Assembly: GCA_049512795.1 (NCBI GenBank)
Contig: JBEKWT010000001.1
Coordinates: 892 to 64,891 of the forward strand
Origin: Terracidiphilus sp.
Lineage (GTDB): Bacteria > Acidobacteriota > Terriglobia > Terriglobales > Acidobacteriaceae
Direction: 5' to 3'
Length of the DNA: 64,000 bases
A program made the position numbers and the translations under genes. The number at the start of each line of letters is the position of its first letter. Positions within the stretch are counted from its first letter, which is position 1. The notes beneath the pieces are model-generated. The model had not been told where the DNA came from, did no database searches, and saw only the letters and a list, made by a program, of their open reading frames with translations. Shown here one piece after another: positions 1 to 64,000 of this stretch.

Positions 1-99
1 GGGGAACGGAGTAGCAATAGCGGAGGTGGAATCAGCCGTGGGCCGAGCGGCGTGTGACCTACCGCTCGGCGAGCCACGGCATCTGGGGAAGGAACACGG

Positions 100-474
100 C
101 TAGCGAATGTGCCAGAGATTCCAAGTGGCGAAGATGCAGAGAGCGACTGCGCCTTCGATGATGAGCGCGAAGACGATGCCTACGACAACATGCCTGAGAT
201 TCACGATTGCTTCGGCGGCCCATTCGTCTTTGGGTTCGTCGGGGACGGCGACCGGCTCGGATGGGGCGTCATAGCTGGGCAAAGAGCGGGAGGACATGGG
301 GAGCGCGGTCGTCGGCACTGAAGGCGAGGCGGTTGGGAGCTTCCAGTCAACGAGCGGTGCGGTTGCCACTTGATACCCTCCAGCGGCGTGCATCGGCGGG
401 GCGCCGGGAAACCAATCATCCGATCGGCTCGAAAGAAGGATTTCCGTCCCACAGTGCAGCAATTGTTCTGCCAT
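100..474 (-). CDS. Hypothetical protein with C-terminal transmembrane helix
   Basis: 124-aa ORF with a Pro/Ser-rich middle and a hydrophobic C-terminus (VVVGIVFALIIEGAVALCIFATW). Confidence 0.5.
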   Translation of the reverse strand: MAEQLLHCGTEILLSSRSDDWFPGAPPMHAAGGYQVATAPLVDWKLPTASPSVPTTALPMSSRSLPSYDAPSEPVAVPDEPKDEWAAEAIVNLRHVVVGIVFALIIEGAVALCIFATWNLWHIR

Positions 475-686
475 GGAAGCAACCGGTGGCGGGAATTCCG
501 TAGCGCGCTGAAGTGAAGGGGGTTAGGGTGTTAGAAAAGGCCCGGTCAGTGGAAAACCGGACGCGAATATGCGTGTAATTCCTGACTGGAAATGTAAAGA
601 ATTCACGAATTTTTGTTTAATTGGCGTCCGGCAAGGCAGGAAAAACGGGTGTGGGGGGCGGGCGCGGAGGGCTCGCGGACGCCCAG

Positions 687-937
687 CTACTCCTCGATGC
701 GATAGGTGTATTCCTCAATGACGGGGTTGGTGAGAACTTCGCGAGCGATGCGCTCGACCTCGGCGCGGCGCGTGCGGCGTCGGAGTGGAGGCCGTCGGCA
801 AGCGAAAGCGCGAAGTATTTGCCCTGACGCACGGCGGTGACATCGGCAAAACCGATCTTGCGAAGAGCGTTGTGGATGGTCTGGCCCTGCGGATCGAGGA
901 CCGATGTCTTCAGCGTGACGTAGACATGCGCCTTCAT
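687..937 (-). pseudogene. purS: Phosphoribosylformylglycinamidine synthase subunit PurS, frameshifted
   Basis: N-terminus MKAHVYVTLKTSVLDPQGQTI...VRQGKYF. The PurS C-terminus EVERIAREVLTNPVIEEY..IEE* (stop 687-689) lies in another frame after a GGCGC-GGCGC duplication at 762-771. Confidence 0.85.
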
Positions 938-1064
938 GATCCCTGATTATAGATGCAGTGGACAGTGATCAGTGGTCAGACACGACGGTGGCGAACCGCA
1001 GCATTTGAGTTGAGCTGAAAAAGAGATTGGGCTTGCGCAATTCCCCAAGGAGAGATAAAACGCA

Positions 1065-1625
1065 ATGGTTAATTATCTGGAACTGCCCGTGGGCGACCGG
1101 GCGCCGGAGGTCTTTCGGGTGGTGATCGAGATTCCCCTGGACGGAACGCAGAAGTTCGAATACGACAAGCAACTGCACGTGTTCAAGCTGGACCGGAACC
1201 TGCACTCGCCGGTGCACTATCCGGGCGACTACGGATTTATTCCGTCGACGTTGAGCGACGACGGTGATCCGCTGGACGTGCTGGTTCTTGTGCCGGGCCC
1301 GAGTTTTCCGGGATGCGTGCAGGAGGTGCGGCCGATCGGCGTGCTGGAGATGCTGGATCAGGGCGTTCTGGACGAGAAGGTGCTGGCGGTGGGGAAGAAC
1401 AATCCGCGATTCGCGAACATCTGGAATTACACGGATATCTATCCGCACATGCTGAAGGAAATTACGCACTTCTTCTCGATTTACAAAGATCTGGAGGGGA
1501 AGCGCGTGGAGATGAAGGGATGGCGCGATGCGTCTTACGCGCGGGACCGCGTGTTGCACACGATCAAACAGTTCGCGGAGAGCAAGGCGAAGCACAACGA
1601 GGGGAAGAAGAAGGCGGCGGTGTAG
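1065..1625 (+). CDS. ppa: Inorganic pyrophosphatase (family I)
   Basis: Motifs KFEYDK, YPGDYGFIPSTL, DGDPLDV, DEKVL, FFSIYKDLE. Confidence 0.95.
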   Translation: MVNYLELPVGDRAPEVFRVVIEIPLDGTQKFEYDKQLHVFKLDRNLHSPVHYPGDYGFIPSTLSDDGDPLDVLVLVPGPSFPGCVQEVRPIGVLEMLDQGVLDEKVLAVGKNNPRFANIWNYTDIYPHMLKEITHFFSIYKDLEGKRVEMKGWRDASYARDRVLHTIKQFAESKAKHNEGKKKAAV

Positions 1626-1632
1626 AAAGACA

Positions 1633-1743
1633 GGGACCGAGGGAACAAGGGAACAGGGGACCAAGGGGCCAAGGGAACAAGGGACCGAGAAGAACAGGGA
1701 ACAGCTACTGGCAGTCAGCTATTAGCTCTTAGCTTTTGGCGGT
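1633..1743. repeat. Compound short tandem repeat: nine degenerate 8-mers (GGGAMCAA-like) followed by six degenerate 7-mers (YAGCTNT/TGGCRGT)
   Basis: gggaccga gggaacaa gggaacag gggaccaa ggggccaa gggaacaa gggaccga gaagaaca gggaacag (1633-1704), then cagctac tggcagt cagctat tagctct tagcttt tggcggt (1702-1743). Confidence 0.85.
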
Positions 1744-1806
1744 TCGTGATCAGCGGGAGTCGCTGGCCGAGTGAGCCCGCCTCGTCCGAAGTTTGAAATC
1801 GGGGCG

Positions 1807-3198
1807 CTACCTCGCCGCGGGCGGGGCGGCGAGAGCGCGGCGGCGTGCAAGCGGAAGCGCGGTGAACCAGTAGAGCGGCGGTCCGAGCAGGGCAACTCCA
1901 CAAGCAAAAAGAAGAGATGAGACGCTAGCGAAGGCGGTGCCCGGATCGCCGAGCTTCTCGCTGCGCGAGGCGTAGAGCGCGTAGGCGATGAGGAGAGTGG
2001 GGCCGACGGCGAGCAGGCAGGCGAAGACGAAGTTGCCGGCGCGGAAAGGGCGAGGAAGTTGCGGCTCGCGAATACGCAAGGCGATGAGGGCGAGGAATTC
2101 GAGGATGAGGCTGGTGCCATAGAGAATGAGGTCGATGGAGATGAGCTTCTCAAAGGGCAGACTAAGAGCGAGCGCCCAGCCGAGGCCGCAAAAGAGCACG
2201 CTGATCCAGGGAACACCGCGGCGATTGCGGCGCTCAAGGATGCGTGGCAACATGCCATCGGCGGCCATGGCGATGGGCAGGCGGGTGTAGCTCATCATGA
2301 GCGCGTTGAACATACCGAGGCCGCAGATGACTCCGCCGGCGACAACGGCCATGGACAGGAGAGAGCCGCCGAGTGCGCCGCCGGCAATGACCCACGAACC
2401 GGTAGTGAAGCCATCGGGCGAGAGACCGCCCACGGCCATTGCAGCAAGAGGCAGAACGTACGTGACGACGGTGACGATGATGGCGCCGACGATGGCGCGC
2501 GGGTAATTGCGCTGTGGATCATGGACGTCGCGCGCGATGGTGGAGGCGTTGTCCCACCCCATGTAGTTCCACAAACCGACGAGGATTGCGGTGGAGAGTC
2601 CGGCATCGACGTCAGGTGAAGGGGCGGGACGGCCCCAGTGCATGGCGGGATGAAGGGTGAGGCCACGCCAGAAGCCAAGAACGATAAAGACGGCGAATGG
2701 CGCGAGGAGCAGCACCGACATCCAGACGGAGTCTGTACCCACGCTGGGCGCGCCGCGCAGATTCCATGCGCAGCAAAGGACGACGACAGCCAGCGACCAG
2801 ATGTAATCGCGCGGAGCGACGGTGAGCGCGGGACTGAATTTGCCCAGGTAGAGGACGAAGATGGAGGGGTAGAGCGCCATGTCGAAGATGCTGGCCGAGA
2901 GCGAGAGCCAGCCTTCCTGGTAGCCCCAAAACGAGCCGAGTCCGCGTCGCACCCAAACATAAAAGCCGCCTTCGTCAGGGATGGCGGCGGCGAGTTCACC
3001 GATCATAAGCGCGGTGGGCAGGCTCCAAATGAACGGCAGAACAAGCAGGATCACGATGGCCAAGCCAAAGCCCGCGCCACCGAGGATGTCCTCCATGCCG
3101 TAGGGGCCTCCCGACACCATAAAGAAGGTGGCGGCGATCAGGGGCAGAAGGAGCAGCTTTTTTGGCGAAGGGCTGAAGATGGCGCGCATACCAATCAA
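1807..3198 (-). CDS. APC-family amino acid/polyamine permease
   Basis: About 12 hydrophobic segments. Motifs FFMVSGGPYGME, ELAAAIPDEGGFYVWV, WNYMGWD, LRIREPQLPRPF. Confidence 0.9.
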   Translation of the reverse strand: MIGMRAIFSPSPKKLLLLPLIAATFFMVSGGPYGMEDILGGAGFGLAIVILLVLPFIWSLPTALMIGELAAAIPDEGGFYVWVRRGLGSFWGYQEGWLSLSASIFDMALYPSIFVLYLGKFSPALTVAPRDYIWSLAVVVLCCAWNLRGAPSVGTDSVWMSVLLLAPFAVFIVLGFWRGLTLHPAMHWGRPAPSPDVDAGLSTAILVGLWNYMGWDNASTIARDVHDPQRNYPRAIVGAIIVTVVTYVLPLAAMAVGGLSPDGFTTGSWVIAGGALGGSLLSMAVVAGGVICGLGMFNALMMSYTRLPIAMAADGMLPRILERRNRRGVPWISVLFCGLGWALALSLPFEKLISIDLILYGTSLILEFLALIALRIREPQLPRPFRAGNFVFACLLAVGPTLLIAYALYASRSEKLGDPGTAFASVSSLLFACGVALLGPPLYWFTALPLARRRALAAPPAAR

Positions 3199-3258
3199 TG
3201 TAATTGCGTTGGCAGGAAAGAGGAAGCACGGGAAAGGCGAGATGAACGCAAGTTCCGG

Positions 3259-3264
3259 TATAAT
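3259..3264 (+). promoter_or_regulatory. Probable -10 element of the tRNA promoter
   Basis: Perfect TATAAT ending 12 nt upstream of the tRNA; no clear -35 seen. Confidence 0.5.
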
Positions 3265-3276
3265 CCACAGAGAGCC

Positions 3277-3369
<93 letters not shown>

Positions 3370-3811
3370 TATACCCTTCCAGCCATGTCCAGACGCTTCC
3401 AGCCAAGGCCAAACAAATAGGATAAAGCGAATAAAATAAGCGGCTTACGTTCCAGCCGATTGGGTGGGCCGCTTGCCTGCGCCACAGAAATGATGGTGGG
3501 CGCCCGCACACAATTGTGCTTTGACGGGCAAAGTGAAAGCCCCGCAACCATAGAATCATCGCCTTGTTGCTCCGCTGCGCCGGATAAATGAAAGTGCGAG
3601 ACCGCATTTATTGAAAGTCTTGCCTCCGATTTATGGTTTCGATGAACTTCGGATGCTTTAGCCCCAAGACTGCGAGTTGCTGCCGAAGTGCCAGGTTTTC
3701 GATGAGGAGACCTCGGCGTGAGCGAAGGAAATGAAAGGAGGAAGTAATTAGGAGGTCTAAAAGGCGAAGCATGACGCCAGTTTTACATCTGATAAAGCCA
3801 AATTGGAACTC

Positions 3812-4357
3812 TCATTTTGTGTGTGATTCGAGGGCAGATCGATATTTCGGCGAGGCACAGGAAGCAGCCATCGCTCGCCGTAAGCGCCGTTCCGCCTTGG
3901 TGTCCCAATAGCCGCAGTCGAGTTCGAAAAAGATCGAGGTATAGGGAATCATGTGGCTGGTCTTGATGATATGAACGCAGAAAAGCTGTGCCGTCTGGTC
4001 GAGCTTGGCAATGATCTGCTCATGAGGCAGCGTGATTGTCTCCGCTCCCTTGAGCAGCTTTGCGAGTTGAGTGCGATAGCCCGATACGCCCGGAGCATCG
4101 GCCTCCGCGACGAATTGCAATTCCTGGTCGAGATAAATGTTGGCACGAACGTGTTTGCTGGCCGCAATAGCGGTAAGCACGCCGCGAGCGACTTCGATCT
4201 GGCTGGCGTCAGCGAGAATCGTCTCGATGCCGACCCCAGACTGTGCCGGATACGCCGCGTCCGCAACCACGATCCAGTTGCGATGGCCGAAGACCGGCAA
4301 CGTCGCTTGCAGTTGACGCTCCCAACCCGAATTCGTTCGTCGCGGAGCAATGCTCAT
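3812..4357 (-). CDS. RbsD/FucU-fold protein (putative sugar mutarotase/pyranase)
   Basis: FGHRNWIVVADAAYP resembles the RbsD/FucU GH..xxvvaDagfP motif; C-terminal IKT..IPYTSI. Confidence 0.7.
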   Translation of the reverse strand: MSIAPRRTNSGWERQLQATLPVFGHRNWIVVADAAYPAQSGVGIETILADASQIEVARGVLTAIAASKHVRANIYLDQELQFVAEADAPGVSGYRTQLAKLLKGAETITLPHEQIIAKLDQTAQLFCVHIIKTSHMIPYTSIFFELDCGYWDTKAERRLRRAMAASCASPKYRSALESHTK

Positions 4358-4379
4358 GGATTCAATTCTCGATCCCCGT

Positions 4380-5444
4380 TCATTTCAATTCTTCGTCCGC
4401 GCAAACGGCCACTTTGCCGCATTTCCCTGAAGCCATGAGCGCATAAGCCTCGCCGGCGCGCTCCAGCGAAAATCGGTGCGTGATGATGTCGGCGGGATGC
4501 AGATTCCAGCGTACCAGACGTTCGACCAGCTCCTCCATGAGCCAGGTGGACGTGACCCAGGAGCCGTAGAGTGTTTTCTGGTCGTGAATCAGGTCGGGTG
4601 AGGGATTGAATTCGACGCGCCCGCCTTCGCCGAGAAAAACAATCCTGCCCCACTTGCGCGCGGCGCGAATCGCCGTGGCTCGCGCGGCGTCGTTCGCCGA
4701 GCAGTCGACGGCACGTTCGACGCCCATGCCTCCAGTGAGCCGCCTCACTTCGGCTACGTTATCGGGTCCTGAGGCGAAAACCGCATCGCAGAGATCGAGC
4801 TCGAGCGCAATCTCCATGCGCTCGGGTACCACGTCGATGCCGATGATTTTCTGCGCGCCCAGCTTGCGGCAAAGCGCGGCCGTCGCCAAGCCCACTGGTC
4901 CTAGCCCGGTAATGAGCACAGCGTGATTGCCGTTGATGCCGATCTTTTCCAGTCCTTCGTAGACGGTGCCGAATCCGCACGCAACCTGCGCGCCATCGCC
5001 GTAAGAGAGCTCATCGGGCAGTGCGATGAGGTCTTTCTCCTCGGCTACCATGTATTCCGCCATCCCTCCGTCGCGCTGCCATCCGTAGGCTCGGCGATAT
5101 TTTTCGCTGGTGCAGGAGATCATGTAGCCGCGCCGGCAGTCGTTGCAGACGCCGCATCCTGAGATGTGATAGACAATCACGCGGTCGTCGGCTTTGAAGC
5201 GGCGGCAGCCCGGGCCTGTCGCGACGATCTGGCCCGCAGGCTCGTGCCCGGCAATCACGCCCTGGTAGCCTTCAGGCCCTTTGCCCAGGTGCTCGTGAAA
5301 GATGGCGCGAATGTCGGAGCCGCAGATGGTCGACGCCTTCACGCGCAGCAGAACTTCTCCGTGGCCTGGCTCCGGCAAAGGCACCGTGCGCATTTCAACG
5401 GTTGAGTCGCCCGGCAAGAACGCTGCACGCATCATGGCGTTCAT
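4380..5444 (-). CDS. Zn-dependent medium-chain (polyol) dehydrogenase, YphC-like
   Basis: ICGSD, GHEPAG, structural Zn CGVCNDCRRG..ISC, AYGWQRDGG, GLGPVG, YALMASGKCGKV recall E. coli YphC. Start placed at MNAMMR. Confidence 0.9.
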   Translation of the reverse strand: MNAMMRAAFLPGDSTVEMRTVPLPEPGHGEVLLRVKASTICGSDIRAIFHEHLGKGPEGYQGVIAGHEPAGQIVATGPGCRRFKADDRVIVYHISGCGVCNDCRRGYMISCTSEKYRRAYGWQRDGGMAEYMVAEEKDLIALPDELSYGDGAQVACGFGTVYEGLEKIGINGNHAVLITGLGPVGLATAALCRKLGAQKIIGIDVVPERMEIALELDLCDAVFASGPDNVAEVRRLTGGMGVERAVDCSANDAARATAIRAARKWGRIVFLGEGGRVEFNPSPDLIHDQKTLYGSWVTSTWLMEELVERLVRWNLHPADIITHRFSLERAGEAYALMASGKCGKVAVCADEELK

Positions 5445-5488
5445 TTCTTTCATTCTCCAGCTATGCACGTTGGGCTGATAGCTCGCTC

Positions 5489-6526
5489 TTACGGCGGTGT
5501 GATCTCCCCGTTTACGTCCCAAAGATCTTCCCAGGTCTGGCCCTCTTTCCACAGGAAGACCTGGCCTTTGATCAAGCGGCAGCTGCGATCGATAGCGGCG
5601 ATGGAGCGCATCTCCTCGTCGGTGAGCGGGTCTCCAACAACACCTTCGAGATTGGCGCGATAATGGTGAACGGAAAATGGAATCGGCGTTTGCCCGCGCT
5701 GCACCGCCCACTTAATGCATACCACTGCAGGGCGAATCCCGTGGCTCTCAGCGATGCGCACGATCACTGGATCCTCGGTGGGCGCGGTATCCTCGGGGGT
5801 GCGGTCGCGCGCCGGCCGTCCCGGTGAGCCAATGGGGCAGTAACCGACGGGCTTGATGCCGTTTTCAACCACGAATTTGAACAACTTCGGCTGCTGAAAA
5901 TGCGGGTGCAGCTCCATTTCATTCACCGCGGGTTTGATGCGGGCGTCGCGCAGAACAAGCTTCAGTTTTGGGATGGTCATATTTGAGGTGCCGATATGCC
6001 GCACGAGGCCCATGTCCACCAATTCTTCCATCTTGCGCCAGGTCTTCATATAGTTTTCGTGGATGTAGGGCTTGGCGTCGGGAGAGCGCGATGTAACGTC
6101 GCAGCCTGGCGGATGAAAATTCGGGAACGGCCAATGCACCAGGTAAAGATCAAGATAGTCGAGGCGCAGATCGGAAAGCGACTGGCGGCAGGAGGCGATC
6201 ACGTCGTCCCCGTCGTGCTTGTCGTTCCACAGCTTCGAAGTGATCCAAAGGTCTTCGCGCTTGATTCCGCCGCGGAGAATCTCCTCAAACGCGGCGCCGA
6301 TCTCGGCCTCGTTGCCGTAAATCGAAGCGCAATCGAAGTGCCGGTAACCGACTGTGGCAGCGCCAATCACCACCTCGGCGATCTCGGCCGCAGAAATGTG
6401 GTCTGATCCAAAGGTACCAAGGCCGATCGCCGGCATTGTAGCCCCATCAAAAAGAGTTCTCTGAGGCACCAGAGTTGGATCAACAGAATCTCGTGCCGAA
6501 ATCCCAAGACCGTCTTGCTCTTTCAT
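5489..6526 (-). CDS. Aldo/keto reductase (aldose reductase-like)
   Basis: MPAIGLGTF, GYRHFDCASIYGNE, ITSKLWN, YLDLYLVHWP, IGTSN, NEMELHP. Confidence 0.92.
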   Translation of the reverse strand: MKEQDGLGISARDSVDPTLVPQRTLFDGATMPAIGLGTFGSDHISAAEIAEVVIGAATVGYRHFDCASIYGNEAEIGAAFEEILRGGIKREDLWITSKLWNDKHDGDDVIASCRQSLSDLRLDYLDLYLVHWPFPNFHPPGCDVTSRSPDAKPYIHENYMKTWRKMEELVDMGLVRHIGTSNMTIPKLKLVLRDARIKPAVNEMELHPHFQQPKLFKFVVENGIKPVGYCPIGSPGRPARDRTPEDTAPTEDPVIVRIAESHGIRPAVVCIKWAVQRGQTPIPFSVHHYRANLEGVVGDPLTDEEMRSIAAIDRSCRLIKGQVFLWKEGQTWEDLWDVNGEITPP

Positions 6527-6647
6527 TCCTCATTCCTCTTGGCCACCATTCCTGCGGTTCCGGCAACGGCAGGCAATGTGAGCGGTTTCAACCGGACTCT
6601 GGGCCTGTACTCGAATTGCGATAAATATGTTGCGCAAGCGAGAGTAT

Positions 6648-6663
6648 ACGATAAAGGTATCGT
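6648..6663. promoter_or_regulatory. Palindromic operator (probable LacI-family site)
   Basis: ACGATAAAGGTATCGT; its reverse strand matches the 7418 site at 13/14 positions. Confidence 0.6.
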
Positions 6664-6910
6664 TATTGTAAATGCATATACTCAAAAACTGGCCTCTAAT
6701 CCGAGGTTGGCTGAGTGCGAACGGCACACTGGCAATGAGGGGCCAGATCGTCGAGAGCGATAGCCGGCAAAAGATTGCGGTTTTCTCGAGCCATCGAAAC
6801 GTCACGCCGATGAGCCCAGCGCCATTCGCAGGGTCAAAAGAGCGAACCGGAGCGGATTTTCGCCGGTAAGGTGCAGGCATTATCCGCAATATGAAACCGC
6901 CGAAGGATGC

Positions 6911-7300
6911 CTAGCCGGACTCCAACACAAGGTTTGCATATTGAATCGTGTCACCGGTCCGAATAATTCCGATGGCACGCGGTACTCGCTTTTTGAGTTC
7001 TATGTGAGGTTCGAATTCCAGAGCAACGCCATCCATAGCGCGCTTGAATTGCAGGATCGTCTCAGGGCTGTTTACCTTGTTGAACTCCTCAGCCATGAAG
7101 GCTCGGGCCACGCTGAAATTGCACCGAATGGCCGCCAAGACATCGAGAACTCGAGGCAGGTCATCGACCAATGAAATATCGACCGTCTCCACTTCCTTCC
7201 ATAAAGGAAACCCGCGGTCTGCAATGACCAGGGTATTGGTATGCCGGACCAGGCTAAGCAAAGAGTTGATTTTGGGGTTTAAGATGCCGGATCTCAGCAT
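6911..7300 (-). CDS. RbsD/FucU family sugar pyranase/mutarotase
   Basis: MLRSGILNPKIN...HTNTLVIADRGFP...IIRTGDTIQYANLVLESG. Confidence 0.88.
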   Translation of the reverse strand: MLRSGILNPKINSLLSLVRHTNTLVIADRGFPLWKEVETVDISLVDDLPRVLDVLAAIRCNFSVARAFMAEEFNKVNSPETILQFKRAMDGVALEFEPHIELKKRVPRAIGIIRTGDTIQYANLVLESG

Positions 7301-7417
7301 GCAGCGCAATCTCCTGAAATCACTTCAATTGAATTCTAATTGTCGAATCTGGCTTGGGTCGGCCATTTCCCTTATTAAACGGTCGCTCAACACACGATGT
7401 TGGCCGCGCAAAGAAAG

Positions 7418-7461
7418 CGATAACTTTATCGTTGACACTGGAAGGTGCGGGTCGCTATGAT
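7418..7461 (+). promoter_or_regulatory. Sigma70 promoter of the GH29 gene with an abutting operator
   Basis: Inverted repeat CGATAACTTTATCG (7418-7431), then TTGACA (7432-7437), an 18-nt spacer and TATGAT (7456-7461). Confidence 0.7.
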
Positions 7462-7530
7462 GTGCAGTCGCTGGTGGTCGCGAAGCAGGCCGGGTACGCC
7501 ATCGTTTCATTTGTATGAGAGGAGCTAAAC

Positions 7531-9339
7531 GTGCAGCGGAGGGATTTTTGCAAATTTCTAGCGATCGCAACCGCATCGAAGGCCATGCCGGCCTTTGGGC
7601 AAGCGGCGCAGGACAGCCTACCGGCATCACCGAGCAGATTCAATCAGTACATCCAGAGCTATGCCGCATTCTGCGCATTGCCGCCCGAGATGAGAGTCTT
7701 CTATGCGGCGAGCAACGGCAGAATCGTCGAGGAACAACTGGATCAAGCGACATGGCGCCCTCCCGCGTGGGACTTCAATCCAGCACCTTTGCAAATAGCC
7801 GGTGGAATGTGGGACAACGTGCCCCTGGAATCACCGATCCAAGATCTCGCGGGAGACGGTCCGTTCAAACCTACGTGGGAATCGCTGCTCAATTACGACG
7901 CGCCGGATTGGTACCAGGATGCAAAGTTCGGCATCTGGGCTCACTGGAGCCCGCAGTGCGTGCCCGAGGACGGTGATTGGTACGCGCGCAATATGTATGT
8001 CGAGGGGTCGGAGCAGAATAAATATCACCTGGAACATTATGGGCCGCCATCGCGGTTCGGGTACAAAGATCTCTGCGCCCAATGGACCCTGCTCAACTGG
8101 GATCCCGACGGACTGATTACGCGGTACAAGAATGCCGGTGCTAAACTTTTCATTTCGCTCGCGAATCATCATGACGGCTTTGACGCATGGAACTCGAAGC
8201 ACCAGCCGTGGAACGCTGTCGCATACGGTCCGCATCGCGATGTTGTTGGAATCTGGGCTGCCGCGGCACGGAAGCAAGGGCTGCGTTTCGGCGTTACTGT
8301 CCATCAGGCGCGCAACTGGTGGTGGTTCCAGCCGTCGCATGGAGCGGACGAGACCGGACCGCTTGCCGGTGTTCCATACGACGGCGACCTGTACACCGCG
8401 GAGGGCAGGGAGCAGTGGTGGGAAGGACTGAACCCGCAGCGCCTGTACAGCGTCAAGCACCCAGCTGATGCACTGCCCGATACTTCATACGTAAAAAATT
8501 TCTATGATCGGACCCGCGACCTCATCGATTTGCACAATCCTGACCTCCTTTACTTCGACGATTCGCTGCTCCCGCTGGGCTGGGGCGGAATGAACATCGG
8601 CGCGTACTTCTACAACCACAGCCTTAGAAATAACAGCGGCCGGATGGAGGCCGTCCTGAACATCAAGGACGTCCCCGATCGTCTCGTCAGGGCTGTTGTG
8701 GCTGATTATGAGCGCGGGCTTACCAGCGAGATCATGAAGTATCCCTGGCAGTCGGAGACTTGCATTGGCGAATGGCATTACAACCGCCGTCTCTTCGAAA
8801 AACCAGGCGAGTACGGCGGCTATCTGCAGCCACTCGATATCATCCACTGGCTGATTGACACCGTCAGCAAGAACGGAACTTTCATTCTCAATATTCCGGG
8901 CAAACCTGACGGCACGATCGATAGCAAGGAAATCGCGGTACTTGATGGCATCACAGCTTGGATGCAAGTGAACGGCGAGGCAATTTTCGAGACCCGGCCG
9001 TGGAAGATATACGGCGAAGGGCCTAACAGTGTGAAAGCCGGGCCATTCCAGGGCGCCAGCATCAGCAAACTCGGCTCCCAAGACATCCGATTCACTAGGA
9101 ACAAGGCGAATACGGTGATCTATGCCATTGCGCTTGGCTGGCCGTCAGAGCCTATCCTCGTGAAGGCGCTTGGATCATTGGCGCCGACAAATCCGGGCAA
9201 AATCGCGCGGGTGGAACTGATCGGGACATCCGAGCGTGTGAAATGGAGACAGTCGCCTGAGGGCCTGCACGCGGAAATGCCAAAGCAACTTCGCCCCGCC
9301 GTTGATTACGCAGCTGCGTTCAAGATAACGCTATCCTGA
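7531..9339 (+). CDS. GH29 alpha-L-fucosidase-family protein, Tat-exported
   Basis: Tat motif QRRDFCK; KFGIWAHWS, NHHDGF, LLYFD, VSKNGTFILNI, NGEAIFETRPW. Confidence 0.92.
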   Translation: MQRRDFCKFLAIATASKAMPAFGQAAQDSLPASPSRFNQYIQSYAAFCALPPEMRVFYAASNGRIVEEQLDQATWRPPAWDFNPAPLQIAGGMWDNVPLESPIQDLAGDGPFKPTWESLLNYDAPDWYQDAKFGIWAHWSPQCVPEDGDWYARNMYVEGSEQNKYHLEHYGPPSRFGYKDLCAQWTLLNWDPDGLITRYKNAGAKLFISLANHHDGFDAWNSKHQPWNAVAYGPHRDVVGIWAAAARKQGLRFGVTVHQARNWWWFQPSHGADETGPLAGVPYDGDLYTAEGREQWWEGLNPQRLYSVKHPADALPDTSYVKNFYDRTRDLIDLHNPDLLYFDDSLLPLGWGGMNIGAYFYNHSLRNNSGRMEAVLNIKDVPDRLVRAVVADYERGLTSEIMKYPWQSETCIGEWHYNRRLFEKPGEYGGYLQPLDIIHWLIDTVSKNGTFILNIPGKPDGTIDSKEIAVLDGITAWMQVNGEAIFETRPWKIYGEGPNSVKAGPFQGASISKLGSQDIRFTRNKANTVIYAIALGWPSEPILVKALGSLAPTNPGKIARVELIGTSERVKWRQSPEGLHAEMPKQLRPAVDYAAAFKITLS

Positions 9340-9482
9340 TTCAGCCCAGGGGGGACAGTCAATCGATTGCCTTGACCGCTTGGAAAGTTTGCGTTGAATG
9401 AGCCCCTCAACACGAACGTCCTACCTTCATCGCCGGCGCTGATGCGGCAGCTTTTGCCCATTGACCGGCCCGAGCCCGAGAT

Positions 9483-10556
9483 TCAGGGATGCCTGTTTAT
9501 GCCCGGCGTCGAAATCGATGACGCCGCTACCTGATCGATCCGCGCTTTTTTATCCGTCGAAGCCCGGACCACAAGTTGAGGCTGAATGACAATGGTTTTG
9601 TTGCGCGGACGAGTTTTGGATTCGAGTAACGACAAGGTCAACCGCCCAGCACGCTCGCCGATGATGTCGGTCTGCTGGTCGATGCTCGATAGAGGAACGC
9701 GGAGTTCAGTGTCATAATGGAGGTTCCCCGATCCTATGACTGCGATGTCCGCCGGCACTCTTAAGCCGGCGTCGAGTATGGCATGAATTGCGCCAATTGC
9801 CATGGGATCGTTGTAGCAGAATATCCCATCGGGCCGAGGCTTCAGGGCCAGTAGCTGCCGCATCAATTCGGCGCCGCTCTCCCTGCTTTGCACGTCCACC
9901 AGCCGCGGCATCGACACATAACCCGCAAGGGAATCTAAGTTGTGCTTGGTCAGGGCAAGTTGATAGCCCTTCAGGCGTCCGGCCCCGGGGCTATTGTCAG
10001 GGCCGCGTAAATGAGCAATCCTCTCACACCCTACTTCAATGAGATGTTCTGTTGCCAGCAGTCCGATCGCCTCGTCATCGGTGCCCACATAATTGGCATC
10101 CAACCCGGTGAGCTTGCGGTCGATCAAAACCAACGGCAATCCCTGCTTTTGAATCCGTTCGAATACAGATGGGTTGGTGGATGAAGATGCGATAACGAGA
10201 GCATCCAATCGGCGGCCGAGGAGCCGATTGATCTCATGCGATTCCAGCTCGGCATCCTCTTCCGAGGTCGAGATTGTGAGACAATAGCCCTTCTTCAGAA
10301 GCGCCCTCGAAAGTGATTTTGCTACTTGGGCAAAAAATGGGTGCAACAGGTCGGGCACTATGAGCCCAACTAGATAAGTCTTGCCGGTAACCAACCCACG
10401 AGCAGCTAGATTTGGGGTGTAGTCAAGCTCTTTAACACGATCCAGAACTCTCTTTCGCGTCGCTTCGCTAATGTCTTCGTGGTTGCGGAGCACTTTGGAA
10501 ACTGTGACCACAGATACACCGAGGTCACGCGCGATATCTTTCATCGTTGTGGGCAC
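9483..10556 (-). CDS. LacI-family transcriptional regulator
   Basis: MKDIARDLGVSVVTVSKV HTH, YTPNLAARGL hinge, GLRVPADIAVIG. Confidence 0.95.
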   Translation of the reverse strand: MPTTMKDIARDLGVSVVTVSKVLRNHEDISEATRKRVLDRVKELDYTPNLAARGLVTGKTYLVGLIVPDLLHPFFAQVAKSLSRALLKKGYCLTISTSEEDAELESHEINRLLGRRLDALVIASSSTNPSVFERIQKQGLPLVLIDRKLTGLDANYVGTDDEAIGLLATEHLIEVGCERIAHLRGPDNSPGAGRLKGYQLALTKHNLDSLAGYVSMPRLVDVQSRESGAELMRQLLALKPRPDGIFCYNDPMAIGAIHAILDAGLRVPADIAVIGSGNLHYDTELRVPLSSIDQQTDIIGERAGRLTLSLLESKTRPRNKTIVIQPQLVVRASTDKKARIDQVAASSISTPGINRHP

Positions 10557-10751
10557 AATTTCTTATACCATAATCTGCTTAAAGTACGCGTTACCTGCAT
10601 CGTTAACTTTACTCGGGTTTCCAGACTGAGCGCCCTGACCCAGAGTTTCACGGATTCGTCATACGCGCTTGAATGCCTTTGATCCAGCGATTCTTTGCCG
10701 GCGCCGACGCGGGCGGCGAGCGCGACGCCGCCTCAGCGCCGCTTGCCAATT

Positions 10752-11594
10752 TCATACCACGCTGCGCCTCTTCTGCCGGCGATAGGCCAGTGGCGTGAGG
10801 CCGGTTTTGGCTCGGAAGCGGCGGTGGAAGTTGCTGAGGTTCTCGAAGCCCGCCATCAGCGCAACTTCGGAGATTGCGTAGGTAGTGGTCTCCAACAGAC
10901 AGGCGGCACGCCGGACGCGAAGCCCGAGAATCCACTGCGAGGGTGTCTGCCCAAGGTGGGTGCGGAACGACCGGCTCAAATGGGCTTCGCTGCAGCCGGC
11001 CATGCGCGCCAACTGCGCTGGACCCTGGTTAAGCTCCGCATCGTAACGGCTGAACTGTACCAGGGCGTGGTGCAGCCACGGTGGCACTGCAGTGGGTGAA
11101 ACCAACCCCACAGGTGCCTCAGTGAGCCGGGCGACGGAGAGCAGGAACCAATCGAGAGTGGCCTGAGTGCGAGGCTGGCTGAGCATCTCCGCAAAGAGGC
11201 TTGCGGCGGCGCGGTCGGTTGAGGGGTCCAAGGTCATGACCGGCGGCTCTGCGGCATGTTCGCTGAAGAAAGCCCGCTGTTGCCAGCCATAGCGCTGGCA
11301 CAGTTGCGCCCAGGATGCGGCCGAGAAAGCCACATTGACAAACACAAACGGTTCGCTGGAGAGTTCGGTGCGAAATCCGTGCTTGTCATTGGGCCTTACA
11401 AACACCATGTGCCCCGCACGCAGGGGGTATTCGCGCTCTGCGCACCAGTGCCAGCCGCTTCCCGAAGCTACGCGGAAGATCTCATAGTAGTCGTGGTAGT
11501 GGCGCACAACACCAGAAGCCGCCACATCATCCGATTGCGAAATATGACAAACCTCGCCTTGGGGCGAATAATCGATCCAACGAAAGAGACTCAT
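10752..11594 (-). CDS. AraC-family regulator with cupin sensor domain
   Basis: HYHDYYEI cupin; HLSRSFR..G, ISEVALMAGFENLSNFHRRFRAKTGLTP. Confidence 0.93.
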   Translation of the reverse strand: MSLFRWIDYSPQGEVCHISQSDDVAASGVVRHYHDYYEIFRVASGSGWHWCAEREYPLRAGHMVFVRPNDKHGFRTELSSEPFVFVNVAFSAASWAQLCQRYGWQQRAFFSEHAAEPPVMTLDPSTDRAAASLFAEMLSQPRTQATLDWFLLSVARLTEAPVGLVSPTAVPPWLHHALVQFSRYDAELNQGPAQLARMAGCSEAHLSRSFRTHLGQTPSQWILGLRVRRAACLLETTTYAISEVALMAGFENLSNFHRRFRAKTGLTPLAYRRQKRRSVV

Positions 11595-11670
11595 AGATCA
11601 AATTTCTACACTTTTTTGTTGAAAGTGTGCAAGACTGTTTTGCTGGCGATCTGTCAACGTAAGGCTAACC

Positions 11671-12522
11671 ATGAGTGACGTTTCCGCTTCGCCTTCCCCT
11701 TCTCTTACTTCCGGCCGCCTCGACCCCGCACTGGTCGAGACCTATCGCCGCGAAGGCTACGCGATCTTCGACCAGCCTGTTCTGGATCCGACCGAATTCG
11801 CCGCCCTGCAACAGTGCTTTGACCGCATCCTGTCGGAGCTTCCTGCCACTGAGCGCCCGGAGGCCCTCGATGTGCCTCACTTCATGCATCCGGAGTTGAT
11901 GCGCTGGGCCTTCCAGGATGCCATTCTGGATTTGGTGACGCCCCTGCTGGGTCCCGACTTGGCTCTCTTTTCCACCCATTTCATCTGCAAGCCGAAGGGA
12001 AACGGCAGGCGGGTTCCCTGGCATGAAGACTCCGCGTACTGGGGGCGCCGCATCGTTCCCATGGAAGTCTGCACCATTTGGCTGGCGCTTGACCCCTCCA
12101 CCCGCGAGAACGGCTGCATGATGGTCATTCCGCGAACGCATCTCGGCGAGCGCGCAGGCTTTTCCGACTATGGGCAGGTGGATGCAGAGCGCAACGTATT
12201 TCCCACAGAGATCGTGCGCCCGCAGCGCGATGAGTCGAAGCGCGTTTACATCGAGTTGCAGCCCAATCATTGTTCCCTGCACGACGCCAAGATTCAGCAT
12301 GCATCTGAACCCAATACGTCCAATCTGCGCCGTTGTGGTTGGACGATGCGCTTTTGTCCCACCAGCGTGCGTTTCAACCAGGAGCTCTTCGATGGCTGCC
12401 ACCAGGTCTACCTGGCGCGAGGCGTAGACAAGGGCGGCAATGTGTATGCCGATCCCACGCGCAGCTACCCGGAAGTGATGGCCAAACGCGGCATGTCCAG
12501 CTTTTACCGGGGAGCCCACTAG
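11671..12522 (+). CDS. PhyH (phytanoyl-CoA dioxygenase) family Fe(II)/2-oxoglutarate oxygenase
   Basis: WHED (HxD), TIWLALD...ENGCM.VIP.TH, distal His in IQHAS, NTSNLRR. Confidence 0.9.
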   Translation: MSDVSASPSPSLTSGRLDPALVETYRREGYAIFDQPVLDPTEFAALQQCFDRILSELPATERPEALDVPHFMHPELMRWAFQDAILDLVTPLLGPDLALFSTHFICKPKGNGRRVPWHEDSAYWGRRIVPMEVCTIWLALDPSTRENGCMMVIPRTHLGERAGFSDYGQVDAERNVFPTEIVRPQRDESKRVYIELQPNHCSLHDAKIQHASEPNTSNLRRCGWTMRFCPTSVRFNQELFDGCHQVYLARGVDKGGNVYADPTRSYPEVMAKRGMSSFYRGAH

Positions 12523-12523
12523 A

Positions 12524-13351
12524 TTGCGGGTAATCTTCGCCAAGGCCAATTGGGAGGCGCGGGAACTCCCCTTGCTGGAGTTTCTGAGCCGCGCCCGAAG
12601 TGAGGGGTTCTCCGCCACCGAAATCCTGATTCCAGCACTCAGCGAGTCACCGGAGCAGATTCGCGAATTCCACGCAGCCGCGGGCCTCGAGCTGGTGGCG
12701 CAGATCGCGACGGCCGGCGCCACCCCCTGTGAGCACGCCGCCAGCATGAGACAGTGCTATCGACATGCGGTCGAATGCGCTCCCTTGATCGTGAACTGTC
12801 ACACCGGGACCGACTACTTTACGTTTGAAGAGAACCTGGTTCTCTTTCGTTTGTCGCTCGAACTGGAACAAGAGTTCGGTATTCCTATCTGTCACGAGTT
12901 ACATCGCGGGCGCGCACTGTACAACGCTCCGGAGACCCTGCGCATCCTGCGCGAGCTGCCCCAGCTGCGTATCAATGCCGATTTTTCCCATTGGCAGGTT
13001 GTGCATGAGTCCGACGACTTGCAGGCGCATTGCGAAGCTGTTCAGATGGCGATTGATCGCGCGTGGCACATCCACGCTCGCGTCGGCTTCAGCCAGGGAC
13101 CACAGGTTCCCGATCCAAGAGCTCCCGAATGGGCGCCGCAACTTGCAATTTGCGTGGCCTGGTGGCAACGAATACTCGATGCTCGCCGGACGCAGGGGAC
13201 GAACTTCCTCACGGTGACGCCGGAGTTCGGACCTGAGCCGTACATGCCGATGGTGCCGCATGTTCGCCGGCCTGTCGCGAATGCCTGGGAGATCAATTGC
13301 TGGATGCGTCGTTACCTGTCCGGCGTCCTTGTGAATCCAGCCGCAGGCTGA
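12524..13351 (+). CDS. Sugar-phosphate isomerase/epimerase (xylose isomerase-like TIM barrel)
   Basis: CHELHRGR, NADFSHW.VVHES, HIHARVG, TPEFGP.PY; TTG start 1 nt after the PhyH stop. Confidence 0.8.
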   Translation: MRVIFAKANWEARELPLLEFLSRARSEGFSATEILIPALSESPEQIREFHAAAGLELVAQIATAGATPCEHAASMRQCYRHAVECAPLIVNCHTGTDYFTFEENLVLFRLSLELEQEFGIPICHELHRGRALYNAPETLRILRELPQLRINADFSHWQVVHESDDLQAHCEAVQMAIDRAWHIHARVGFSQGPQVPDPRAPEWAPQLAICVAWWQRILDARRTQGTNFLTVTPEFGPEPYMPMVPHVRRPVANAWEINCWMRRYLSGVLVNPAAG

Positions 13352-13567
13352 ATCCCTATTTGATTTTGGCCGGCGTCGCTTGAAGCGGGAAGGATTGTGC
13401 CAGAATCGACAGACGCGAGAGCCCGAGATCTTTCAACTTACCGTTTGTACAGTTTTGGGGCTTTTGGGTCAAAAGAGCCGCACTCGATTCCTAAGTTCCG
13501 ATCGGGACACCGATTGTGATTGCTCTCAACGTTTCGATCTTGAGCCATGGGGTCGGCCAGAAGAGGA

Positions 13568-13597
13568 GGCACGGAGGAGACTGATCTCCTCCGTGCC
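13568..13597 (-). terminator. Stem-loop downstream of the TonB receptor gene
   Basis: GGCACGGAGGAGA-CTGA-TCTCCTCCGTGCC, a 13-bp perfect stem; the pyrimidine tail is weak. Confidence 0.65.
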
Positions 13598-13604
13598 GGT
13601 TGGG

Positions 13605-16600
13605 TTAGAAGGTGAACTTTCCGCTCAGCTGGACGGTCCTGTTGCTGCCGGCGGTGCTGTTAATCACGCCAAAATTTGGCGCGGTGGATTGCCCATTGTT
13701 GGGGGCGCTGTAAGCGGAGTTCGGCTGTCCCCAGATGGCCAGGTTGAGGGTGTTGAAGGTGTCAAAGGTGAACTTCGCGGCATAGCGGTCCTTGAATCTG
13801 ACTTCCTTGAAGATCGACATGTCGGTGCCTTTGTAGAATTGGGTGCGCAGGTTGTTGCGTCCAGTGGCGCCGTATGTATATGGCGCAGGATCGGAGAAGG
13901 CGCTGTAGTTGAGCCAGCTTTGCACGGTTTGATTGGCAGGCTTAACCGAGCCCACAATGTTGGGACGTATGTACGGCCACCACGGGACACTGCCGATGTT
14001 GGCGATGTCGGCCGCGTCGGTGACGTCGTAGGGGGTGCCGCTATGGAACTTGGCGAAGCCGCTGTATTGCCAACCGCCCACCAGGAGATCCAGCGCCCTG
14101 TTGTCCACATTGAGCGCCTTGCCGCGTCCAATCGGAAATGCATAGTTCCACGTGAGCACAAGGTTCTGTGGCACGTCAAAGGCGGAAACGCTCCGCTCCG
14201 CGCGGATGTTGTATATCTGCTGAACGTTGCAACCCTCAGAGCCGAAGAAACCCGAGCAGCCTTCGTCGATCGACTTGGACCAGGAGTAAGCCGCCGTGGC
14301 CGCCAACCCACTGCGGAAGCTTCTGGTCAACTGCACTTGAAAGGCGTTGTAGTCCCCATTTCCCTTGCTCAGCGAGTAGAAGGTGGGGGTGATGTACGGG
14401 TAGGGGTCGCGCAGCGCCGGATTGCCCGGGCCGGGCGTCAACGCCGTGTTGTAGAAATCGCCAAAGTTTAGGCGCCTGTTGACCGATCCAACATAAGTTG
14501 CCGAAACCACGGTAGCGGTATCCAACTGGCGCTGCACGCCGAAGTTCCACTGCAGCGAATAGGCATCCTTCATTTTTGGATCGACGAACCAGTTGAACTG
14601 ATCAAACGGAGTTGGAGCGGGGAACGCCGTCATAGCGGGAAGGTTCATGGTCGTATAACCGGGGAAAGCCGTCGTGGCGTTGGGGAAGTTGATGTTGGAC
14701 TGCGCCACCTGGCCAACGGAAGGCCAGTTGCCGCTCACGCCGCGCAGGTTCTGCACCAGGGCGGCGTAGTTATCGAAGGCGACGCCGATACCGCCGTGAA
14801 TCACCGTGACTGGAGTGATGCGGTAGGCCGCGCCGATGCGTGGCTGGAAGTTGTTGTACTGGTTCTCGAGGACCTTGCCATCCCGGCTGGCGACGACGTC
14901 CGTCGGAAGCGCGCCGTTCGGAGTTGGAATGCAGGGCGCGTTGCCCAGGGTCGCGCAGGACCCGGGAACCTTATAGACAACGTAAGTTCCGTTGTTGAAG
15001 TCGAAGTTGCCCACGTCCTGGTTGTTTTGCGCCGGCGTGCCGTATTTGGGAATCAGGGCCAGATCGTAGCGCATGCCCAGATTGACCGTCAGTTTGGGCG
15101 TCACCTGCCACTGGTCCTGGCCATAGTAGCCCATGATTCCGCCGGGCGAAAGGGACTCGTCAACGTTGCGCTTGGTAAAACTGTCTGGATAGCCAAGAAC
15201 AAAAGAGGCCACGCCGTTTCCCGTGGTTGAATCGTTTTGATTGCTGGCAGTCTCGGCATTTGCGAAACTCAGCTGCGACCACTCGATGGTCTGGGCTTCT
15301 CCGATGCCGTTATACTCGGCGCCGAATTTGAACGTGTGCCTGCCCATGAGATGGGTATAGTCCCCCTTGACCGACCAACTGTCGGCGGTAACTTCCGAGT
15401 TGTCGTCTTCGCCGTACTCGGAGACCTCGTTCTGAATGGAGATGCCGGGAATGATGGTTCCCAAGGTGGTAAAGCCGGTATCGAATTGCTTGGGGAAACC
15501 GGCCTGGGCATCGATGTCCGAGGGAACGTTGTTGTAGCGCCAGTCCTGCGGACGCGATTCATAGGTTCTTCCGCCCTGCACGTGCAGCACGCTGGCCGCG
15601 CTGAAGGTGTGCGTGTAGCTGCCGACATACGAGTAGGCGTTGGTCGAGACCACTGCGGGAAGCTGCGTGCGGCCGCTGTTTTGATTTCCCTTCAGCGCCA
15701 TGTAACGGAAGAAGGCCGAGTTGTTGGCGCCGAGGTTCTCGTCGATGCGGGCGTCGTAGGTGTAGAGGTCTTGCGTATTGGGCGCGTTCTGGAAAGTGTT
15801 GGAGCCTGGAGGGGCGCCCGCGAGGCCCGCGGCCGGCCAGATATGCTCCGCATAATAAACGTTGCCCGCGGCGATCCGTTTCGGATCGATCGTATTCTTT
15901 ACGCCGTTGTAGGAGAATTGCTGCCGGGTGCAATTCAGGTTGACGTCGCAGGTTGTGGTCAGGGGATCGTAAATCGGAGCATCCGCCCTGAAATCGCCGG
16001 AGAGTTCCGCCGTGGTGGGAACGAGGGCGCTCCAGGTTCCCGGTCCTGAGTAGCGCAGGTCTTCATAGCCGGCAAAGAAGAAGGTCTTGCCCCTGCCATG
16101 GTAGAGCTTGGGAATGACCACCGGACCGCCGATGGTTCCGCCAAATTGATTCTGCGTAAACGGAGTCTGCGGCGTGCCCTTGGGAGTGAAATACTGCTCC
16201 GCCTGCATGCCGTTGGTCTTGCTGAACTCCCAGGCAGATCCGTGCAGGGTATTGGTGCCGCTCTTGGTAGAGACGTTGATGGTGCCGCCGCTGCTGCCGC
16301 CAAACTCGGCAGAGTCGTTGTGCGATTCCAGCTTCATGTTCTCGATGTAATCGATACCGGGCTGGACTGCATAAGAGTTGCCGAAGGTCTCCACATCCAG
16401 AATCCCGTCGACGAGGAACAGGTCGCTGCGATTGGTCTGTCCGTTAAAGGATGGGATCGTGCCGGGGCCGATGGCGGTTGTGTATTGCATCGTCTGGCTG
16501 CCGCTGACAACGATAGGCGAAATGCCGGGAGCCGCAATGAACAGTTGGGTAAAGTTGCGGCTGTCCAGCGGCAGGTCGGCGATCTGCTTTGCTTCCAGGG

Positions 16601-17093
16601 TCATGGCGAGCTCTGTAGTTGAGGCTTCGATCTGGTTGCCCACAGCTTGCACCTGGACAATCGTGTCTACACCGCCGACCGAAAGGGCAAAGTCCAGGGT
16701 GCTGGTCTGGTTGACCTCCAAAACGAACGGCTGCAGCTTCTGTGAGGCAAAGCCTTGGCTGGAGGCCTCCAGCGTGTAGGTGCCGGGATTGATGTTGAGG
16801 ATGATGTAGTCGCCCGTGCTGTTGGTGGTGGTCTGGGCGACAACGTGCGTCGCCACATTGACGAGGCTTATTCTGGCGCCCACGATCACTGCATTGGACG
16901 TATCGCGAACGGTGCCGCGGACGACGGCTTGAGAAGTTTGGGCGTGAGTGGAAACCGTGCAAACAGCCAAAAGGATCAGGCCGAGCGCAACACTGCTCAG
17001 ACAGCCCCGCAGTTTTCCTGCAATCCGGCTATGGCAATCCAGCCTACGGTAAGCGTTTACTGCGGAAGACAGACACATCGCAGCTTCTTTCAC
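13605..17093 (-). CDS. TonB-dependent receptor (Oar-like, N-terminal carboxypeptidase-regulatory-like domain)
   Basis: Signal peptide, GTVRDTSNAVIVGA, LPLDSRNF, TKSGTNTLHGS, QNQFGGTIGGP, C-terminal QLSGKFTF. Exact start uncertain. Confidence 0.92.
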   Translation of the reverse strand: MKEAAMCLSSAVNAYRRLDCHSRIAGKLRGCLSSVALGLILLAVCTVSTHAQTSQAVVRGTVRDTSNAVIVGARISLVNVATHVVAQTTTNSTGDYIILNINPGTYTLEASSQGFASQKLQPFVLEVNQTSTLDFALSVGGVDTIVQVQAVGNQIEASTTELAMTLEAKQIADLPLDSRNFTQLFIAAPGISPIVVSGSQTMQYTTAIGPGTIPSFNGQTNRSDLFLVDGILDVETFGNSYAVQPGIDYIENMKLESHNDSAEFGGSSGGTINVSTKSGTNTLHGSAWEFSKTNGMQAEQYFTPKGTPQTPFTQNQFGGTIGGPVVIPKLYHGRGKTFFFAGYEDLRYSGPGTWSALVPTTAELSGDFRADAPIYDPLTTTCDVNLNCTRQQFSYNGVKNTIDPKRIAAGNVYYAEHIWPAAGLAGAPPGSNTFQNAPNTQDLYTYDARIDENLGANNSAFFRYMALKGNQNSGRTQLPAVVSTNAYSYVGSYTHTFSAASVLHVQGGRTYESRPQDWRYNNVPSDIDAQAGFPKQFDTGFTTLGTIIPGISIQNEVSEYGEDDNSEVTADSWSVKGDYTHLMGRHTFKFGAEYNGIGEAQTIEWSQLSFANAETASNQNDSTTGNGVASFVLGYPDSFTKRNVDESLSPGGIMGYYGQDQWQVTPKLTVNLGMRYDLALIPKYGTPAQNNQDVGNFDFNNGTYVVYKVPGSCATLGNAPCIPTPNGALPTDVVASRDGKVLENQYNNFQPRIGAAYRITPVTVIHGGIGVAFDNYAALVQNLRGVSGNWPSVGQVAQSNINFPNATTAFPGYTTMNLPAMTAFPAPTPFDQFNWFVDPKMKDAYSLQWNFGVQRQLDTATVVSATYVGSVNRRLNFGDFYNTALTPGPGNPALRDPYPYITPTFYSLSKGNGDYNAFQVQLTRSFRSGLAATAAYSWSKSIDEGCSGFFGSEGCNVQQIYNIRAERSVSAFDVPQNLVLTWNYAFPIGRGKALNVDNRALDLLVGGWQYSGFAKFHSGTPYDVTDAADIANIGSVPWWPYIRPNIVGSVKPANQTVQSWLNYSAFSDPAPYTYGATGRNNLRTQFYKGTDMSIFKEVRFKDRYAAKFTFDTFNTLNLAIWGQPNSAYSAPNNGQSTAPNFGVINSTAGSNRTVQLSGKFTF

Positions 17094-17181
17094 TTTTTTG
17101 CCTCCTCCATTTTGGACAAAGTTGATCTCGCCTTAGGAACGCCCTCGTTTCATCGATCGCAGCGTTCGCCAAAATTTATCG

Positions 17182-17215
17182 CGGTAACTTTAACGCATAC
17201 TTAAAGCCTTGTCAA
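17182..17215 (-). promoter_or_regulatory. Sigma70 promoter of the TonB receptor with an operator over the -10
   Basis: Minus strand TTGACA (17215-17210), 17-nt spacer, TAAAGT (17192-17187). The overlapping CGGTAACTTTAACG resembles the 7418 operator. Confidence 0.65.
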
Positions 17216-17623
17216 TACTTATTTTTGCCCATATTTTGCCGAATTTGCTTTTCTTTACCGCTTACGTTATACATTCAACCACAACGGATGCGCGAGGATC
17301 GAATCGGTGTTTGTGTCGGCGCTGTTCGGCGCGCCTCTCCAAAGCGCGGAAGTGGAATGCGAGATGGATGCGGCGAAGCAGAATAAGCGTTTGCGAGGCA
17401 CCTTTCCTACCAAATCGCTCCAATTTAACCTGCCTCTTGCCCCGCTCGCTGCCTGCAATTGCCCCAGGGGCGTGCAGAGGGGCCGGCGGGGGTGGCCATA
17501 GCACACCAAACACAATTACCCGTCGCATTTGCCTCCCCCTGCATTGCACACGGAAGCACGGAATCCGAAAATGAAGGCTCGAAGGTTGTGCATCATGATT
17601 CTTTTCAGATTGTCGAGGGCGTT

Positions 17624-18979
17624 ATGCTCAGCGTAAATATCACCCCATCTTCAAAAAGCACCTCCTCCGCTTCCTTACCGCTCTTTGCCTCTGGCGCATT
17701 GATTCCTTTCGCCCTGGTGACCGCTCTCTTCTTCCTTTGGGGCATTCCCAACAACCTCAACGACATTCTCATCCGCCAGTTCATGAAATCCTTCGCCATC
17801 ACCCGTCTGCAGGCCGGACTAGTGCAGTCGGCCTTTTATATGGGCTATTTTTTGCTGGCGCTGCCCTCGGCGCTCTATATGCGCCGGATGGGCTACAAGG
17901 CCGGCTTCGTGACCGGCCTGATCCTCTTTGGTCTGGGCACCTTTCTCTTTTGGCCAGCGGCCATGGTGGGGCACTACTCCTTCTTTCTCTTCGCTCTTTT
18001 CGTCATGGCCAGCGGCCTGGCATTTCTGGAGACCGCCTCCAATACCTTCATCGCCCTTTCCGGCTCCCCCGAAACCGCCGAGCGCCGCCTGAATTTCTCC
18101 CAGGCATTCAATCCCCTCGGCTCCATTACGGGCGCCCTGGTTGGAACTGCCTTCATCTTTTCCGGAGTGGAGTTGAGCGCCGCAGCGGTGGCCAAACTGC
18201 AGGCCAGCCACCAATACGAGGCCTACCTGCACTTTGAGACGTTGCGCGTAGTCCAGCCTTATATTGTGCTGGGGCTGGTGGCCTTCCTCTTTGCCTTCGC
18301 CATCTGGAGAACGCCTTTCCCGGTCTTGAGAGATGAGGAAGACGCCGCCTCCGCGCCCAGTTCAGGCATCGGCAAGCTGCTCCGAAACAGGCACTTGCTT
18401 CTCACCGTTCTGGCCCAGTTCTTTTATGTGGGCGCGCAGGTGGGAACCTGGAGCTACTTCATCCAGTACATCCAGGACTACACCGGGCAGCCGGAGAAGA
18501 TGGCGGGCTACTTCCTTACCGGCACGTTAGCCATGTTTGGCATCGGCAGGTTCAGCGCGGCGGCGCTGATGAAGTATGTGCGCCCCGCCACGTTGATGAC
18601 CCTCTACGCCCTCATCAACATCGTCTTCGTGACCATAGCCGTTCTTCACCCCGGCTGGGTCGGCGTATGGTCGATCTTCCTCACCAGTTTCTTCATGTCG
18701 CTGATGTATCCCACCATCTTCGCGCTGGGTGTGCAGGGTCTTGGGGTGGACTCCAAGGTGGGCGGATCGCTGATCGTGATGGCCATCATCGGCGGCGCCG
18801 TGCTGACGCCTCTGATGGGCATCATCTCAGACCAGACAAAGAGCATCGCTTTCGCCTATGGCGTGCCGCTGGTGGGATACGCCTACATCGGCTGCTATTC
18901 CTTCTTTGCCAACCGCCGAACGTTCGCCGCTGAGATGATGCCGCGCGGCGAGGAATGCGTCGCGACCATCGAGCCATAG
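17624..18979 (+). CDS. fucP: FucP-type MFS sugar:H+ symporter
   Basis: LFFLWG.PNNLNDILI.QF, LVQSAFYMGYF, LETASN, RRLNFSQAFNPLG, AQFFYVGAQVG.WS, MSLMYPTIF. The actual substrate is not established. Confidence 0.88.
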   Translation: MLSVNITPSSKSTSSASLPLFASGALIPFALVTALFFLWGIPNNLNDILIRQFMKSFAITRLQAGLVQSAFYMGYFLLALPSALYMRRMGYKAGFVTGLILFGLGTFLFWPAAMVGHYSFFLFALFVMASGLAFLETASNTFIALSGSPETAERRLNFSQAFNPLGSITGALVGTAFIFSGVELSAAAVAKLQASHQYEAYLHFETLRVVQPYIVLGLVAFLFAFAIWRTPFPVLRDEEDAASAPSSGIGKLLRNRHLLLTVLAQFFYVGAQVGTWSYFIQYIQDYTGQPEKMAGYFLTGTLAMFGIGRFSAAALMKYVRPATLMTLYALINIVFVTIAVLHPGWVGVWSIFLTSFFMSLMYPTIFALGVQGLGVDSKVGGSLIVMAIIGGAVLTPLMGIISDQTKSIAFAYGVPLVGYAYIGCYSFFANRRTFAAEMMPRGEECVATIEP

Positions 18980-19024
18980 GCACTCCGATTCAATCCTTTA
19001 TCCGCAAGCAAGAGGAGGGCATTC

Positions 19025-20527
19025 ATGAAGTTCACAAGAAGACAATTCGTTGCCTTGACGGGAGCCGCGGGCATGGCGGCATTGACCAATGCCAATGCTG
19101 TGGAGAGCGCGCCGCAATTCACCCCGGATCTGGATTCGTTTCAGCAGTACAAGACGCCTGACTGGTTTCGCGACGCCAAGCTGGGCATTTGGGCCTGCTG
19201 GGGACCAGAGGCGGTTCCGGAGATGGGTGACTGGTACGCGCGCAATATGTACATCCAGGGCCACGAACAATACGAGCACCACCTCAAGACTTATGGGCAT
19301 CCCTCAAAGATGGGGTATAAGGACATCGTTCCTTTGTGGAAAGGCGAGAACTGGGATCCGGATCGTCTGATGGGGCTCTACAAGAAGGCCGGCGCCAAAT
19401 ACTTTTGCGCCATCGCCCAGCATCACGACAATATCGATTGCTGGAACTCGCGCTTTCACCGGTGGAACTCCGTAAAAATGGGTCCTCGGAAAGACATCAT
19501 CGGCACATGGCGCAGCGTCGCGCGCAAGCACGGCTTGCGATTCGGCGTTACCGAGCACTTGGGCGCTAGTTGGAACTGGTTCGGCGTCAGCCACGGCGCC
19601 GACAAGACCGGCCCGCTCGCAGGGATTCCCTATGATGGCGCTAATCCGGCCTATGACGAGCTCTATCACACAGGCAACGCAAATTCGGATTGGAAGGCTT
19701 GGTACCGCAATGCTCCCGAGGCCTACCAGATCGAGTGGTTCAATCGCATCAAGGATTTAGTGGATAGCTACCAGCCGGATCTTCTCTACAGCGACGGCAG
19801 CTTGCCCTTTGGCAAATACGGCCGCGAGCTGCTGGCGCACTTCTACAACACCAACACACAGCGCAATGGCAAGCTCGAAGCTGTCTATAACTGCAAGAAA
19901 AATGACGATGGCGGCCAGTTCGCCGACGGCATGTGCGTTCGCGATATGGAGCGCGGCGTCTTCGACGTAATCAGGCCCGAACCATGGCAGACCGACACCT
20001 GCGTGGGCGACTGGTATTACAAGCGCGACATCGTCTACAAGACGCCCACCACCGTCATTCAGATGCTCATCGACATCGTCAGCAAGAACGGCAATCTGCT
20101 TCTCAACTTCCCGGTGCGGGCCGATGGCACTCTCGATGCCACGGAGGAAAGGATTCTTGAGAGCCTGGGCGAATGGATGGCGGCCAACGCCGAGGCGATC
20201 TACGGCACCCGACCGTGGAAGGTTTGCGGCGAAGGCCAAAAGGGACCCGCTGGCGCCATGTTCAACGAAGGTAAGCTAAGCTACACTGCCGAAGACATCC
20301 GCTTCACGGCGAAGGACAGCTCGCTCTTTGCCTTTGCGCTGGGCTGGCCAACCTCCGGCCAGCTTTTGATTCGTTCATTGGCAGGGACCAGCGTCCACTC
20401 CGTCAATCTCCTCGACGGAGGTGACAGCCTGAAATTCAATCAGACGGCCGAGGGCCTCGCGGTTCAATTGCCGTCGCAACAGCGCGGCGATCATGCCTTT
20501 GCCCTGCGCATTCAGGGCGTGGCTTAA
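19025..20527 (+). CDS. GH29-family glycosidase, Tat-exported, His->Cys variant
   Basis: Tat motif TRRQFV; KLGIWACWGP, QHHDN, LLYSDG, VSKNGNLLLN. Confidence 0.9.
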   Translation: MKFTRRQFVALTGAAGMAALTNANAVESAPQFTPDLDSFQQYKTPDWFRDAKLGIWACWGPEAVPEMGDWYARNMYIQGHEQYEHHLKTYGHPSKMGYKDIVPLWKGENWDPDRLMGLYKKAGAKYFCAIAQHHDNIDCWNSRFHRWNSVKMGPRKDIIGTWRSVARKHGLRFGVTEHLGASWNWFGVSHGADKTGPLAGIPYDGANPAYDELYHTGNANSDWKAWYRNAPEAYQIEWFNRIKDLVDSYQPDLLYSDGSLPFGKYGRELLAHFYNTNTQRNGKLEAVYNCKKNDDGGQFADGMCVRDMERGVFDVIRPEPWQTDTCVGDWYYKRDIVYKTPTTVIQMLIDIVSKNGNLLLNFPVRADGTLDATEERILESLGEWMAANAEAIYGTRPWKVCGEGQKGPAGAMFNEGKLSYTAEDIRFTAKDSSLFAFALGWPTSGQLLIRSLAGTSVHSVNLLDGGDSLKFNQTAEGLAVQLPSQQRGDHAFALRIQGVA

Positions 20528-20752
20528 GGAGTTTCCGCACAAGTCGGTTTTCAAAAAGGGGCAGGATTTGGCCCGGCCGCGGTTAGATCGAGGTCAGACA
20601 TGATCCGCCGGAGAATGAAATCGGTTGAGGCATCGCACTCCAGAGTTCAAGCCGTCGTTGCTTCGATGGCCCATGGCCTGGAGTTGAATTCCGCTGCGGC
20701 GAATTGAGAATTCCCGCAACACGTTGAGTCGTCCTCTGGAAACAGGAGAAGT

Positions 20753-22168
20753 ATGCGAAAGTTTGCATCTCTAGCTCTTTTAGCTGGCTTTGTCATGGGT
20801 CAGTGGGTTGGGAGTTCCGCTCAGGCGCCCGTAAAGTATGAACCCACTTTGGAATCGCTGAATCGGCACCCATTGCCGGAATGGTATGCCAACGCCAAAT
20901 TCGGCATCTTCGTCTGCTGGGGACCGTATTCGGTGCCCGGCTGGGCGCCGTTGAGCCACCCGGATCACGACTTCGACTCCACGGAGTTCATCCGTAACAA
21001 CCCTTACGCGGAGTGGTATTACAACGTCATGCGCATCGACGGATCGCCCACGCAGGCCTATCATCGCGCGCACTACGGGGCCAACTACGACTACTACAAA
21101 AACTTTATTCCCGCCTTTGATCACGCGACACGAAAATGGCAGCCCGAGGAGTGGGCTCAAATCTTCCGCATGGCCGGCGCTCGCTACGTGGTGCTGACCA
21201 GCAAGTTCCATGATGGTTATTCGCTCTGGCCCACCGCCGTTACCAATCCCAAGCTTTCCGCCGCCAATCTGCATCCCACGCGCGACATTGTCGGCGAACT
21301 GAACGAGGCGCTGAAAAAGCAGGGTATCCGCATGGGCGTCTACTATTCCGGCGGCTTTGATTGGACGTTTCTGCCCGGTCCCGTGCAGAAGAGCCAGGAT
21401 TACCAGGCCATCAAGCCGCAAAGCGAGGCCTACGGCAACTATGTCATTGCGCAGATGCATGAACTGGTCGAGCGCTACCATCCGGCGCTGCTTTGGAACG
21501 ATATCGATTGGCCAAAATCCGGCAAGCCGATGCAGGTGGAAGCGGACTACTACAATGCAGTGCCGGATGGCGTTGTCGACGATCGCATGGGCATCGAACA
21601 CGCCGATTTTGCCACCCAGGAATACCGCAAGCTGGAAGCCATCTCCCCAAAGAAGTGGGAGGAGAACCGGGGGCTGGGGCGCAGCTTTGGCTATAACCGC
21701 GCCGAGGGGGAGGCAGAGACGATTGCACCGGGAGAACTAATTGCATTGTTGGTGGACATTGTCAGCAAGAACGGGAATCTGCTGCTTGATGTGGGCCCGG
21801 AGGCTGACGGCACGATTCCCCTTGTGCAGATGGAACGGCTGAAGGCGCTGGGCGCATGGCTCACGCAGAATGGCGAGGCGATCTACGACACCACGCCATG
21901 GACGCAGGCCGCCGCCAAAAGCGCCGAGGGCGACGAACTGCGCTTTACCCGCAAGGGCACCGACCTGTTTGTAATCGTACTGGGCAATCCCAAGGCGCGT
22001 ACGGTCACCGTGTCCGCACTGGCCGCTGCCCATGTCAAGGCCGAATTACTGGGCGAGGCCAAGCCGCTGGTTGCCAAATCCAATGGCGTCGATCTGCGCA
22101 TCGAGTTGCCTGCGCAGTTGCCCGGCAAGTATGCCTACGTAATTAAATTGGCAGGGTTCATCCACTGA
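20753..22168 (+). CDS. GH29-family glycosidase (Thermotoga-like), His->Cys and His->Phe variant
   Basis: KFGIFVCWGPYSVPGWA, NPYAEWY, TSKFHDG, LWND nucleophile, RGLGRSFGYNR, VSKNGNLLL. Confidence 0.9.
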   Translation: MRKFASLALLAGFVMGQWVGSSAQAPVKYEPTLESLNRHPLPEWYANAKFGIFVCWGPYSVPGWAPLSHPDHDFDSTEFIRNNPYAEWYYNVMRIDGSPTQAYHRAHYGANYDYYKNFIPAFDHATRKWQPEEWAQIFRMAGARYVVLTSKFHDGYSLWPTAVTNPKLSAANLHPTRDIVGELNEALKKQGIRMGVYYSGGFDWTFLPGPVQKSQDYQAIKPQSEAYGNYVIAQMHELVERYHPALLWNDIDWPKSGKPMQVEADYYNAVPDGVVDDRMGIEHADFATQEYRKLEAISPKKWEENRGLGRSFGYNRAEGEAETIAPGELIALLVDIVSKNGNLLLDVGPEADGTIPLVQMERLKALGAWLTQNGEAIYDTTPWTQAAAKSAEGDELRFTRKGTDLFVIVLGNPKARTVTVSALAAAHVKAELLGEAKPLVAKSNGVDLRIELPAQLPGKYAYVIKLAGFIH

Positions 22169-22261
22169 GGAACGAGGGGGGTGAGCCGGGCTTGAACGGC
22201 AACCCTTTTCTCGATGGGCGCAAAAGAACAGGCAAGGGCGCAACGGGCCAGCCAGAGGTTT

Positions 22262-23344
22262 TCAATGCTGCTCCAGCATCGCGAGAGCCTTCACCACCTC
22301 GGAGTCGTTGGGATTGAGCGCGAGCGCCTTGTGCAGTTCGCTCGCGCCCTCTTCCAGATTGCCGGCGCGGCAGAGCGTCAGGCCCAGATTCTTGTGTAAA
22401 GTCGCCTGAATCTCGCACTCTCCGCAACTATCGAGCGCTTCTTTGTAGTAGCGAATCGCGGTTGGCCAATCCTGCTGCGTGTAAGCGCCATAGGCCTGAT
22501 TTCCCAGAGTCTTGCTGTGTTCGAGCGCCGCGTTCTTCTGGCGCAGCGCGAGGAATTGCTCACGCAGCCGCTTGGCCTCTTGCGGGTCGCCGCCCGCCAG
22601 AGTGTGAGAGAGCATGTAGGTGGCTTCGCTGGAGTCTGGATCGAGGAGGAGGGCCTGGCGAAGCGCCGCCACCGCTTCCTCCTTTCTCGCTTGCGCCAGC
22701 AGGCTGCGGCCCAGCATCACCCATGCCTTGGTTCTCTCCGGCTGCAACTTCACCGCGCGCTGCAGCACGATGGTCTCTTTGGCAAAGTCGCCCAGCGCAC
22801 GCTCCACAAAGGACCAATAGAAAAAGCAGTCGGAGTCGTTGGGCAAGAGGCGGCAGGCGGTGGTGAATTCCGCTCTTGCCTCCTGCTCTCTGTGCAGATC
22901 GTCCAGGATGCGGGCGCGGTTCAGATGCGCGAGGGACAGTTGCGGGTCGAGGGCCAGGGCCCTGGTGGTCTCTTCCAGCCCCTGCGCCGGCATTTCCGCA
23001 TCGGAATAGACGATGGCTAGATCCAGATGCGCCTCCGCCGATTTCGGCTTCAGTTCGATGACCCGCTGGAAGAGGGCAATTGCCTCCTGCGATTTGCCCA
23101 GACGGCCCTTGACCTTACCAAGCAGCGTAAGAAGTTGGCAATCGTTCGGCGAGAGGCTGCGAGCTTTCTCCAACTCAACTTCGGCTTCCGCAAGACGGCC
23201 TTGCTTAAGCAGTGCCTGACCGCTGCGAAGAGGCTCTTCGGCGCCAGCAGAAGTCCGGCTGCTCTGAGCAGCTCCCGACGCGAGCAGGCCGAGGCACAAG
23301 ACACTTGGCAAAACACGCGCAAAAATCCCCTTGCTGTTCAGCAT
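22262..23344 (-). CDS. Secreted tetratricopeptide-repeat protein
   Basis: Signal peptide plus multiple TPR units (AEAHLDLAIVY, ALALDP, LHKNLGLTL). Confidence 0.85.
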   Translation of the reverse strand: MLNSKGIFARVLPSVLCLGLLASGAAQSSRTSAGAEEPLRSGQALLKQGRLAEAEVELEKARSLSPNDCQLLTLLGKVKGRLGKSQEAIALFQRVIELKPKSAEAHLDLAIVYSDAEMPAQGLEETTRALALDPQLSLAHLNRARILDDLHREQEARAEFTTACRLLPNDSDCFFYWSFVERALGDFAKETIVLQRAVKLQPERTKAWVMLGRSLLAQARKEEAVAALRQALLLDPDSSEATYMLSHTLAGGDPQEAKRLREQFLALRQKNAALEHSKTLGNQAYGAYTQQDWPTAIRYYKEALDSCGECEIQATLHKNLGLTLCRAGNLEEGASELHKALALNPNDSEVVKALAMLEQH

Positions 23345-23455
23345 ATTCGCGAGCTTACCTCGTTTCCTGGCGGCAAAGTACAGTTTATCTCTCACCGTGA
23401 GTCAATCCCGCCCAATCTGCCTGCGATGATCCGAACGTGCATGGAGCCAACCCCT

Positions 23456-24418
23456 TTAACTGCGCCGGATTCCCTGCAAGCGAACCATCTCGGCGCGACC
23501 GCAAGCACTGCGGGCAACGGCCAGCAACGCCGCGGTTTCCGCTTCGCTTTGCAGGCCGAGATCGGCATACTGCCAATGCATTCCCAATCGGCTGTATTTG
23601 GTGCTACAGGAGGGATTGAAGGCGCAGAGCTCCCAGCGTTCTACCACCCCGTCCAATTCGCTTCTTAAGAACTCCCCTATCGCGGCCAGAACCTGCGGAT
23701 CGGCGCTGGCGCCGGGGATCAGCGGCGTGCGTATCCAGAGCTTCATCTCTCCCTGGCGCGCCCGCCGAGCCGCTTGGCGCAGATTGGCGTGAATGGTGGC
23801 CAGTCCCGCGTCGGTCAGTTCGCGGTGCGCCGCATCGTCGCAGTGTTTAAGATCGAAGAGCAGCAGATCGACATGGCCGAGAATGCGGACGAAATCCGGC
23901 ATGGGCGCTTCGCCGCAGGTGTCGAGGGCGGTATTCAGTCCGCGCTGGCGGCAGCCTGTCAGAAACTCGACGGCGAATTCGGGCTGACTGCATGGTTCGC
24001 CGCCGGAGAGCGTGACGCCGCCGCCGCTGGCTTCGTACCAGATGCGATCCTTCTCCACTTCCGCCAACAGATCGCCGAGATTTCGCCGCACGCCAATGGG
24101 CTGCATCGCATGTGCGCGACAACGACTCACGCAAGCCTGGCAGCCGCCGCAGCGAGAGCGATCAATGACAATTCCCTCTCTTGAATGCGAAAGAGCCTGA
24201 TTCGCGCAGACCTCGATGCAACTCAGGCAGCCGATGCAGTTGCGGTCAAACCACCAGACCCCGGGGGTGCTTTGCTGGCTCTCCGGGTTATGGCACCAGC
24301 GGCAGCGCAAGGGGCAGCCGCTGAGAAATACAGTGGTGCGAATCCCCGGCCCGTCGTGGGTCGAGTTGCGGTGGATGTCGAAGACGAGGGCGTCTGGCAG
24401 TGAGTCCAAAGCGTGCAT
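23456..24418 (-). CDS. Glycyl-radical enzyme activating protein (radical SAM, ferredoxin insert)
   Basis: HDGPGIRTTVFLSGCPLRCRWCHNPES; CIGCLSCIEVC and CGGCQACVSRC; GGVTLSGGEP. Confidence 0.95.
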   Translation of the reverse strand: MHALDSLPDALVFDIHRNSTHDGPGIRTTVFLSGCPLRCRWCHNPESQQSTPGVWWFDRNCIGCLSCIEVCANQALSHSREGIVIDRSRCGGCQACVSRCRAHAMQPIGVRRNLGDLLAEVEKDRIWYEASGGGVTLSGGEPCSQPEFAVEFLTGCRQRGLNTALDTCGEAPMPDFVRILGHVDLLLFDLKHCDDAAHRELTDAGLATIHANLRQAARRARQGEMKLWIRTPLIPGASADPQVLAAIGEFLRSELDGVVERWELCAFNPSCSTKYSRLGMHWQYADLGLQSEAETAALLAVARSACGRAEMVRLQGIRRS

Positions 24419-24431
24419 CTCACAAGTGGCG

Positions 24432-26753
24432 CTACAGCGCCGGGTAATTGACCCGCTGGATGAACTCCTCCTGGAACTTGCGGTCCATGATGACGAAGTG
24501 CGAGGAATAGCCCGTGACTTTGACCACAATGGCCTGGTGTTCGGGCTTTTCCGGCTCTTCCATGGCGCGTTTCAGCTTCTCCATGGCTATGATGTTGAGG
24601 TTGATCTGCACGCCGCCCAGTTTGAAGAAGGTGCGCGCAAACATCTCCACCATATCGGCGCGGCGGATTCCCTCGGGGAAGTACGAAGGCTCCAGTTCGA
24701 TCTGGAACGATCCGCCCTGGTACTTGCGGAAATCCACCTTGCAAAAGGAGTTGGCCGTAGCAGTCAGGCCCCTGGTGTTGCGTCCGTGCATGGGATTCAT
24801 GCCGTGGGCCAAGGGCTCAGCGGCATGGCGCCCATCGGGCGTAGCGCCCAGCATGGGTCCGGCGTAGGTATGGCCCATGTATTGAAAGAGCGAGGCGCGA
24901 AAGTGGCCGCCCTTGTTCTGTCGCAGCGATTCGAGGTAACCGCGGATCATCTCGGCAACGCGCACGATCATGGCGTCGGGGCCGGCGAGGTCGTTGCCGA
25001 ACTTCTCCACGTTGAGGAACTCGCGGCGCATCGGTTCCCTGCCCTCCCAGTCCGTGGCAACCGCCAGCTCCATCTCGGCAAGCGTGTAGCGCTTCTCGTC
25101 GAAGACCAGGCGCTTGATGGCGTAGAGCGAATCGGCGACGTTGGGCACGCCAAGCACATTGACGGAGGTCAGGTTGTAATCTACGGCGCCCGCGTCGGTG
25201 CAGTCTCGCCCGCGCTCGATCGTGTTGTGCATACAGAGCGAGGTCACCATCTCCGGCCAGACGCGGCTTTGCCACATATACGTGGCGTTCTTGAAGTCCC
25301 TCAGAGCCTTGGCGGTAGCCAACGTCTCCGCGCTGAACAGGCCGAAGAGCATCTCGAAATCCTTCGCGCCTTCCGCGATCGCCCGGTGGATCGCCCGCTG
25401 CATGGGCTGCAAAAGCACCAGCGAGTTCAGGTCCTGATCGTTGTATTCGCGGCCCACCACGCAATACCACTGGCAGCCGGAGTAGGCCACGTCCCAGGCG
25501 TACTCTTCGCTGACGCCACTGCGCAGTTCGCTGTCGCGCAACACGTCGTAGGAAATGAGGACGGGCGTGCCGGTGCCGTGGCGGCCCAGCACCTCGCAGG
25601 CAAAGTTGAAAAAGGCTGGGTCGATGTCCTCGTGCCACATGACGCCCAGATTGTTGTCGCCGCCATTGAGATCGTAGGCTTCCAGAATGATGCGGCTCAG
25701 TTCGTTGGTGGCGTCCTTGCCTTCGCGGTTCCTGCCGCCCACGGCAAAGTAATTGCCGCCGTACTTGAGGAAGAGCTCGGCGATCCATCCCCGCGCCTGA
25801 TCGCGGGTCATGCGGCCGGCGGCCAGATCGCGGCGATAGAAGCCAATCAGCAATTGGTCCAGACGTCCGTACCCATTGCCATGTGCGACAATCCGCTCGG
25901 CAAGCTGGAAGAATTGTATCCACTGAATGGCCTGGAGAAACGTGCGCGGTGGTTCGCTGACGATGACCTCGCAGGTCTCCGCAACCACTTGATAGTGACG
26001 AGCCAAATCGCCAGAAGACTGGCATATCAGTTTGGCAGCCTGTTCTGCATGGCGCTTGATCCAGCGCTGAATGCTCTCGACGACCAATTCCTGCGCTCCC
26101 AGATAATGGGCAGCAGCCTCGTTGCGGTTGGCCTGGTGACGCGCCTTCCAGTGCTTGATCTTGTTCAGCAGCCCTCCCCAACCCAGTTCCAGGCCGATGG
26201 ACAAATCGGGGCACGTGTGTGCATAGCTGATTCCGCCTGCGCCCAAACTGCGCGCCTCAAAACCCGCCTCATGCACCTCGTCCGGGTAGCGGAAGCAGCG
26301 GGCCTCATCGAGTTGCCAGTGAAACTCTCCCACCACTTCCTCTTCGGAATGAATTTCGCACGGACTATGATCCAGGAAGAATGCGTAATCCCGCGCCCAG
26401 TTCATTGCGTCGTTCTCCAGCCCGTCGATGCGCGACGGCATCCTGGCGGCATCCGGGAAGGGCGTGCCCAGGAAAACGCGGCAATTGTTGTCACCGATGT
26501 TGATACGCTCGCTGATCGCCTGTTCGCCGGTGGGTGGGGCAAACCCCTCTCCGGTACCGGACCAGTGATAGACCAGAAACTCCGGATTGTCCACAAAGTT
26601 GCTGCGGCGTCCTTCGCGGCCGAGACGGTCGCGGCGCTCGGCCAACCGGGACATGCGATCATCGCGAACCGGCCTGGACGCTTTGCCGCTTAATGAAACT
26701 CCCGAGTTCAAGTTTTTGGATTCATCGCGAACAGATGCTTGGGTCGAGATCAT
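24432..26753 (-). CDS. Glycyl-radical enzyme (PFL superfamily), function unknown
   Basis: PPRTFLQAIQ, GRLDQLL, Cys loop YSGCQWY, KFGND, GATPDGR, Gly loop VVKVTGYSSHF; activase gene is adjacent. Confidence 0.93.
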   Translation of the reverse strand: MISTQASVRDESKNLNSGVSLSGKASRPVRDDRMSRLAERRDRLGREGRRSNFVDNPEFLVYHWSGTGEGFAPPTGEQAISERINIGDNNCRVFLGTPFPDAARMPSRIDGLENDAMNWARDYAFFLDHSPCEIHSEEEVVGEFHWQLDEARCFRYPDEVHEAGFEARSLGAGGISYAHTCPDLSIGLELGWGGLLNKIKHWKARHQANRNEAAAHYLGAQELVVESIQRWIKRHAEQAAKLICQSSGDLARHYQVVAETCEVIVSEPPRTFLQAIQWIQFFQLAERIVAHGNGYGRLDQLLIGFYRRDLAAGRMTRDQARGWIAELFLKYGGNYFAVGGRNREGKDATNELSRIILEAYDLNGGDNNLGVMWHEDIDPAFFNFACEVLGRHGTGTPVLISYDVLRDSELRSGVSEEYAWDVAYSGCQWYCVVGREYNDQDLNSLVLLQPMQRAIHRAIAEGAKDFEMLFGLFSAETLATAKALRDFKNATYMWQSRVWPEMVTSLCMHNTIERGRDCTDAGAVDYNLTSVNVLGVPNVADSLYAIKRLVFDEKRYTLAEMELAVATDWEGREPMRREFLNVEKFGNDLAGPDAMIVRVAEMIRGYLESLRQNKGGHFRASLFQYMGHTYAGPMLGATPDGRHAAEPLAHGMNPMHGRNTRGLTATANSFCKVDFRKYQGGSFQIELEPSYFPEGIRRADMVEMFARTFFKLGGVQINLNIIAMEKLKRAMEEPEKPEHQAIVVKVTGYSSHFVIMDRKFQEEFIQRVNYPAL

Positions 26754-26880
26754 TGGTCGCTTCCTTCACTTTCCATGCGCTCCGCAGATGGCGCTCATCG
26801 ACAAAGCGACGGATATTACCCGAATCGAGAGATGCGCCCAGATTCCTTGCGATTCGGATCTGATCGCCGCCCCCAAAGAC

Positions 26881-26920
26881 GCTATGCCATCATGGCATAG
26901 CATACTTAAGCGCTAAAGTA
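26881..26920. promoter_or_regulatory. Two adjacent palindromes between the divergent GRE and LacI genes
   Basis: Perfect GCTATGCCAT-C-ATGGCATAGC (26881-26901) and near-perfect TACTTAAGCGCTAAAGTA (26903-26920). Confidence 0.6.
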
Positions 26921-27139
26921 CAGCATAGCACGAAACTTGTTTCAACGCCAAAGAGGTTTTTCCGCTTTTCAGGCGTGCACAGGACGCAACCTCCTGACAC
27001 AATCGACACGGCAGCCGGATCGCGGTTCCTGGGCCAGTCGCCGCGCGAAACTGCTTCTCGCACGGAATTGCTTCTTTTAGCCGCCGGCCTTTGCCGTAGC
27101 ATCTTTAAATGTATTAAGTTGCAGAGGCAGGAGGTGACC

Positions 27140-28174
27140 ATGGCGGTGCGGATGAAGGATATTGCCAAGGATCTCGGTGTTTCTATCGTCACCGTTTCCA
27201 AGGTTTTCAACAATCATAACGACATTGGCGCCGCCACCCGAGAGCGCGTTTTGCGCCGGATAAAGGAACTTAACTATCAGCCGAGCCTTCATGCGCAGGG
27301 ACTCGCATCTGGGCGCTCGTTCATGGTCGGCCTGATCGTGCCAGACCTCGTCCATGCTTTCTTTTCAGAGGTCGCCAAGAGCATTTCCACGGTCATCCGT
27401 AAGGGAGGATATGGGCTGGTGATCTCTTCTTCCGAGGACGACCCGCGGCTGGAACAGGAAGAGCTTTTGCGCATGATGCGCCATCGAGTAGACGCGCTGG
27501 TTGTTGCCTCCTGTCAGGAGACATCGAAGCATTTGCGCAAGATTGGTGGGGAGGTTCCGCTTATACTGCTGGATCGCAGGTATGAGGATTTTGAGACCAA
27601 TTTTGTGGGAACCAACGATCTTCTGGTCGGCCAGATGGCGACAGAGCACCTTATCGATAGGGGATTCCGCAGAATAGCTTATATAGGCGGGAAGAAGGCG
27701 AGCACGTCGCTGGGAAGATTGGAAGGTTACCGGCAAGCACTTCGTCACCACGAGATTTCGGTTCCGGAATCATACATTGTACGGCGCAGACATTCCGACG
27801 AGTCGGGCGATACCACGGGCTGTCAGGCCATGCAGAAGCTATTGAGAGTGAAGCCGCGACCCGATGCCGTATTTTGCTTCAACGACCCGGCTGCAGTTGG
27901 GGCAATGAATGCCATTCTTGCCGCCGGACTCAGAATTCCAGAAGATATAGCACTTATTGGCGCTGGTAACATTCGCTATGCCGAATCGTTCCGAGTGCCT
28001 CTATCGTCGATCGATGTCTCTTGCAATGCACTTGGCGAGTATGTCGGGAATCTGGTCATTCAACTAACTGCCAGAAAGAAACCGGCGCGCCCCAAGGCGA
28101 TCATGGTTCAACCCAGGTTGATTGCTCGCGATTCAACCGGAGCGAAGATGGAGCAGCGAAGCGGAGTTGTGTAA
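27140..28174 (+). CDS. LacI-family transcriptional regulator
   Basis: GGAGG RBS; MKDIAKDLGVSIVTVSKV, YQPSLHAQGL, GLRIPEDIALIG. Confidence 0.95.
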   Translation: MAVRMKDIAKDLGVSIVTVSKVFNNHNDIGAATRERVLRRIKELNYQPSLHAQGLASGRSFMVGLIVPDLVHAFFSEVAKSISTVIRKGGYGLVISSSEDDPRLEQEELLRMMRHRVDALVVASCQETSKHLRKIGGEVPLILLDRRYEDFETNFVGTNDLLVGQMATEHLIDRGFRRIAYIGGKKASTSLGRLEGYRQALRHHEISVPESYIVRRRHSDESGDTTGCQAMQKLLRVKPRPDAVFCFNDPAAVGAMNAILAAGLRIPEDIALIGAGNIRYAESFRVPLSSIDVSCNALGEYVGNLVIQLTARKKPARPKAIMVQPRLIARDSTGAKMEQRSGVV

Positions 28175-28445
28175 TCGGCTCAGAGTAGAACCATACGGGC
28201 GTATTCATCCCAACATGAGCCTTTGCGCAAAGCAGCAACGCGGGCTCTGATTGCGGGCAATCGCTCGCAACTTGCGAGACATAAACGACAACAATCCGCG
28301 GCGGACCGGTGCGGAGGAAACCAAGCGGCGAAGGTGCCGTCTCATTTCATTCGAGCTCTGGTGCTGAATCCGCGATGAGAAGTTCTATGTCTCCAAACGG
28401 AATCCTTGCAGGTTCCAGCCGTTCATTTGCTTGCGTAAGGAGACT

Positions 28446-30380
28446 CTACGGATGTGCTCGTGGCTCTGGATTGCCGGCCGCACTCTTTTCTGCGCATGGT
28501 TTTTCACCGCATAGCTCGCCGGTAATGCCCTTGGCTTCAGTAATGGTGTAAATTCGATCCACGGCGGGAAGCAGTGCCTTCTCCACTGCGCCTGAGGGCC
28601 AGTGAATCTCTACCCCATCGACCTTGGCTGTATCTCCCAGACCAAAGTGAACGCGCATATCGTTCGAGGAGAGATAACTGCCACCGCTCAGTACGTCTCC
28701 GCGTTGGCGGATTCCGCCGGAAGTGAGGTAGACCGTCGTTCCAACCGCATCGCGAGGGCTTTTGGACGCGCCGATCAGTTTCAGTTCGACCCAGTGATGG
28801 TGGTCTGGATTCACATTGCGCAGCAGCACTGGGACTCCGTCCATGTCGTTTATGATCACGTCGATCTTGCCGTCGTTAAAGAGGTCGCCGAAGGCGGCGC
28901 CCCGACCCACGGTCACCACGGCGAGGCCGGTTCCTTCAACGGCAGGGACCAGTTCGAACTTGCCGTTCTTCAGGTTGTGGTAGAGCAGCGGGCGCTGGGC
29001 ATAGCTTTGACCCCATTCCGGGTGCTGGTCCACTTGCGGATAGACGTGGCCATTGATAATCAGCAGATCCTTCCATCCGTCGTTGTCGTAATCGAGAAAT
29101 CCATCCGCAAAACCAACAAACGGTATGGAGGATTCGGCAATCCCGGCAAGATAGCTGACGTCCGTGAATAACCCCGTCCCGTCGTTTTGGAAAAGCACAT
29201 TGTAATCGTCGGCAAAAACCGTATTCACGACGGAAAGGTGTCCATTGTTCTCATAGTCTCCAACCGCTATGCCCATATTGGACACTTCCCGGCCGTCCGC
29301 ATTGAGAGCATAGCCGCTCATGTAACTGTCGTCCTCGAATGTTCCGTCGCCCTTGTTTATGTAGAGGTAGTTGGGCGTTGAGTCATTCGCGACCAGCAGG
29401 TCGGGCTTGCCGTCGTTGTTGACATCGGCAAACAGAGCGCCGAGACCATAGTACCCGTTGGGATTGTCCACTCCGAGTTTCTTGCTCACGTCGGTGAAGG
29501 TGCCATCGCCATTGCTGTGAAAGAGATGGTCATGCTCGCCCGCCAGACCGCGGGGTCCGCACATCACCGGCACGCCGCGAAATTGGCAGTAAGTATAACC
29601 GGCTGCTTTGCTGCCGGAAACCGGGGGATTAGCGAGATCCATCTGGACGTACCCGGCCACGAAAAGGTCCAGGTGCCCATCGCCGTCATAGTCTCCGAAG
29701 GTTGCACCCGTGGACCACACCTTCTCCTGTCCGGTATCAACAGTGACGCCGGCCTTTTCAGCCATATCCGTAAAGGTTCCGTCGTGGTTGTTACGGTACA
29801 AGCGGTTTCCCCCGTAGTTGGTCACGTAAAGATCCGGCCAACCGTCATTATCGTAATCGCCAACTGCACAGCCGTAACCCCAGCGGTCGTTGGCTACGCC
29901 GGCCGATTGCGTCACGTCGGTGAACGTTCCGTCGCGGTTGTTATGGAAAAGAGCCGCATGCGGCGGAGTGGCTCTGCCGGCAAGAGCATCGTAGGTTGAG
30001 CCATTGACGAGGTAGATGTCCAACCAGCCGTCATTGTCATAGTCGAGCAGACAGACCCCCGGACCCTTGGCCTCGAGAATGAGGTGCTTGTCAGGCGTGC
30101 CCGCAATGTGACGCCAGGTTGTAAGCCCGGCAGCCGCGGCAATATCCTGAAAGATGACCGGGCCGGTCTTGACAAAGCCGCCGGCGGTGATCGGGCGGTG
30201 CTGGCTGTCGAAGTCGGCCGCTTTAGGGGCGCCACTCGCCATCCCGCCGTTGGACCGTTGCATCGGCTCACCCGGGGAACCGGCGCTCGATTGCGGGATG
30301 GCGTTACCGGTGACCGCCGGTTCTTGCGCACATAATCCGGATGCTGCCGTCAAGACAAGAACCAGAAGAAAAACGATCAT
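28446..30380 (-). CDS. CRTAC1/ASPIC-UnbV family protein with FG-GAP repeats
   Basis: Repeated DYDNDGWxDLY / NxDGTFTDV; C-terminal GGSYLSSND.RVHFGLG, IHWPSG. Confidence 0.9.
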   Translation of the reverse strand: MIVFLLVLVLTAASGLCAQEPAVTGNAIPQSSAGSPGEPMQRSNGGMASGAPKAADFDSQHRPITAGGFVKTGPVIFQDIAAAAGLTTWRHIAGTPDKHLILEAKGPGVCLLDYDNDGWLDIYLVNGSTYDALAGRATPPHAALFHNNRDGTFTDVTQSAGVANDRWGYGCAVGDYDNDGWPDLYVTNYGGNRLYRNNHDGTFTDMAEKAGVTVDTGQEKVWSTGATFGDYDGDGHLDLFVAGYVQMDLANPPVSGSKAAGYTYCQFRGVPVMCGPRGLAGEHDHLFHSNGDGTFTDVSKKLGVDNPNGYYGLGALFADVNNDGKPDLLVANDSTPNYLYINKGDGTFEDDSYMSGYALNADGREVSNMGIAVGDYENNGHLSVVNTVFADDYNVLFQNDGTGLFTDVSYLAGIAESSIPFVGFADGFLDYDNDGWKDLLIINGHVYPQVDQHPEWGQSYAQRPLLYHNLKNGKFELVPAVEGTGLAVVTVGRGAAFGDLFNDGKIDVIINDMDGVPVLLRNVNPDHHHWVELKLIGASKSPRDAVGTTVYLTSGGIRQRGDVLSGGSYLSSNDMRVHFGLGDTAKVDGVEIHWPSGAVEKALLPAVDRIYTITEAKGITGELCGEKPCAEKSAAGNPEPRAHP

Positions 30381-30395
30381 ATGGATTGGCCCTTG

Positions 30396-32117
30396 TCATT
30401 GTATATACGGCCAGCCATCGGAAGTAAACGCGAGGCGATTGATGCCCAGCGTCGGCGTTCCATTGTTGTTGCCGTCGTAGTAGTGGTAGACGATCGTGGG
30501 CAATGACTCGGAGCCGTTGCTGCCTGTATCGGTAAAGACGCTGGCTCCGCCCGGCCCATACACGTTGCTGTGCGAGCTGATCAGAATCGTGCCTCCGCCG
30601 GAAGCCAGCGCCACGCCGCCGCGGTCGGCAAAAGGTCCATCCGGCGAGGTGGAACGGCCCACAATCTCGCGGTACGTGCTGGAGGTTCCATTGCAGCAAA
30701 CGTTGATCGGCGCGAAGTAATAGTAGTACTGCGTGCCGTTGAATACCCAGGGATAAATGAATGGACCCTCTTCCCCGGCCGAGCGATAAGCCACCTTGGT
30801 CCAGGTGCTGGTGTTGCTCGAGACTGCAAGGCCGATCGTCGCATTGGAAGTCGCAGTTGACGGAGTCTGTAGTTGCAGCACGCGGATGCCATCCGAAAAG
30901 GAGCCGTAAACCAGCCACCAATTCCCAGCGGCATCTTCGAATGGAGCCGGGTCGATGGCGTTCCAGGTCGTGCCCGCGGCAAAGCCCCATGGGTTGGGAG
31001 AGGGGACGGGACTGGTAGTTCCAGACCACGAAGTGACAACGTAACCCTCGTCCGTCCACGGGCCAGTGGGAGTGTTGCTGGTTGCCAGGCCAATCACCGC
31101 TTGTGCTCCGGTAGAAGGCTGGTAGGGAATTGCGTAGTACTGGTAATAAGTGCCGTTCGCTAAGAGCAAACTGGGTGCCCATACGTCAATATTCTTGCCG
31201 TTGTTGTCAGCAGGCGGAGTCTGCAGACCGGTCCAGGAAGTGAAGTCGGGCCCGATGATCGGGCAGTGATTGTCGTCGATCAGCCAATAGGTTCCTTCGG
31301 CTTGGGTGCAAGCCCCATCGGCCGTTGAAAGGGTCGTATCCGTGAAGGTGCTGAGGTCGGTGGAATAAGCCAACGTTTGGTGGGTGCCATAGAGCCAGTA
31401 GATGTGTGTCGATGGGTCCTGAAGCATGTAGGGATCATGTACATAGATGCCGGTCCCGGTCACAGTCATCGGCGCGGGGTAGGCCGCTGTGCCGGTCGAG
31501 GTCAGCTTCCATTCCTGGCAGGTGCATCCCGTTCCGCTTGTGGCTCGCGCGCCCTGGTCGATGGTGGCAGATTCTGTCGTGCCCGAATTGGCGTCTTCGA
31601 GGAAATAGCCGCTGTTCGCGTTCTTGATCAGATAGTTTCCATCGCTGAGCAGATAGAACTGCCATAAGTGGTCATTGGTGCCGTTGTCGGCCCATTGCAG
31701 CACCTGCGCCCCGGTTGAGATGGAAGAATTTTCTATGCCCAATACTTGGTGGGTGAGCATGTTCTCAACGTTATATACGTCCTCGTTCATGGGCATAAAG
31801 TGCCAGTCGATGTCAGGTGTGGTCGTGCTGGTGGGCTCCTGCACAACATTCGTGCCAGCGATCTGATTTTGCCCCGAGATGCCGAGCACCATGCCGCTGG
31901 CGCCATTCGTCAGCGTGTAGGTGTTTGTGTCGCTTACCGCTGCCAGCGTGCCCATGTCGGGCGTGCCTCCCCCGCCCCCGCCGCCGGAAGTCGATCCGCC
32001 GCCTCCACAGCCGCTGAACGCGACTCCCGCCGCAAACGCAAATCCAAGCCAGACTCGGGCACGCACTGCGATCGCGCGCTGAAGAGATTGATTTGGCCGG
32101 ATCATGAGACTCGTCAT
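30396..32117 (-). CDS. Probable lipoprotein: ricin-B lectin domain + GH43 (arabinanase-like)
   Basis: FSGC lipobox-like site and Gly linker; ricin-type repeats (VLQWADNGTNDHLW); VHDP, WAPS, NAIDP, EEGP. Confidence 0.85.
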   Translation of the reverse strand: MTSLMIRPNQSLQRAIAVRARVWLGFAFAAGVAFSGCGGGGSTSGGGGGGGTPDMGTLAAVSDTNTYTLTNGASGMVLGISGQNQIAGTNVVQEPTSTTTPDIDWHFMPMNEDVYNVENMLTHQVLGIENSSISTGAQVLQWADNGTNDHLWQFYLLSDGNYLIKNANSGYFLEDANSGTTESATIDQGARATSGTGCTCQEWKLTSTGTAAYPAPMTVTGTGIYVHDPYMLQDPSTHIYWLYGTHQTLAYSTDLSTFTDTTLSTADGACTQAEGTYWLIDDNHCPIIGPDFTSWTGLQTPPADNNGKNIDVWAPSLLLANGTYYQYYAIPYQPSTGAQAVIGLATSNTPTGPWTDEGYVVTSWSGTTSPVPSPNPWGFAAGTTWNAIDPAPFEDAAGNWWLVYGSFSDGIRVLQLQTPSTATSNATIGLAVSSNTSTWTKVAYRSAGEEGPFIYPWVFNGTQYYYYFAPINVCCNGTSSTYREIVGRSTSPDGPFADRGGVALASGGGTILISSHSNVYGPGGASVFTDTGSNGSESLPTIVYHYYDGNNNGTPTLGINRLAFTSDGWPYIQ

Positions 32118-33160
32118 TTGGATTCCCCGGTAATTCCGAGCGCGGCATGTGGCCAGTCGTTCTGCCAGGTAAGAGTTGAGATTTGAAGTGCAGGCTTGCC
32201 GGTGACTGCGTCGTAGGCGTGGAAAACGATAACATCTCCCTCGGGCCGCTGCAGGATTGACTCTCCACCGGGGCCGAGCCAGCGGCCGTTGGCCACTAGC
32301 AATTGCGTGCCCCCTCCCTCAAGCATGGCCTTCCCGCCGGCATCCACATAAGGCCCCGTGACCTGGCGCGAGCGTCCGACCATGGTTCGATAGTTGCTTT
32401 TGGTGCCGCGGCAGCACAGATCGAAGGACACGAAGAGATAGTAAAAATCCCCATGGTGCACAACAAATGGCGCCTCGATGGCTTGCCAGTCGGCCGGCAG
32501 ACCAGGCTTGGGAGGGTCAGGATCCGCGGGCATGACGCGGGCCGCGAGGGAGTATATCGTCGGATCGGCGGCGGGCGGCTTGCCCGTCGCAGGATCGATT
32601 CGGCGCATCTTGATGCCTCCCCAGAAGCTTCCGAAACTTAGCCAGGGCTGCCCGTTTTCGTCGAGAACAATATTTGGATCGATGGCATTGAAATTGTCAT
32701 CGCGTGTCGACTTCAGGACCAGGCCCTCATCCTGCCAATGGTAATTCGGATTTTCGGGGTCCAGCGTCTCATTGGTTGCCAAAGCAATGCCGGAGGTATT
32801 TACACCAAAGGCCGAGTAGGCGTAGTAGAGATGATATTTTCCCTGAAAGTAGGAAATGTCGGGCGCCCACAACTCCTTTGTGGTGGGGCTCGCCTCATGA
32901 ATCCAAGCAGGAATGCTGGGGAATACGTGGCCGCACAGCTTCCATTGAAGCAGATCGTGAGAGCAGCGCATGGGCATCTGGCCTTCGGCCGCGTTAGAGG
33001 TTGTGGCGAAGACATAGTAAGTATCGCCCTCGCGGGCGATGGAGGGATCGTGAGTGACGGGATAGTCTCCGCTTAGTTGCAGCGCGTGAGGCTCCTGGCA
33101 TTCGACCTGTGACGCGAGGATTGTGGTGAGCGCGGCAAGTAACAGGAATGTAGAACGCAC
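32114..33160 (-). CDS. GH43 endo-1,5-alpha-L-arabinanase
   Basis: THDPSI, WAPDI, NAIDPN, SFGSFWGGIK, IEAPF, SFDLCCRG. Confidence 0.9.
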   Translation of the reverse strand: MRSTFLLLAALTTILASQVECQEPHALQLSGDYPVTHDPSIAREGDTYYVFATTSNAAEGQMPMRCSHDLLQWKLCGHVFPSIPAWIHEASPTTKELWAPDISYFQGKYHLYYAYSAFGVNTSGIALATNETLDPENPNYHWQDEGLVLKSTRDDNFNAIDPNIVLDENGQPWLSFGSFWGGIKMRRIDPATGKPPAADPTIYSLAARVMPADPDPPKPGLPADWQAIEAPFVVHHGDFYYLFVSFDLCCRGTKSNYRTMVGRSRQVTGPYVDAGGKAMLEGGGTQLLVANGRWLGPGGESILQRPEGDVIVFHAYDAVTGKPALQISTLTWQNDWPHAALGITGESK

Positions 33161-33229
33161 GACAACTCTCCTCTATGGTGAAGGGGACTTATGCCCCTGA
33201 TCGGTGAATCTGGTGCGATGGACCGGAAA

Positions 33230-33264
33230 GGCGCGGCGCCCGAAATGCTTCCGGGGGCCGCGCC
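33230..33264 (-). terminator. Intergenic stem-loop after the TonB receptor (terminator or mRNA stabiliser)
   Basis: GGCGCGGCGCCCG...CGGGGGCCGCGCC, followed by TTT on the minus strand. Confidence 0.5.
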
Positions 33265-33313
33265 CAAATTAAATAGACCTTTGGACGATAAAAGCGCGCC
33301 CGAAGAGCAGAAG

Positions 33314-36300
33314 TTAATAAGTGACCCTCAACTCGAACTGCACATTTCTCGGCCCGAGTTGCAAACCGCCGATCTGGCCGACGTTGTTCACGCCGGAGTT
33401 CAAATTGGAGACTGGCCGGGCGAAGATATGGCGGTTGAAGGCATCGAACATCTGGCCGCGGAAATCCACCTTAATTCGTTCGTTGATGGGAAACAGCTTT
33501 GAGATGCCGAAGTCTTCGTCGTTGTAGCCGAGCCATCGGATGTCGGCCGAATTGCGAGGCATGGTGCCGAATTGCCACGGATTGCCTTCGCCTGAGGCCC
33601 CGACTCCGTTGGGATCGCGGTTGGTGAACAGGTTGGGATCATAGAACGCAGCGCAGTTGAAGTAGCCCGTTGCGCAGGCCGTAGCGTTGGAGGTTGAGTT
33701 GAAGTTCAGCGGGCTGGTGTAGTTCTTGTTCTTCACCGACTGCCCTGCAACGCGATCGAAGCGAACGCTGGAGTTCTTGCCGGGAATGCCGGTGGCGCCG
33801 AAGATGCTGATTGGCTGACCGCCCTGGTAGTGCTGAATGCCGCTTACGCTCCAGTGCGAAATCAATGCACTCACAAAGCCGGTCGTGCTGCCTGCGAAGT
33901 GCTTCCCACTGCCGACAGGCAGTTCATAGATGTAGCTGACTACGAAGTTGTTGGGAACGTCCTCACTGCTGACAGCCTTTTCAGCGCGGAGGTTTTCAGG
34001 ATCCTGCACCGCGCCGCCGTTTTGCAGCGTGCTCCAGTAAGGCTGAATCACATCGGCGTCGGTGAGCGTCTTGGAGAAGGTGTACGAGGCCAGGATGTTC
34101 AGGCCGTTGTGGAAGCGTCGCTCCACCTTAGCTTCGAGCGCTTCGTAAGTGGACTGACCGAGATTCTGCAGGTAGCTATCCATGTTGATGTATTGAATCT
34201 GCGGGAAGGGACGCAGAGCTTGCGATATTGGCTCGTTGATCGGCCATGTGCAGCCTGCGGCGCAACTGAAGTTGGAGTAGGGCTCAATGGAGTTCACACC
34301 GAATCCGCCTTCGGCGTTGGGAGGATAATAAGCCCACCAGTTCAGCCAATCGCCCAGTGCCATGTCCTTGTCCGGCATGTCATTCAGGAAGTCGAGCATG
34401 CCATGCAGGTGAGTAGCGTGCATGCCCAGATAGCCCACCGTGATAAAGAGATTGGGGTCGATTTGATATTGCGTTTCAAGAGCCCAGTTCTCAACCATCC
34501 CGGGGCGTCCGTTGCTTTTCGCCACATAATCCGCAGTGAGGGTGGTGCCATCCAGTTGATTGGGGCTGAGGTCGGGCGAAGTGGACAATGCGGCCAGGCC
34601 GCTGTCGAGCGGCACGCCATCCAGGGGATCGGTCGTGTACAGATTTCCCTGGACGGTGAATCCCTGGACCGTTCCCTGACCGTAGTCGGCATAAACCAGC
34701 GGACCGTAGTAGATTCCGCTGCTGCCGCGAATCACCAACTTGTTGGAAAAAATGCCCGGCTCCCAGGCAAAGCCGACACGTGGTTCAAAGTCCTTCTTGA
34801 AGACGCTGCCCCAAGTCTCGTTCTTGCTTCCGTTGCGTCCCGCGCCCCTGCCGGCGAAGACGAGAGCGCCCAGCGCCTGGGGCAACGTGCCACCGATGGT
34901 CGCCGCGTCGACAAGCGTCGGATCCCAAATCGCGGTGTCGCCGAGCGCTTCACGACGTGGCGTGTCGTAGCTCCAGCGCAAGCCGATATTCGCCGTCAGG
35001 TTCGGCTTGATTTTCCATGTATCTCCGCCAAAGATCGCCCCATAATGGGTGATCCAGCGCGGATCATGCAGATCGTTGAGGTTGCTCGCCGCCCCGGTTT
35101 CGCCGATCAGGAAGGCGCCGAAGGCGTTGCCGTCCTGTCCCCAGAAGTCTTCGTCCGAAGCCGTCTGGTTGGGCCAGAACTGCAGGCAACCCGCGTTGCC
35201 TGAGCAGGTGCCGCCGATTTTGCTGACCCACGAATACTGGTGATACTGGGCCTCGCCGCCGAATGTGAAGCTGTGCGCGCCGCGCTGCCAGTGAACAATG
35301 TCGCTGAGCGCAACTACGTTGTCGGTGTCCGTCGAGTCTTCCTGTTGACCCAATTGGGGGAAGGTGTTGCCGTTAAATTGGAAGACCGGGAAATCGTTGC
35401 TGAATCCGTTGATGATGCCCAGCTTCTGATCCCAGTCCGTTCCCAACTGCGAGGCTTTGGATTTGTTGATGTTATTCGAGCGGTTGCCGCCCACAGTCAG
35501 TGAATTGACCAATGTCGGGGTGAGAATCCAGTCCCAGCCCACGCGGGTGAGTTTCCCTAACTGATTGACCGTGCCGCAGCAGGTTTGAATGGGCACCGGC
35601 ATATTGGAGTTGCCGCCCGAGTCAGTGTTTTCGCGCGAGTTGAAGAATGCCCAGATCTTGTGCTTGGCGCCGAGATTCTGGTCGAACCGGATACTGTATG
35701 CGGTGTTGGTGACGTGGCCTATGCTGCGATAGGCATAGTTGTAGGAGCTGTTTCCCGATACCTCCTCATCCGCCAGCGGCATCAGATACGTGCTCACGAT
35801 GTTCTTGGCGACCGAGCTGGCGCGGGTGATCGGAATCTTGTTGGTCGGGGAGCCTGAAACCGTATAGTGACCCGGAGTGCCGGTGACGGTTTGCCCGAAT
35901 CCGGCATAACGGCAGGGAACAGTCGTGTTGTCATACTGCGGGTCCATGATTTCGCCCGGATACACGGTCTCACCGCAAGGAGAAGTCCCGAGCGGTGTTG
36001 TCCCAAGCAGAGCCGAGAAGTCGAAATCCTGGCCGTCGGCCCCCAACTCGGCCGGGGTGGGCAACTGGCTGGTGATCGTGCCGCCATAGGTCTGGCGCCA
36101 CTGCTCCCAGTTGAAGAAGAAAAAGCTCTTGTTCCTCCCGTTATAGAGGCCGGGAATGCGAATGGGGCCACCGAGATTGCCGCCGTAGTCGTTCTTGGAG
36201 TCGGCCGGACGCTTATATTCTTGTTGTGCGGCTTTTGTGTCTCCCTGCTGGGCGATATAGCCGTTGTTGAACCAACCGTTGGCGTCGAATCCAGCGTTCT

Positions 36301-37132
36301 TGTAGAACTCGTAAACCGTGCCGTGGTAGTCGTTGGTGCCGCCTCTGGTGTTGAAGTTGGCCAGGCCGCCGGTGGTCCTGCCTTCATCAATGGGCAGGCT
36401 GGCGATGCTCACTTGGAATTCATTGACCGCATCCACTGACGGCGACAGGATGCCGAAGCTGCCGGAGCCGTTCTCCTGGCGGTTGGTGGTAATGCCGTCG
36501 ACCAGGAAGTCGGTTCCCATCTCTTGACCGCCATCGATCTTGATCGGATCAGTGCCGGCGGTGGCAACGCCCACGGACACAATGCCGGGCACCAGGGTTT
36601 CCAGGGTTTCCAGCGAACGCCAGCCGCCCACCGTCAAGGGGAGCTGATTTACCTGCTCGGGCTGAATGGAGTCGTCGATCGTCGAGGTATCCGATTCGAG
36701 GGTTTGGGAGCCGGCCGCCACGCTCACCGTTTCAGATGCCGCACCGATTGCGAGGCTGATGTCTTGCGCGCTGTTGGCGCCGACCGAGACTACAACTCCG
36801 TGGCGAATCGCCGTCTTGAATCCTGCCGCGACTACCGAAAGATCGTACCTTCCGGTGTGAACGGAGGGGAATGTGTAATAGCCGGTGGATGAGCTGAGTG
36901 TCGAGTAGGCGGTTCCCGTATCTACGCCACTTATGCTCACGCTTGCCCCCGCAACCACCCTGCCTGCTGGATCGAGGATGGTTCCGGCGATGGAGCCCGT
37001 ATCGAGCTGGGCCAAGGCCGGAGCGGCGAATCCAAAAAGCATGACAAGGCACGCCAGCCATGCTCCCAGCGACGCGAATCCGCGCTTTACTGCCCAAGCG
37101 TACTCTGTAGTGCGCATCGAAATTGCCGTCAT
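33314..37132 (-). CDS. TonB-dependent receptor (Oar-like)
   Basis: Signal peptide, GSIAGTILDPAG, TRGGTNDYHG, YGGNLGGP, C-terminal QFELRVTY. Start placed at MTAISM after AAGGAGG. Confidence 0.92.
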   Translation of the reverse strand: MTAISMRTTEYAWAVKRGFASLGAWLACLVMLFGFAAPALAQLDTGSIAGTILDPAGRVVAGASVSISGVDTGTAYSTLSSSTGYYTFPSVHTGRYDLSVVAAGFKTAIRHGVVVSVGANSAQDISLAIGAASETVSVAAGSQTLESDTSTIDDSIQPEQVNQLPLTVGGWRSLETLETLVPGIVSVGVATAGTDPIKIDGGQEMGTDFLVDGITTNRQENGSGSFGILSPSVDAVNEFQVSIASLPIDEGRTTGGLANFNTRGGTNDYHGTVYEFYKNAGFDANGWFNNGYIAQQGDTKAAQQEYKRPADSKNDYGGNLGGPIRIPGLYNGRNKSFFFFNWEQWRQTYGGTITSQLPTPAELGADGQDFDFSALLGTTPLGTSPCGETVYPGEIMDPQYDNTTVPCRYAGFGQTVTGTPGHYTVSGSPTNKIPITRASSVAKNIVSTYLMPLADEEVSGNSSYNYAYRSIGHVTNTAYSIRFDQNLGAKHKIWAFFNSRENTDSGGNSNMPVPIQTCCGTVNQLGKLTRVGWDWILTPTLVNSLTVGGNRSNNINKSKASQLGTDWDQKLGIINGFSNDFPVFQFNGNTFPQLGQQEDSTDTDNVVALSDIVHWQRGAHSFTFGGEAQYHQYSWVSKIGGTCSGNAGCLQFWPNQTASDEDFWGQDGNAFGAFLIGETGAASNLNDLHDPRWITHYGAIFGGDTWKIKPNLTANIGLRWSYDTPRREALGDTAIWDPTLVDAATIGGTLPQALGALVFAGRGAGRNGSKNETWGSVFKKDFEPRVGFAWEPGIFSNKLVIRGSSGIYYGPLVYADYGQGTVQGFTVQGNLYTTDPLDGVPLDSGLAALSTSPDLSPNQLDGTTLTADYVAKSNGRPGMVENWALETQYQIDPNLFITVGYLGMHATHLHGMLDFLNDMPDKDMALGDWLNWWAYYPPNAEGGFGVNSIEPYSNFSCAAGCTWPINEPISQALRPFPQIQYINMDSYLQNLGQSTYEALEAKVERRFHNGLNILASYTFSKTLTDADVIQPYWSTLQNGGAVQDPENLRAEKAVSSEDVPNNFVVSYIYELPVGSGKHFAGSTTGFVSALISHWSVSGIQHYQGGQPISIFGATGIPGKNSSVRFDRVAGQSVKNKNYTSPLNFNSTSNATACATGYFNCAAFYDPNLFTNRDPNGVGASGEGNPWQFGTMPRNSADIRWLGYNDEDFGISKLFPINERIKVDFRGQMFDAFNRHIFARPVSNLNSGVNNVGQIGGLQLGPRNVQFELRVTY

Positions 37133-37264
37133 TTCTGCCTCCTTAGCAAAACGGTTTCTTGTTTCCCGCGCTTCTTGAACCTTTCTCGCATGATGGCCGC
37201 TCTTTTGCCGCCCCACGGAGCGGCTTGAACCCGGCGCAGGCGGCTGCCGCACCAGGCAAATGAT

Positions 37265-38548
37265 TCATTTGGCCCCCGGCTCATCGGACATGGCAATCTT
37301 TTCCGGGTCCGCCACCGGGAGCTCCGTTCTCTTGCGGACAACCTGTGCATCGTAGCGGTCCTGCTGCGCCTTGCTCTGGGCTCTCATGCGCAGGAAGTTC
37401 TGCATTGCAGTTTGCGCATTCGGCGTGTCGTGCAGCTTGCGATAGAGCTGCGCCAACTTGTAATAAGAGCTCATAGCGCGGTTGTTGGTGGGATCGGCGG
37501 CGATCGCCAGTTCGAATTCGTGAATCGCATCCGGGTCTTGGCCCAGACTCATCAATCCGCTGGCGAGATAATAGTGCGCGTCGCTCAGTGAAGGGTCGGC
37601 CCGCAGTGCGTCGCGCAGAAGCTTGACGCCCTCCTCCGGGTTCTGGTTGAGAACCAGCAAACTGCCCAATTTGTACATGGAGGAATCAGCATACGGGTCG
37701 ATCCGCAGCTCCTCACGATAACTGTCGGTGGCCTTGTCGAGTTGCCCTATAACCCAGTACTGATCGGCCAGCTCTTCATGGAGTCCCGGCTGATGGGGCG
37801 CCATCTTCACCGCAACTTCGAACTCGAAAATCGCCTCCTGGTTGCGATAGGCTTGCGCATAAGCTTCGGCCAGAACCTGATGCACGCGCACGGAATCGTA
37901 ATTCAGCTTGAACATGGCGGCGTACGAGGCGTTCGCTACCAGAAAATAGGCATGCCCGCGATGATAGAGGATGTCCGCATCGGCAGGATCAAGCTCGTAG
38001 GCCTTATCGAGTGGAGCGATCGCACCTTGCGCATCGTTCTGAGCCAAGCGGCAAAGACCCAGCCACATGAACGCTTTAGCGCTATGGGGATCCAGCCGGG
38101 TTTCACGCAGCAGATCGTCGCCGGCTTCCTTGAAACGATTCTCGCGATAGGCGACGATGCCCAGAAACAGATTGGCACCGCGCAGGCCGGGCTTGAGACG
38201 CAGCGCCTTTTCGAGCGCGGCTCGTGCATCATCCAACTGACCCGCCTGCTGCAAGGCCAGGCCAAGATTGAAATACCCCTCGGCGAAACTAGGCATCTCC
38301 TGCGTGACCGTCGTGTACGCAGTTACAGCGGCGCTGAAGTTGCCCGAGGTCATCGCTTCGGCCCCCTGTTGCATCGCGCCCTGGACCGTCGCGGTTGGCA
38401 CGGGCGTTTGTGCCGGTGCCTGCAAACCTCCCAGAATGAGAGAACATAGCCCGCACCAGACCACCCAACCCAAGAGACAAGCTCGAATTGCGCCGTACGC
38501 CGCGCGTGGCCTGGCCAACTGCCGAGTGTGGGCTCTGAGGGGATCCAT
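37265..38548 (-). CDS. Secreted tetratricopeptide-repeat protein
   Basis: N-terminal hydrophobic segment; TPR units (EGYFNLGLAL, DAHYYLASGL). Confidence 0.85.
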   Translation of the reverse strand: MDPLRAHTRQLARPRAAYGAIRACLLGWVVWCGLCSLILGGLQAPAQTPVPTATVQGAMQQGAEAMTSGNFSAAVTAYTTVTQEMPSFAEGYFNLGLALQQAGQLDDARAALEKALRLKPGLRGANLFLGIVAYRENRFKEAGDDLLRETRLDPHSAKAFMWLGLCRLAQNDAQGAIAPLDKAYELDPADADILYHRGHAYFLVANASYAAMFKLNYDSVRVHQVLAEAYAQAYRNQEAIFEFEVAVKMAPHQPGLHEELADQYWVIGQLDKATDSYREELRIDPYADSSMYKLGSLLVLNQNPEEGVKLLRDALRADPSLSDAHYYLASGLMSLGQDPDAIHEFELAIAADPTNNRAMSSYYKLAQLYRKLHDTPNAQTAMQNFLRMRAQSKAQQDRYDAQVVRKRTELPVADPEKIAMSDEPGAK

Positions 38549-38570
38549 GCTTTCGTTCAGAATCTAAATC

Positions 38571-38584
38571 GGTAAACGTTTGCT
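38571..38584. promoter_or_regulatory. Possible LacI-type operator upstream of the TPR-TonB-GH43 operon
   Basis: GGTAAACGTTTGCT, a palindrome with an AAACGTTT core. Confidence 0.45.
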
Positions 38585-38824
38585 CAACCAGTAGACCCAG
38601 GCCTAAAGTTATTGGGACCGGGCAATCTGGAGAGCCGCAATATCCAACCGTGCGCCGCTCGGTTGAAGAGCGTGGCCATTCGAACACCGGAACCGTGGAT
38701 GTGCAATGCTATTAACGGTTAGTTGGGACGTTTGTTGCATATAAGCGGTTAATTTACATAACTTTATGCTGAGAGACTGTCAGGCCCTTTACCCCTCCGA
38801 GGAGATGTTACATGTGGTGGTATA

Positions 38825-40834
38825 GTGATGTACCAAAGGGAAACTGAGTGTGTCATGACCACATCCGATTCTTCCTTCGATCCGGGGGTGCTCAGTTCAG
38901 AGCAAATCGGTTTGGTTCGCCGCCATCTCCAGGAAGTCATAGCGAGTCGTGCATTCGCGGGAAGTAAACGGACCCAGGATTTTCTCCACCTCGTAGTTGG
39001 GCACGCTCTGAAAGGCGACGTCGATGGCCTGCGAGAGCGGATGATCGGGGCTGAGATGTTCGGGCGCCCGATCGGCTACGACACGGGAAATGACTCCGTG
39101 GTGCGCGTCAAAGCCACAGAGCTTCGCAAGAAGCTGGCAGAATACTACCTTGAGACGGACAAAAAGTCGGCTGTGCGCATCGAACTTCCGCGTGGATCCT
39201 ACGTACCAACGTTCATCTTCGAGCCATCGGAGACCACGACTCAGCAGCAAAGCAAAGCTGACTCACAGCCCCAAGTGGGGCAGAAAGCTGCAGAAAGCAA
39301 AAAGCTGTTGACTGAGAGTGCCGCGGCGCGAGCAGCGGGTCCCCCTCGATCCGCGCGGGAATTGCGCCGATTGTCTCGCGTTCTGGCCGGCGTCGGACTC
39401 GCATTAGCCCTCACCGTGGCGATCGGCTTCTTCGCCTTCAAGAGGTGGTATGGCGAGTCAATTGCACAGGGCGAGATTCGCTCCGTGGCCATCCTTCCAC
39501 TCAAAAACCTCTCCGCGGATCCGGAGCAGGAATATTTCGCCGACGGAATGACGGAAGAGTTGATCAACGACCTGGGCCAGGTTTCCACACTGCGCGTCAT
39601 TTCCCTCACTTCGGCCATGAGCTACAAAGGCACGACGAAGAATCTGCCCGAAATTGCTCATGAATTGTCGGTGGACGGCGTGGTTGAGGGCGGAGTGCTG
39701 CGCGACGGCAACGAAGTGCGCATCAGCGTGCAACTCATCGATGCCAGGAAGGATCGTCCCATCTGGGCGCACACCTACGACCGGAATCTTACTAGCGTTG
39801 TTGCGTGGCAAGGGGAAGTGGCACAGGCGATCGCCGACCAGATCAGTATCAACGTGACACCGCAGGAGCAGGCGCGCCTTGCCCGCAGCCGGCCCGTCGA
39901 CCCGGAAGCCCAGGACTCATACCTGCGCGGCATTCTCCAGTTGGACGCCGACGATTGCAGGAGTGCCGTCGCCTATTTCCAGAAGGCGGTCGAAAAGAAC
40001 CCGAATTATGCGCAGGCCCATGCGGCATTGGCGAATTGTTACGGCCGGATGGGCGAATCGGGCCGCATGGCTTACAAGGAAGCATTTTCCGAGCAGCGGA
40101 TTGAAGCAACCAGGGCCATCGAGCTAGATGACTCGCTGCCTGAAGGGCATGCAGAACTCGCCAATACTGCGATGAGTTTGGACTGGGATTGGGCAACCGC
40201 AGCAGCCGAATTTCACCAAGCTCTTGAACTCAATCCCAATTCCGCATCAATCCACGAGAAGTATGCGTTTTACCTGGTGCGGACTGGGCGCCTGCCCGAG
40301 GCGCTTGCCGAAGTACAGCGAGGCGTGGACCTCGATCCTGTTTCATGGCATTCGTTCCACGCAGAGGGGTTCATCTATTACTTCTCCCACCAATACGACC
40401 AGGCACTTTCGCTGATCCTGAGAGTCCGCGCACTGGACATCAATCCGCCCGATTGGAGTTTTCTGTTGGGCGATGTCTACGCTGAAAAAGGCAGATACGC
40501 TGAGGCTATCGCTGAATTCCTGAAGTCAGGGAACGGACCGGATTCCCTGGGTCATTTGGGCAACGCTTATGCCCGCGCAGGTCAAGTCGTCGCGGCTCGG
40601 CGGACCATCGCGCAATTGCAGGAGCACGTGCAGAATAATGGCGTCGGGAGGTACGAGATAGCCCTTGTCTATGCCGGATTGGGCAAGAAACAGGAAGCAT
40701 TCAAATGGCTTGAAGAAGCTTATGATGCGCATGATGTGGGGCTTTTATATCTGAAGATAGATCCTTGTCTTGACCCATTGCGCTCCGACCCGCGCTTTGT
40801 CAATCTCATGCGGCGCGTTGGCCTCTCCAAATAG
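38825..40834 (+). CDS. Membrane-anchored TolB-like/TPR regulatory protein
   Basis: N-terminal IGAEMFGR..YDT..DSVVRV...IELPRGSYVP domain, TM helix, SVAILPLKNLS...EYFADGMTEELI, TPRs, DPLRSDPRF. Confidence 0.85.
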   Translation: MMYQRETECVMTTSDSSFDPGVLSSEQIGLVRRHLQEVIASRAFAGSKRTQDFLHLVVGHALKGDVDGLRERMIGAEMFGRPIGYDTGNDSVVRVKATELRKKLAEYYLETDKKSAVRIELPRGSYVPTFIFEPSETTTQQQSKADSQPQVGQKAAESKKLLTESAAARAAGPPRSARELRRLSRVLAGVGLALALTVAIGFFAFKRWYGESIAQGEIRSVAILPLKNLSADPEQEYFADGMTEELINDLGQVSTLRVISLTSAMSYKGTTKNLPEIAHELSVDGVVEGGVLRDGNEVRISVQLIDARKDRPIWAHTYDRNLTSVVAWQGEVAQAIADQISINVTPQEQARLARSRPVDPEAQDSYLRGILQLDADDCRSAVAYFQKAVEKNPNYAQAHAALANCYGRMGESGRMAYKEAFSEQRIEATRAIELDDSLPEGHAELANTAMSLDWDWATAAAEFHQALELNPNSASIHEKYAFYLVRTGRLPEALAEVQRGVDLDPVSWHSFHAEGFIYYFSHQYDQALSLILRVRALDINPPDWSFLLGDVYAEKGRYAEAIAEFLKSGNGPDSLGHLGNAYARAGQVVAARRTIAQLQEHVQNNGVGRYEIALVYAGLGKKQEAFKWLEEAYDAHDVGLLYLKIDPCLDPLRSDPRFVNLMRRVGLSK

Positions 40835-41069
40835 CATGCCGATCCGGAAAAGGCGGGGAAGAATGCACCCCGCTCTGATCAATGCCCGGCAGACCGTAGT
40901 CGAGGAAATCAACACAAAACGCGCAGTTGGTGGCGCCGGCCCTTGGAATACCTACTACAAAATCATCATCCATATTGAATCGGGAGCGACCCGATGACCA
41001 ATCGCCCCCGCGAAACTCAGATTAGAACACCACCGGTAATCACCTCTCCTGGGCCATTTCGGGTGTTCC

Positions 41070-41387
41070 TCAAGCAATCGAAGACTGGCTATGCGAGGCT
41101 GGTTTGGAGCCCCTTCCCCTTTTTCGAAGATGGAGCATGGTTCCCCTGGGAAATCCTGTGGTTTTGCGAACCACCAGCTGGGTCTCGATGGGATAGTCGC
41201 GCTTCGGCGCCGGCGTCTGCTCTACGTGCGCCCTCAGCGCCACAACCGCCTCCCGAGCCAAATCGAAGCACGACATCTGAATGGTGGTTAAAGGCGGAAT
41301 CGTCATCTGCGTTATATGAATGTTGTCAAACCCAATGATTGAGAGGTCGTCAGGTACTCGCAGCCCGGCTGTCATCCACACACTCAT
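41070..41387 (-). pseudogene. C-terminal fragment of a LacI-family regulator
   Basis: AGLRVPDDLSIIGFDNI...PPLTTI...QLVVRKTT with no HTH or N-terminal part upstream. Confidence 0.8.
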
Positions 41388-41784
41388 TGACAGAGGTCGG
41401 AGAGGTTTGTCCCCACTTGGCAGTAACGCTTCAGCAAACCGCTGAGCGCGCGGGAGGTCAAGGTCAATCTAGGCGCAAACTCAACCGATCATTTCGACGA
41501 GAGCCTCGCCGTCAACTGGCATCCTAAAGAAGCATAAAGCGCCACCCTCTATGTTCTTGCAACCGCGAACCTTTCCCTCTGCGCATCGTGGCGCGTCGTT
41601 CGCGAGGCATGGGTGCCTGGGGCTGGAAACCTGCTCCCGGTGGAGCTTGGATGCAGCGATTCAGCGCGACAACTATTCTGGGCTTTTCTGTAGGTATTTC
41701 GTCAGAGAGACGGGCAATGCATAAAGGGATGTAGTTCAAAAAAGATATCTGGTATCATGTTTAAGATCATAGAGTTGTAAACAA

Positions 41785-41808
41785 GTTCGAATCCCCCTCT
41801 CTCCGCCA
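41785..41808 (+). repeat. att site: duplicate of the tRNA-Ser 3' end
   Basis: 24/24 identity to 3346-3369. Confidence 0.95.
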
Positions 41809-41846
41809 GCTACTTATTCTATTGATTTTAAGAGCTTTAAGTTCTG

Positions 41847-41868
41847 TGTTACTAGAAATCTGTTACTA
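41847..41868. repeat. Paired direct repeat (putative integrase arm-type sites)
   Basis: TGTTACTA-gaaatc-TGTTACTA in AT-rich DNA between the att repeat and the integrase remnant. Confidence 0.5.
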
Positions 41869-41920
41869 ATTTCGCCTCAATCGCTGATTTCTCGGTTTCC
41901 CTACACCGGAGACGAGAAAG

Positions 41921-42363
41921 ATGGCGAACCGCACTGCCGCACTCTACATTCGCACAAAGACCGGCTACAAAAAGCATGGCAAGCGTCTCAGCGACCTACC
42001 TGAAGGCGAAGCCTACCAACTGTTCTGGTACGTGGGCTCCCGCAAGAAGGCTAAGGCTGTGGGTCGATTTGCGGATGGTGCTCAAGCTGCCTCATCGACA
42101 AAGAGGCTGAACTTCGTCGTGCGGCCATCATGGGCACAGCACCTGAAGCGGTCTCAGCCAAGAGCCGCAGTTTTGAATTCTCCGTCCAGCAGTACCTGAA
42201 TGAAGTCGAAGCCGGAAAGTCCCGCAAGACCCACGATCCGTACAGCGTTATGGCCCATTTGTACTACCTGAGAATGGCCCTCACAGCAAACAATCGGCCA
42301 CCCATCAAGGCTGCGAATCTTCCCCCAAACTATGCCTTGCGCGGCGCAGACCATCGCATGTAG
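41921..42363 (+). pseudogene. Tyrosine integrase N-terminal remnant (frameshifted, truncated)
   Basis: MANRTAALYIR...YQLFWYVGSRKKAKAVG...AQAA, then a frameshift near 42090 into LIDKEAEL...VQQYLNEVEAGKSRKTHDPY. No catalytic domain. Lies directly beside att. Confidence 0.6.
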
Positions 42364-42746
42364 AATTCGGCTGTTTCGCAAGTGAGATGCCCGTTGGAAC
42401 CGCAGTTCTGTGCAGGTCATTGGGGCATCGAGAATCAACTGAGCTCGGTCGCCGTTACGACGATGCATTCGCACATTCTATGTGGGGCTAACGAAAGGAA
42501 TCGGCGAACGGGGAAAAGCATCTTTGTCCAATTCCGGACACAGAAGAACAATATCAATCGCGGTTAGTCGATGCCGCGGCAAAGCCATGCCTACCCGTAC
42601 GAATCTCAGAAAATCAGATGGTGCCTCGAAAAAGTCGAATGCGGGTCGGGAAATTGTTCTAGATGCGACGGCCAGTTTTCAACGATGAGACGGGAATCAA
42701 CAGTCATTCAGACAGTCAATAACCCACAACAATTCTGGAGGATACA

Positions 42747-45700
42747 GTGAAGTCCAAACGCATCAAACTGCCAATGGTGTTACGTCGCTGCGCAGCCGTC
42801 TTCTGCTGTGCAGCATTATTGCTGTTCTCATTACGCACCCATTCACAGGAAGCCGGGAAGGGCAGCATTCAGGGTATTGTCTCGGATTCGACTGGCGCGG
42901 TCGTGGCCAACGCATCCGTCACCCTCGCCGAAAGCGCCACCGGCCTGACGCTCAACACCAAATCCGACGGAAGCGGCATCTATAGCTTCCCCAACATTAA
43001 CATCGGGACCTATACCCTCACCGTTACCGCCCCCAACTTCGAGACCTTCGTCAAGACCAACAACGTTCTCGAGGTCGGAAGCAACATCTCTCTTAATGTC
43101 ACCATGACGGTCGGCCGGCAGGCTCAGACGATTATGGTGACGACCGAGAATCTTGCGCTTCAGACCGAAGACGCCTCGTTCAAGCAGACAATCGACTCGA
43201 ATGAAGTCACCGAGATGCCGCTGAACGGGCGTCTGTTGACAAATCTGATACAGTTCGCCGGCGCCGAATTTGCCAATAACCCGGGTGACTCGACGGGGAG
43301 CAAATTCACCTGGCAATCCACGGGCCTCTCTATTGCCGGAGCCCCGGGAAATTCAGTCAGTTGGACGCTGGATGGCGGCGTCCATGTGGACTTCATGGGA
43401 GGCACCAACCTGCCTTTGCCGTTCCCCGACGCTGTCAGCCAGTTCAGCGTGGAAACGTCGGTTCTCGGCTCGCAGAATGGCATGCACTCCGGGGCTGCGG
43501 TAGATATCGTTACGCGCTCAGGCGCGAACGCCTTCCATGGCTCGGGATTCGAATTCCTGCGCAACAACTTCATCGACGCCACGAACTTCTTCGCCGCAGG
43601 GAAAGATACGTTACATCAAAATCAATACGGAGGGACGTTCGGAGGCCCCGTTCGCATACCAAGACTCTTTAACGGCACGGACAAACTCTTCTTCTTTTTC
43701 GCATACCAGTGGGAAAAATCCGACTCGGCTTCCGCCAATTCCACCGCGTATGTTCCGACCGCGGCCAACCTGCAGGGTGATTTTTCCAATACCGATCCGC
43801 CTCCGGGCGCTGCGGCAAACAACTGCGGAAAGCCTCAGCAGCTCTTCGACCCCATCACCGGTCTGCTTCTGCCTGGAAACAAATACGCCTCGCCTCCGAC
43901 TTGGAACGCTTCAGCGCTAAAGCTTGAGCCCTACTTACCCGCCATCAACCCGGCACGCGACCCCTACAACTGCGGGCTGGTTTACTACGCCCTCCCAAGT
44001 GAGTTTTTCGATAAAGAGCTAGACACTCGCGTCGATTACACCATCAACTCCACCAATAGCTTGTACGTCGCGTACTACCTCGACGGCTACCAGGCTCCCG
44101 CCTTCTATTCCCCGACAGACATTCTGCTTACCGCGAACTCGGGAAACATTGAGCAGACGCAATCGCTGACCATCGGCTGGAATCACGTTTTCACGTCAAA
44201 TCTTGTAGATTCGGTCCATCTCACGGGAATTCGGCGAAGGAACCTTAGAGGGTATAACTCAGCAGACATCAATGCCGCTACTCTTGGGATTACTATCTTC
44301 CAGTATCAGCCAATCGGTCTGCAACTCTCCGACAGTACATCGGGCAAGAACCACGGCTTCAGTATCGGCGGTGGATCGAACTCCAAGGCCGTCATCAATG
44401 ACAACACTCCCTTCGCGATCGCCGACGACCTCACCTGGGTCAAAGGCAAGCATCAGTTTATATTCGGTGGAGGGTATATTCGAAACGAGCTCAATCTCAA
44501 CAATACCTACAACGGTAACGGGACATTCAGCTTCAGCGGCATCTACAGCGGAAACGGTCCAACCGGCTCCGGGGCGGGCGTAGGAAGCTCCACCAACGCG
44601 TCTCCTGGCGACGCCAATCTGGACTTTCTCGATGGATCGATGAACCCCACCGGCTTCAATCAAAGCCGGCCTCAGCAAAACGCGCTTCGCGGGCCAATCA
44701 CCACGCTCTACGCGCAGGATACGTTTCATGCGACAAAGCGACTGACGGTGGTCGCCGGCATTCGCTGGCAGCCATACTTCGTCCCCCCGGACGTTTTTCA
44801 TCGCGGAATGCAGTTCAATGATGCCGCGTTTCTGGCAAACCAGGTCAGTACCGTTTACCCCACGGCTCCCGCAGGATCGTTTTATTACGGGGATAAAGGG
44901 GTACCTGCCGGTTTGACCAAGGGCACCCCGCTCCACTTCAATCCGAACTTCGGCGTGACCTACGATGTGTTCGGGAATGGCAAGACGGTGGTCCGCGCAG
45001 GCTCCGAGCTCGCCTATGACGATCCAAACTTCTTCATCACCCAACGTGTGCAGCAGAGCCCGCCATTTGCCACGAATACGACCCCGAACACATCCAACCA
45101 GTTGTGCTTCAGTGAGCCCTGGCTGATCGGCGGCACGGGGTATGGTTGCGCTCAGGTGGGCGGCGTAAACAGCAGCCCATTCCCGATGCCTCCTGTCCCG
45201 ACGGCCGCCGCTGCAATCTTCCCTGCGCAGAGCCAATACATTGTGGCGCAGCCGCAGTGGGAACCGCCCAACACTCTCCAGTGGACCGCCAGCATTCAGC
45301 AGCAGCTTGCACGCGGCTGGATGGTCGAAGCCCAGTACGTCGGAAGCAGAACCCAACATATGCCGCAGGGCATCCCGCTAAGTCCCGCGGTGTTCATCCC
45401 CGGAGTATGGGGCGCCGGTGGCACTGGCTGCGCCGGAATCGTTACCACGGGTCCTGCTGCCGTAAAGCCAGGGACTGCTGGAACAAATTGTTCCACGACA
45501 GGAAACGAAAACTCGCGTTTCGCTCTCACGATTGCGAATCCGACGCAAGGCAACCAGTACTTGGGCGGCGGCGGCGGCTCGCTAATTGAATCGGACTCGG
45601 CCTACTCCAACTACAACGGTTTGATACTCACTGTTCAGCATCGCCTTTCGTCCACCTTTAGTCTGGATGCGAACTACACATGGTCCAAGTGCATGAATGA

Positions 45701-46361
45701 CGTCGACCCCCAGGGCGATATCAGCGCCACGCAGGTGGAAAACCCTTCCAACCCCCGAATGGACTATGGTTTGTGCGGATCCGAAAACAAAAACATCTTC
45801 AATGCGTCCCTTATCGCCAAGAGTGCCTTTCCGCTCCACGGCGTGCTCGGGTATGTCGTTAATAATTGGGAGTTGGCCCCGCTGGTCCATATCACCAGTG
45901 GGCAGCCGTTTACAGTGAGTGCCGGAACGGATGGATCTTTGACCGATGTCGGCAACGATCGCCCGAATCGGATACCCGGCGTCAACCCGTACAACTATGT
46001 AAAGATCTACGCGGGAGCCGCGACTCTGGCGACTCGGTCGTATCTGAATCAGGCTGCTTTTTGCACTTACGGGCAAGCGTCTTGTGCCGCAAACGCTCCA
46101 GCCCTGGGAACCTACGGAAACATAGGTAGAAACTCTTTCTACGGTCCCATGCTCTGGAACTCCGATGCCCAGCTGTCACGCCTCTTTCCGATTAAGGAGA
46201 AGCTTACCGTGGATTTGCGCATTGAAGCTTTCAACGTGTTAAACCATCCAAGTTTCAGCAATCCGAACTCCAGCAATCCTAGTTCGGGATCCTTTGGCGA
46301 AATAACAGGAACCAGCAACAGCGCTCGAGTCTTCCAGTTAGGCGGTAAGGTGAGCTTCTAG
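42747..46361 (+). CDS. TonB-dependent receptor (Oar-like)
   Basis: Signal peptide, GSIQGIVSDSTGAVV, MPLNGR, TRSGANAFHGS, QNQYGGTFGGP, C-terminal QLGGKVSF. Confidence 0.93.
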   Translation: MKSKRIKLPMVLRRCAAVFCCAALLLFSLRTHSQEAGKGSIQGIVSDSTGAVVANASVTLAESATGLTLNTKSDGSGIYSFPNINIGTYTLTVTAPNFETFVKTNNVLEVGSNISLNVTMTVGRQAQTIMVTTENLALQTEDASFKQTIDSNEVTEMPLNGRLLTNLIQFAGAEFANNPGDSTGSKFTWQSTGLSIAGAPGNSVSWTLDGGVHVDFMGGTNLPLPFPDAVSQFSVETSVLGSQNGMHSGAAVDIVTRSGANAFHGSGFEFLRNNFIDATNFFAAGKDTLHQNQYGGTFGGPVRIPRLFNGTDKLFFFFAYQWEKSDSASANSTAYVPTAANLQGDFSNTDPPPGAAANNCGKPQQLFDPITGLLLPGNKYASPPTWNASALKLEPYLPAINPARDPYNCGLVYYALPSEFFDKELDTRVDYTINSTNSLYVAYYLDGYQAPAFYSPTDILLTANSGNIEQTQSLTIGWNHVFTSNLVDSVHLTGIRRRNLRGYNSADINAATLGITIFQYQPIGLQLSDSTSGKNHGFSIGGGSNSKAVINDNTPFAIADDLTWVKGKHQFIFGGGYIRNELNLNNTYNGNGTFSFSGIYSGNGPTGSGAGVGSSTNASPGDANLDFLDGSMNPTGFNQSRPQQNALRGPITTLYAQDTFHATKRLTVVAGIRWQPYFVPPDVFHRGMQFNDAAFLANQVSTVYPTAPAGSFYYGDKGVPAGLTKGTPLHFNPNFGVTYDVFGNGKTVVRAGSELAYDDPNFFITQRVQQSPPFATNTTPNTSNQLCFSEPWLIGGTGYGCAQVGGVNSSPFPMPPVPTAAAAIFPAQSQYIVAQPQWEPPNTLQWTASIQQQLARGWMVEAQYVGSRTQHMPQGIPLSPAVFIPGVWGAGGTGCAGIVTTGPAAVKPGTAGTNCSTTGNENSRFALTIANPTQGNQYLGGGGGSLIESDSAYSNYNGLILTVQHRLSSTFSLDANYTWSKCMNDVDPQGDISATQVENPSNPRMDYGLCGSENKNIFNASLIAKSAFPLHGVLGYVVNNWELAPLVHITSGQPFTVSAGTDGSLTDVGNDRPNRIPGVNPYNYVKIYAGAATLATRSYLNQAAFCTYGQASCAANAPALGTYGNIGRNSFYGPMLWNSDAQLSRLFPIKEKLTVDLRIEAFNVLNHPSFSNPNSSNPSSGSFGEITGTSNSARVFQLGGKVSF

Positions 46362-46400
46362 ACCCATAAGCAGGCATGGGCAAGAATGCCATTGAAGCAG

Positions 46401-46438
46401 GTGCCCCGTTTCACTCAGGCGAGCGGGGCACTTTCTTC
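46401..46438 (+). terminator. Rho-independent terminator
   Basis: GTGCCCCG...CGGGGCAC stem followed by TTTCTTC. Confidence 0.7.
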
Positions 46439-46674
46439 AAATCTGACCAGAAGCTCTCCTATTTCAGGTGGCCAAATCGTCGAAGGCAAGCTTAAGGGCA
46501 AAAATGTCGCCCTTCATCGTTAGAAGTTCATAACTGATTTCTTGATTTGCCTTCATTTCCTAACTCGAAGCTCGGTGGGGCTAGCTTTGGTCACCATCTC
46601 ACTGTGACGCTATCTTTCCCTCCATCGGGCTCCCTTGTATTTAGCAAAGCAAGTAAGATAACCGGAGGAACATT

Positions 46675-48582
46675 GTGTCCCGAACGAAGACTTTATCGAT
46701 TCTTGTGCTCTCCATATGTCCCTTGCAACTAACGCTCAGCCAGGTCATGGCACAGGCGCCGGCGGCAAATCAGACATTGACCCAGGCCGCACAGCATTTT
46801 CAATTTGCTTCCGATGGCCCTCTTTCCCAGGTATGGGGACGGGGGCCCGAATTGCCCCGCGTATTCTTCCCTGAGCGTTTACCAGCATTCTTTTCAAGAA
46901 CCATCGTGCTCGATAGCGATTTTCCACGGGAAGCGAAGTTGAGCTGGATCTTCACTGGAAGAGAGGGAGGATTCACGATTGAGGTTAGCCACACTACGAT
47001 GCGGGTCTATCAAAGGTACAACGACTCCTATGGCTTGCTTGATAGTCACACCACCAACCCCGAGAGAATAGTTCAGGAAATGGTGGTTCAGGAGCCAAGC
47101 GCGATTCATTCGATCACGGTGGCGCTCGACGCACATTTATCGCTCAGTGTCCTTATAAATGGCGTTTTGGTGGTACAGCAGAACTGCATGCTCGACGTGA
47201 GCCGTCATCAGCTCCTATTTCAAGGGCCGAGGAACCGGCATATCGAGCTTGCCGGCGCCCTGCTTCCCCTGCAAGCTTCGGAAACAAACATATTGGTAGA
47301 TGCAACCGTTCGGCATCAGACGATCTACGGATTCGGCGGAAGTCCAAGCATCCCTGCATATGATTCCCTGAGCGAAAAAGGCAAGAAAGAATATTGGCGC
47401 ATCCTCTCTCAATATAACCTTCTCATCGATCGCGAATACCCGATGGGTACCAAGCTAAAGCCGGATATGTCCAACCTGGATAACCTTGCCGATGCCAAGC
47501 CGCATTACTACGGGGATGACTTCCCCAACGGGGAGGTTTCCGACTTTGCGTACAACGCTCAGACCCTGAAGCTGGGCGGCAAGGTTATCTATGAAATGTG
47601 GGCATTGCCCTCCTGGGCCACCGAGGACTACACCGACCCGGACAGCAAGGAGCATAGGGAGGTCGCCAATCCCAGCGTGTGGGCGCGGGCGATGGTTACC
47701 TATGCGCGCATTGAGAAAGAAAGAACTGGCCGCGCACCGGACGTGATAGGGATTCAAAACGAGGTTCAGGAACCGAAGGAAATCAGTATTGAGATGGTGA
47801 AGACGTTGCGCCGTGAGCTTGACGCCGCTGGTTTTGAGGACGTGAAGATTCAAATGCCCGATGCCTCCAATGTGGCGACCGGAACGGAGGTCGGAAACAC
47901 TTTAAGGTCCGACCCTGAAGTGTGGAGCAAGATTGATATAGCAGCGTCGCATGAATACGATTACCAGGATCACTTTGCCGACCCGGATTCCTTCGACGAT
48001 CAGTTCAAAGCATTGCGTCAGGCCAACGGCGACAAGCCGTTTCTGGCCACCGAAATCGCACTTAACAATATTCGGCTGCAGAATGCCTCTTATCGCGTGG
48101 CCTTCAACGTGGGACAGCTTTACCACAAGAATATGACGTTGCTTGACTCAATCGGACTGGCTTACTGCTGGCTAATTCTTGATGTGGAGCAGCCCAACTT
48201 TGGCGCGACGCGCTCACTGCTTGTACCTGATCGCTATCATGACGACATTCCGGTCGCCAGTAGTTACCAACTCCGAGTGCTGGGAGCCTACAGCCGGCAT
48301 CTTCCTGAAGGCATGGTCCGCGTGGATGCCAGCAGTTCCAACCCTGACTTACTGGTGAGCGCATATGAAGGCAAAGAAAATGCACGCACGTTGATCGCAA
48401 CTAATCGCGGGACCGCTCCGCAGACGCTGAATGTCAACTGGCCGGGGACAAGATGGAACGAGATGGAGCGCGTAAGCCAGTATTCCGAAAACAACCGGGA
48501 GCCAATACCCGCGAAGATTGTGATTCAACCTGGGGAGATCGTCACCCTCAGCACGCTGGTTTTGCCGTCTACGGACAAGTGA
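46675..48582 (+). CDS. Clan GH-A glycoside hydrolase, GH30-like, with extra N-terminal domain
   Basis: Signal peptide; QTIYGFGGS, IGIQNE (acid/base), FLATE (nucleophile), C-terminal beta-sandwich. Confidence 0.7.
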   Translation: MSRTKTLSILVLSICPLQLTLSQVMAQAPAANQTLTQAAQHFQFASDGPLSQVWGRGPELPRVFFPERLPAFFSRTIVLDSDFPREAKLSWIFTGREGGFTIEVSHTTMRVYQRYNDSYGLLDSHTTNPERIVQEMVVQEPSAIHSITVALDAHLSLSVLINGVLVVQQNCMLDVSRHQLLFQGPRNRHIELAGALLPLQASETNILVDATVRHQTIYGFGGSPSIPAYDSLSEKGKKEYWRILSQYNLLIDREYPMGTKLKPDMSNLDNLADAKPHYYGDDFPNGEVSDFAYNAQTLKLGGKVIYEMWALPSWATEDYTDPDSKEHREVANPSVWARAMVTYARIEKERTGRAPDVIGIQNEVQEPKEISIEMVKTLRRELDAAGFEDVKIQMPDASNVATGTEVGNTLRSDPEVWSKIDIAASHEYDYQDHFADPDSFDDQFKALRQANGDKPFLATEIALNNIRLQNASYRVAFNVGQLYHKNMTLLDSIGLAYCWLILDVEQPNFGATRSLLVPDRYHDDIPVASSYQLRVLGAYSRHLPEGMVRVDASSSNPDLLVSAYEGKENARTLIATNRGTAPQTLNVNWPGTRWNEMERVSQYSENNREPIPAKIVIQPGEIVTLSTLVLPSTDK

Positions 48583-48664
48583 AGAGCGGGGGACCAGGAA
48601 ATGAGTGAACCTCCCAAGGATCGCTCGGAGAAGGGGAGACAATCCTAAGGAAGGAGTGCTCTCA

Positions 48665-51643
48665 ATGCAGAACCATCGAAGCGGATTCGGAGAATGCAGC
48701 GCTTCTAATCGATTTTCACCAAGGTTCGCTTTCGAAGCCCCGCCGCGGCTGGACCGTTTTGCTATGGCCAACGAGTTGGCAACAGACGAACAACTGCGCG
48801 AGGCAGATCGCAACCGGCTTTCACGCGTAATGCGGTATCTCTACGGCTTGGTCTTCGTGATTTGTGTTGGTCCTTCGGCATGCGCGTCCCTCGCGGCTCC
48901 GATCACGATGGAGCGGCAGCCCGACGGCATGATTCTACGTCTGCCCTCAGGCGAGCTGCGTCTCCAGGTGATCTCCGCCGGCATAGTGCGGGTCGAGATT
49001 TCCAATTCCCCGGAGTTTTTTGGCCGAACTTCGATCGATCGGGTCGCGCTTCCACCCGGCACGACACCCTTCACAATCAGCGAATCGCCCGCGGGGTTCA
49101 CCCTGGCCACAACAGAACTGCGCGTGACCGTCGATCGTGGAACCGGTGCCGTGTCGTTTGCTGATAGCGCCGGGCGTCCGCTCCTCTCTGAAGTTCCAGG
49201 CAGCAGAGCGCTCGATCCGGCTCAAGTGCAGGGAGAGAATACCTTTCACATCCAGCAAAAGTGGAAGTCGCAGGAAGCCGAATCTCTCTATGGTCTGGGC
49301 CAGATGCAATTGGGCGTCGTCGACATCAAGGGCTACGACCTGGATCTGTGGCAGCACAACACCAACGTTGTGGTTCCCTTTCTCGTCTCTTCGAAGGGCT
49401 ACGGGATTCTCTGGGACAACACTTCGTTTACCCGCTTTGGCGATCTCCGCCCATTCACCGCGATTCCGGCAGCTGACTTATATGACGCGAGCGGCACAGC
49501 GGGAGGACTGACTGTGGCGCCGACTGATGGCTCGGAGCCGCCCCGGCAAACCGCGGATCTCTCCATTCATCTGCGCCCTAGCCAGGCTGAGCTCGAGCAT
49601 CCTGAGACCACCGGCGGCCACCGGATGAGAAAGAAGCTATCCTGGACCGGTTCGATTCTTCCGCCTACGACAGGCGACTATCAGTTTCGGGCCTACTCGA
49701 ACGGCGGCATCCGTGTGTGGCTCGATGGAAAGCTGGTCATGGATCATTGGAGGCAAAACTGGCTCACTTCCAACGATCAGATTCGCGTGCATCTTGAGGC
49801 GGGGCGCAAATATTCGATCCGGATCGAAAACGATCCCGAGCAACAGGACACCCTCGAATTATTGTGGAAGACGCCGGCGCCGGACGACGACACTTCGTTG
49901 TGGTCCGAGGTGGGCGATGGCATCGATTACTCCTTCGTCTACGGCCCATCAATCGACCATGTGATTGCCGGCTACCGCCTGCTCACCGGAAAAGCGACCA
50001 TGTTGCCCAACTGGGCCTTTGGTCTTTGGCAATCGCGCCAGCGCTACGAGACCTCGCAGCAGTCGCTGGATGTGGTGAAGGAATTCCGTCAGCGACAGAT
50101 TCCTTTCGACAATATTGTGCAGGACTGGCAATACTGGCATGTCGATGCATGGGGTTCGCACGAGTTCGATCCCGCGCGCTTTCCCGATCCCAACGGCTGG
50201 ATCCAGGCGCTTCACGCTGAGCATGCACACCTGATGATCTCGGTTTGGGGCAAGTTCAATCCCAATACAGAGAACGCCAAGGCGATGGCCGCGAAAGGCT
50301 ATCTGTATTTGCCCAACCTTGAAGAGCACGTCAAGGATTGGATCGACCAGCCCTATACCTTCTATGACGCTTTCAACCCAGGCGCGCGTAGGCTGTTCTG
50401 GTCGCAGATCGATACAGGTCTGTTCTCGAAGGGTGTCGATGCGTGGTGGATGGATGCGACCGAACCTGATCTGCTGCCTTCGCCGCCTACGCTCGACGGC
50501 CAACGCACACACATGAATCCCACTTTTCTGGGAACGGGATCGCGCATGTTGAATGGCTACGCACTGGAGAACAGTCTCGGCGTTTATATTGGGCAACGGC
50601 TGGCCGCTCCCAACCAGCGTGTCTTCATCCTCACGCGCTCAGGTTTTGCCGGTGAGCAGCGTTATTCCACCGTCACCTGGTCGGGCGATATCACTTCTAC
50701 CTGGACCGCACTGGCCAAACAGATCCCAGCGGGGCTGGGCGCCAGCATCTCCGGCCTTCCTTTTTGGACGATGGACACGGGCGGCTACACCATGCAAAAC
50801 AAGTTTGCCAATGAGCCGATGACCGCTGCCGACGAGGATGAATGGCGAGAGTTGAATGCGCGCTGGTTTGAGCTTTCCACGTTCACACCGATTCTGCGCG
50901 TGCACGGCGAACTGCGGCCGCGCGAAATGTGGACGCTTGGGGTTGGCTCGCCAGCCTATAACGCAGAGTTGAAATTCGATCAATTGCGCTACGCATTGTT
51001 TCCCTACATCTACTCACAGGCCGGTTGGACCACGCAGCGTGATTACACGATGTTCCGCCCGCTGGTGATGGACTTTCCCCAGGACCGCATTGCCCGCGAA
51101 TCGAACGATGAGTTCATGTTTGGTCCGGCCCTTCTGGTTGCTCCCATCACGCATTACCAGCAGCGTGCGCGAAGCGTCTACCTGCCGCCCGCAGTCGCCT
51201 GGTACGATTACTGGACCGGCCGGCCAGCCGCAAGCGGCACGTTCTCAGTCCCCGCGCCATACGACCAGATCCCCATCTTCGTCCGGGCGGGATCGATCAT
51301 TCCCTACCAGCCAGCGATGCAGTACGTCGGCGAGAAGCCTGCCGACCCCATCACGCTTTACGTCTATGCCGGCGCTGACGGACAGTTTACGTTGTATGAG
51401 GATCAGGGCACGACGTTCGACTACGAGAAGGGAGCCTTTTCCGAGATTCCCATCCGCTGGGAAGACAAGACAAGCACGCTCGCGATCGGTGAACGTAGCG
51501 GCACCTTTGACGGAATGTTAAGCCGCCGCACGTTCCGGGTCGTTCTGGTGTCGAGGAATCATCCGGCCGGCTTTCCGTTCTCGCCTACCCAGTCCAGGAG
51601 CGTGGCCTATACGGGCACGGCCATCCACCTCAAACTTCAATAA
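48665..51643 (+). CDS. GH31 alpha-xylosidase-like enzyme with PA14 insertion
   Basis: YGILWDN, WQSRQRY, IVQDWQYW, WWMDATEPD, WSGDI, WTMDTGG; PA14-like WTGSI.PPTTGDYQF. Start could be 48830. Confidence 0.9.
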   Translation: MQNHRSGFGECSASNRFSPRFAFEAPPRLDRFAMANELATDEQLREADRNRLSRVMRYLYGLVFVICVGPSACASLAAPITMERQPDGMILRLPSGELRLQVISAGIVRVEISNSPEFFGRTSIDRVALPPGTTPFTISESPAGFTLATTELRVTVDRGTGAVSFADSAGRPLLSEVPGSRALDPAQVQGENTFHIQQKWKSQEAESLYGLGQMQLGVVDIKGYDLDLWQHNTNVVVPFLVSSKGYGILWDNTSFTRFGDLRPFTAIPAADLYDASGTAGGLTVAPTDGSEPPRQTADLSIHLRPSQAELEHPETTGGHRMRKKLSWTGSILPPTTGDYQFRAYSNGGIRVWLDGKLVMDHWRQNWLTSNDQIRVHLEAGRKYSIRIENDPEQQDTLELLWKTPAPDDDTSLWSEVGDGIDYSFVYGPSIDHVIAGYRLLTGKATMLPNWAFGLWQSRQRYETSQQSLDVVKEFRQRQIPFDNIVQDWQYWHVDAWGSHEFDPARFPDPNGWIQALHAEHAHLMISVWGKFNPNTENAKAMAAKGYLYLPNLEEHVKDWIDQPYTFYDAFNPGARRLFWSQIDTGLFSKGVDAWWMDATEPDLLPSPPTLDGQRTHMNPTFLGTGSRMLNGYALENSLGVYIGQRLAAPNQRVFILTRSGFAGEQRYSTVTWSGDITSTWTALAKQIPAGLGASISGLPFWTMDTGGYTMQNKFANEPMTAADEDEWRELNARWFELSTFTPILRVHGELRPREMWTLGVGSPAYNAELKFDQLRYALFPYIYSQAGWTTQRDYTMFRPLVMDFPQDRIARESNDEFMFGPALLVAPITHYQQRARSVYLPPAVAWYDYWTGRPAASGTFSVPAPYDQIPIFVRAGSIIPYQPAMQYVGEKPADPITLYVYAGADGQFTLYEDQGTTFDYEKGAFSEIPIRWEDKTSTLAIGERSGTFDGMLSRRTFRVVLVSRNHPAGFPFSPTQSRSVAYTGTAIHLKLQ

Positions 51644-51691
51644 CCTGCCACTTACTTGTCAGCCTGAAAAGATCACTCTTTTACCGCTTCG

Positions 51692-54600
51692 TCATTCATT
51701 TGAAGAAGTGACGCCAACGGTTGCACCCAACGGTCCCTTGGGAATATCGACGCTCAGTTGCTTGCCGTTGCGGAGGATTACCAACGTCCTCGAATGATCC
51801 GGCCCCGATGTAAACCGCTCCCACAATTCCTTCATCGAGCTGATCCCGTCATTCTCCAGAAGGACATCTCCGACATGTAACTGAGCCTTCATGGCAATGC
51901 CGTTGTCATCGAGCCACGATAAGGCGATGACAGATTTCTTCGGGCCCGACCGGAGAAATGTGCGCGAAGCGTCAGCGAGAATGCAATCGGCTTTGGACAA
52001 GTCACCGTTTCCTTTGCTGATATCGCATGGCTTTTCAAGCGTCCGGCGAAGAATCAAGACGCCAAACCGGTCAAAGAAGTCTCTTTGTATCTCGTTTCCC
52101 GCACTATCCTCCGTGATTTTTACATTTGCGAACCCGCCGGCCATTTCAATCGGCTTGCCGTCTTCATCAAAGGCTGCCATCTGTGTGATTTTCTCGTTGG
52201 CGTCCCGAACGTAGGTCAACACGGCAGCGCCCAGAGTGTTTTTCGACGTCATCGGGCGATCATTCACATCGAAGCAGGCCCGTTTGAGCATTTGGCCTTT
52301 GGCATCCAGATCGTCGCGCATGATCGCGCACCCGTCTTTCGCGAGAATCGGTTCCCCGTCTGTGCCGAAATAACTCGTGACGAGTTGCTTGCCTTGATCG
52401 CTTCGTTCGTAGCGCACCATGGCATACGTGTCTCCCTTCGCAACCGCGCGCTTGCCCTGGGCATCGTAGTAGGACTCTTCAGTCTCGTTTCCTTGTACAT
52501 CGTATTGATCAATCTCCTTGTTCCCCAACACATCGATCCTGGTGACCTGGATTCTATGTCCGGCGGTGTCGTACTCTACCTCCCCCAGGTGGGGTAAGTT
52601 ACCGGATCCCTTTACCGGGCTGTTGACGCCAAAGTATTCCATTCTCGTCATTTGGCGCTTGTCGCTCCATGCGTATTCGCTTCGGGCAATGCCATTCTTA
52701 TCGGCCTTGAGCTTGCCGTCCTTGCCGCGGTTGGTTTCCTCGGTTTCGAGACCACGGTTGTCATACACGCCATCAACGCAGGAAATGCCATCCGCATCGA
52801 CTGCCGGAGTACGATCGGCGTGCAGATAACAGGTTGTCAGAGCATCGCCGAATGCGTCGTAGGTGACGTCGCTAATCTCATAGGGGAACAAGGCCGCTGA
52901 TGTTACGGTGTAGCGGGTTTCTGTTGTGTTTCCCCATCGGTCGAAGCTTAACTGAGATTGGGAATATCCGAGAGATTTGGGAGGATTGCCTGAAACGTCG
53001 TAGTAATTCCATTGGTCCCTGCGGCCGCTTGCGTCGTAGTGAATCTTTACCAAGTGATATCCGTCACTAATGTTGACAGGCTTGGAATCGATTCCGAAAT
53101 AGGATTCATCCAGTATTTCCCCGTTGGCGGTATTGGTTCGCCGCAGGATGTGGACACCGGAGCTGTCGTTAGCCGGCTGCCCCTTGTCATCAAACATGCT
53201 GATTTCAGATATATTGCCGTTCGCATCGTATGCCAGACGAAGGTCGTATGCTCCGCGGTCGCCCTTTGTCGGTTTCCCGGCACTATTGAAAAATGTTTCG
53301 CGCGTAAGCCGGTCCTGGGCGTCGTACTCGTAGACAACCCGTTGATAACTGGGATCTCCCAGCTTGTCCATCGGGTTGCCGTAGTTATCAAAATAGGTTA
53401 GCTCTATGTTGTTTCCGTGGTCATCGTACTTGGCACGGATGATATGCCAGCCGTCCTCCTGGCTGACGATCGGAGAACCGTCCACGTCGAAATATGCTAC
53501 CTCCGTCTGGTTTCCCCACTGGTCGTAGCTGTAGCGAGCAGAGGAGTACTCGGGGCTGTAGGGAGGATTGAAGTACCTGGAGGAGATCACCAAAGTGGGA
53601 CGGCCCATGGCGTCGGTAGCCTTGGCAAGTATGCGATTGTCGTCCTTGTCGTATTCAAGCTCCTCAGTGGCGTTGCCAGACCCGTCGTTCATCGGTTTTC
53701 CGCTCGCATCGAGCGACGTCTCACTGGTTTCCCGGCCCTGGCTGTCGAATACAAACGCCGTACCGTAGGCGCTATTTGGCCCTGGAACCGGCTGGGCATC
53801 CCATGACAGGTAGCGCAGAGTCTCGTGACCATTGGCGCCATGCTGGATCTGGATAATCTCGGCTTCGCTTCCAGGCCGCTCCGGCTTGGGGAGTCCGTCG
53901 GGGCCGAAGTAAGTGGCATTCATCGTCTGCTGCGAGTTGCCCTGCGCCTGCGACGGGAGATACACGAAACCCCAGACCATGTTGTGATTCTGGTCCCATG
54001 CGGTCTCATATACCGTCTTTCCGTTCGTGTCCTTGTCATATTGAAACTCCATGCGGCAAAACCTGCTGCCTGGGTCCTGGTCGCTGGAGGGCTTGTCAGA
54101 ATTGAGAAGAGTCGACAGGCCATTCTGCATGGTGGGCTTCCCATTTCTATCGACTGCTTCCAGGCTAAGGATCTCGCCGCGAAATCCCTTGCGGGTCACA
54201 CTGTATGAAACTTTGCGGTGATGCACCGTTTGGATATTGATCTTCCCGTATGGGACGATCGTTCCAAGTTCATTCGAGAAATTCCGGTAATAGGCGCTGG
54301 TAGGGTGGATATAGGCCAGCCAGTAATACACGGAGTATGCCACTCCAGCCAAAGCCAATACCGCTGTAGCCGCCGCAACTGCCGTGCGCCGGCGAGCTCG
54401 CGCCAATGCGCGCCGCAGCTCTTGCTGTTTGCGTTCTTCCTCCTCGCGTGCGACGCGGGCGGCGCGAAATCCCCTGCTCTTTTTGACCACGCCGGTCAAC
54501 AGGTCGTGGGACAGCTCGACATGGCGCGTTCCGAGGCGATCTTCGAAGCGCAGCAACCGCCTATCCACCAGGGTTTCCAGCTCGAGCGGACTGACACCCT

Positions 54601-55675
54601 CGGCAAGGGCTTCTGAAAGAGGAAGCGTGCCGCGGAATCCCGACGCAGTGAGCAGGCGATCTTCCACGAACAAGCGCACGGGTTCCGCCAGACCCTCGAA
54701 GCTGCGCTCATACATGGCCTCCAGAATCTCGCCTCGTTCTTTGGCCACCAACTCGCTGGTAATCGTCTCGTGGCCTAATTCGACCATGCGAAGGAACAGC
54801 TCGTGGCACATCACGCTCAGATAAGCGGGTTCTATCTCGGCTTGCGCGATGGCATCTTGTGCGGCGCCGGTCTCTCCAGCCAATGCCGCGACGATGTCCT
54901 GCGCTACCGCTTCACTTACCCAAGGCTTGCCGGAGTTCACGATGACCTCGAGAGCGCGCGTTCCATCGAGAGGTAGCAGTCCCATTCGGTTGCGCATAAT
55001 GGCCGGCAAAATTGGACGCAGTTGATCGAGCCTGGAGACAAAGTCCTCGCGCAGGGATAGCACGATCTTGTACGTTGGGGCGCCAGCGTCGACTGCGACC
55101 CGCTCAGTGGACTGCGTTACCCGCTGCTCGACGACGAGGGGAACGCGATTCTCGGCCAGGTCCGCCAGTTGCCCGAGAAAGTCCGATGCCTGTCTTTGGT
55201 CCTTCCCGATGGTGAACGCCTCCTCAAACTGATCGAAGACCAGGAGTGGCGTTACGCGATCGTTGCGCGGACCCCAAAAATCGGTTTCGTGAAAGAATTC
55301 CCAAAGCGTAGGCGTGGAACCTTCGCTTATGCGGCTCTCAACATCGAATCCGCCTTTCTGAGCCGTCGCGAGGGTGATCGCCTTTACCTGTTCCACGGGG
55401 TCCACATCGGGATCGGCAAAGTTAAGCCTCAGCAAAACCGGGAAATACATGCCGGAACGCAGGCGAGGAAAGACCCCGGCGTGCAGCAATGACGACTTAC
55501 CCGAGCCGGATCGGCCGAACAGCACAGTCAGTGTGTCTCTTTGGATAAGACGCAGGATTTCCTCGATCTCCAATTCCCTACCGAAGAACAGCTCATGCTG
55601 CTGCTCCGTATAAGGCGCCAGCCCCGGCCACGGATTCTGGGGCGCAGCCGACATCGCGGTGATATCGGTGCTCAT
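51692..55675 (-). CDS. nSTAND1-type NTPase - coiled coil - TM helix - ~20 YD-like repeats - PDZ-like domain
   Basis: NPWPGL..Y...FFGRE, Walker A GRSGSGKSS, Walker B LLVFDQFEE, SLREDF, ELSHDLL; TM AVAAATAVLALAGVAYSVYYWLAYI; repeats YDxxGNxxExxYFDxxGxP; AMKAQLHVGDVLL...LVILRNGK. Confidence 0.85.
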   Translation of the reverse strand: MSTDITAMSAAPQNPWPGLAPYTEQQHELFFGRELEIEEILRLIQRDTLTVLFGRSGSGKSSLLHAGVFPRLRSGMYFPVLLRLNFADPDVDPVEQVKAITLATAQKGGFDVESRISEGSTPTLWEFFHETDFWGPRNDRVTPLLVFDQFEEAFTIGKDQRQASDFLGQLADLAENRVPLVVEQRVTQSTERVAVDAGAPTYKIVLSLREDFVSRLDQLRPILPAIMRNRMGLLPLDGTRALEVIVNSGKPWVSEAVAQDIVAALAGETGAAQDAIAQAEIEPAYLSVMCHELFLRMVELGHETITSELVAKERGEILEAMYERSFEGLAEPVRLFVEDRLLTASGFRGTLPLSEALAEGVSPLELETLVDRRLLRFEDRLGTRHVELSHDLLTGVVKKSRGFRAARVAREEEERKQQELRRALARARRRTAVAAATAVLALAGVAYSVYYWLAYIHPTSAYYRNFSNELGTIVPYGKINIQTVHHRKVSYSVTRKGFRGEILSLEAVDRNGKPTMQNGLSTLLNSDKPSSDQDPGSRFCRMEFQYDKDTNGKTVYETAWDQNHNMVWGFVYLPSQAQGNSQQTMNATYFGPDGLPKPERPGSEAEIIQIQHGANGHETLRYLSWDAQPVPGPNSAYGTAFVFDSQGRETSETSLDASGKPMNDGSGNATEELEYDKDDNRILAKATDAMGRPTLVISSRYFNPPYSPEYSSARYSYDQWGNQTEVAYFDVDGSPIVSQEDGWHIIRAKYDDHGNNIELTYFDNYGNPMDKLGDPSYQRVVYEYDAQDRLTRETFFNSAGKPTKGDRGAYDLRLAYDANGNISEISMFDDKGQPANDSSGVHILRRTNTANGEILDESYFGIDSKPVNISDGYHLVKIHYDASGRRDQWNYYDVSGNPPKSLGYSQSQLSFDRWGNTTETRYTVTSAALFPYEISDVTYDAFGDALTTCYLHADRTPAVDADGISCVDGVYDNRGLETEETNRGKDGKLKADKNGIARSEYAWSDKRQMTRMEYFGVNSPVKGSGNLPHLGEVEYDTAGHRIQVTRIDVLGNKEIDQYDVQGNETEESYYDAQGKRAVAKGDTYAMVRYERSDQGKQLVTSYFGTDGEPILAKDGCAIMRDDLDAKGQMLKRACFDVNDRPMTSKNTLGAAVLTYVRDANEKITQMAAFDEDGKPIEMAGGFANVKITEDSAGNEIQRDFFDRFGVLILRRTLEKPCDISKGNGDLSKADCILADASRTFLRSGPKKSVIALSWLDDNGIAMKAQLHVGDVLLENDGISSMKELWERFTSGPDHSRTLVILRNGKQLSVDIPKGPLGATVGVTSSNE

Positions 55676-57063
55676 TTTGCCCTCCGGTATTTGCGAATTC
55701 CGTTGACAATAAGATTGATAAATTCCGGCGGCAACCGCCCGTCACGAAGCCGTGTCCAGTGGAGGTCTCTATAGGGCGAATCGACAAAGCGGGAGCCTGA
55801 TGGCGTATCGTCAATGACGATTGGCTGCAGAAAGGCGTCCTCTTTGTGCCGTTCCAGAGCGGCATCTTCAGCCCATTTCCATTCCTTGAACAGATAGCCT
55901 CCCCGGGCCCTTTGAGGCAGGTTCAGAGATCGAGAGATGATGGCGAGGAAATACGCCGCGCTCCGAATATTCTCGCGGATGCTCTGCTCGAACTCGTCTC
56001 CCGGCTGAAGAGCCCGCTCATCCATCCATGTGTCGATATTGGCGTCCTCGAGCTGCGCCCGAATCTCCCTTACCCGCGCGCGATCCTCGCTGGCATAACT
56101 AAGGAACACGGCGCCAGATTTGAAGTCTGCCTGTAGCTCGGGCGCGGGGCGCAGAGCCACATCCCGATTGGCGCTTCGTTCGCGGCACAGCCGATGCAAT
56201 TTCGCGACGAAATCGACAGGCGACTCTGTCGTTATTACCTTGGCCCGGCGCCGCATGAGGAAATCGGCCAACCCGGCCTCGCAGTTTGGGCTCACATAAT
56301 AGATGTTGATCGTTTCTTCATGCCTGCGGCCATTCAGAGCGTGGATAAAGAACCGCGCAAGCCAGTCAGGGAAGCTGCACCCGAGCAGAAGAACGGTCTT
56401 TCTTTGCAAATAGTCATAAAGATTTTCCGGCGCATACTGCTGATCCAGCAACGACCAGCTGAATTCAATCAAATCGTCTTCGGTCTTGGCGAAGGTGTCA
56501 CTCACCGCGCTGCTGGCGCCAAACAAGTGATACAACACGGGAAGAGAAGTGGGGCCGAAGTTGGGTGGCAGATCGATCCGGTCCTTGGCTCCACGCGGCG
56601 TGAAGACGATGTTTTCAATTTCCTGATTGGGTCCGCGCGCGTCTTGCAAGGCCTTCTCGAAAAGATGGTCGATTGTGGTCGTGACATAAAGAGAAAAGCT
56701 CTGGATTTCCGCCAATTTCCGCAACACATCGGGAACCGGCCAGGGGTTGCGCCTCATCACATCGTCGATGTCAAACGCCAGGTCGCCGGAATTCTGTTTG
56801 AGGCTCAACAGATTAGCGACATCGTAAAGAGCATGATGAGCACGGTCGGCGGGAAAAGCAATTCCTGCCTGCTCCGCAAGCTTTCTTCCGCAAGCTGAGT
56901 AAAGCGACTGTTCCTTGCCATCCTCCTGCCAAGTCAGTAGCTCCGGGCCGATCACCGGAACCACGCAGCGCTCCAGGACGAGATTGGTGAGCTTATCCCA
57001 TTCCCGATCGGTCATGGGAAATGAACCTGATACTCCGGGCGATGGGACCGGGGCTCCAGCCAT
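55672..57063 (-). CDS. SIR2-like domain + C-terminal TIR domain protein
   Basis: SIR2-like VVPVIGPEL, YVTTTID, LYHLFG, LLLGCSFPDW; TIR VFLSYASED, TWMD, PGDEF...I, FKEW, LQPIVID. 4-bp overlap with the downstream gene. Confidence 0.85.
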   Translation of the reverse strand: MAGAPVPSPGVSGSFPMTDREWDKLTNLVLERCVVPVIGPELLTWQEDGKEQSLYSACGRKLAEQAGIAFPADRAHHALYDVANLLSLKQNSGDLAFDIDDVMRRNPWPVPDVLRKLAEIQSFSLYVTTTIDHLFEKALQDARGPNQEIENIVFTPRGAKDRIDLPPNFGPTSLPVLYHLFGASSAVSDTFAKTEDDLIEFSWSLLDQQYAPENLYDYLQRKTVLLLGCSFPDWLARFFIHALNGRRHEETINIYYVSPNCEAGLADFLMRRRAKVITTESPVDFVAKLHRLCRERSANRDVALRPAPELQADFKSGAVFLSYASEDRARVREIRAQLEDANIDTWMDERALQPGDEFEQSIRENIRSAAYFLAIISRSLNLPQRARGGYLFKEWKWAEDAALERHKEDAFLQPIVIDDTPSGSRFVDSPYRDLHWTRLRDGRLPPEFINLIVNGIRKYRRAK

Positions 57064-57414
57064 TTTCGTTCCTCCGTGTCACGAATCGTGGTAATACCTG
57101 AAAGGTACCACTGGGCGCAGGGATTCGGGAATTGCAAACTTCTGGCGGGACGCATGTTGAAAGGGTTGCGTCTTTCTATTGATCCGACGTTGTTGACGGC
57201 CATTAAGACGATCGTCAGGGCCGCGATCGCTACAAATTGTGCGGGGTGATTGCACCATAATCTCGCCCAAAGAATCGCGGCTGTGCCTGGATCAGGCGCA
57301 GAACATCCCATTTCGAAGCTCGTGATCTCAAGTGTCGCCAGGCATGAGCGCTCGGCAATCATTGCCCATGCATCCTTATACTGAACGGGTCGAGATACCC
57401 AAACAGGAGAGCAA

Positions 57415-58827
57415 ATGGCCCTGCACAACACCCGCAAACTGAATGCCGAGCCGACGAGCGCAGTCGAGTCGGACGTTCTGAATGGCGATGCCCAGACCTA
57501 CGTATTCCCGGAGGTCTCTCGCGAGCCGGAAACCGTCTACCGGACCATCCACGACCAGCTCGTCCTGGACGGAAACTCCCAGCATAATCTGGCTACTTTT
57601 TGCACAACCTGGATCGAGCCCGAAGTGAAGCAGCTCATGGACGAGTCTGCCGACAAGAACATGATCGACAAAGATGAATACCCGCAGACCGCGGCCATCG
57701 AAGAGCGCTGCGTGCATATGCTGGCCGATCTTTGGAACTCGCCCGAGGCAGCGAGCACCATTGGCTGTTCCACGACAGGCTCGAGCGAAGCGGCAATGCT
57801 TGGCGGGCTGGCGCTGAAATGGAAATGGCGCAAGCGGCAACGCGCCCAGGGCAAACCGGCCGATTCGCCCGGCAACGAACGGCCAAACCTGGTCATGGGC
57901 CCGGTTCAGGTTTGCTGGCACAAGTTCTGCCGCTACTTCGATGTGGAGATTCGCGAGGTCCCGATGGAAGGCGACCGCCTGTTGCTGACGCCGGAGGAAG
58001 TGCTGAAGCGTTGCGATGAAAACACCATTGGCGTGGTTGTCACCCTGGGGGTGACCTTCACGATGCAATTCGAGCCCGTGCACGAAATCAGCATGGCCCT
58101 CGACAAGCTTCAGGCGGAGTCGGGGCTCGACATCCCGATCCACGTGGACGGCGCGAGCGGCGCGTTCCTTGCGCCTTTTCTGCAGCCGGACTTGCTTTGG
58201 GATTTTCGTCTTCCGCGCGTCAAATCCATCAATGCCTCCGGTCACAAGTTCGGTCTTGCGCCACTGGGCGTCGGCTGGGCGCTATGGCGCGAGAAGCACG
58301 ATCTGCCTGAAGAACTGATCTTCGACGTCAACTATCTGGGCGGAAACATGCCCACCTTTGCGCTCAACTTTTCCCGGCCGGGCGGTGAAATCATCTGCCA
58401 GTACTACAATTTCCTGCGTCTTGGGAAGCAGGGTTATCGCGAGATTCAGGCGGAGTGCGCTGCGATCGGAACGTATCTCGCCGGCAAGATCGCTGAACTC
58501 GGCCCATTCGAAATCATTTATGACGGAAACGGCGGCATCCCGGGCCTTTGCTGGAAGCTGAAGGACGGCTCGCCCTCTCCGTTCACGCTCTATGACGTGG
58601 CGGACCGGTTGCGCGAGCGCGGCTGGCTGGTTCCCGCGTATTCCATGCCCCCCAATCGCGAAGACCTCGTCGTTCAGCGCATCCTCATCCGTCATGGCTT
58701 CACACGCGAGATGGGCGAAGAACTGCTGCGCGAAATGAAAAGAACCATCGAGCATCTGCAGCATCCGGTTGGCCGGCAGCGGAGGTCGGATGCGGGAGCT
58801 GGCTCGCACAACCATTCAGGCAGGTAA
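57415..58827 (+). CDS. gadB: Glutamate decarboxylase
   Basis: [38 protein letters not shown] lysine in [11 protein letters not shown]. Confidence 0.95.
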
Positions 58828-58914
58828 TCAGGGCATTGCAGGCGCCGGATGCGGTGCTGACTTTCCAGTGATCGGCTCTGGATTCCTGGACCGATGGGAG
58901 TGCCGGTCTTCAAG

Positions 58915-61900
58915 TCAATCCGAATCTTTCACTCTCACCGCGAAGAGCGCGCGATGAGCGAGAATGAACAGCGTGTGACGATCAGAGCCGCCAAAGACTA
59001 TGTCAATCGGACGCTCGGGCACGTCGATCTGGCCGATCAATTTCCCCGCCGGGTTGTAGACGAGAATTTGCCCGTTGGCAACATACACATTTCCCTGGCG
59101 ATCGACGGCGACGCTCTCGCCGCCGCGCTCCGCAAAGGGTTGGAGATCGGTCAGCGTGCCGTTGGCGGCGACCCGTGCGCTGTAGGTGCGATCTTCCGAT
59201 GCACTGCTGACGTAAACGCGCTCGCCGGGAAGAGCGGTGATGAAACCGTAGGTGTCTAGATTGTCTGAGAATCGCCAGCCGGTGGAGTCCGGAGGGCCTT
59301 GCTGGAAGACGCGGCCGGCGGGCAGGAAGACACTGCCGTCAGGCGAGACGTACTGCTTTGCCTTGGGCGTCGACACATCGTCGGCAAACATCTCGGCCAG
59401 CGTCTTGTAGGTCATTGTGTTGAAATTGAGTTGATTTCGAAACTCGCCGTTGTTCCAGTAATTGACCGGCAAAATCGCCGCCGCTGCCGGATGCGGCGAC
59501 GCGGGTTGCGGCGCGAGCACCATGATCTGATCCTCAGGTGATCCGGGGCGAAAAGAATAGACGGTTCCTTCCGGGCCTCCGGAGGAGACCACCAGCAGGT
59601 CGCCCGCCTTGTCGAATGCGAGATTGACCGGATCGAGCGGATTGTCGCGCTCAACGGTGAGCCCCTCGGTCGACGACCAGCCATAGATGCGCTGCTGATG
59701 GTGGTCGACGAAGAAGAGCTTGCCGGAAGCATCGACTGCGGCGCCGGAGATGGAGAAGAAGCCGTCTTTCAGTTTTTCCAGCTTTGCGCCAGGCGCCAGC
59801 ACGGCAGATGCGTCGGCAGCCGCGAGGATAGGCGGATCTTCGAGAATGTCGAGCACAGCGAATTCACGCTCGCGCACTTCGAGATTGTGGGTGACATCCT
59901 GGATCGCATTCTCGTAAGGGAATTTGCTGGCGCGGAGAAATGTGCCGCAGCCGTTGTCATCGCAAATGGGATAGCCGCTTTCGGCATTGATAAGCACGTT
60001 GCGGAAATGAATATTTCCCGAATGGTAAAGGCGAACGGCGGCAGGGAAGGGCGCGCGGGAACGCGTAACGCGGTAGCCATGATAGTTGGCGACGGTGATG
60101 TTCTTCGACCAGTCGAATTCGAGCGATAGCGATTCTGGGCTTTCGCCGGCCTCCTCTTCGGTCTGCGGCGCATTGATGTCCCAGTTCTCCACGTGGTTGA
60201 AGACGATCTCGTTGCGCACATGATGCTCGTTGGAAAGCTCGTAGACATGGCCCGGCGTCGTCGTGTCTGAGACATAGAAACCGGCCTGGGCGAAAGTGTC
60301 GGGAGTCCAGATGTCTGCGAACGTGCCGCCCCCTCCATGCGTCACCCAGAGGCTGGGGTATTGACCGTCCCAACGCTTGCTGAGAATGGAATCGGACGTG
60401 TGGTTATTGTTATAGGGATTGGAGCCGGATCCATGGCCGCCGAGAAAGCGCACATCATCGATGAGCGAGCCGGCGCCCGACTGCCAGAGCACGCCGACGG
60501 CACGCTGATTGATGCCGCCTGTATAAATCCCGAAACCGCTGATGATGTTGGAGCCGGTTGGGGGCGCTGAGATTACTGGCCTGGGCGCGCCCACACCCTG
60601 GAAACCCGGCGTGGAATCCTCGAGGTCGAACTCAGTCAGCGTCGGGTGCAGCCCGATGAGAACTGAGTCGGGCTTCAAGGCGAGCGTGTCGCTGATACGG
60701 TAATGCCCGCTCGGGAAATAGAGCACGCGATGCGTTGCGATGGCGTTCTGGATCGCGGCGGTGTCGTCGGTGGTTCCGTCGCCCACGACGCCGAGAGTGT
60801 GGACATTCACCCAGTCTTCAGTGGGTGGCAGCGCGGGAATGGCTGGAGGGAGCGGACGAGGCAAAGCGCTCAGCGGCGTAGCATCGTAGCGCATGCCGAT
60901 TGCGCCCGACATTCCCTCACCGGGCACGATAAGCCCGTAGTCGAAATTTGCGACCTGGTAGATCGCGCCCTCGCCAGAGATCATCTCGCCGCTCTCGCGG
61001 AAGAGAGCGAAGGTCGGCACATCGTTGAGCACCGCATCCTCGAAGCCGACTTCTGTAAGGGGGCTTTTCTCGTTGCTGATGACGACGGCAGCTTTCGACA
61101 CCTGTTCGAAGCGGCAGTCCTTGACCCACAGTTCGTCGGAATAGTGCGGATCAATATCGATAGCGACCGGCACCTTGTGGAACGTGTCGCGGATGAGCGT
61201 AAGACCCACTTCGTGTTCACGCACTGCGGCGTCGCGCTGGCCCTCGAAAACCGAATCGATGAGAGTGAACTGCCAGGCGGGGGAAGTTTTGTCGGTGAGA
61301 ATACCATAGCGCCCGCGATAGAAATGGAGATCCTCGGCCTCGTTGCCGACCTCGGTGAGTGCGGCCAGGCCCGAGCCGATATGAAAATCCATGTGACTGA
61401 GATAGGCGTGCTGGGCGACATGGAAGCGGACGGCGATGGCCGCAGGATTGCCGGCGCCAATCTCGAAGTCGATGTTGCTTATAGCCGAATAGAACGTGCC
61501 TTCGTCGGCGTCTGCCACGTTGTCGTTCGGCGGCACGCTGCCTGGGGGCGGAAACGGGACGCGCTTGCCCGTGCGGAGTATGGCGGCAGGACTCGAGCCC
61601 GCGAACATAACCATGACGCCCACGCCAGTTTGAAATCCCGGCGTGTTGTCAGGCAGCACGAAGACGGGGCGTGTGCTGCCATAGCCGATGAGACGCACGC
61701 CCGGCCAGAGATAGACGGTGCGCGTGAGCCGGTAACGGCCCGCGGGCACAAACACAATTCCCTCGCGAGCGTTGCCTTTCGCTTTGTCAATGGCGGCCTG
61801 AATCGCCGCGGTGTCGTCGTCGACACCATCACCATGCACGCCGAATTCCTGCGCCGTGAGGTACACAGCTTTGGGATCGTCAAGCCGCGTGGTGAAGGCG

Positions 61901-61962
61901 GATGAGGCTGAGGCAAAGGAAGAAACGCCAAGCAGCAGAACGCACAGCAGAGACTTTTTCAT
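58915..61962 (-). CDS. Secreted beta-helix glycosidase (two pectate_lyase_3-type repeats, GH55-like) fused to an SMP-30/gluconolactonase-like propeller
   Basis: GDGVDDDTAAIQAAID and GDGTTDDTAAIQNAI; C-terminal GESVAVDRQGNVYVA...VPERP..IVFGG. Confidence 0.8.
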   Translation of the reverse strand: MKKSLLCVLLLGVSSFASASSAFTTRLDDPKAVYLTAQEFGVHGDGVDDDTAAIQAAIDKAKGNAREGIVFVPAGRYRLTRTVYLWPGVRLIGYGSTRPVFVLPDNTPGFQTGVGVMVMFAGSSPAAILRTGKRVPFPPPGSVPPNDNVADADEGTFYSAISNIDFEIGAGNPAAIAVRFHVAQHAYLSHMDFHIGSGLAALTEVGNEAEDLHFYRGRYGILTDKTSPAWQFTLIDSVFEGQRDAAVREHEVGLTLIRDTFHKVPVAIDIDPHYSDELWVKDCRFEQVSKAAVVISNEKSPLTEVGFEDAVLNDVPTFALFRESGEMISGEGAIYQVANFDYGLIVPGEGMSGAIGMRYDATPLSALPRPLPPAIPALPPTEDWVNVHTLGVVGDGTTDDTAAIQNAIATHRVLYFPSGHYRISDTLALKPDSVLIGLHPTLTEFDLEDSTPGFQGVGAPRPVISAPPTGSNIISGFGIYTGGINQRAVGVLWQSGAGSLIDDVRFLGGHGSGSNPYNNNHTSDSILSKRWDGQYPSLWVTHGGGGTFADIWTPDTFAQAGFYVSDTTTPGHVYELSNEHHVRNEIVFNHVENWDINAPQTEEEAGESPESLSLEFDWSKNITVANYHGYRVTRSRAPFPAAVRLYHSGNIHFRNVLINAESGYPICDDNGCGTFLRASKFPYENAIQDVTHNLEVREREFAVLDILEDPPILAAADASAVLAPGAKLEKLKDGFFSISGAAVDASGKLFFVDHHQQRIYGWSSTEGLTVERDNPLDPVNLAFDKAGDLLVVSSGGPEGTVYSFRPGSPEDQIMVLAPQPASPHPAAAAILPVNYWNNGEFRNQLNFNTMTYKTLAEMFADDVSTPKAKQYVSPDGSVFLPAGRVFQQGPPDSTGWRFSDNLDTYGFITALPGERVYVSSASEDRTYSARVAANGTLTDLQPFAERGGESVAVDRQGNVYVANGQILVYNPAGKLIGQIDVPERPIDIVFGGSDRHTLFILAHRALFAVRVKDSD

Positions 61963-62001
61963 AAGAATGTTCCTTGCGAGCCTTTCGATTCTCGCGCGGC
62001 G

Positions 62002-62832
62002 CTAGGTCCGCTCGGCGGCGTGGAACTCGCGGCGAATCTTCTCAAGGTTGACGGTGGGCTTGGGGTATTTCATGTGCAGCGATTCCAGGTGCTCGACGAC
62101 GATGCGGGCGATGGCCAGATTGCGAAACCACTTGTGATTGGCGGGAATGATGAACCATGGCGCGTGCGCTGTGCTGCAGCGGGAGAGCGCATCTTCGTAG
62201 CCGGCCACGTATTCCTTCCAATAGCCGCGCTCCTTGTAATCGGCTTCGCTGATCTTCCAGTGCTTGGTGGGGTCGTCGAGGCGCTCCTTGAAGCGCTTCA
62301 GTTGTTCTTCCTTGGAGATGTGCAGATAAAACTTGAGAATGTGGGTGTTGTGATCAACGAGGTTCTTCTCGAAGTCGTTGATGAGATCATAGCGCCGGGA
62401 CCAGACTGCTTTGGGGACGAGATTATGAACGCGAACGATAAGAACGTCTTCGTAGTGAGAACGATTGAAGATGACGACTTCGCCGCAGGCGGGCGCGGGT
62501 ATGTGTGCGCGCCACAGAAAGTCGTGGGCCGCCTCTTCGGCGGAGGGTTGCTTGAACGGCGCGACGCGGCAGCCCTGTGGGTTCATGGCGCCGAGAACGT
62601 GGTTGATGGCGCCGTCTTTTCCTCCGGTGTCAAGGGCCTGAAGACAGATAAGGAGCGAATGGCGGCGTTCGGCGTAAAGCAGGTCCTGCAACTCCCGGAG
62701 CTTCTTCTGATAATGCTCGATCTCATCGGCGGCTGCCTTGTGGCTCTTTCGGCCATCATCGAACGAAGGGTCGATCTTCTTGAGCTTGACCTTGCTTCCC
62801 GGTTCGACCTTGAATTTCTGGATGTAATTCAT
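62002..62832 (-). CDS. ppk2: Polyphosphate kinase 2 family (class III-like)
   Basis: QALDTGGKDG, MNPQG, FNRSHYEDVL, WKISEAD, PWFIIPANHKW. Confidence 0.92.
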   Translation of the reverse strand: MNYIQKFKVEPGSKVKLKKIDPSFDDGRKSHKAAADEIEHYQKKLRELQDLLYAERRHSLLICLQALDTGGKDGAINHVLGAMNPQGCRVAPFKQPSAEEAAHDFLWRAHIPAPACGEVVIFNRSHYEDVLIVRVHNLVPKAVWSRRYDLINDFEKNLVDHNTHILKFYLHISKEEQLKRFKERLDDPTKHWKISEADYKERGYWKEYVAGYEDALSRCSTAHAPWFIIPANHKWFRNLAIARIVVEHLESLHMKYPKPTVNLEKIRREFHAAERT

Positions 62833-63143
62833 TTTGAATCTCCGTTTCTACTACACTGCTCCTGATTCCGTGAAGCTGCCCTCTAAAACGGAAAGCGGAT
62901 TCTGCATGAGGAGCGTCCGCTGAAACGCGGCAGCCGGCTCCACAGCAACAGAAGAAATGCTAACAGGCCGGGAGGGAGGGCGGAATTTTGGCTCCGGCAG
63001 GGATTAATGAGCAATACATAACATGCGTGTAAACAGAACTAGACTATAGTCAAGGGGCGGATGCCCACCGTGCTCGCGCCTCCGGTCGATGCGCATTTGC
63101 TGCGACGCGACGCCGGTGTCAGAACGCAGGCAAGAGGAGATCA

Positions 63144-64000
63144 ATGATGAAAAAAACGTTACCGCCAGACTTGTTGCGGAAAATGGATGCCTACTGGAGA
63201 GCCTCGAACTATCTTTCCGTGGGCCAGATTTACCTTTACGACAATCCGCTGCTCAAGCGCCCGCTCGAGATCGAAGATATCAAGCACATGCTCCTCGGGC
63301 ATTGGGGAACGACCCCGGGGCAAAACTTTATCTACACGCACTTGAACCGGGCAATCAAGAAATACGATCTCGACATGATTTATGTTTCCGGCCCAGGGCA
63401 CGGAGGACCGGCGGTGGTCAGCCACACCTACTTAGAGGGTACTTACAGCGAAATATATCCGAATATAAGTCAGGATGAAGAGGGGTTACGGAAGCTATTC
63501 ATCCAGTTTTCATTTCCAGGAGGCATTCCCAGTCACGCATCACCCGAGACTCCGGGATCGATCCACGAGGGCGGGGAGTTGGGTTATTCACTCAGCCATT
63601 CCTTCGGAGCCGTGATGGACAACCCCGACTTGATCGTTGCATGCGTGGTGGGCGACGGGGAAGCGGAGACGGGGCCGCTTGCCACCGCGTGGCACTCGAA
63701 CAAATTCATCGATGCGGCAACCGACGGCGCGGTGCTGCCCATTCTGCATCTCAACGGATACAAGATCTCCAATCCCACCGTGCTGGCGCGCATCACGCAC
63801 GAAGAGCTGGAGCAACTCCTGCTCGGCTATGGTTGGACGCCTTATTTCGTTGAAGGGCACGAACCGGATCTGATGCACGAGGCCATGGCGGCGACGCTCG
63901 ACCGCGCGGTGGAAGAGATCAAGAGGATTCAGCAAGACGCCCGCGTTCACGGGAAGATAGCTCGTCCGCGCTGGCCGATGATCGTTCTCAACTCTCCCAA
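63144..64000 (+). CDS. xfp: Phosphoketolase (XFP), 5' part; runs off the window
   Basis: After GAGGAG: MMKKTL...[17 protein letters not shown]...[10 protein letters not shown]...GPGHG...[12 protein letters not shown]...GDGEAETG. Confidence 0.93.

Follow-up and report, generated by a model that had tools for sequence, protein, structure and literature searches.

Two overlapping genes in the window (the whole stretch of 64,000 nucleotides of Terracidiphilus sp. DNA that was analysed) are predicted from their sequences to represent a widespread variant of bacterial immunity in which threats would be sensed outside the cytoplasm. Gene 1 joins a sirtuin-fold domain deprived of catalytic motifs to a TIR domain, and gene 2 is an nSTAND1 protein with a predicted membrane helix and an exchangeable C-terminal sensor. 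We give about an even chance to the following reading: gene 2 would be a periplasm-sensing STAND switch which recruits the predicted TIR NADase of gene 1 through a dead-sirtuin adaptor, an envelope signal thereby leading to NAD+ cleavage and to growth arrest or cell death. In the literature that we examined, characterised STAND immune receptors sense inside the cytoplasm, and according to a 2024 survey (PMC11350192) the bacterial TIR systems it covered apparently lack the transmembrane and LRR features known from Toll-like receptors. The pair is a compact two-gene test case for periplasmic sensing of invaders, with natural sensor swaps usable as chimeras; if the reading is true, a sirtuin effector was turned into an adaptor, in a bacterial parallel to SAMD9.

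The gene pair and its locus

Table 1. Features of the gene pair (positions in the window)
Feature	Position	Strand	Details
Gene 1: pseudo-SIR2 + TIR protein	55672..57063	-	463 aa; ORF call, Pfam
Gene 1, possible alternative start	57015		Met17, giving 447 aa as in several homologues
Sirtuin-fold domain without catalytic motifs	56170..57015	-	Pfam SIR2_2, fold matches, motif mapping
TIR domain	55684..56121	-	Pfam TIR_2
ATGA stop/start overlap, gene 1/gene 2	55672..55675	-	4 bp
Gene 2: nSTAND1-coiled coil-TM-cap-YD-like repeats-PDZ	51692..55675	-	1327 aa
nSTAND1 NTPase module, no N-terminal effector	54446..55675	-	Walker A 55516-55493; Walker B 55246-55220
Helical, charged linker carrying a basic patch, followed by one predicted TM helix	54317..54463	-	TM helix at residues 431-453
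Beta-rich juxtamembrane cap (predicted ectodomain)	53867..54310	-	
19 YD/RHS-like beta-hairpin repeats	52028..53866	-	residues 604-1216
C-terminal PDZ domain, RseP/GRASP type	51707..52006	-	

The ATGA overlap announced by the original prediction was found (Table 1); it is identical in 46 of 70 genome loci and likely couples the translation of the two genes. An att site and an integrase remnant had also been placed upstream. The att repeat is real, the 3' end of tRNA-Ser (3346-3374) recurring at 41785-41813, but the integrase-like remnant (41921-42199) had no match in a Pfam profile search and lies about 9.5 kb off. In one relative (L003) the pair directly adjoins the tRNA-Ser region, so its placement within an att-bounded island is not supported. 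In acidobacterial loci the pair sits among housekeeping and sugar-use genes. A search for a sigma-70 promoter gave no match. Coverage of the stretch by RNA runs is thin and as even as that of the contigs; the runs may contain DNA and say nothing either way on expression.

Clear defence neighbours occur in only 3-5 of 42 loci, a raw count without background obtained by scanning 203 of 348 neighbour representatives, and we found no relatives in viral contigs; both results count against a role in defence. There was also no effector gene recurring as a constant third partner across the loci (no SLOG, no Macro). As had been anticipated, no PADLOC system matched the pair as a whole; neither did any NCBIfam entry, nor did any Avs model match.

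Gene 1: a sirtuin fold without catalytic motifs

Gene 1 is a SIR2-like and TIR protein as predicted (Pfam SIR2_2, E 7e-11; TIR_2, E 3e-19), and the sirtuin fold is borne out by KomC (Z 18.4, rmsd 4.0 Å, 247 aligned) and Avs5 (Z 16.7), with ThsA as the top Foldseek match. Because a search of the PDB with a SIR2-only profile gave no sirtuin, four SIR2_2 proteins that bear the motifs served to locate the catalytic positions. GAGxS is replaced by GPELL, TTNxD by TTTID (Thr130 standing for the Asn) and HG by FG (Phe181); among 148 relatives the Asn occurs in 4 and the His in none. The active antiphage sirtuins ThsA, DSR2 and Avs5 have GAGxS, TTNxD and HG or NG (PMC12931631, PMC7272460), whereas gene 1 lacks all three. 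The fold itself is kept, together with the invariant surface motifs LGCxFPDWL, Asp132 and Gly182. Judged by these motifs the domain is a pseudo-enzyme, and therefore the TIR alone can be the NAD-processing effector.

Glu394 of the TIR (codon 55884-55882) lies in helix 390-403, the helix after strand C, and is invariant in 56/56 in one comparison and in 129/129 full-length relatives in another; from its position and from general knowledge of TIR domains, we take it to be the catalytic residue. The best matches among solved sequences are TIR-APAZ and AbTIR-type proteins, which deplete NAD. The TIR of gene 1 is a predicted NADase. The original prediction had pointed to TIR and SIR2 domains as NAD+-cleaving effectors in Thoeris, Avs and DSR systems; in gene 1 such a role could fall to the TIR with its invariant Glu, but not to the SIR2-like domain, which has lost the catalytic motifs.

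Gene 2: a STAND switch predicted to cross the membrane

The nSTAND1 assignment (PF20703) is firm: Pfam E 2e-35, 123 bits against a curated cut-off of 27.1, over profile positions 1-223 of 379. The module begins at residue 15 with no domain ahead of it, and a self-search found no domain common to the two proteins. Walker A (GRSGSGKS, residues 54-61) and Walker B (LLVFDQFEE) are intact, the Lys of the former and the D, Q, E and E of DQFEE being conserved in 56/56; His390 of the STAND is conserved too, and no solved relative of this STAND was found by sequence. The coiled coil was confirmed, and a single TM helix is predicted here as well. Hydropathy displays one hydrophobic segment (431-449, Kyte-Doolittle 1.84; next best 0.84), preceded by RRALARARRR. 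A TM helix follows the STAND in 117 of 122 loci (a redundant set), and in 111 of these 117 the N side is richer in Lys/Arg; the near-identical loci L045 and L143 have no TM at all. A sensor across the membrane, as originally proposed, is thus predicted in an N-in/C-out topology from hydropathy and charge only.

Some 20 repeats of about 32 aa had been announced, and we counted 19, of 23-42 aa and mostly of 32-33 (RHS_repeat, E 9e-5). Against Rhs toxins and teneurins, Foldseek E values go down to 1e-26 with global TM-scores of 0.1-0.3; matches in the ESM Atlas are all below 0.9 and give RHS-like leads only. A check against a closed beta-cage gave a local hairpin match only (rmsd 17.7 Å over 382 residues), on a predicted model which cannot settle the curvature. 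We rejected the reading of gene 2 as an Rhs toxin: the DPxG motif of the Rhs core is absent from the repeats, there is no toxin tip, and the C-terminus is a PDZ. The latter reaches only E 0.018 in Pfam, with PDZ_6 matches in homologues, but its AF2 model (pLDDT 89.7) upholds the predicted PDZ-like end, matching the GRASP65 PDZ (Z 9.1, rmsd 2.3 Å, 82 aligned) as well as the PDZ2 of RseP/MucP. The tail contains three close cysteine pairs.

Compared with close relatives the repeats are mosaic, and the ectodomain diverges faster (dN/dS 0.15-0.38) than the STAND and SIR2 parts (0.08-0.16), with no repeat segment above 1. Among 104 homologues, the same repeats stand behind a TIR in 25, a kinase in 21 and an nSTAND1 in 34, a TM helix separating head and repeats in 18/25 TIR cases and 21/21 kinase cases; four homologues begin with a signal-like hydrophobic segment. 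The same ectodomain is also found on cyclase-headed membrane proteins.

Conservation and exchange of parts

The pair is intact in 70/70 genome loci and in 67/68 metagenome loci that had space for it, and a search starting from the STAND found a SIR2-like gene upstream in 5/5 other genomes. The trees of the two proteins have 39 of 61 splits in common (distance r 0.95), which reflects co-inheritance and is not proof of co-evolution. The expected conservation of the pair with swapped sensors was confirmed: the C-terminal types are YD, WD40, TPR, LRR, BspA-LRR, WG, FGE, 7TM+YCF48+PDZ and a weak LytR_C, and a TPR-tailed locus (L086) nests within the clade of gene 2 itself (support 100). On the side of the SIR2-like domain, the effector is replaced by a kinase in P0246, a bDLD3 insert is found in P0281, and a CHAT stands ahead of an nSTAND1-TM gene in L187. 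Fusions are known from one record each, TIR-nSTAND1-TM-YD (P0201) and nSTAND1-pseudoSIR2-TIR (P0334); a word-index search had found no longer fusions, and the full HMM search which found P0334 made us reject the statement that the genes are never fused. The family is large: clustered at 50% identity and taken up to E 1e-30, it forms 966 groups. Its presence is patchy (16/60 genomes of the genus, 0/40 other relatives, 6/401 in the phylum), and the cassette moves between sites.

Proposed mechanism and alternatives

In the reading we prefer, the mechanism would build on the obligate coupling of the genes, the intact Walker motifs, the lost sirtuin motifs, the invariant TIR Glu and the exchanged tail. 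With the predicted N-in/C-out topology, the repeats would form a long beta-hairpin sheet outside, and the PDZ could bind the C-terminus of a peptide. By analogy with STAND and TIR biology, a ligand may cluster the receptor and cause nucleotide exchange and oligomerisation of the STAND, and the pseudo-sirtuin adaptor would bring the TIR domains into the assembly needed for NAD+ cleavage. The weakest step concerns the ligand and the outcome: the former would be a foreign or damage-derived periplasmic protein (such as a phage ejection or tail protein, an effector of a competitor or predator, or a misfolded envelope protein), and the latter an abortive defence. Complex prediction for the receptor/adaptor pair went in the expected direction, gene 1 with gene 2 scoring 0.37 against 0.00 for the best control, but this is weak support: of 157 solved pairs 116 attained the score mark, as did 2 of 215 mismatched ones, yet with values of 0.60 or less it was attained by just 18 solved pairs along with the two mismatches. 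The runs share 88% or more of their contacts, and the partner pLDDT is at least 80. A tentative extension, which we consider less likely than not, is a true bacterial Toll-like pathway, in which a single-pass NLR-type receptor with an exchangeable, recombining ectodomain would detect a protein of an invader in the periplasm and use the dead sirtuin as a plug-in adaptor analogous to MyD88; in this possible scheme the adaptor could carry TIR, kinase or caspase outputs, and the single-chain TIR-TM-YD protein would be a short-circuit form.

The same wiring could serve envelope-stress or community signalling, a limited TIR activity setting dormancy or a regulatory signal, with the PDZ and repeats sensing misfolded or foreign envelope proteins. 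We hold this rather unlikely, although the ectodomain shared with Ser/Thr kinase and cyclase proteins fits ordinary signalling and counts against a role in defence, the neighbourhoods are mostly non-defence, and the PDZ is of the stress-sensing type of RseP/MucP/DegS; the patchy presence, the mobility of the cassette, the swapped and mosaic sensors, and partners of the TIR, CHAT and bDLD3 kinds, as are usual in conflict systems, speak against it. It is distinctly unlikely, in our estimate, that the TIR makes a messenger of the cyclic-ADPR type instead of draining NAD+, and that the pseudo-sirtuin, in place of docking, binds a ligand or inhibits its own protein as a gate, or else scaffolds a filament. 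Bacterial TIRs do often produce signals, as stated in the accessible part of a preprint (10.64898/2025.12.03.692087). Moreover, the sirtuin fold persists with its invariant motifs, and the closest folds (ThsA, KomC, Avs5 and FAM118B) were solved as filaments. Yet all three NAD-contacting motifs are gone, no constant third effector gene accompanies the pair, and the nearest solved TIRs belong to NAD-depleting types.

We consider it very unlikely that the hydrophobic helix is only a tether and the repeats cytoplasmic, in which case the pair would detect phage proteins inside the cell, like an Avs that is split and anchored in the membrane. The helix is Ala-rich and of modest hydropathy, sensors of the WD40 and TPR types usually lie in the cytoplasm, and variants without TM occur; against this stand the positive-inside bias, tail domains of envelope type (PDZ, YCF48, BspA-LRR, WG, weak LytR_C), the three cysteine pairs, and the finding of the repeats in receptor kinases, where they follow the TM, as well as in proteins whose N-termini are signal-like.

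Comparison with known systems

The original prediction knew of no characterised system with this layout. We indeed found none characterised experimentally, but the source data of Kaur 2021 (PMC8195603) already record, as predictions, a separate TIR gene ahead of nSTAND1+TM; the pseudo-sirtuin partner is the part for which we found no precedent in the literature. No paper describing a pseudo-SIR2-TIR and nSTAND1-TM pair was found, although large supplements (PMC13581612, PMC8195603) and subscription papers could list one. The nSTAND1 counter-invader systems of that article, which are predicted only, resemble our pair in the nSTAND1 clade (PF20703), the variable C-terminal sensor and the effector on a neighbouring gene; its section 7 treats FGS sensors and paired EAD adaptors and does not cover membrane receptors. 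In the source data of its Figure 2, "nSTAND1+TM" occurs 461 times; some rows read "TIR+DrHyd -> nSTAND1+TM" and a single one "TIR+DrHyd+TIR -> nSTAND1+TM+Ntox24+PDZ" (WP_015724204.1, 1380 aa, "YD repeat-containing"); of 8 mentions of SIR2 there, none is a SIR2+TIR gene ahead of nSTAND1. In L191, the only locus of this TIR+DrHyd+TIR receptor layout that was inspected, the partner is TIR-first without a match to the pseudo-sirtuin profile, so that equating the label with a partner of the gene 1 type is not supported in this single comparable locus. The counter-invader systems share an EAD between the N-terminus of the NTPase and the effector gene, a feature that our pair lacks.

The logic on the receptor side, a TIR partner and an NTPase-TM-periplasmic sensor, was also predicted before with ParA (PCTM, or receptor-like TIR-ParA; bioRxiv 10.64898/2026.10.19.760177), and the layout is less new than first thought. 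As far as the accessible portion of that preprint goes, a gene for an active TIR, to which a further, inactive domain is joined, lies upstream of an NTPase-TM protein with a variable periplasmic sensor (LytR-C and TPR included), and detection of envelope breach is proposed. By prediction our pair has the same arrangement, an upstream effector gene and a type II single-pass NTPase with a variable outer sensor; PCTM differs by its ParA-type NTPase, by an inactive module which is a TIR and not a sirtuin, and is predicted only. DdvA-DdvS of Myxococcus (PMC11506125, seen in part) likewise has a single-pass membrane protein whose periplasmic repeat domain controls antiphage defence, but it is an anti-sigma factor acting through transcription, without NTPase or TIR. 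The YD-like hairpins of Rhs toxins and teneurins are here anchored in the membrane behind a STAND.

Avs/AVAST systems, especially the SIR2-STAND Avs5 (PMC12931631) and the Avs7-21 of a survey (PMC13581612), share the STAND, the repeat sensor and the NAD-targeting output, and in Avs5 a SIR2 fold adjoins the STAND as in our pair; in them, however, one cytoplasmic chain bears everything, an active effector at its N-terminus included, whereas our pair has its effector in trans and a TM ahead of the sensor. Thoeris also has a SIR2 fold and a TIR in one locus, but there the SIR2 of ThsA is the active NADase, combined with a SLOG sensor, and the signalling TIR (ThsB) stands alone; in our pair a dead SIR2 is fused to the TIR and the partner is a STAND receptor. 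A precedent for the adaptor is SAMD9/SAMD9L: in the available part of the source (PMC13600222), a non-catalytic SIR2-like domain of prokaryotic type, judged unlikely to bind NAD, is packed on a STAND module, and the SIR2-like domain of gene 1 matches SAMD9 in structure (Z 11.4). SAMD9/SAMD9L is a eukaryotic, cytosolic single chain with a tRNase effector, whereas the pair described here is bacterial and carries a TIR.

The gene pair and its domains

The original prediction had described two genes overlapping by 4 bp, and they were found as two open reading frames sharing ATGA (see the table). The SIR2-like and TIR domains claimed for gene 1 were both recovered, as was the nSTAND1 domain of gene 2 with intact Walker A (GRSGSGKS) and Walker B (LLVFDQFEE) motifs. 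Where about 20 repeats and a PDZ-like end had been announced, the AF2 model of the gene 2 ectodomain, i.e. the part beyond the predicted TM helix (residues 456-1327, pLDDT 89.7), displays a beta cap, 19 hairpin repeats and a PDZ domain, the latter resembling GRASP65 (Z 9.1, rmsd 2.3 A, 82 aligned) and PDZ2 of RseP/MucP in structure comparison. The repeats are locally like Rhs/teneurin hairpins, but their global fold differs (TM-score 0.1-0.3) and the DPxG core of Rhs is absent from them.

Features of the window discussed in the text
Feature	Coordinates	Strand	Description
Gene 1	57063-55672	minus	ORF, 463 aa; Pfam SIR2_2 + TIR_2
Gene 2	55675-51692	minus	ORF, 1327 aa; Pfam nSTAND1 + weak RHS repeat match
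tRNA-Ser 3' end	3277-3374 (duplicated part 3346-3374)		
Duplicate of the tRNA-Ser 3' end, with integrase-like frame	41785-42199		duplicate at 41785-41813, 38 kb from the other copy; then a broken integrase-like frame

Gene 2 has a single hydrophobic segment (residues 431-449) with a basic patch just before it. Such a segment follows the STAND domain in 117 of 122 loci (a redundant set), its N side being richer in Lys/Arg in 111 of the 117 (means 5.4 versus 2.0); among the five loci without a call, three have visible sub-threshold helices and two, near-identical, truly have none. TM assignments rest on hydropathy and not on a trained predictor. Of the claim that the effector is a separate protein and the sensor lies across the membrane, the separate TIR gene is supported and the topology stands as a hydropathy-based prediction.

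Conservation of the pair and exchange of the sensor

Gene 1 and gene 2 form a unit. A gene 1 alignment used to scan GTDB genomes gave 70 loci (Acidobacteriota, Pseudomonadota, Bacteroidota, Verrucomicrobiota, Desulfobacterota and others), the closest named relatives being Terracidiphilus and Acidobacteriaceae MAGs; a STAND gene, sometimes frameshifted or cut by a contig end, lies immediately downstream in all 70, with the identical 4-bp overlap in 46. In 80 metagenome loci it is downstream in 67, room is missing in 12 and it is absent in one. Searching from the STAND gene in 401 genomes of the phylum added five other genomes, each with a SIR2-like gene upstream. In one of these, locus L188 (3127-8847) has two SIR2-only genes, of which the fully read one retains TTNYD, then an nSTAND1-TM-WD40 gene; it may be an active or ancestral form. 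The trees of the two genes have 39 of 61 splits in common (64 hand-picked pairs). The SIR2-like domain profile matches 966 clusters at E up to 1e-30.

The pair is conserved with differing tails, a check that the original prediction had named, and the sensor is exchangeable. Tails beyond the TM helix comprise YD-like repeats, WD40, TPR, LRR, BspA-LRR, WG repeats, FGE, 7TM+YCF48+PDZ, WD40+ankyrin+Sel1 and short ones with weak LytR_C matches; locus L086 has a TPR tail, yet it falls inside the clade of the gene 2 protein. In six loci of the same genus (L151, L152, L156-L159) we noticed a third subfamily, STAND followed by 5-8 TM helices and mostly also by a YCF48-like propeller and PDZ.

Compared with nine close relatives, dN/dS is 0.15-0.38 in the repeats versus 0.08-0.16 in STAND and SIR2, and exceeds 1 in no segment. 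The sensor is a mosaic: residues 601-800 of the repeats have a dS of 0.01 to L005, versus 0.37 for STAND, and the PDZ domain has a dS of 0.03 to L001, versus 0.40 in the repeats of residues 601-800.

The ectodomain is also shared with other receptors. Its 104 homologues carry nSTAND1 in 34 cases, TIR without STAND in 25, a kinase in 21, and a cyclase, trypsin or AAA_35 in one each (precomputed Pfam, 31 rescanned). A TM helix precedes the repeats in 21/21 kinases and 18/25 TIR proteins, and four homologues start with a signal-like segment. The records P0150, P0156, P0171, P0175, P0181, P0186, P0207 and P0226 are single-chain TIR-TM-YD repeat proteins, some PDZ-ended, a bacterial Toll-like receptor layout; P0169, P0176, P0177, P0184 and P0190 are fusions with 10-24 TM helices ahead of these repeats.

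A degenerate sirtuin domain and a TIR domain

The gene 1 model (pLDDT 83.4) matches ThsA, KomC, DSR2 and Avs5, whose fold is like that of its SIR2-like domain. According to the portions consulted of PMC12931631 and PMC7272460, active antiphage sirtuins require GAGxS, TTNxD and HG or NG, whereas gene 1 reads GPELL, TTTID and FG (alignment with four motif-bearing SIR2_2 proteins). Among 148 relatives (two of 150 omitted for length), four have Asn at the Asn position and all have Phe, Leu or Met at the His position; the TIR glutamate, Glu394, is retained in 129/129 full-length relatives. Judging from these motifs, the sirtuin domain is dead and the TIR domain looks alive; of the two NAD+-cleaving effectors originally proposed, only the TIR is kept.

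Other companions of the SIR2-like domain are a kinase, a bDLD3 insert, CHAT and, in one fusion, nSTAND1 itself. At L187 (3700-8644) a CHAT + SIR2-like gene overlaps an nSTAND1-TM gene, apparently a caspase-output version of the module. Another genome of this genus has, at L165 (1186-2034), a stand-alone SIR2-like gene directly ahead of nifH; its motifs are degenerate and it matches the pseudo-sirtuin family profile weakly (E 9e-20).

The predicted complex of gene 1 with its gene 2 partner scored 0.37 versus 0.00 for the best control; at least 88% of contacts agreed between runs, partner pLDDT was at least 80, and no interface was given. This prediction weakly supports an interaction. Scores of 0.60 or lower were obtained for only 18 of the 157 solved complexes, and also for both mismatched pairs that passed.

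Genomic context

The module is patchy, occurring in 16 of 60 genomes of the genus and in 0 of 40 other relatives. Homology to the window is confined to the gene pair at L005, L006, L008, L077 and L078, and only the right-hand flank is common to L002-L004; at L003 the pair adjoins the tRNA-Ser region, some 48 kb between tRNA and pair being missing. The att site of the original prediction is present as a duplication; the gene pair is not supported as its cargo.

An M48 peptidase gene repeatedly adjoins the pair (L027, L029, L065 and L067, in Pseudomonadota and Bacteroidota), with a zinc ribbon in both scanned ones. Downstream of the pair at L029 (11169-14943), one gene is weakly SLATT-like and another encodes TIR-PDZ.

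Proposed mechanism

Gene coupling, motifs and swaps are observed; topology and binding are predicted. In the most likely reading, to which we give even chances, a ligand, presumably periplasmic, would cluster the receptor, the clustered receptor would let STAND oligomerise, the pseudo-sirtuin would dock the TIR through the predicted binding, and the docked TIR would then cleave NAD+, putatively in defence. What chiefly speaks against a classic antiphage role is the scarcity of defence neighbours. Of the 348 neighbour representatives at 42 loci, 203 were run through PADLOC (ORFs picked mechanically, counts without background control). Clear defence genes lie at three loci, namely L033 (type I RM and Septu), L069 (type I RM) and L024 (CARF), and L058 and L032 have possible ones; the remaining matches were generic kinases and ATPases. 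Signalling of envelope stress would be the foremost alternative, although we consider it unlikely. Still less probable is a TIR which makes a messenger and is gated by the pseudo-sirtuin, and a sensor located in the cytoplasm, against the predicted topology, seems the least credible.

Comparison with known systems

The original prediction knew of no characterised system with this layout, and the literature searched gave none; nor did it give an instance of the pseudo-SIR2-TIR partner. The receptor layout is on record: Kaur 2021 (PMC8195603), which named nSTAND1, has 461 nSTAND1+TM occurrences in its Figure 2 source data, where some rows have a separate TIR+DrHyd gene upstream and one reads 'TIR+DrHyd+TIR -> nSTAND1+TM+Ntox24+PDZ'. 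At L191 (29-5640), a locus of this receptor layout, a TIR-first partner gene and an nSTAND1-TM-YD-PDZ gene share 4 bp; as this partner has no match to the pseudo-sirtuin profile, two partner families serve such receptors. The consulted portions of Kaur 2020, Toshchakov 2020 and TIR surveys contain no such pair, and those of Lee 2026 (PMC13581612) do not discuss membrane STANDs; in the parts consulted, Kibby 2022 (10.1101/2022.07.19.500537) and Dore 2023 (10.1101/2023.09.22.558884) speak of STANDs that have a TM helix and may sense in the periplasm. The same receptor logic is predicted in the portion seen of a 2026 preprint (10.64898/2026.10.19.760177), with ParA where the present module has STAND. 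We concluded that the module is real and widespread, a variant of predicted nSTAND1 conflict systems whose function is itself putative. Receptors with a separate TIR gene were already predicted in the source data of PMC8195603; the pseudo-SIR2-TIR partner seems new against the literature searched, and the contribution of this locus is the YD-PDZ sensor, which is mosaic and occurs on TIR and kinase receptors too.
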